This document shows positions 1-64,000 of a DNA stretch of 64,000 nucleotides, piece after piece; position 1 is the first letter of the stretch, and each line of letters begins with the position of its first letter. The position numbers and the translations under genes are program-made. Source of the stretch: Octopus bimaculoides. Its lineage: Eukaryota. The notes below the pieces were generated by a model. It saw only the letters and a list, made by a program, of their open reading frames with translations, ran no database searches and had not been told where the DNA came from. Where the stretch lies: contig NC_068982.1 of assembly GCF_001194135.2 (NCBI RefSeq), forward strand, positions 122,183,646 to 122,247,645. Direction: 5' to 3'.

Positions 1-13058: not shown

Positions 13059-16000
13059 TTTATACATATAAATAATAGAATCAAGATAGACAAGCAATAA
13101 TTTACTAAATATTTAAAATAAATTTTAAACTTTAAAACGATTTTTGTTTGGATTTTTCATGCAACATTTACCATAACACTTGATTTCCAGAGCATCACTA
13201 AGTCAAAAAGATTTAGAATCATGTCTCTACTTTCTTAAAAGAATAGACACACTGGTTATTGAAATCTTAAATATACACTGTCTGTAGAAAATAGAAGAGA
13301 TGTTTGTCATATCCGAAACACCTTTGATCAAAGATCTGCTCAGTCAGAGCAACTACCAACAACTAGAACTCTGATATCTTCACCTGCCAGAATAAATAAA
13401 AGTTAAATCTCAACTACAACACTAAAAATAAAAAATAAAGCAAAAACAAAAACAAAAGTTCAAAACAGTTTGAGGTGAAATAAACATTACAGTTGCTTTG
13501 TTCAAGTAGAAACTGCAGGAGCTATCTGAAGATGTTGCAAGCTCTTTCTCTTGGTGATGACTAAAACATCAAAGTAATTTTATCATCAGCAGATATCTCA
13601 GGGTTACAATTCACCTCTTAAGCAAAATACTTGAAACGTTCATGGTTAAAGAGTTCAGCTAAACTATATAATATTTCAACAGTTCACACTGTATATAATG
13701 CATGTTATAAAGTTAATCATTGCATTGATTTAAATTCTATTTTTGATCTATCTGTATGACAAATCTGGTTCATTCTCCAATAATTTATTTCAGCCAAGAA
13801 TTTGAATCATCAAAGCAAAGGGAGTGGCATGATGACTCAGTTATGAATTATTAGTCAAGACCAAGCCAACTAGTGTGGTATGGTAGATTTAATTTGTGAT
13901 TCTCTTGTAGCTACTTTGTCATATATAGTAAAATTTATGCTTTTCTAATAAGGTTGTAATATGAGAAAAACATCCATAGTTATCTCCCCTAGTTACCAAA
14001 ATAATAAAACCATTATCAATCATTGACTAATATTGCCTTTTTTTCACAGTATAATTATTTTTCATTAGCTCACTAGACTCAATATGTTATTATGAACTCA
14101 ACTGTTATTTTTTGTGCAGATAGTGATGGTAATTCTGAGTAATTTATTCTTAAAAGTATAGTACTTTTCCAAATCAACCAGAGTACAATATTTATTTAGT
14201 TATTCTCTCATCAGTATTTTAGTAAGTACTAGGAAATCCATGTTTTGCTGAGGAGGTTTAATATGATTGAAATATACACAGAGTTGTCTCTCATACTTAC
14301 TGATTTAATTAGTCAATATTAGTAATTGGCTAATATATGTTTAATCAAATACTGTCTCTTCTCATTGCATGATTATTTCTAATTAGCTACTTAATGAAGC
14401 AAGGCAATGAATTAACAGAATATGAGTGTTGGATAGAATACCTCTTGCTATTTGTTCAAATCCTCAGCATTTTGAATTTAAATGCTGCCAAGATCAACTC
14501 TGCAATTCATACTTTAGGGATCAATAAATAAATGCCAAACCAGGGCAGTGGATAGAGTTAGATGCCTTACAGTATCTGTTCCAGCTTTAGGTCTTCTGAC
14601 AGAAAGAGCAATTCCTGTATCGACACTGGTTCCAAGCAGTATAGGCCTGAGTAAGTAGCCTTTTCCTTAGATAAACATTGGTGTCAAAGAAAGAGAAGAC
14701 TTACATGCATGGGCAACTGCTAATCTTCCTGAAAAATTCCAAGCCCAAGCTGGCACACCTATGTGCAGATATATGGTCAGTTCTGACTAATGGTGGTCCT
14801 ATTGAACTTAATGCTCATTTTCATTTTTGTCCATTGGGGTGACAAGGACCATCTAGTTATCCTTTGGATGACTGATGACTTGTGTGGTAACTTTGTTTAA
14901 AGGTGAAAAAGAGTTGTGCACCATTAATCTCACTCTTGTTGTGACCATCTTCAATCCAGTGGAAAGACCAGGTTAAGATGATTGCTGCCCTCCACAATGC
15001 ATTGCTGTCAAACCATGAAGAGTTCTTCTGCAGAGTTCGCCTGACCCAGTCATATGCATATGTAGGCAAGCCCTAATATGCTATTTGACCCATATTTGTG
15101 ACCCTGACAGGTGCTACTACTCTGTGTCAGAACAGACCTGGAACAACAGTGACTAAGAGGTGATTCCACATTCCTCAAAAACCCTAGAACTCCCAAACCA
15201 AGGCTGGATGCAGTATAACTTAAAATGCTCATTGTATTAAATATATGTTTACATTAACTTGACTATTGTTAAATAGAAGAGTCATGAGAAAATGATTGAT
15301 TCAGACTTCAAATTCTCTCAGCTGGACCACTCTAATATTTTGAATCTGTGAATTATCAGAAATTCAATATATTAAGCCTGTTCTCTTGACATTTGATTTG
15401 TTAAACTGAAATAAATGACATAGCCACAGCTCAACAATGATGATGAAAACAATGGCTATAGCAATGACCATAATGACAACAATAGTAAAATAGATTATTT
15501 TCTATTTTAGAATCAAAATTATATTCAGGATAAATGTACTACATGAATTACTCTTTATGGATTTGAGATCAAATTATACTGAGATATTTTATGAATAAAG
15601 TGGACACCAGTAGTTCTAACTAATGAGCCTCTATTCAGTCACTCCTTGGCCTACTAGAAATAGCAACCAAATTTCCCTCAAATCACACCACAGTCTTAAA
15701 TAAGAAGAATACGATGGGCAATGTAATCTCTCATATACAAAAACAACAAAAAAAAGAAAAAAGTTTGTCACAGTCAGAATGTTTATAATTATAGGAGTGA
15801 CCAAAGATTAAACACTAACAATAAACAGATACGAGTATTATAACCCCAGTTGCCATGGTGACAGCATAGAATCCTAACCACTAGACCACTTATATACTAA
15901 GTTTGTCCATACATGATAGGGTGTACACATTTTTAGAAAATTGAAGGGGAGCAAGGGACAAAAGTGGTAAAAGAAATGCTGTGCTAGAACTAGAAATAGC

Positions 16001-17845
16001 AGCTGATATCTCCCTCATACCAAAGTAACAAAAGAAGAGACACCTTAGATAACATCATTACATGTGTGTGTGTGTGTCTAGGTTTGTCCCCCACCACTGC
16101 TTGACAACCAGGGTTGGTGTGTTTATATCCCCATAACTTAGTGGTTTGGTAAAAGAGACTGATAAAATAAGTACTAGGCTTTAAAAAAATAGTATTAGGG
16201 TCGATTTCTTCAACTAAAATTCTTAAGGTTATGCTCCCGCATGGCCACAGTTAAATGACTGAGACAAGAAAAAGATAAAAGATAAGGGATAAAAATAAAA
16301 GAAGCACATTGGATAATCTAATCCTTGATATATAAAAAAGAAAGGATGTTCATGGTTGGAATGCCTTTGATGGTATGCCTGCCCAATCAGAGCTGACCTG
16401 GAACTAACTGCTAACAACAATAATATGATACCAGAAGAATTTGAACTTTAAGGTTAATAGTCAAGCTCCTTATAACCTATCATTCACCCAGCTCTCATAC
16501 TTCCAATGTTCCTAACAGACAGAATCTTTCTTAATCTCTCTCTCTCTCCACTCTTCCTCTCTCTCATGTTCTTGTGTGAGACATTCATTGTGAGATATTT
16601 GAAATTAAATGTCTCAAATACTTGTTGAGTGGGAAGGAGACACAGGATACAGTATCATGATAGCTATGTTTGAAAGATAGGTTCAACTTCCAACAAACTT
16701 GAGATATCAGTAAATTTAACAGTATAGAGAACTATTTTGTTGTGTGTGCGCGTACACACACACACACACACACACAAATTCATACTCTCAGGCAAGGGTG
16801 AGGGATTAAGCTCTCTTTGCAATCACATGATTTTAGATTCAGTCTCACAGTGTGGTACCTTGGGCAAGTATCTTCTACTATAGCCTCATCTGTGTGGAAA
16901 CCTGTCATATATACATATGTATATATAGCACAGAATTTTGTCAGTGAACAGGTCGCAGTCTCAAAGCGACGAAAATATTTTGGCAAATTAAATTTAAATG
17001 TTGAAGTGAATCTAATGGTTTTTGTGTGTTTCTCAAATGGCTTATAAACACCTTCCACGCTGCAATTGTTTTCGTCTCAGCACACGATCTTAGATCAGGT
17101 CACTTGCTATGCAAGTACATCCTTGCTAAGCAAGTACATATTTCTTACAATCATAGTCTGTATCCTGGGACTATGAGTGTGAGAAATATGTGATTTGTGG
17201 AAATGCGTGTAGCAATGCATTAAAATATTTATAAATTCCATCCATGGATTATTATTATTATTACTATATTTATCCTACATTATATTGGCACTACTCAGTG
17301 CAATGCCAAAGAACTGCTATTGCCAGCTGGCGTCCTTTTGGCTGTAGCCGGCATAATAAAATAGCAGTTTTTATATACATATTCATAAATGTTTCCAATA
17401 AATGAACTTAAAGGATATATGTGTGTGTGTGTATACACACACACATACATACATATATGTACGTGTGTGTATGCGTGTATTTCTTCTCCACCACTTGACA
17501 ACTGGTATTGGTTTGTTTATGTTGCCATAACTTAGCAGTTCAGCAAAAGTGACTGATAAAATAAGTATTAGATTTTAAGAAAATAAGAACTGACTTCAAC
17601 TTGTTCAACTAAACCCTTCATGGCTGCACTCTAATGACTGAAAGAAGTAATACATACATACATACATACATACATACATACGTACGTACGTACGTACATA
17701 CGTACATACACACATACAGTTTGTCTGTGTTATCTATATCCCAAAGATGGAGCCTTGTATCTTTGTTGGAAACCAGCCTCTCCTCAGTGGAAGATTTGTA
17801 ATAATTAAAAATAGAAGAGACATACACACATACATACAGATATAC

Positions 17846-17930
<85 letters not shown>

Positions 17931-17972
17931 CACTTGTTCTCATATATAAAAATGTTTTTGTGTGAGTGTGCG

Positions 17973-18022
<50 letters not shown>

Positions 18023-19053
18023 TATACCACACATACACATATATAAATGCTTATATATATTTACGATTTATAAAAATATTTCTTCACAAGTCTGTACTAT
18101 CACAACTATCTGATGAACAGCTTTGAGAAACCGATTAACAGTTTGTGAAGTTTTTCAGCTCTAACAGAATATATATATTATACACACACACAGCACCCCA
18201 CGAATATAATTGACATGCTAACCTGATTGGCACTAAGTCACTCACAGACACATCCCAACCCCTGACCCACAGGCATACTGCCTCTTATCTGTAACTCTTC
18301 TACTGGTCTTTCCTTCAGGTCTTCTGGAATTCCTTCCCTATTCGTGTCTTTCTTTGACTTACAAAGAAGAATATTAATGGGTATCAATATCACCAGCATA
18401 GAAGACCCTGCAAAAGCCAGGAAAGTGTTGGGGGCTTTCACAGCCAGAAAGTAAAAACAAAAACAACTAGTCCTGCAAAACCAATATATGTAAATGTATG
18501 CATAAATATGTGTACGCATAGTTGCAAACATGGCTGTATGGTAAGAAGCTTGCTTCCCAACCACATGGTTCAGGGTTCAGTCCCACTGCATGGCACCTTA
18601 CGCATGTTTTCAACTATAGCCTTGGACCAACCAAAGCATTGTGAGTGGATTTGGTAGACAGAGACTGAGAGAAACTTGTTGTGTGTGGCCAATGCCAGTG
18701 TCACATATCTGGCACCCATGCCATGACACGTAAAAGCACCCTTCAAACTTTGTGCCTCACAGAGGCATTGACAAGTGACCAAGATCTTTGGTAATATACC
18801 ATGCTTGAGAAGACCCGTAAAACCAAGTGAGGTTGTAGTCATGGCTGATGCTGGTGTTTCATAAGTGGCACCCATACTGGTGGCACATAAAAAGTAGCCG
18901 CTACAGTCTTGGGAGTGGTTGGCTTTAGGAAAGGCATCCAAATGTAGAAACCATGCCAAATAAGATTGAATCCTGGTGCAGCTACCCAGCTTACTAGTTT
19001 TCATTTAAAGCATCCAACCCATGCCAGCATAGAAAATGGATGTTAAATGATGA

Positions 19054-19088
<35 letters not shown>

Positions 19089-19667
19089 NNNNNNNNNNNN
19101 NNNNNNNNNNNNNNNNNNNNNNNNNNNNNNNNNNNNNNNNNNNNNNNNNNNNNNNNNNNNNNNNNNNNNNNNNNNNNNNNNNNNNNNNNNNNNNNNNNNN
19201 NNNNNNNNNNNNNNNNNNNNNNNNNNNNNNNNNNNNNNNNNNNNNNNNNNNNNNNNNNNNNNNNNNNNNNNNNNNNNNNNNNNNNNNNNNNNNNNNNNNN
19301 NNNNNNNNNNNNNNNNNNNNNNNNNNNNNNNNNNNNNNNNNNNNNNNNNNNNNNNNNNNNNNNNNNNNNNNNNNNNNNNNNNNNNNNNNNNNNNNNNNNN
19401 NNNNNNNNNNNNNNNNNNNNNNNNNNNNNNNNNNNNNNNNNNNNNNNNNNNNNNNNNNNNNNNNNNNNNNNNNNNNNNNNNNNNNNNNNNNNNNNNNNNN
19501 NNNNNNNNNNNNNNNNNNNNNNNNNNNNNNNNNNNNNNNNNNNNNNNNNNNNNNNNNNNNNNNNNNNNNNNNNNNNNNNNNNNNNNNNNNNNNNNNNNNN
19601 NNNNNNNNNNNNNNNNNNNNNNNNNNNNNNNNNNNNNNNNNNNNNNNNNNNNNNNNNNNNNNNNNNN
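19089..19667. other. Assembly gap (largest of six: 1123-1132, 19089-19667, 20658-20808, 37725-38142, 43855-44024, 50058-50149)
   Basis: Runs of N, mostly adjoining TA microsatellites. Confidence 0.99.
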
Positions 19668-19779
19668 GCCAAATCAGATTGGAGCCTGGTGTTGCCATCC
19701 GGTTTCACCGGTCCTCAGTCAAATCGTCCAACCCATGCTAGCATGGAAAGCGGACGTTAAATGATGATGATGATGATGA

Positions 19780-19822
<43 letters not shown>

Positions 19823-19837
19823 TATATATATACATAT

Positions 19838-19896
<59 letters not shown>

Positions 19897-20576
19897 GAGA
19901 GAGAGAGAGAACAATGTGATGTTGTTTGATGTAAAAAGATGAATAGTGGAAAAATAACCAGAAAAGAAAACAGTGGGTGTATATTTATTTGTAGCTTGTG
20001 CTGAACTTCAAAACAAGATATAAGATGAAGTCGTGGGCAGAAGTCATATAAAACTAAATCTCATACAGTAGTAGAACACAACAAGGATGTTGGATACAGA
20101 AAGAATTTGTTCAAAATGTAAGAAAAGACTTATAAACAAGACTCTTTCTTTTAGCTTACATGCTAAGTCACAAGTAATTTTCATAGACAGGGAATAAAAC
20201 GAAAAACAAAATAAAATAAGTTAAACACACTTGATAAAATGTTGATTTATTTTTTTCAATGACATGTAGTTATTTGAAAATTAAATAAGATTTTCTAAAA
20301 TTGCACTTTATTTATGTAGTAAGCACATGGCGATAGCGGAATGGTGAAAAACAACTACCAACTGTTTCATCCAACAGTAGGAGCAGCAGAAGCTGCAGCA
20401 ACTGTTGGAAACAAGTGAAGACAAATGAGGCAAGTCTTTATCTGAGATGAGTCAACAGAGAATTGAACAGAAACATCATAGGGAAATAATACGTATGTAT
20501 GAGTGTGTGTGTTTATATATATATATATTATATATATGTGCATATGTGTGCATGTAAATATATATATGCACATACA

Positions 20577-20637
<61 letters not shown>

Positions 20638-20888
20638 ATATATAATATAATATACATNNNNNNNNNNNNNNNNNNNNNNNNNNNNNNNNNNNNNNNNNNN
20701 NNNNNNNNNNNNNNNNNNNNNNNNNNNNNNNNNNNNNNNNNNNNNNNNNNNNNNNNNNNNNNNNNNNNNNNNNNNNNNNNNNNNNNNNNNNNNNNNNNNN
20801 NNNNNNNNTATATCTTAGGTGATGCCCTAGCTTGGCCGCAGTCTAAATGACAGAAACATGTTGAAGATAGAAGATAGAAATAATATAT

Positions 20889-20931
<43 letters not shown>

Positions 20932-21063
20932 CATCATCATCATTGTTTAACGTCTGTTTTCCATGCTAACATGGGTTGGACAGTTCGACGATGTGCATGT
21001 GTGTGTGTGTGTATATGTATATATACACATACATACCTATCTATCTATCTATCTATCTATCTA

Positions 21064-21097
<34 letters not shown>

Positions 21098-21565
21098 CAT
21101 CATCATCATCGTTTAACGTCCGCTTTCTATGCTGGCATGGGTTGGACGGTTTGACTGGGGACTGGCAAGCCAGTAGGCTGCACCAGGCTCCAGTCTGATC
21201 TGGCAAGGTTTCTACAGCTGGATACCCTTCCTAACGCCAACCACTCTGAGAGTGTAGTGGGTGCTTTTTATGTGCCAACCACTTAACAGAGTGTGTTGGG
21301 TGGCATGGGTGAGTTTATAGAGCACCGCCACAGGTACTTTTTATGTGGCACTGGCATCTTACTGGAAAGGAATCACTTGGGGTAGATGTTTATTGTGAAA
21401 TAGTACAAAGTCCCTGGAAGCATTGACAATGCTTATTAACTATTTATTAACTAAACGAATAGATAAACAAATTATAATGGATCTCACTAGTATACAGTGT
21501 TGCAGATAATGTAACATAACAATACAAGTATAGTTACTAACTCTATTCAATATAAGCTGTTCATA

Positions 21566-21776
21566 AGGTGGCAAGCAGGCAGAATCATTAGCATGCTGGC
21601 CAAAATGCTTAGCGGTATTTCATCTGTCTTTACATTCTGAGTTCAAATTCCGTTGAGGTTGACTTTGCTTTTATCGTTTCGGCATCGAAAAATTAAGTAC
21701 CAGTTGCATACTGGGGTTGATCTAATCGACTGCTCCCTCCCCCAAAATTTCAGGCCTTGTGCCTAGAGTAGAAAAA
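21566..21776 (+). mobile_element. tRNA-derived SINE family B with 17-bp TSD
   Basis: GG.GG..AG..GGCAGAATC..GAGTTCAAATTCC head; perfect TSD AATATAAGCTGTTCATA at 21549-21565 and 21777-21793. Confidence 0.88.
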
Positions 21777-23191
21777 AATATAAGCTGTTCATAGTCACAT
21801 TTAAGCTGTGATGTTAAATAGTTTCTCAATTACATTTATTTCAGTTAATACCATTGAGTGCTTTACTAAATAAACAAAACATTTTCTATATTTTTACAGT
21901 TGAGGGTATTTTAACTGAACATAATAGGGTGAAATATATATTAGAGGTACTTCACCCCACACTGAAACTGCAGGAGCTACTCAAGTGGTTTTGCAAGCTC
22001 TTTTAAATTCAGTGCAATACTGGAAGCCTTTCTGTATCATCAGCAGATATCTCAAGGTCACAAGTGTTTCACCCCTTTAGCCTGTATGCTTTACCTGAGT
22101 GGGACAGCAAGGACTGAGCTAGTCACCACCTATGGAAGGGTTCCAATGCAGTATCTTATCAAACATAACCATCTTGAGCTAGTTTCAGCTACTGTGCCTA
22201 TTTTCTTCATGTCTTTCTTCAGTTGTCTGGGTTCCAGACCTATTTTCTGCTGAAAATAATGCACTGATCCAGATGGAAAACTGCAGCAGCCAACTTCAAT
22301 GGGGAATGAAGCTGCATGCCAGCCCTTCACAAAGGCCTCACTGACTAAGTCCCAGTATTTCTATTTCTTTACCTGGTGGGAAATATTTCCCTTTGTTTCA
22401 TTTAATTTCAGTTTACTATATCATAGGCACAAGTGTGGCTGTATGGTTAAGGAACTTATTTCCTAACTATGTGGTCAGGGATTCAATCCCACTATGTGGC
22501 ACCTTGGGTAAGTGTCTTCTACAATTAGCTTGTTGACATTGGATTTTTTTTTCTTTTACTAGGTGAAAATCCTAAGAAAACAAGAGTTGGTATATTTTTA
22601 GGAGACAAGTTATGGGACAGAAAGAAAGAATGTTCAAGCAAGATATTTTTAATGTTCTGAGGTACTCAGGCACACACACACACGTGTGCGCACATACATA
22701 TACACACACAAACAGACATATACATGCATAAATGCACATACATATGCATACATACATTTACCTCCCATTTACTTTTTTTTACAAGACAATTGTCTTTTCA
22801 TTCTATTATAGAAACTGAAGTTGGGAGATTTTAGAGACTGTCTCTGGAAAATGTTTTTAGTTATTTATTTTTGTGTGAAATAAACAATGTTACTATTTTG
22901 TAATCAGTGGATGAGAAAACTATTGTCAGTGGCTGGGAAAACTGAAGTTGTGGAATTCATGATGTTTGAAAAGGTATTTACAACAAAGAGAGAAAATAAC
23001 AATTCTGGATCAGATATTCACATGTGGTGTGTGAATATACATTCAAACACTTTTTTCCTTCTATGTGTGAGAATTTTATGCTGAAGTCAGCTTTGACTTT
23101 CATCCTTCCAGGATTGATAAAATACTAGTCAAGTACTGGAGTCTCATTTCTTCAGTCTCTCTGTCTGTCTCTCTTTCTGAATTGTCTATAT

Positions 23192-23507
23192 CAGTAGTTT
23201 TCAACCATTTTTTTAAACTATGGACCCTTTAGATTACTATTCCATTCTGGTAGACCCCCATAGCTATTCAACATTTAAGAACTAGTTTTATAGATACTTC
23301 TTTTAAAATTCCTATTTTGCGTTTCGCACATGTGTAGTTTGAATTATGTAAAATGTTAGAGAAACAAACCTAGTTGTTTCTTACAATAAATACATCTAAA
23401 ACAAAATTTTTTCATGAACCCCTAAAGTACATATGTGCATCTCCAGTGTACTATTTTGCATGTGTGAAGCCCCAGAATCTTATAAGGATCCTTGTTGAGA
23501 ACCACTG
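23192..23507. mobile_element. hAT (Charlie-type) MITE, 316 bp
   Basis: TIRs CAGTAGTTTTCAAC / GTTGAGAACCACTG and a perfect 8-bp TSD GTCTATAT at 23184-23191 and 23508-23515. Confidence 0.9.
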
Positions 23508-23970
23508 GTCTATATTGTGCTGTAAGAAAGGTTGCAGGAGACCACTTACAATGTCCTTTTCTCAAGAAATAGAAATGAGTAGAATAACTTCTCATAGAAA
23601 AACTGATATGTTTCTGGAACTACCCAATGATGGACCAATATACAGTACAACATGAAACAAAAATAAAATATCTAAGTATCTAGGATAGAGACTAGAAACT
23701 CTTCAACATAGAATAGTACATTCAAGCTATAAATTTAAACTTTGAAACTAAATTCAAACTAAAATTTCTTATATGATACACTTGACAAAATTTTGCTAAA
23801 GGCAATACTTTCTCATTCTTACTATCATAGATACATAATGACTCTGCCTGTGTGCATTTGTGTATCGTCATATATATGTACCCCCACCACACACACACTT
23901 ATATAAAAAAAATAGCCATCTATGTATTCACTGATGTTGCAAATTGCTGCATGACCTATTAAAAATCTTG

Positions 23971-24490
23971 TATATGCAATTGTAGCAGTACTTAATTAAA
24001 ATAACTATCTATATATCGTATTTAATATATATACACTCTCAATAGGCCAGTAACTGCATTATTTTCCTGAGATAACATCCCTTATGGATTTGCTGTGTTA
24101 AAAACATAATAAATACCAGAGATGAAATTTTGTCCCGGCAGCAGCCAATGAGAGAACCAGAGACATTGTAGCCAATGGTGTATACTTGCAGCCAGGCACA
24201 TGCATGGATGAAAATTCACTTATTCTGATATGAGAAAAATGGAATAAAATATTCACTAATGTTATGAATTACTGATTGGTTGATTACAAAACCAGTATAT
24301 GCAATTGAGGCAGTATTTAATTAAAATAGCTATCTATGTATCATACTTAATGTATATACACTGATGATAGGCCAGTTACTGCAGTATTTGTCCTGAGATA
24401 ACATCTCTGATAGATGCGCTGTGTTAAAACCAATAAATATCAGAAAGAGACAAAAATTCATACCAGCAGAAGCCAGTGACAGCACCAAAT
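23971..24490 (+). repeat. Diverged direct repeat, ~190-bp units offset by 325 bp
   Basis: TATATGCAATTG..TAATTAAAATA.CTATCTAT..ATAGGCCAGT.ACTGCA..CCTGAGATAACATC..GCTGTGTTAAAA at 23971 and 24296. Confidence 0.85.
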
Positions 24491-26127
24491 GGATTTTGGC
24501 CTTTTGGGGCCTTTCTAATGGCATGTGCTTACAGTTAGTCACATGTTAAAATGAAAATTTATCAGCTTTGTTATAGGAAAAAGTGAATAAATAATTCATT
24601 GAGATCATTAATATCTGCCCAATCTTCCAGAGATTTTCTAGCCAACTTCTGTGTTGTTATTGTTTAAACCTAGATCAGCCATGATTGAGACAATCTACAA
24701 TTAAAAGCTTTCCAGCATGACCACCTTGTCCTTTTACTTAGATAAGGTATATTTAGAACTACTATTTTTTAAAGACATTTAGGTGCATTTTGAGGAAGAT
24801 TGACTGCTACTTTCTAGCAAATTCAGTAACCATTGAGATGTTCCCTCAGCAGTGGTTAAAATATTGACATGGATCTGACAGTTTTTGGAAAATGAGAACA
24901 AAGTTCTGTAGTAAAAAGTAAAAAAAAAAGGAAAGAAGAAAGAAAAAAAGAGAATCCTGAATGAAGGACCCACCCCCATCCCAACTTTAAATCTGAATGC
25001 AGAAGTTTAAAGTTTAACCAAAATTGAATGATACAGAGTTATCTAATCTAATTTATTGGACGAACAAAGATGGTAGATAACACCCATAGCTTTTTCAACA
25101 CCTTATAGACAAGGGGTATTATATTTTTGTTCCTGCAAAAATTATGTTAATGCCATTGATGTCCAGCTTAGTTTTATGATAAGGGGACATGAGCAGAGAG
25201 GGAATTCTGGGAAGTAATTTTGAAGGAAAAGGGTTGGGAAAAGTGTTATATTCTCCATATGAGAGTTATTAACTAATAATTTTAAAAGGACGGAGCAATA
25301 AACAGTCAATAAGTTTAGTAACAGAGCCTGTTGTGGTAGCAATGGTTACAATAGGATGAGACAAAGGTGTATGACACAGCTTGGAGGTAGAAACATATCT
25401 GTTTCTAATATCTGGCTAAAGCTGGCGTTCCAACACAAAATCTTTTAATAGCTTTCATACTGATTGCCAAATTAATAAATAATTTCATCTTTCATCAATA
25501 TCAGGGAACACATGTAAACAAAGAAAGAAAAAAAATATATATCTAACTATTTATTTTCTTATCACTGTTCCATAAAGGTCCTCTTCTAGTTTCATTCTGA
25601 ATGGTAGCCATAGCATTAATTCTTTTTTTTTAAATATAGGCCAGTTAGAAGAGATGTAAATTTCATAAACATTTTTTTTCTCTAAATGGCCCAAGGCATT
25701 GTCTACCACTAATTAAAAAATTTACTTTTTTGATGAGGTACAAAGGCAACCTTAAAGTATGACCTTTCCTTACTGACAGGTGTTGGGTGAGTCATCACAA
25801 TTAGAGCCAGCATGCATTTGGGGGTACTGCTCTCCTAGGCAGGTTGGAAGGCCGCAACACGCTCTCTCTATTTATATTAACAAGCATCTCCAGCAATTAT
25901 GAAGCTGTTACACTCCTAAAAATTTTACTGTAATGTGGAAGTCAGTGGAATAATACATTTTATGTTAGTGATCTGAATATTCTGGGATGATTCCAGCAGC
26001 ACAACAGTCATATACACAATATACACACACACACACATGTATGTATGTAAGTATGTATGCATGCATGTATGTATGTATGTATGTATGTATGTATGTATGT
26101 ATGTATGTATGTATGTATGTATGTATG

Positions 26128-26163
<36 letters not shown>

Positions 26164-26295
26164 CATACATACATATGTTGAGGTGTATTTCATGAAGAAC
26201 ATATAAGAGTACAAAATAGAGCTCATTCAGCCCTAGAATTACCAGATAGTCAGCAGTATTATAGTATACCACCAATTCACACCCTGTATATATGC

Positions 26296-26326
<31 letters not shown>

Positions 26327-27315
26327 ATGATGATGATAATAATGTAATATCAATAAAATATCAAATGTTTTGGTTCATACCTTTGACCCAACCTTATAAA
26401 CACACACACATGTGTACATACATATGCGTGTGTGTATGTGTGTATGTATGTATGTGTGTGTGTGTGAATACGAATGTGTGTGTATACGTTTGTGTGTGTC
26501 AGTGTGTTTGTCTCACCCTAATGTTTGACGACCAATGTTGGTTTGTTTACATCCCTGTAACTTAGCAAATGAATCGTCAAAATAAATATCAGACTTAAAA
26601 AAATTACAACTATTACTCTTTTACTTGTTTCAGTCATTTGATTGTGGCAATGGTCGTGGAGACAAAGTGGTTGAAGTCTTTTTGAGTGTTCAGCCTCACA
26701 GAGGTGATGTGACTGAGTTCCTTTTGAGTGTTGTGCCTTATGGAGGCAAAGTGGCTGAAATCCTTTCAAGTGTTGGGCTTCACAGGGGCAATGACCAAGA
26801 CCTTCAGCATTATGTCATGCTTGAGAAGACATCAAGCCAAGTAAAATTGCAGCTGTAGCAGATACCGTTGTCACGCAACTGGCACCCATGCCTGTCGCAT
26901 GTAAAAAGCACGCATTACACTCTCAGAGTGGTTGGCGTTAGGAAGGGCATCCAGCCATAGAAAACCATGCCAAATAAGGAAGGGCATCCAGCCTTAGAAA
27001 ATCATGCCAAATAAGACTGGAACCTGGCGCAGCCTTCCAGGGTGCCAGCTCAATCAGACTGTCCAACCCATGCCAGTACTAAATACTCTTTAGTATTTCA
27101 AGATATTTTTATGTAATTTTGCTAAATATATCTGTTTAAATGAGATGTCAGTCTTATTTTCATTTTTGTGTAATTTAGACAACAATTCATTCACCGCACC
27201 TTGTCTATGTATGTACATATATAAAAAGGAAAGAATAAATAGAGTCAAAAAGAAGAGGGAGTACGATTCAACTGTTACAACAGTGCTAGAGCACAGCCTT
27301 GAAGGGGTTAGTCTA

Positions 27316-27708
27316 GGAGTGGCTGTGTGGTAAGTAGCTTGCTTACGAACCGCATGGTTCCGGGTTCAGTCCCACAGCATGGCACCTTCGGCAGGTGTCT
27401 TCCACTATAGCCTCGGGCCGACCAAAGCCTTGTGAGTGGATTTGGTAGACGGAAACTGAAAGAAGCCCGTCGTATATATATGTATATGTATATATATGTG
27501 TGTGTGTGTTTGTCCCCCCAACATCGCTTGACAACCGATGCTGGAATGTTTACATCCCCGTAAGTTAGCAGTTCGGCAAAAGAGACCAATAGAATAAGTA
27601 CTAGGCTTACAAAGAATAAGTCCTGGGGTCGATTTGCTCGACTAAAGGCGGTGCTCCAGCATGGCCACAGTAAAAAAATGACTGAAACAAGTAAAAGAGT
27701 AAAAAGAG

Positions 27709-27710
<2 letters not shown>
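27316..27710 (+). mobile_element. tRNA-derived SINE family A, young full-length copy
   Basis: Head GGAGTGGCTGTGTGG..GGTTCAGTCCC (A/B-box-like), CORE-like GGCACCTT.GGCAGGTGTCTT segment, internal (TA)/(TG) tract, tail GGTGCTCCAGCATGGCC..CTGAAACAAG-TAAAAGAG repeats. More than 15 copies or fragments are in the window. Confidence 0.85.
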
Positions 27711-27756
<46 letters not shown>

Positions 27757-27760
<4 letters not shown>

Positions 27761-27849
27761 AATATAATATGTGACAATTATTCGGTAGCCATGATAAAAC
27801 TCGGAGTTTTATCATGGCTACCAAATAATTGTCACGTATTATATTTACA
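27757..27849. repeat. 93-bp palindrome (46-bp arms, 2 mismatches, single central G)
   Basis: TGTAAATATAATATGTGACAATTATTCGGTAGCCATGATAAAACTC g GAGTTTTATCATGGCTACCAAATAATTGTCACGTATTATATTTACA. Confidence 0.95.
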
Positions 27850-27909
27850 GATAAATTCCTCTATTTATATAATATCGAGGTCTCTTTCATTCTTTTGTTG
27901 TCTTGCCAT

Positions 27910-28345
<436 letters not shown>

Positions 28346-30197
28346 CACACACATGTATGCATACGTATTCAGGAATGAGTTTCTGCAGATACATGCAAAT
28401 CTACACTATAATTGAATTTTCACTTTACGCTGCAGTGGGACATTCCTTATATCAATTGTTGATTGGAGATCACAAAGATGTCAGAATATCCCAACAGTAT
28501 TATTCTTGTCAGTCGTTGCTAAGCAGCACTGATGCTACTAGGGAATATCCAGGTACATACATGCCGACATAGATTCAAATGCATAATTAGATATAAACAT
28601 GTGCCTACACACACAATATGTAAAATCAATACAGCTCATCTGAATACTTGATATATGTGCACAGGCGCATGTGTATGTATGTGTGTGTGCATGTATGTGT
28701 GTATATATGTGCATATATATATATGAGTGTGCGTGTGTGTATGTATATATATATATGTATGTATATATAAATTTAAAATGGAGAAATCCACTTGATGCAA
28801 ACTGTAAGGTCATATTGACCCGCCGTCAAGTATTACAAGAGGGTTTTTTTTTTTATTCATAACATATCAACAAATGTCTAGTTTACATAGATCGGTTCTT
28901 GTTGTCGTGGATTCTACAAGGTGAATGCAGAGCAGAGTAGAGCAGAGCAGAGTAGAGCAGAGCAGAGTAGAGCAGAGCAGAAACAGAATTGTGCAAGCAC
29001 CGACTGCCACTTTGCTAGCACACTTGTCAGGTAGAGTGAGAGGGAAAAACTGAAAAGGCAAGGAGGAAGGGAAGGCAAAAAAGAAAAAGTGAGTAGGGAT
29101 CGAAGGGAGCTGGCGTTAACTAACTCACTCTAAAGTCTCATTTAGCAACTGCTCTTTATCGCAACAACGCAAGCAAATAGGGTGGCTATGTTCAATGAAA
29201 GGTGTTAGTTACTCAGCATGTTGGGTAAAAATGAGGCGAGATGCTGAGACAGAACAAACACACACACACACACACAAATGCATGCACTCACACACATTTA
29301 CACAAGAGCATGTACACAAACACAACTTTCTTGAAAAAGGAATGTAAAGTTTGTGGCAATGTACAAGGAAAATGGGAGGAATGAAGGAATGAAATATCTG
29401 TTTACATTTCAAGAAAAACCATGCATGTTTCTTGCATAAACTTCAAGAAATATTACAGCCCCCCCCCTGTTCTAAATTTAACGTTTGGAGGGAAGACTGG
29501 TGAATCCAAACTAGAAAATGTGGCAGATTTTGGCAGTTTTATAAATGTAGTGAAATAAACATTATAATACAATTTTCATTATCATTAATTAACGTTACTG
29601 TTATTTCCTCATAAATATTAATACCATTATTAAGAGTCATCATCATCGTCATCATCACCACCACCACCACCACCATTGTCATGACTACCACTAATATCAC
29701 AATAATCATTATTATCACCACCGTCAACATCATCACTACCACAAGCATTACAATGATCAGTATCATAGTTGTCATCATCCTAATACTCAGCCGCAACATC
29801 ACCATCCCCATCATGATTTATCATCATCTTCGTCATCAGCAGCACCACCACCACAACTACCACCGACATCACTACCATGACTAATAGCATCACCACCATC
29901 ACCACTGCCACAATCATCATCATGTACCTCACTAGTTTGTTACTGTTTAGCTGGACCATGAAGCTAAAAATATCCGGTGAAGTAGGACATGGATTAGTAA
30001 TTCACAGTCAATCAGGTAGTACATAGAAGTGTCTCACCTAATATGACTAGCATAGCCGTATTATTATACACTGCTGCTAGTTCAAAAGAAGCACCAACTA
30101 CACAACATCAAAATGATGGACCAGGCTATGAAAGTAACAGGAAGAATCATAGTACCACTGACTAGAAAGATTATCAACTTAGAATAGATAAACTTAA

Positions 30198-30617
30198 CCC
30201 TTTCATTGTGAGATTGAATTTCATGGTTATTCCAATAATGATGATAAACATCTACCAAAAAAATAGAATTGGTATTTTCTGCAAACTACATTATCATCAT
30301 TTAACACCCATTTTACATAGTGACAAGCTGGAGAGCTGCACCAGGCTCCAGTTGTTTGTTTTGGCATGGTTTCTATGGCTGGTTGCCCTTCCTAATGTCA
30401 ACCACTTTACAGAGTGTACTGGGTGCTTTTTATGTGGCACTAACACCAGTGCTTAATGCATGGCACCAGCATGGGTGCTTTTTACATAACACCAGAACAG
30501 AAAATAGTTTCAGACATGATGTTCCTCAACAAAAGGTAGGTTGGTATATAAAACTACTTTCCACAGTTAAGAGTAGTGAAATTTGAGTGGATATATCTAC
30601 TTTCTGCTGAAAAAGGG
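30198..30617. mobile_element. piggyBac-like MITE interrupted by an RTE 3'-end copy
   Basis: TTAA-CCCTTT start and AAAGGG-TTAG end; a related 3' portion occurs at ~35540-35718. Confidence 0.55.
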
Positions 30618-30809
30618 TTAGGTTTATGCCAGAGTAAGATACCACCAATGCTCTCTTGCTAGAGTACAAGTCTGTAGCTAATTGTAAGCCACTACACCTA
30701 GCATTTGTCCCCCTGGAGAAGGCTTTTTAAGGAGTGCATTGCTTTGTAGCTCAGTGGTCACTCAGAAAGCTAGATGTTGAATTCCTAGCTTGGAATTTAT
30801 CAATTCCCT

Positions 30810-31370
30810 TCACAATGACCAAGGCATTACTGTCAACAATGATTAGCATTGGATGACCCACATTTCTAAAAATCTTCAAAAAAGGCCAAAGGTGTCTTAG
30901 TATCATTCAGTAAAGCACTGTCAGTTGTTCACCAGCTATCTATCTAAAGTTATATATACAGTTATGGTATGTCCTCACAGTTTGCATCAAAATATCAATC
31001 TGCTGGAAGCTCTTCAAAGACATGCAACCAGACAAATACCCTCTGTCAGTCTCTTACCATATCTTAGAATGCATTGTTTCTCTGGGTATCAATACATTAA
31101 AGTTCTGACATACACCAGCTGACTTAGCAAAAGCCCACAAATTCATCCACCATTTTTCCAACAATATCTTTGGTTACCTTTTTTAAATTCAATATCTCTA
31201 CCATTCGTAGACATGTTTATAGAATCAAAAACAATACAGCATCCATGATATTTTTGAAACATTTGTTCATGCTCAGTATTGTTGAAGCTTGGAATAAATC
31301 ACTTGCGTCAGTTTAGTTGTCAGGACACTGCATCCCTCAAAAATTCTATGTAGCCTGAAATTCACCAGTA
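30810..31370 (+). mobile_element. CR1-group LINE C-terminal fragment
   Basis: DQGITVNND*HWMTHISKI..NINLLEALQRHATRQIP..; later a region resembling HFFxLRIVEAWNKL. Frameshifted. Confidence 0.7.
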
Positions 31371-32464
31371 CTACTCCTGATGCATCCTTTCCTCTTTATA
31401 GCTCTTTTTATACTGTTCACTTTTCTGTCTTTTTATGTTTTATTCTGTGTACTGTGCATGTGCTTCTAGTTTACATTGGTGTCATTTTACTTGACTTATG
31501 GCTGCTTTCTGTCCCTCTTTTAACCTTTTCCAAAGAGTTGTAGTTCACCTTAGCACTGTATTGTTTTTATTAGTTTACAAGAATTATATAAGAATTTTCT
31601 CCAGACATTCTCTCTGGATTACTAATGACGCAGAGAAACTGTCCAGAGAATTAAAAAGTTTAAAAATTCTTTCTGGTAAAGTTTAAAATGTATATTTGTA
31701 TTTCTATATATTTGATATGAATTGTGTGTATGAAAATATTTTAATTAAATTGCTAACAGTTAGTGTGTCAAAATGTATTTATGTGTGTAGTGTACAGATG
31801 TCCTTTGTAGTGTAAAGAAATAATTACATGTGTGAATGCAGGGTAAGTTTAAATATTTGTTGATACTAGTTTTTGGCAAGTGTGTGTATATGTAAACAAG
31901 CTTGTTAGTAGTCCTGATATCAAAACTTGATGTTGCAGTTTAGATACTAGGCCCTGAAAGTACAAATATTTAGGAAGATATTATTACCTAGCAGGCAACA
32001 AAGGAATTCATTCTTCAAATAAGGGGTTAGGACTGATGAGGCTTGTATACAAAATGTAAGATGCATAGTAGCAAAACATGGGCACTGAATACAGAGAGCA
32101 AGTGAAGACTGAAAGCAAATGTTAGTATTCTATTGGGTGCGTAATGCTAGAGTGCATGAGCAAGAGAGCATAAATGAGCTGCAAGAAAAACTGGCTATAA
32201 GAAATATCAAATGGGATATGTATGGCAGATGACAAATGGATGAAGAGGTACTAAATGAAGCCAGTAAAAGAAGACTAAAGAAGTCATGGTAAGGTAAGAA
32301 GTGGAAAGACTGATCTCACAAAAGAGATGACAAAAACTGTCAAATGTGGCATGACACTGTACTGAAGAAGACTCATCCAATTCATAGAAGCATGGAAAAA
32401 CAGAAATAAAAATTATGACAAAGATGATGACGATAACGATGATGATTATGATGACATATGTGAA

Positions 32465-32772
32465 GGCACGTGGCTTATTGGTTAGGGCATTTGGCTCAGG
32501 AGTGTAAGGTTGTGAGTTCAATTCCTGGCGAAGCGTTGTGTCTTTGAGCAAGACACTTTATTTTATGTTGCTCCAGTCCACTCAGCTGGCAAAAATGAGT
32601 AGTACCTGTATTTCGAAGGGCCAGCCTAGTTACGCTGGATCTCCCTGAGAACTACATTAAGGGTACACATGTCTGTGGAGTGCTCAGCCACTTGCACGTT
32701 AATTTCATGAGCAAGCTGTTCCGTGAAAGTATCAGCTAGGACCCTTGACGTCATCATAACTAATGGAGTACT
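32465..32772 (+). mobile_element. tRNA-derived SINE family D
   Basis: Head GGCACGTGGCTTA.TGGTTAG..GAGTTCAATTCC and core GTGTCTTTGAGCAAGACACTTTATTT..GCTCCAGT.CACTCAGCTG, shared with 43030-43350 and 39735-39975. Confidence 0.75.
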
Positions 32773-33007
32773 CCTTTTTTTGATGATATATATCACAATG
32801 AACAATAACAAAATGAAACAAGACAACACAGGAGAAATAAGTTTCAACAAATATCATTTTAGTTTAACTGTTAAAAAGTAAGTGAGAGGGAGTCTCAACA
32901 TTTTTGCTGCTTGTCCCTTATCAGAAGAAAAACAAGGAGTGAGGAAGATGAGAGATGGTTGAGAAGAAAGAGATAAAAGAGAAAATTGTATGTATAGGTG
33001 CAAGGTG

Positions 33008-33438
33008 CAGGCATGGCTGTGTGGTATGAAATTTGCTTACCAAGCACATGTTCTGAGTTCAGTCTCACTGCATGGCACCTCGACCAACAAAAGCATTGTG
33101 AGTGGATTTGGTTGATAGAGACTGAAAGAAGTCCATTGTGTGTGTGTATATATGTGTGTGTGTGTGTGCGTGTCTGTGAGTGTGTATTTATTTGTGTGTG
33201 TGCATGTTTGTGTCTGTGTTTGTACCCATCACTGCTTGACAACCAGTGCTGGTGTGTTTACATCCCCATAACTTAGCAGTTCAGCAAATGATAGCAATAG
33301 AATAAGTACCAAGCTTTAAAAAAATGAAATAACAGAATAAGTACTAGGGTCAATTCATTTGACTAAAAATTCTTCAAGGCGATGCCCCAGCCTGACCACA
33401 GTCTAATGAGTGAAACAAGCAAAAGATAAAAGATAAAA
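33008..33438 (+). mobile_element. SINE family A
   Basis: Same head, (TG)n middle and AAAAGAT tail. Confidence 0.8.
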
Positions 33439-33620
33439 CATCTCTGCACACACATTCTTTTGTTTAATTCGCTTATTAGTTTCAAGCTTCTCGCTGTGGT
33501 CATGGTCGGTCACTGCCATTGACATCTATTTTAGGACTGCATTCATATTTGCTGAGTGAGGGAGTTCAAGCAGTCACTGTCCAAATCCTTTTTAGAAGTG
33601 TTGGTATCCACTCCACACAT

Positions 33621-33980
33621 CATCATCGCTTAACGTCCGCTTTCCATGCTAGCATGGGTTGGACGATTTTACTGAGGACTGGTGGACTAGGTGGCTACAC
33701 CAGGCTCCAATCTGATTTAGTAGAGTTTCTACAGCTGGATGCCCTTCCTAATGCCAACCACTCCGAGAGTGTAGTGGGTGCTTTTACGTGTCACCGGCAC
33801 GAAGGCCAGTCAGGCAGTACTGGCAACGGCCATGCTCAAAATGGTGTATTTTACGTGCCACCTGCACAGGAGCCAGTCCAGCGGCACTGGCAATGATCTC
33901 GCTCGAATATCTTTTCACGTGCCAGGAAGGCGACGTTGGTAACGATCACGCTCAAATGGTGCTATTTATGTGCTACTGGC
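33621..33980 (-). mobile_element. Longer RTE 3'-UTR copy with internal imperfect ~60-65-bp repeats
   Basis: Standard tail at 33621-33800, then repeated GGCACTGGCAA..GCTC(A/G)AA..TTT(T)ACGTGCC units. Confidence 0.7.
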
Positions 33981-36900
33981 ATGGAAGCCAGATAGCTGAT
34001 CCCTTATATTGTGATGGAGAACACTGAAGAGAGGTAGCTCCTTGAAATTTAGGCAGTTACCTGGTACATATTTGAGTGAAAGAAAGTGGAATTTTTGGAA
34101 CTATGTGATGACCTCCTGTTTGGAGATTTGTATAATTTTTAATACTGCAGTTTGATACTAAAGACCTGAGGACATTCTAGATATAGAAGGTGATGACAAT
34201 GATGGCGATGACAACGATGGCGATGACAATGATGGCAATGGTGACAACGATGTTATGTGTGATGATAATATGTGTGTGTCTGTGTATGCATGCATGCATG
34301 TGCATGTGTCTTCATATTTGTCCCCACTGCCATTTGACAACTGCTGTTGGTTTTATGTCCCTGTAACAGCGGTTCAGTAAATGAGATGAAAGAATAAGTA
34401 CCAGACTTGAAAATGAGTACTGGGACCAATTTGTTTGACTAAACTCTACAAGGTGGTGTCCTAGCATTATCACAGTTCAATGGCTGAAACAATTAAAGAT
34501 AAATGTTATCTTAGTTCTTCACATTCCTAAACCAATGTAAATAATGATTTCTTAAACTGACACAAGTGCAATAATTTGGCTATTTTGTAATCCTTGGTTA
34601 GACACATCATCAAAAGCCATCCCACGTGTTAACATTGTATCTTTATTTTCTTTGTCACTCAGTTTCACATTAACAGCTGGTTCTTGGATACCACCAATGA
34701 AATCCAGTTTGTTGCAAGCATTCGAACCAGGCTGAAGATTAAATTTTTCCTTTCCTTTTACCAGTTATAAAAGCCCTTTAAAAAGTCACAGCCACTGTTC
34801 GTTTTCCTCTCACAAATCCAAATAAACAAATAAGAAAATGATTTTTTTAAAAACAACAGGCTGTGAATTTTTGTCTCTAGCAGGCCAAGCTATTGAGATT
34901 AAGGTTCCCTCAATTGTTCAAAGAGAAGTAGGTATCGTCAATGGGTACTTATCTTAATGATACTAAGGAGATAAAAGGCAAATCCTTTAACTACAAAATT
35001 AAATTTCATGGTTATTTCAGTAATGTTGCTAAAAATCATCATCATGTAATGTCTGTGTTCCAAGCTGGCATGGGTTAGATGACTTGACAGGATCCAATGT
35101 ATCCAAGGAGTGTATCAAGTGTCAGTGTCTGCTTTGATATGGTTTTTATAGCTGGATGCCCTTTCTAATGCCAACCACTTTACTGCATGGACTGGGCGTT
35201 TTTTTTTGTGTGCTAATTCCACTATTGAGGTTGTCATGCAGTTTATAGGACTTTGAGCCCTGGTGTTGGGGGGGGGTCGACTTCATGCTAGGGACGAGGA
35301 AATTACTGGGGATGGGTGGTGGATGGCAGAGCAGATTTCTGCAGAGGGAACTGCACGGTTATTCACATCTAATAGAAAAGTGGTGAGGAGAAAGAGAAAA
35401 TGATCAATAGGAGCTGTAAGATATAGATAATAGTAATAAGGTGCCCAGGTGGCCCCACAAGATACAAGCTGAGTAACAGTGGGTGGTTTGCAATATTGCA
35501 TGGGAAGGTGAATGTGAGGTAGGGAGGCAAACTGCCAAAATAGAATTGGTATTTTCCACATGTCACATTGCCTCAATAAACCTGACATATCTCAACAAAA
35601 AATAGTTTCAAACATGACATTCCTCAACAAAAGATAGATTGGTATATAAAACTGCTTTCTACTGTAAAGGTTAATGAAGATTTGAGTGAATATATCTGAT
35701 TTCCGGAAAAAAGGGGTTCAACTGAGGATGGAAAAGGAAGTTAGTAAACTAAATTCTGCAAGGCATTTTATCTGCCATTTTGCCATTTCTGAGTTTTCAC
35801 TGAACCACTGAACTTCAGACTAGTGTAAATGAAATAATAAAATAAAAGACATTTACAAAGAGAAATTCCAGAAAAGGTTAAAAAGAAAACAACCTTTTGA
35901 TAGATTTTTGAGAGGAAAAAAAAACTTTTCTTTACCCTTCACACACAGAAGTAAACCCTCTCCCACTACATAACCCAACCATCTCCATATGTAAATGAGC
36001 TCTCAGCACACAAACTAGATAATATGGTGTTTGACAGGTCCTGTTTAGGGTTTTGATTTCCTCTTCTCTAAATCCTTTAAGTAACTCCAACACACATTTT
36101 CTAAGGGTATGCTTTTCTCTCTCCCTTTGCATGTGTGTGCTTCTATATAGAGGAAGCTAGTTAATTGGCAAAACTAGTGATGTTCCTATTACTGTTGTCG
36201 CTGTGTTATTTAACTCCTGGTCAGTCCTTCTGGAGCAAACCAATAATTAAGAACAATTCATCAAAGACTATTCCATCCATCTTTTTTTGTTTCAGGCATT
36301 TCGTTTCTTTGATTATATAATCTAATGCAGCCTTTTCTTTTTAAAAATTTCTTAAGACAGTAAGGGGTAGTTTGAGGGAGATTTGGCTGCTATTTCTAGT
36401 AGCTTGAGCAACAACTTATCGGTTCTCTGGTTGTGGCGGTGGTAGTGGAGGTGGTGGTTGTCGTATTGCTAATGATACAAGGAGTGTGAATAGGAAAGGG
36501 AAGGTAGGGAATACCCATGTCTTTGTGGCTAGACCCATTGTTCAGTAAGATATAGAATACATTATGCTGAACTGCTAAGCATCTCATCTGGAAGATTAAA
36601 TAGATAAATAAATAAATAAATAAATAAATAAGGAAGGGATGCTGGATCTTCGCCAGCTGTCTTTGCCACAGCAACCTAACAACAATACTTTATCCATCCA
36701 ATACCCTCAACTCACACACATCATACTGAAAACAAATATAATACAAAGAAAAAGAGGAAAAACAATAATAATAGCATAACAACAGTTAGCAGTTGCCATG
36801 AGTCACCATTGGGTTCTGTAAAAAAAGGAGCAGGGTGGAGAGGAAAGAAGCTTAACTGTAATTTACCCTGGAATAAAGATTTATCAAGATGCTTTCTCCA

Positions 36901-38270
36901 GCCCTTTCACAACATGTGTATAGAGATTAATCTGCACACATGAGGCAGACACACCGCACACTAAAATATGTGTGTGTGTGTGTGTGTGTGTGTGTAAAGA
37001 GAGGGCGAGAGAGTGAAAGAGAGAGGAAGAATGAAAGTGAGGTATACAACCATACATGTTATGTCAAGGGTACACAAAAAAAGCAATATCTTGATATTGC
37101 TTACAAACAAGTATGTTCTTGCGTATATGTGTACATAGGTTTAAACAAATGTGTATGTGGCATGGGGCCAGTTCATATGTGAGGAAGACCACTATTTCAA
37201 TGATTTGTGAGCTCTCTCTCACCCACCCTCTCTCTCTCTCTCTCTCTTTTGCACACACATACACGTTTGTAAATCAGTATACAAACTATACATAGACAGA
37301 TAAGCAGATGAGCAACCAAACAGACACAAAGATGAGGGCCACCTGATATTCCTTAGTCCCTATGTTCCTAAAATGTTTGAAATTTTCATTTCTTACATCT
37401 TCCATGACGCTCTAACAGCATGTATAAACTGTTTTAATATATCTATAATGCTCTATAGTCAGGATGTATTTTAGGGTAGATTAAAAGCTTATGCTAAGTA
37501 CCACTTGACTGGTGCCATTATAAATTAATGACAATTATGTTGCCAATACACACACGCACACGTGTATACACACATGCACCATACACACATATACACACAT
37601 TTATATATATATATATATATATAAACATAATTAAGGGATCAGCAACAGTTGCTTCACCACATACCGAAGTTCAGAAATAGCAGCTAAAGCGCTGAAACGC
37701 CAACAAATAGCTGTTGGAGTTTCANNNNNNNNNNNNNNNNNNNNNNNNNNNNNNNNNNNNNNNNNNNNNNNNNNNNNNNNNNNNNNNNNNNNNNNNNNNN
37801 NNNNNNNNNNNNNNNNNNNNNNNNNNNNNNNNNNNNNNNNNNNNNNNNNNNNNNNNNNNNNNNNNNNNNNNNNNNNNNNNNNNNNNNNNNNNNNNNNNNN
37901 NNNNNNNNNNNNNNNNNNNNNNNNNNNNNNNNNNNNNNNNNNNNNNNNNNNNNNNNNNNNNNNNNNNNNNNNNNNNNNNNNNNNNNNNNNNNNNNNNNNN
38001 NNNNNNNNNNNNNNNNNNNNNNNNNNNNNNNNNNNNNNNNNNNNNNNNNNNNNNNNNNNNNNNNNNNNNNNNNNNNNNNNNNNNNNNNNNNNNNNNNNNN
38101 NNNNNNNNNNNNNNNNNNNNNNNNNNNNNNNNNNNNNNNNNNTTATTTGTAATATATATATATATCATCATCATCATCATCATCATCATCGTTTAACGTC
38201 CGCTTTCCATGCTAGCATGGGTTGGACGACTTGACTGAGGACTATATATATATATATATATATATGTACT

Positions 38271-38536
38271 AATTAATAAAAGACAAGGGTAAGGAATGTG
38301 ATCAACTTCATTAGCCTACAGCTGTTTCTGCCATTAGAAGTAGTCACTCAGAGCTGAATGCTTGTGAATTTAAATGCTTCTTGAAATAAACATACACTCC
38401 ATTTAATGGCTCTGAGGAAGTTATAGAATGTTGTACAAGCATTCAGCTCTGAGTGGTTTGTTTCTAATAGCAGAAATAGCTGTAAAGCTAATGAAGATGA
38501 TTACTTTAACTCCTGTTCCCTTGTCATTTATTAATT
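38271..38536. repeat. Inverted repeat, ~100-bp arms, ~69-bp spacer
   Basis: 38271-38365 versus 38435-38536 (CACTCAGAGCTGAATGCTTGT / ACAAGCATTCAGCTCTGAGTG, etc.); more diverged than the others. Confidence 0.85.
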
Positions 38537-38829
38537 AACGTTACACTCTGTACACATCTAAGGCTTTACTCTAAGACATATATATATACTGAATTTTTAT
38601 AACAGCTGGTTTTTAGTATCACTATGCCTAAGTAAAATCAGTTTACATATATAATACACACACACACACACACACATATCATCATCATCATCATCATCGT
38701 TTAATGTCCATTTTCCATGCTGGCAAAGGTTGCATCAGGTTCCAATCTGATCTGGCAAGGTTTCTACAGCTGGATGCCCTTCCTGATGCAAACCACTCCG
38801 AGAGTGTAGTGGGTACTTTTTATGTACTA

Positions 38830-38908
<79 letters not shown>

Positions 38909-39073
38909 GTATTTATTTTCATATGCATATGGACACTAGCTTAGCAGGGGTACTTTTGTGTCTGCTGTAGGCAATATGTAGTTTTTTGTAGTGTCTGGAG
39001 GCAGCAAACGGAAGGGCTACCCCAAGTGGCACGCACTCTAGCTAAGCTAGTGCATATATATATATATATATAT

Positions 39074-39715
39074 GAGAAATACCTAGCCAAAGATAAACCC
39101 CTATATTTGGCTTTTGTGAACTTGGAGAAAACCTTTGACAGGGTCCCCTGATCTTTTATCTGGTGGGTGATGCAGAAACTGGGGATTGATGAATGGTTAA
39201 TAAGGGTTGTACAGGCCCTATACAGAGATGCCATTAGTAGGTTTAGGATTAGAAATGAGTATAGTGAAAAATTCTGAGTAGAAGTAGGGGTCCACCAAGG
39301 ATCATCCCTCAGCCCCCTCTTATTCATCATACTCCTCCAGGTAATAATAGAGGAATTCAAGAAGGTTGCCCAGTGTAAGCTATGGACACATAAAAGGTGC
39401 AGCAACATCAAAGGAAGATTAACCGGGAAGATAGCTTTCGTGTGCAGCAGATACACAGGGGCAATAAACACCACAGATGCTCAGAAAACAGACACCATCA
39501 CATGCCAGTGGGAGAAACTGGAAGTAGTTGATAGTTTCCACTACCTAGGTGACCAAATCTGTAGTGGGGGTGGATGCTCAGAGAGTGTTACCACTAGAAT
39601 GAGAATAGGCTGGGCAAAGTTCAGAAAGCTTCTACCCCTACTGGTGACAAAGGGCCTCTCACTCAGAGTGAAAGGATGTATGATGCATGTGTGCGAACTG
39701 CCATACTTCACTACA
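39074..39715 (+). mobile_element. RTE-clade LINE reverse transcriptase fragment with internal deletion
   Basis: EKYLAKDKPLYLAFVNLEKTFDRVP..VGVHQGSSLSPLLFII..GC, then a jump at 39371 to QCKLWTHKRCS..FVCSR..LEVVDSFHYLGD..RIGWAKFRKLLPLL. The YADD segment is missing. Confidence 0.9.
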
Positions 39716-40697
39716 GTTACCCTCTGAGGCACAAGTCCAGTCAAGTTTGTTTATGGAAGACCAGTAGTTGCCACTAATGTTGTTGAAAAGAAAGACAACA
39801 GCTGATACAGATTGACACCAGTGATGTTGCAACTTATTTCTACAGCTGAATGAACTGGAGCAACATGAAATAAAGTGTCTTGCTCAAGAACACAACACAC
39901 AGTCAGGTCCAGGAATTGAACTTACTACTTCATGATTGTGAACCTGATGCTCTAACCACTGAGCCATATGCCTTCACAATATCCAAGTATATCTCGGAGT
40001 GGTTGGCGTTAAGGAAGGGCATCCAGCTGTAGAAACTCTGCCAAATCAGATTGGAGCTTAGTGTAGCCATCTGGTTCACCAGTCCTCAGTCAAATCGTCC
40101 AACCCATGCTAGCATGGAAAGCAGACCTTAAACGATGATGATGATGATGATGATGATGTATCAGTCATTCACATTTCATGACTATCCCGCAAATAAGGTC
40201 AAAGGTTTTGATAACCAGTCATTTTCTTTGTTTATTTGCCTTCCGCCTTTCTCATAAGTTAACACTGATGTACCACACTGCCATACCGATACACCAGTCT
40301 CTCCTCCTTTAGTCAGTCCTACTGTGTCTCACCCTCATTCCAATCCTACCCCACACTAAACACTGTTATCAATCCTTCTTTTTCAGAACATCACCCGTCC
40401 TGTGTTATCCTCCCCCACTCTGTGCTACCTCCCACCCTGAGTTACCCTCCCCCATTATGTTTTTTCCTGAAAACATTGACCTACATCTGTTCAAACTGAA
40501 CATTAATCATATGAATTTCACGAGTCCAGGGTGAATCTGCAAAAGGTTGTGAGTTTTGCCCATCCTTTTCTGAATAATTTAAAATCTTCTTTCATAACAA
40601 CAACTAATTGCATATGATATCAAAAAGAAGATGGTTTATGGTGAGGGTGGGGGTCTTGGGACAAAAGAATCTTCACAAAAAGTTTAAGAATTTTACA

Positions 40698-41132
40698 TAA
40701 GAAAGCTTGCTTCCCAGCCAACTGGTTCTGGATTCAATCCCACTGCACAGCATCTTGGGCAAATGTTTTCTTCTATAGTACTGGGCCAACCAGAGACATG
40801 TGAGTGAGTTTGGTTGATGGAAACTGAAAGAAATCTCATTGTATGTGTGTGTGTGAGGGAGAGAGAGAGAAAGAGTATGTGTACATGTGTGTGTGTGCAT
40901 CTATGTGTTTGTCCCCCATTACTGCTTGACAACCCGTGTTGGTTTGTTCACATTCCTGTAACTTAGCACTTCAGCAAAAGAGACCAGTAGAATAAGTACT
41001 GAGCTTAAAAAAAAAACAAATAAAAAAAAGAGAAAATAAACACTGATGTTGATTTGTTCAACTAAACCCTTTGAGGCAGGGCCTTAGCATGGCCACAGAC
41101 CAATGACTGAAGCAAGTACAAGATAAAAGATA
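40698..41132 (+). mobile_element. SINE family A
   Basis: Same architecture, diverged. Confidence 0.75.
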
Positions 41133-41245
41133 GCAATTCCCTAAATTTCTTCCACCCCTTTCAAATCCTAGTCCCTATGCCATCACTAACTGTACCCACC
41201 ATCCTAATACAATAAAAAAATATCACTAATGCTTCATTTGTTTAG

Positions 41246-41863
41246 CCCTTTAGCATTTAAATAGGTCCTATCAGGCCCAGATATTCTACCTGTTCTATCA
41301 TCATCATCATCATCGTTTAACGTCCGCTTTCCATGCTAGTATGGGTTGGACGATTTGACTGGGGACTAGTGAACCAGATGACTACACCACAACAGGCCAT
41401 GATCGTAGCTGTCAGGCACAGGTTGACAGGCCATGATTGTGGCCCAGATAAATGCATTTAATTAATGGCCGTTTGTTGGGGTTTAATGTTACTCAGAAGC
41501 TCCGATACTCCCTAGAATGCAAGGGGGTTAATAGTTCAACTAATGACTTTTCAGATGATGTAAAACTCACCACCATTATATCCTAAGATATTTTAACTAT
41601 TTCTTTGTTTTTTATGTGTGGACGGTAGTCTCATTTTCATAAAATGTGCTCAGCAGTCCATGCTACGTAAGTGCAAATCCAGCGCTTTATGGGTTAAACC
41701 AGCCAGATCCTGACTCTCGCACATACCCTACAATGCCAGAGTTAAATATATACAGTTATATCACTGAAATCTCAAAGCTACGAGGCTACGAGATAATGCA
41801 TGATTAATTCAAAACAATTTGAATAAATATTATATTTGACAGAGTAATCTGAATGCCAAAGGG
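41246..41863. mobile_element. piggyBac-like MITE with nested insertions
   Basis: TIRs CCCTTTAGCATT / AATGCCAAAGGG flanked by TTAG; an RTE tail (CAT)n starts at ~41298. Confidence 0.6.
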
Positions 41864-54789: not shown

Positions 54790-56580
54790 AGGCAGGCAAT
54801 AGTATTTGCCTGTCACAAGTAGAAGTGAACCCCGAGTTTAATTTCTCACCTACACTTCCAGAAGTCATGAGAGCAATTCCACAAATGTCCAGTGGCAAGA
54901 TCTCTGGTTCAGGCATAATTGTTGAAATACATTAAGACTGACCTCTTTCAGAAGAGAGAACGCGATGCCGAACAACATTAACGCATTGAGGGAGAACGCC
55001 ACGCACACCGCCATCCTGCGTATCGTCTAACACCGATGCGTCGAAGTTGTGATGAATAGCCAGAGAAGCTTCATCCAAGATATTCTTAATCTTAAGACAA
55101 GCAGCAGATTGTGTATCATCAAGAAGGATGAGCTGGTTCTCTAATGTTCTACTCCAGAGGATATATATGCGAGGGATTGATGAAATTCTGCACAGTGAGA
55201 AATGAAGTAGTGATATAAGTTAATCAGGCCAAGAATCTCAATTTCCTCGACGATGTTGGAGCAGGAAAATCCAAAACAGATTTAACCGTTCGTCGAGAGG
55301 GTAGATTCCATATTTGTCAAGGAAATAGTCATAGAGAAAAAATTTAGTTGGAGACTAGTGATGATACCATTGCAAAAAAAGAAGGAGAGAAAACTTGCAG
55401 TAAGTGGGAACTTTTTAGCAACTTTCTTTCAAGAAGCTCTGCTACAACAGCAATGAATTTGACATCCACCAGAAAATCAATTTCCATCGAAGAATTAGCT
55501 GGGTCGGCGGGTCTGATTGCAGAAATCGCGACACACCTGTTGCTTGTGGTCCATATTAATACCTGCACTACATATATTTCAGAATCATCGTCGGTCGTCG
55601 ACGTCATCGTTTTCTTTTTCTTTTTCTTCTTCTTCTTCTTCTTCTTCTTCTTCTTCTTCTTCTTCTTCTTCTTCTTCTTCTTCTTCCCATTCTCCTCCTC
55701 TGAAGTGAAAGCCTTTCGAGTTCAGCTTGAGGTTAAGGATATAAATGTACAAGCAAGTGTTTACGGTGTAGTTTCAAACATTGAACATAGAGAGGCTTCG
55801 CAACAACATCGTGGTGTTTTCTTACTCGGTGCTCTTGCAGTCTTATCCTTTCTCGCCCGGCAGGCAACGTTTCCTGGTACCACCACAAATTCGGCTAGGA
55901 CGCTGGTCATGGTGCGCTATTTGTTCTTTTCACAAGTAATCTTTTTATCATCAAGGAAAATGATACAGCGACATTTGCACCTGGCACTTGCGAACCTAAT
56001 CGTTTCTTTTTCACCACTGACCGATCCACTAGTGCTCGTATTCTTGTGGACATTGATTAAAAGTCGCCGAAAAATCGAGAGAGTTTTTTGTCACCCTGCT
56101 CTTCTGAAATAAACAATGCAAGCAATTTTGTTGCGAACCAGGCATCTATTTATTCAGTCCTCTTCTCAGTGTTTTATAGAAGACAGTGTTTAGTGAGAAC
56201 GTCAGCAGATCTCATATTTCCTGTACTATCTCTGGTGGGAGCGCACTGCATACAGGTGCTGTTCACAACAATATGGTTAACTAAATACTGGACCTCCAGT
56301 GACACAGACTATTGGACAGATGCTGTCACTGCTGATGTGCAGAAAACAACATTTTAAAATTTCGTGAACAGGATTGCTGTGTGAGTGAAACGATGGTTTA
56401 TAATGCAAAAAGAAAAACAGAAGATATCTGACTTTGAATCACCAATAAAATGTAGAAGGAATATGAAAAGGTAGAAGAGCCAAGGTGGTGTAGTCTAACT
56501 TGTTGAATGCAGAAATTACGTGTTCTTCCATTCAGGTTACCAGCATAAATTATTTTGTACATCAGTTTGGTCACCATTGT
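54790..56580 (-). mobile_element. Highly decayed, internally deleted Ty3/Gypsy LTR retrotransposon (gag + RT/RNase H remnants)
   Basis: Minus-strand motifs: gag ALPPEIVQEI*DLL..YKTL (~56244) and EEQGDKKLS (~56090; cf. LGDRKPS); RT end HLLQVFS..DKYGIYPLDER/VKSVLDFPAPTSSRKL/LGLINLYHYFISHCAE (55200-55410); RNase H-like GVRGVLPQCVN (~55000). A possible LTR end CA-a-TGGTGACC (PBS-like) lies at 56569-56579. Many frameshifts, and a (GAA)n tract at 55620-55687. Confidence 0.83.
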
Positions 56581-57302
56581 AGATGTTTAGTTTACAAATA
56601 TATCTGGAGTTGGTGCACTGCAGTAGCTGTTGGATGTTGTTGTGAAGAGAAGAGAATGATGTGTTTACAAAAGAATAAGAGAAGAGTCTTCTGACACAAA
56701 AATGTTAAGAAAACATAAAAAAGCATTGCTTTATATAGTTTTAGAATTTTAATCATTGCCAACTATCTTTTCTACTCTTTTATGCTATAGGTACAAGGAA
56801 TTGAATCACCCCAAAAGGATGAAAGGCAAAGTCAACTTGGTGGAATTTGAACTCAGAACATAACAATAGACAAAACATGGCTAAGAATTTTGTCTGGAAA
56901 ATGATTCTGCCAGTTTGCCACTTATTTGTTGCCTAATAATGCCAATATTCCTAATAACATTCAGCACTAGTTTTGGAAACAAAACTTTGTTAGATTTCTA
57001 GCTTTGCAATATGATGATCATTAATTCATCGATTATTTCACTCATCATCATCAGTTGGATCCATATCAACACACAAAATAGTTAAAATTCTAATCCATTA
57101 ATTTAACTTCATTTGAGTTTGATATCATATCTTTTGCATTTTCACAACATAACAACCAATTTTGATTTCACATATGTCCCATGGACTAAAAGCTTTTGAG
57201 ATACTTCAATAACCATTCAACACTTCCATCTTAAACCACCCCATTAAAAGACTTCTCTTATCAGAACTCTTAAACAAAATCCTCATGCAAGTTAACATTT
57301 AA

Positions 57303-57450
57303 CCTCTTTATTACCATATTTCTGTTAAAATTACCCTGTTTTTGTTTCAATGAATTTTGAAGAGAATTAAGAACTTAGAAAAATAACTGTCATTATTTAG
57401 CTGGTGTATGGAGCATACATTAACATACAGGTGGATTGTTACCAAAAGGG
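57303..57450. mobile_element. Short piggyBac-like MITE
   Basis: TTAA-CCTCTTT ... CAAAAGGG-TTAA; the internal sequence is shared with ~3090-3330 and 62433-62850. Confidence 0.55.
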
Positions 57451-57577
57451 TTAATAATATAGCTATATGTAGGAGCACTTTTAGGATGTCTGTAAGCTAG
57501 GTTTTGATGTTTTCATGAAGAAAGAAAAATTACATCCACATGTTAGTTTTTTTTTAGTTTGTTTTAGCTTACATGCC

Positions 57578-57683
57578 ATGCTAGCTATGGCAGTATACAT
57601 TCTAAAATTGGAATGATGCAAAGAAGATTAGCATTGCCCCTGTACAAGGATGACAGGCAAATTCACGAAGCATTTCATATTTT
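57578..57683 (+). pseudogene. U6: Full-length U6 snRNA retrocopy (non-functional)
   Basis: Ungapped 106-nt alignment to canonical metazoan U6, 87/106 identical by hand count against the human sequence as recalled; many changes are CpG transitions. The ACAGAGA box is mutated to GCAAAGA, and the copy ends in CATATTTT. Confidence 0.93.
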
Positions 57684-58670
57684 CTCACCCTTGCTAGCTA
57701 TGCAGATGACACAAAAGACTCTCAGATAATACAAAATCCAGGAAATATTGCACCTCTGCAATGGGAGTTGGACGCAATGTACAGGTGGGCTGAGGACAAC
57801 AACATGCAGTTTAATGCAGGAAAATTCCAAGCCCTGTACTACCAGTACACAAAGCTGAATAACATGCAGACAGTATACACTGGCCCAGGAGGAATTGCAA
57901 TCCCTGAATCAAGATCAGTGTGTGACATGAGCAATAATGCATCTTTCCAAGTGCATATTACTAATTTGGTAATAAAATGCAGACAGCTATTGATGGATCC
58001 TCAGAACTTTCAAAATAAGAGAAAAGGAGACAATGACGGTCCTTTGGAGGACATACTTCCTCAGCTGCTTGGACTACTGGTTCGAACTATGGTCACCACA
58101 CAATATGAAATTAACAGTGGAACTTGAAGCAATCTAATGAAGCTACACAAAGAAAATCGCCTTAATGCAACATATCAGCTACTGGGAAAGACTGAAAGAA
58201 TTAAAACTCTTCTCTCTAGAATGAAAGCAGGAAAGATATGCAGTGATATACATCTGGATAATCCTGAAAGGCTTTGTATCAAACTTTGGCATTGAAAGTT
58301 ACACACACAGCAGAACATGGCACTACAGCATACTGCCAAAGATCCCAGCATCTCCATCTGCAGGACGAGATATTGCAGCAGCTTGTGTTTCAAAGGCCCA
58401 CAGCTCTTCAATATCCTTCCATAATGCCTGAGAGACTTGCATGGTGTGGATGTAGGTATCTTCAAAACAAAACTGGATCTTCTCCTGTCAAGGTTTCCAG
58501 ATGAGCCTACCTCATGGCAGAAAACACGGATGAAGGCAGCAGCATCAAACTCCCTCATTTACCAAATGCCACATATCAGAGGAGGTTTCAAATAATGGTG
58601 TAGCACAGTCAACGGTGGTGCCCCAGCATGACTGCAGCTTTGAAGCTGAAACAATTTAAAGATTAAAGAG
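57684..58670 (+). mobile_element. 5'-truncated CR1-group (CR1/L2/Crack-like) LINE: RT C-terminal half plus 3' UTR
   Basis: Translates as LTLASYADDTK..LQWELDAMYRWAEDNNMQFNAGKFQAL, then after a frameshift WILRTFK..LDYWFELWSP..SYWERLKELKLFSLE, with stops. It ends in a TAAAGA(T/G) tail at ~58656-58670. Confidence 0.9.
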
Positions 58671-58799
58671 ATCATGAAAGCCACACAAGAGCAGCAGCTT
58701 ATTATTGGCTGTGATAGGTTCTTTTCAAACATTTATTATTAAGATATATTGAGAAATGTTTTCATTTACTCATGTACTGATCCAAGCCAGTGAACCGTG

Positions 58800-58874
<75 letters not shown>

Positions 58875-59560
58875 TGGGAGAGAGTCATCTAAGAAACCAT
58901 AAGTCAGAAAAAATAGACATTCATATATTTGTCAATAGGAGTGGGTATATTAGCTTGAGGCTATGGTAGAAGTTACTTGCTCAAGATGCCATGAGTGGGA
59001 TTGAACCTGAAACCACATAGTTTCAAAGTGAACTCCTTAACCACACAGCCATATATGTGTCAACGTCCATCGCAGTCCCTTGTCCTACAAAAATTAGCAG
59101 TCAAATATCTCTTAAATCACACCCTTAAATAAGGAAAGGACACATTAGACAATATAGTCCAGAATATCCTTTAAAAATTGGGATGACCACAATTAGAATG
59201 CTTCTGATCATGTTTTCTTCGTCTGAGTTTACTTGGGAATAAAACAATGACAATGTCCACTGTAATTCATTGAAAAGATAGTAGTTAATTTTATTCTGCA
59301 TTTCATTGATGTACATTAAACGTTTTAAAACTAGTTTTCCATACTTACTATGGGATGAAAAGTTTTGACTGAATTATTTGAGTAAGTATCTTTGCAGCTT
59401 GGCTATTCCAATACTGACCAGTCAGTTGTTGCTGTTGTTTAGACACTGGTAGGCTGTGACTGAGAAGGCCTATGATGAAACGTGTTCCAACCTTGAATAT
59501 TTTGTCTTTTATACAGTGTATCTATTGTGTTCTTTTTAATGTGATATGCTATGTTTAGGG

Positions 59561-59722
59561 CAGTCATGGGCAATCTGTGGTCTATGGGCAACATGCAGTC
59601 TGCAGGACTCTCTGAAAGACACGCCTAACAAGAAATTGCCTGCAACTTTCAGTAGGGCACCCTATCTGATGATGAGGCATGTCTCATGTGGCCTGCTTCT
59701 TGAAAAAGGTTGCCCATGCCTG
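59561..59722. mobile_element. hAT (Charlie-type) MITE, 162 bp
   Basis: TIRs CAGTCATGGGCAATCT / AGGTTGCCCATGCCTG; 8-bp flanks GTTTAGGG / TTTTAGAG match at 6 of 8 positions. Confidence 0.7.
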
Positions 59723-59949
59723 TTTTAGAGGGAAGAGCTATTTGTAACAGGCTGCGCAACCATGCAGAAGCACCCTTGTTGGCTTGGGGCAAGTCAGTTA
59801 TAGAATGAGATATGAAACAATTACAATAACATGCATTACCTGTCTAGAGAACACAATGACTAATTAAGTTTTCTTTTTTTTTAATAAGACAAAATGCTTT
59901 ACAGAGAACCAGTAACAAAATCTTTTATTATTACAATTACATAACAGAT

Positions 59950-60008
<59 letters not shown>

Positions 60009-60192
60009 AATAATATCAATTATAAATTTTTATACTGAACACAAGGCCACAAATTTTGAAGGAAGAGATATAGCTATTACTTATTCTATTGATATCCATC
60101 TACCACAGGGATGAAAAAAGAATATCAATATCAAAATTAAAAACAACTTACCAGACTGGGGTTCTACCACTCCTTTTACTTCATTACTCTTA

Positions 60193-60230
<38 letters not shown>

Positions 60231-60250
60231 ATACTACTACTACTACAACA

Positions 60251-60287
<37 letters not shown>

Positions 60288-60599
60288 ATAATAATAATAA
60301 TAATAATAATAACCCTTTCTATTACAGGAACAAGGCCTTAAATTTTGGGAGAGGGGGAAGTCAATGACTTCGGCCCCTGTACTCAACTAGTACTTATTTT
60401 ATTGACCTCCCAAAAGTGTGAAAGGCAAAGTCGAGCTGGGTGAAATTTGAACTTAGGACATAATGATGGATGAAATGCTGTTAAGCATCTTGTCTGGTAT
60501 GCTAACAATTTTGCCTGCTTGCAGCCTTGATAATGATAATGATGATGGACTCTCCTGTCAAAGACAACATATGAGTGTACTCAGTTTTTTTAAATAATG

Positions 60600-60650
<51 letters not shown>

Positions 60651-60880
60651 GGGACCTTTTGAGCGGGATGGGCTACTTGACCTGAAGAAAATTCTAACTG
60701 GGCTCCACTTGCGAGGTCATGTGCTGTTTATCTTGATATGAGATTACCATGTCGCACACATATAGTTGTGATGCATGTGCCTGATGTACCCTTATCAGAC
60801 AGGTAGTCATGATGGGTATAATGGGCTTTGTATATTTTACCCCAGTGTCATTTTGATGGCATGCACTGCTCTCTCACTCA

Positions 60881-61536
60881 ATAATAATAATAATAATTTC
60901 TACTATAGGCACAAAGCTTGAAATTTGGTGGGAGGGGCCCAGTCAATTAGATCAACCCTAGTACACAACTGGTACTTAATTTATTGAACCCAAAAGGATG
61001 GAAGGCAAAGTCAACCTTGGTGGAATTTGAACTCAGAATGTAGCGATGGGCAAAATACCGCCAAGCATTTTGCCCAGCATGCTAATGGTTCTGCCAGCTC
61101 ACCACCTTCATAATAATAATGAAAAGAACAGATAGCATGGTACCGTAGGTTGCAGGTAGCAAGCCCACTATGTATGCAAGACTCCAGGAGCTCCAACAAA
61201 ACCTGTGATAAAGAGAATTAATAATAATAATAATAATCCTTTCTACTATAGGCACAAGGTCTGGATTTTGTGCAGAGGGGGACAGTCAATCACATTGACT
61301 TCAGTACTCAACTGGTACTTGATTTATTGACCCCGAAAATCATCCTTGGTGGAATTTGAACTCAGAACATAAAGACGGCCAAAACACTGCTAAGCATTTT
61401 GCTCAGCATGCTAATGATTCTGCCAGCTTGCTGCCTTTATAATAATAATAATAATGAAAAGAATGGATAGCATGGTACTGTAGGCTGCAGGTAGCAAGCC
61501 CGCTATGCATGCAAGATTCCAGGAGCTCCAACAAAA
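60881..61536. repeat. Tandem duplication of a SINE-B + ~95-bp non-SINE segment
   Basis: GAAAAGAA..GATAGCATGGTAC.GTAGG.TGCAGGTAGCAAGCCC.CTATG.ATGCAAGA.TCCAGGAGCTCCAACAAAA occurs at ~61121 and ~61456, each copy following a reversed SINE B. Confidence 0.8.
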
Positions 61537-62432
61537 GGTATCCTAGTTATAACACCAAATTGAACTTCTAACTTGTCTCTTGAGGTTTCCGGGTGAGACT
61601 TGGCGTCAACTTGTGCAAATACAAAGCGAAAGCCAAACATATAATTATAATAATAGAAATTTACTTGACTAGTATTTTTCATCTTTCTTGAAGAAAACAT
61701 GAACATGACAAATTACTTATTCTGATCCCTTATACAAATTGTGGCCTTGTGAAAAGTAAAAAAAAATCATATGAACTTGGTCAACATAAACAATAATAAT
61801 AATCCTTTCTAAGAAAAGCTAGAAATTTGTGGGAGAGGATAAATTGATTTAATCCCAGTACTAGACTGGTACTTTATTGTACTGATGCCAAAAGGATGAA
61901 AGGCGAAGTTGATCTTGGTGGGATTTGTACACAATCATAATAATTGCTTCTAACATAGACACAAGGCATGAAATTTGGAGAGAAAGGTCAGTCATTTAGT
62001 CAGTTAAATTAACCCCATTATTTGGTTGGTACCTTATTTTTTTATCAACTCCAGAAAGATGAAGGCAAAGTTGATCTCAGAATATCAGAAGCCAGAACAA
62101 ATACTTGTGGTATTTGTTCTAGTTTCTAATATTCTGAGTTCAAATCCTGCCAAAATCAACATTGTCTTTCATCCTTTGGGAGATGATTAAATTGACTGCA
62201 CCCCTCACCAACAAATTTGTGGTGTTACGCTGATGTGAGAAATCATTTAAATCCCAGCATGGCGAATTATGCTTTTTCCTCCTTTAGAGGTCAATTAAAT
62301 AAACATTAGTCTAGTCATTGGTATCCCTAAATTGTGACTTTGAGTCTATGTTGGACATCAGGCAGTAGAAAGATAACAGAATTTATAAAGCAGTGAATGA
62401 ACTGCCTGGCTATATTTAGTTACCTCCATTAA

Positions 62433-62693
62433 CTCTTTTGATACCAACCCACCTGACACCACTCTTGTTTTTATGATACAAATTTCCATCTTAATCCTTT
62501 TGCTACTATATTTACACTACTTTAGTTTTAATTAATTTTGAAACTAATGACAAATTTAGTAAAATAGCTTTATCATTATCCAGCTGATGTTTGGAACATA
62601 ATTAGCATCAAATTTTGATGGAAGATTTTAATTAAGATCTCTTTAAAAGAGATCATAGACTCAGGAGTAGTCTAGACAGGTTGGTATCAAAAA
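62433..62693. mobile_element. piggyBac-like MITE (followed by an inverted partial copy to ~62850)
   Basis: TTAA flanks; TIRs CTCTTTTGATACCAACC / GGTTGGTATCAAAAA. Confidence 0.55.
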
Positions 62694-63957
62694 TTAAAAC
62701 TCTCCACCAAAATTTCATGTTAATTTATGTATCAAACATCAGTTTAATAATGGCAAAGATTTTTTTTACTAATTTCTGTATTAATATCAAAATTAATTGA
62801 AATGGACTTTGTGCATTTCAACAAAAATATGGCAACAAAAGGGTTACCATTTGAGGTGAAATTTCAGATCAACTCAGCATGTAGAGGTTGATAAAATTAA
62901 GTATTAGTCAACTATTGGGGTTGATATAATCAACCATGTCTTCCTCACTAAAATTCGTTATCTTGAGTGTTCTGGATTTTTATGACTTGAGTTCTAATCT
63001 TGCTATGGTTGATATTGTTTTTAAACCTTTAGGGGGTCTATAAAATAAAGTACCAGTCAAATACTGAGGTTGCTGGTATTTACTAACTTGTTCCCCTCAA
63101 AAATTTCTGGCTTTCAGAAATCAGAAACTCTTATAATTATTATCACTAGGGTGATCAGGCAACACCCTAATATCTCTTAGAAACTTGTTGAAATCTGTCC
63201 AAGGTCAACTTAACCTATCGTCATTAACTTTTCTGGAGTAGATAAATTAAGTACTGATTAAGTATCGATGTTGAAAAAATCCTCTCCCACAGCAAAAGAG
63301 AGAGAGAGAGAGGAAAGAAAAAAGAAAAAGAAAGACAATATGTATGGTCTTGCACCTATGTTAGAAATCATTCTGAAAACTCATAAAAGTATCATCTTAA
63401 AAGATGTGAACTAGAAAATTCCTTTAGATTGTGAAAATATCCAAGTCAATGAGTGTTGATCAATATCTATATTTGCTTAACAAGCATTGGACTGGAGTAG
63501 ATTGTGTCCTATGATACTGTTCATTCAGATAAAAATAGAATTCAGATCTCTTCCAGTCTATTGTTCTGTAAAGAAAAAAGTCTCTGGTTTTCTATGTTTT
63601 TGTATTTAGTCAACAGGACTCACTCAGCATGCTCTTATTGTACCGGCCTGCATGTATCTTCCGTCTGAAAGGAAAGGGTTAAATAACTGAGAATTAGTAG
63701 CTTGATCAATGGTGATTTCAAAGAGTGGTACAATGTAGATTATTTACGATTTTTATTAGAACCAGTGCCGATAACACATACTAATTTCAGAATGTGAAAA
63801 GATGAATCTATATATTGCAACACAATTAATTCACCGTTCTGTTATTTTTTTCACTTGATTTTGAATTTTCGCACACGCATGTATGTGTGTGTGCGTGTGC
63901 GTGCGTGCAAGTGTATGTGTGCATGAACGCGCATATATATGTATGTGTATCTATCGA

Positions 63958-63992
<35 letters not shown>

Positions 63993-64000
63993 CAAAAAAA

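What the first reader, a model, noticed from the sequence alone, without database searches (positions are those of the whole stretch)
57578..58670. U6 snRNA/CR1-group LINE chimeric retrocopy in an invertebrate (octopus-like) genome
Seen: a complete 106-nt U6 copy ends in exactly four T (CATATTTT, 57676-57683). It is followed with no spacer by a LINE truncated just before its YADD motif (CTCACCCTTGCTAGCTATGCAGATGAC), and the LINE runs intact to its 3' tail. The sequence left of U6 is not the upstream RT continuation, so U6 did not simply insert into a LINE, and no U6 promoter was recognised. Known: U6/L1 chimeras with a four-T junction occur in mammals and are attributed to template switching or RtcB-type ligation of U6 to LINE RNA before reverse transcription. 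Inference: the same route operated with a CR1-group LINE in a lophotrochozoan, which I do not know to have been described; novelty is unverified.
Basis: partly seen in the sequence, partly recalled or inferred. Interest (0 to 1): 0.85.

Follow-up and report, generated by a model that had tools for sequence, protein, structure and literature searches.

The report
U6 snRNA fused to octopus LINE
A decayed copy of the spliceosomal U6 RNA is joined at its natural 3' end to the tail third of a jumping gene (a CR1-like LINE) in an octopus-type genome. This kind of "hitch-hiking" retrocopy is already known from mammals, platypus and lizard, so the case extends a known process to a mollusc rather than revealing a new one.

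Summary
Window 57578-57683 is a full-length 106-nt U6 (Rfam 88 bits) ending CATATTTT. Two unassigned bases (CT) follow. From 57686 a 5'-truncated LINE runs colinearly from five codons before YADD, through the ORF2 stop (58595), to the family's canonical 3' tail (58670).

The LINE belongs to an octopod APE+RT family. A full-length copy exists in Argonauta hians. Its hairpin-plus-short-repeat tail is shared with the abundant tRNA-derived SINE of this window. No LINE sequence lies left of U6. Both parts are old: all U6 CpG sites are mutated, ACAGAGA is destroyed, and ORF2 has frameshifts and stops.

New support: the only other U6-derived piece in the window (4062-3999, minus strand) is also fused at its T-run, this time to that partner SINE. 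A U4-like sequence (5010-5146) also lies just upstream of a fragment of a different LINE.

The best reading is a U6/LINE chimeric retrocopy formed by template switching or RNA ligation. It is not proven: I found no target-site duplication, empty site or further copies.

Novelty is modest. Doucet et al. 2015 already reported U6 chimeras with L2 and RTE, and possibly CR1. I found no report from an invertebrate animal.

The parts
57578..57683 (+). Full-length U6 snRNA retrocopy (106 nt), decayed, ending in four T
   Evidence: Rfam U6 88.1 bits, model 1-105/105. It is 82% identical to canonical U6. All 6 CpG sites are mutated and ACAGAGA has become GCAAAGA.
57684..57685 (+). Two unassigned junction bases (CT). 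They could be untemplated addition, lineage-specific LINE sequence, or a mutated fifth T plus one base.
   Evidence: Homology to L002 starts at 57686. Relatives encode A or S, not L, at this codon.
57686..58595 (+). 5'-truncated ORF2 of an APE+RT (CR1-like) LINE, from 5 codons before YADD to the stop codon. It is broken by frameshifts, stops and a 12-bp deletion.
   Evidence: CpG observed/expected is 0.16 here against 0.51 in relative L002. The ORF2 stop is at 58593-58595.
58596..58670 (+). LINE 3' UTR and tail: a conserved hairpin region (GGTGGTGCCCCAGCATGACTGCAGC...GCTGAAAC) followed by two short repeat units (TTTAAAGA TTAAAGA G). This is the family's canonical 3' terminus, shared with the window's tRNA-derived SINE.
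   Evidence: Alignment A2 with the L002 LINE end and five SINE tails. RNAalifold predicts two hairpins, with 4 pairs kept through changes on both sides. The Argonauta copy has the same design.
3999..4062 (-). Second U6-derived piece: U6 nt 1-47 joined to the last ~17 nt (internal deletion of ~45 nt), ending in six T
   Evidence: blastn with U6 positions 1-47 gives 85% identity, and with 90-107 gives 89%. Rfam U6 gives 26.8 bits, E 0.016, below the gathering score. Sequence read.
3860..3998 (-). AAA spacer (3998-3996), then the partner SINE: a full 5' tRNA-like head (3995-3924), a 16-nt TA-rich link, then the canonical SINE/LINE-type tail ending GTAAAAGAG (3912-3860)

Best explanation
The locus is a chimeric retrocopy. 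During or before target-primed reverse transcription of an RNA of an octopod CR1-like (APE+RT) LINE, mature U6 snRNA became joined by its 3' oligo-U end to an internal point of the LINE RNA. That point lies just upstream of the YADD codons.

The join could have arisen in either of two ways:
- The LINE reverse transcriptase jumped from the LINE template to the 3' end of U6.
- An RtcB-type ligase joined U6 (2',3'-cyclic phosphate) to a broken LINE RNA (5'-OH), and the product was then copied.

This LINE appears to be a 'stringent' type that starts reverse transcription on its own structured 3' tail. Under that model, U6 could be copied into DNA only as a passenger behind that tail.

The chimera was integrated as one unit, long ago, and has since decayed by CpG loss, frameshifts and stops. 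It has no function.

Shown here: the anatomy, the family and 3' terminus of the LINE, the lack of LINE sequence upstream, the decay of both halves, and a second U6 fusion with the partner SINE.

Inferred: integration as one unit, stringent tail recognition, and the joining chemistry.
For: 1. U6 is complete from nt 1 or 2 to a T4 run. These are the ends of the mature RNA, not of a gene with its flanks.

2. A 5'-truncated LINE follows 0-2 nt later in the same orientation. It runs colinearly to the family's canonical 3' terminus.

3. No LINE sequence lies left of U6, so U6 did not insert into a LINE.

4. The LINE tail has predicted hairpins with compensatory changes plus short repeat units. It is shared with a SINE present 11 times in the window. 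This matches the LINE/SINE partner pattern and the tail type proposed as the RT recognition site in CR1 (PMC4316615).

5. The only other U6-derived sequence in the window is likewise fused at its T-run (T6 + AAA) to the exact 5' end of that partner SINE, in the same orientation. Two of two U6 pieces are therefore chimeric. By my calculation, chance adjacency is about 4e-4 for each.

6. Both halves are comparably old. All U6 CpG sites are mutated, and the LINE CpG observed/expected ratio is 0.16.

7. There is precedent. U6 chimeras with L1, L2, RTE and their SINEs have been reported, with small or no target-site duplications for L2, and U6 moving only as a chimera with stringent LINEs (PMC4476161). 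Chimeric junctions with U6 ending in 4-8 T are also reported (PMC6789731).
Against: - No target-site duplication brackets 57578-58670; only 6-mers are shared.
- No empty site, second copy or read-level support could be examined.
- Two junction bases are unexplained.
- The window comes from a gapped draft assembly with N runs elsewhere.
- No U6 was found in about 65 kb of other loci carrying related LINEs, 43.5 kb of it from Argonauta. Recurrence therefore rests on this window alone.
- The second U6 copy has a T6 run and a TA-rich stretch at -22 to -14. A dead gene copy with a SINE beside it is not excluded for that case.
Confidence: 0.75

Rival explanations
1. Two independent events landed side by side. 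Either a U6 pseudogene or dead U6 gene was already there and a 5'-truncated LINE later inserted next to it, or the reverse order.
For: No target-site duplication encloses the pair. Two bases at the junction are unassigned. The region is dense in retroelements.
Against: It needs same-strand abutment within 2-3 nt of the exact mature U6 3' end, about 4e-4 by my calculation. The same coincidence would have to recur for the second U6 piece. A solo U6 retrocopy has no means of being primed by a LINE that needs its own 3' tail. No T-run remainder or U6 downstream flank follows the LINE 3' end.
Confidence: 0.08
2. This LINE/SINE family integrates preferentially just downstream of U6 (pol III) terminators, so the U6 pieces are decayed gene copies that attracted insertions.
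For: Both U6 pieces have a family member immediately 3' of the T-run. The second has T6, as a gene terminator would, and a TA-rich stretch upstream. Targeting of pol III genes is known for some retroelements (my own knowledge).
Against: The other SINE copies in the window are not next to T-runs or small-RNA genes. The first U6 has no TATA-like box near -30. The element end that abuts U6 is the 5' end: variable (truncated) in the LINE case and full-length in the SINE case. No U6 flank or duplicated target follows the element's 3' end.
Confidence: 0.07
3. The junction is an assembly misjoin between a U6 copy and a LINE copy in a draft, gapped assembly.
For: The window contains several N gaps. 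Both partners are multicopy sequences.
Against: No gap lies within several kb of the junction. No long shared k-mer exists at the junction; the only shared word is 11 nt and lies 114 bp away. A misjoin falling exactly at the mature U6 3' end, and a second similar structure at 3860-4062, would be a remarkable coincidence.
Confidence: 0.04
4. The U6-LINE unit is one copy of an amplified composite family. On this reading a chimera became a source element, as with snRNA-headed SINEs, and is not a one-off retrocopy.
For: Two U6 fusions in 64 kb suggest a high genomic density. snRNA-headed SINE families exist (SINEU, PMC4494074).
Against: The two fusions differ in partner, U6 form and junction. No second copy of the LINE part exists in the window. 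In animals studied, U6 relies on an upstream promoter that a retrocopy would not carry (my own knowledge).
Confidence: 0.06

Closest known systems
U6/L1 chimeric pseudogenes of mammals (Buzdin 2002, as cited in PMC4494074; Moldovan 2019, PMC6789731)
   Same: Full-length U6 ending in a short T-run is fused head-to-tail to a variably 5'-truncated LINE that keeps its 3' end. The product is non-functional.
   Different: The partner here is an APE+RT CR1-like LINE with a hairpin and short-repeat tail, not a poly(A) L1. No target-site duplication is visible. The host is a cephalopod.
U6 chimeras with L2, RTE and their SINEs in platypus and Anolis, and an unresolved CR1-like case in turkey (Doucet et al. 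2015, PMC4476161)
   Same: The LINEs are non-L1 and of the stringent type. U6 is found only as a chimera carrying the LINE or SINE tail. Target-site duplications are small or absent. SINE partners (Mon-1, AnolisSINE2) also occur, paralleling the U6-SINE fusion at 3860-4062.
   Different: Most platypus U6-L2 chimeras have a 5'-truncated U6 and a short L2 piece. Here U6 is full length and the LINE piece is about 1 kb. Those hosts are vertebrates.
Chimeric and tripartite retrocopies made by the MGL LINE in Magnaporthe grisea (Gogvadze et al. 2007, PMC2104539)
   Same: They show that template jumps during LINE reverse transcription occur outside mammals. Serial jumps resemble the arrangement U6 - SINE - 5'-truncated SINE seen at 4062-3600.
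   Different: The host is a fungus, the captured RNAs differ, and U6 is not involved.
SINEU, SINEs with U1/U2-derived heads in crocodilians (Kojima 2015, PMC4494074)
   Same: An snRNA sequence is joined to a retroelement body, with template switching proposed for the origin.
   Different: SINEU are amplified families with master copies and shared breakpoints. Here each fusion looks like a separate event, and no amplification was seen.

Membership tests
U6/LINE chimeric retrocopy | U6 sequence with the ends of the mature RNA (nt 1 to a 3' run of 4-8 T) | tested here: met
   Rfam model 1-105/105 and a 106-nt gapless alignment ending in TTTT.
U6/LINE chimeric retrocopy | Direct fusion, in the same orientation, to a 5'-truncated or full-length LINE/SINE | tested here: met
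   LINE homology starts 2 nt after the T-run. The second case has a 3-nt AAA spacer before the SINE 5' end.
U6/LINE chimeric retrocopy | The LINE part reaches the element's own 3' terminus, where reverse transcription starts | tested here: met
   Colinear with L002 to its terminus. The tail aligns with the LINE and SINE termini.
U6/LINE chimeric retrocopy | One target-site duplication enclosing the whole chimera | tested here: inconclusive
   Only 6-mers are shared between the flanks. Doucet 2015 reports only small TSDs for U6-L2 chimeras, so absence is not decisive.
U6/LINE chimeric retrocopy | An empty site in an orthologous or allelic locus lacking both parts together | not testable with these tools
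   No octopus genome is searchable here. The window's own ORF is not on record and the metagenome scan found nothing.
CR1-group LINE | ORF2 with an APE endonuclease followed by RT | tested here: met
   The full-length relative in Argonauta hians (L003 9314-12379, 1021 aa) has Exo_endo_phos_2 plus RVT_1. The local fragment keeps only the RT C-terminal third.
CR1-group LINE | 3' UTR with a conserved hairpin and a short (about 8-nt) repeat tail instead of poly(A) | tested here: met
   The feature as described for amniote CR1 is in PMC4316615.
CR1-group LINE | RT phylogeny placing the element inside the CR1 clade rather than L2, Rex1, Jockey or I | not testable with these tools
   No reference LINE library is available. 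The assignment rests on C-terminal motifs (SYWERLKELKLFSLE.., FK.KLD) that I recognise from memory.
Functional U6 gene | Intact catalytic ACAGAGA box and a TATA-like element near -30 | tested here: not met
   ACAGAGA has become GCAAAGA. The -31 to -21 stretch is TTTTTTTTTAG. The cephalopod PSE is unknown and could not be tested.
snRNA-headed SINE family (SINEU-like) | Many copies sharing the same snRNA/body breakpoint | tested here: inconclusive
   The window has no second copy with the same breakpoint, and there is no U6 in about 65 kb of related loci. The sample is far too small.

The most novel reading that the evidence does not exclude
Octopus genomes may carry snRNA-retroelement chimeras at high density, made by at least two unrelated LINE lineages. 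One is an APE-type CR1-like LINE with its partner tRNA-derived SINE. The other is a restriction-like-endonuclease-type LINE found next to a U4 copy. If so, capture of spliceosomal RNAs at their 3' ends would be a pan-metazoan property of non-LTR reverse transcription or of U6 3'-end ligation. Cephalopods would then be a natural system for studying it, and possibly for studying the birth of new SINEs.
Probability: 0.3. Interest if true: 0.55.

Novelty: new member of a known kind. Interest (0 to 1): 0.4.

Why it matters
It extends a process documented in mammals, platypus, lizard and a fungus to a mollusc and to a CR1-like LINE/SINE pair. That supports the view that joining small nuclear RNAs to LINE templates is a general feature of non-LTR retrotransposition.

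It also gives practical results. It defines an octopod LINE family: a full-length, apparently intact copy exists in Argonauta hians, and its 3' tail is shared with the dominant octopus SINE, naming the likely autonomous partner of that SINE. Finally, it suggests a cheap genome-wide survey (U6, U4 and other small RNAs against their 3' flanks) that could date and quantify such events in cephalopods.

Tried and rejected
- **Pfam on the local fragment:** the LINE fragment gave no RVT_1 hit because it lies C-terminal to most of the model. I settled its identity through homologues instead.
- **Self-comparison of the window:** there is no other copy of the LINE. A local consensus, and so a test for junction microhomology, was not possible.
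- **Target-site duplication search:** only 6-mers are shared.
- **Exact look-up of the window's own ORF:** not on record.
- **Other loci with related LINEs:** I fetched two Argonauta hians loci and one ENA locus (about 65 kb). They contain no U6, which is uninformative about Octopus.
- **JGI metagenome scan with the SINE tail:** zero hits.
- **U6 inserted into a LINE:** rejected, because no RT N-terminal part lies upstream.
- **Functional U6 gene:** rejected.
- **Site-specific insertion of a LINE into a U4 gene:** I looked for the 3' half of U4 downstream of the second LINE fragment and found none.
- **Suspected TTAA-flanked inverted repeat at about 57300-57455:** the repeat finder did not confirm it, so I dropped it.
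- **Microhomology at the junction:** relative L002 has TCATA 7 nt upstream of the breakpoint, matching the U6 3' TCATA. It is not at the junction and the relative is only 70% identical, so I give it no weight.

Full report
**The observation**

Rfam places a complete U6 at window 57578-57684 on the plus strand: 88.1 bits against a gathering score of 44, E 3.7e-21, model positions 1-105 of 105. The 106 nt at 57578-57683 align without gaps to canonical U6 at 82% identity and end CATATTTT at 57676-57683.

Fourteen of the 19 differences are transitions. All six CpG sites are hit, and the catalytic ACAGAGA box reads GCAAAGA. This is a dead, old copy.

No TATA-like box lies near -30; that stretch reads TTTTTTTTTAG. 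A proximal sequence element could not be tested because I have no cephalopod consensus.

**The LINE**

From 57684 the frame reads LTLASYADDTKDSQ... Downstream, in shifting frames, it shows motifs typical of CR1/L2-type ORF2 C-termini (SYWERLKELKLFSLE., FKTKLDLLLSRFPDEP). That recognition is from my own memory, not from a test.

Pfam does not hit this short C-terminal piece, but homology searches do:
- Eight RT-like proteins matched at first.
- A profile search then found P0011, an RVT_1 protein that is 61% identical to the local translation over 99% of its length.
- Its contig L002 aligns with window 57686-58665 at 70.5% identity over 1001 positions.

L002's element ends ...GGCGGTGCCCCAGCATGGCCACAGCCTGCGGGCTGAAACAGAGTAAAAGAG and is followed by unrelated (TA)n flank. 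The local copy ends in the same way at about 58670...GCTGAAACAATTTAAAGATTAAAGAG. The LINE part is therefore 5'-truncated five codons before YADD and complete at its 3' end.

It is colinear but not intact. It has several stops, at least two frameshifts and a 12-bp deletion. Its CpG observed/expected ratio is 0.16, against 0.51 in L002.

The closest named relatives are two Argonauta hians proteins. Locus L003 from that genome holds a full-length element:
- ORF1 is 291 aa.
- ORF2 is 1021 aa, with Exo_endo_phos_2 and RVT_1.
- The 3' end has the same hairpin region followed by ATACAAG repeat units.

The family is therefore an octopod APE+RT LINE with a hairpin-plus-short-repeat tail. That is the tail style described for CR1 (PMC4316615). 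I could not run an RT phylogeny, so 'CR1-like' is as far as the evidence goes.

**The junction and the flanks**

Window: CATATTTT-CT-CACCCTTGCTAGCTATGCAGATGAC. L002...CATACAGTCAGC-CACTCTCACTAGCTATGCAGATGAT.

Homology starts at 57686. The CT dinucleotide matches neither L002 nor the codon seen in three relatives (A, A, S). It may be untemplated, lineage-specific, or a mutated fifth T plus one base.

No N-terminal RT of this family occurs anywhere upstream, so U6 did not land inside a LINE. No target-site duplication brackets 57578-58670. Doucet et al. report only small duplications for U6-L2 chimeras, so this is inconclusive rather than negative.

**A partner SINE and a second U6 fusion**

The LINE's last ~55 nt align with the 3' tail of the abundant tRNA-derived SINE of this window. 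The tail motif occurs 11 times where 0.04 is expected.

RNAalifold predicts two hairpins in the shared region. Four pairs are maintained through changes on both sides, including one that distinguishes the LINEs from the SINEs. The sample is small, so this is suggestive only. It is the classic LINE/SINE partner pattern.

A relaxed Rfam scan found one further U6-like piece, at 4062-4016 on the minus strand: 26.8 bits, E 0.016, below the gathering score. blastn confirmed it (U6 positions 1-47 at 85% identity, 90-107 at 89%).

Read on the minus strand, it contains, in order:
- U6 nt 1-47 joined to the last ~17 nt, ending in six T (4062-3999);
- AAA;
- the exact 5' end of the SINE head (GGCACAGGCATGG..., compared with other copies);
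- a short TA-rich link;
- the canonical tail ending GTAAAAGAG at 3860.

A 5'-truncated SINE follows immediately, so this could even be a serial-jump product. Both U6-derived sequences in the window are thus fused, at their T-runs and in the same orientation, to elements that carry the same 3' tail.

With about 12 such elements per 64 kb, a same-strand 5' end within 3 nt of a given point has a chance of about 4e-4. This is my own calculation.

**Mechanism**

The best explanation is a chimeric retrocopy. Mature U6 was joined at its oligo-U end to LINE (or SINE) RNA, and the product was copied and integrated by the LINE machinery primed on its own tail.

Two routes could make the join:
- template switching of the LINE RT during target-primed reverse transcription;
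- ligation of the U6 2',3'-cyclic phosphate to a 5'-OH RNA end by RtcB (PMC6789731).

Sequence cannot separate the two routes. The 2-3 extra junction bases fit template jumping slightly better, but that is weak.

For stringent LINEs, Doucet et al. argue that U6 can move only as such a chimera. That matches what is seen here. My confidence in this explanation is 0.75. The rivals are:
- chance adjacency;
- targeted insertion next to pol III terminators. The second copy has T6 and a TA-rich stretch at -22 to -14, so it is not excluded for that copy;
- assembly misjoin;
- membership of an amplified composite family.

**Comparison with what is known, and novelty**

U6/L1 chimeras are classic in mammals. 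Doucet et al. 2015 also found U6 chimeras with L2 and Mon-1 in platypus, and with L1, L2, RTE and AnolisSINE2 in Anolis. They reported one unresolved CR1-like case in turkey, and called the process a general property of non-LTR retrotransposons.

Fungal LINE chimeras are known (PMC2104539), as are snRNA-headed SINEs (PMC4494074). A 2026 catalogue of LINE-1 chimeras made no mention of non-mammalian or invertebrate genomes in my term search.

Four full-text searches found no report of a U6/LINE chimera in an invertebrate animal. This is absence from the held library, not proof of absence.

The finding is therefore a new member of a known kind: first-of-phylum at best, mechanistically expected.

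**Limits**

I could not reach any Octopus assembly:
- The window's own ORF is not on record.
- The JGI metagenome scan for the SINE tail found nothing.
- About 65 kb of related loci, 43.5 kb of it from Argonauta, contain no U6.

Recurrence therefore rests on this one window.

**Also seen**

A U4-like sequence at 5010-5146 (49.6 bits against a gathering score of 46) lies 54-69 nt upstream of a fragment at 5200-5655 on the same strand. That fragment is homologous to the C-terminal domain of long RVT_1 proteins, with E-values down to 3e-29.

The fragment looks like the restriction-like endonuclease domain of R2/NeSL-type LINEs, though that assignment is from memory. No U4 3' half follows it.

This may be a third snRNA-LINE chimera involving an unrelated LINE lineage, but its junction is unresolved.

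Noticed in passing
window 3860-4062 (minus strand): Second U6-derived piece (nt 1-47 plus the 3' end, T6) fused through AAA to the 5' end of the abundant tRNA-derived SINE. That SINE's tail matches the LINE tail at 58596-58670. A 5'-truncated SINE (to about 3595) follows directly, so this may be a serial template-jump product.
   Followed up: yes
window 5010-5146 and 5200-5655 (plus strand): U4 snRNA-like sequence (Rfam 49.6 bits, just above the gathering score; the 3' half is poorly aligned). It is followed 54-69 nt later by a decayed fragment homologous to the C-terminal domain of long RVT_1 proteins, some of which also have UCH or PHD domains. The fragment looks like a restriction-like endonuclease domain of an R2/NeSL-type LINE. 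This is a possible third snRNA-LINE chimera, or a site-specific insertion.
   Followed up: partly
window 57579-57589 and 57693-57703: An exact 11-nt direct repeat, TGCTAGCTATG, links the 5' end of the U6 copy to the LINE just after the junction. In U6 it requires three substitutions from the canonical sequence (T6A, T10A, C11T). The LINE differs from relative L002 at two bases here. I have no explanation; it may be chance.
   Followed up: partly
L003 8529-12470 (Argonauta hians BAAFZT010000002.1): Apparently intact full-length member of the same LINE family: ORF1 of 291 aa with a weak CCCH zinc-finger match, ORF2 of 1021 aa with APE and RT, and a tail of the hairpin region plus ATACAAG repeats. 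It is a candidate active element.
   Followed up: partly
window, 11 sites (e.g. 484-502, 27680-27698, 43625-43643); L003 and L004: The tRNA-derived SINE (about 390 nt, with an internal TA/TG microsatellite) occurs at least 11 times in 64 kb. Its tail equals the LINE tail, which names the LINE as its likely autonomous partner. Only its core (positions ~78-173) is found in the Argonauta loci, not the tail motif.
   Followed up: partly
window 39038-39337 (plus strand): Remnant of a different reverse transcriptase, 28% identical to the N-terminal RT part of P0011. It is unrelated to the finding.
   Followed up: no
window about 19090-19690, 37720-38190, 43850-44020 and other sites: Runs of N (1420 in all) and many TA/TG/GA microsatellites. 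The window comes from a gapped draft assembly, which matters when judging misjoins.
   Followed up: no
window 4062-4044 and 57578-57596: Both U6 copies carry T at U6 position 17. The second copy also has A at position 3, which would keep the 5' stem pair 3:17 as A-U. This may reflect a native cephalopod U6 variant rather than decay.
   Followed up: no
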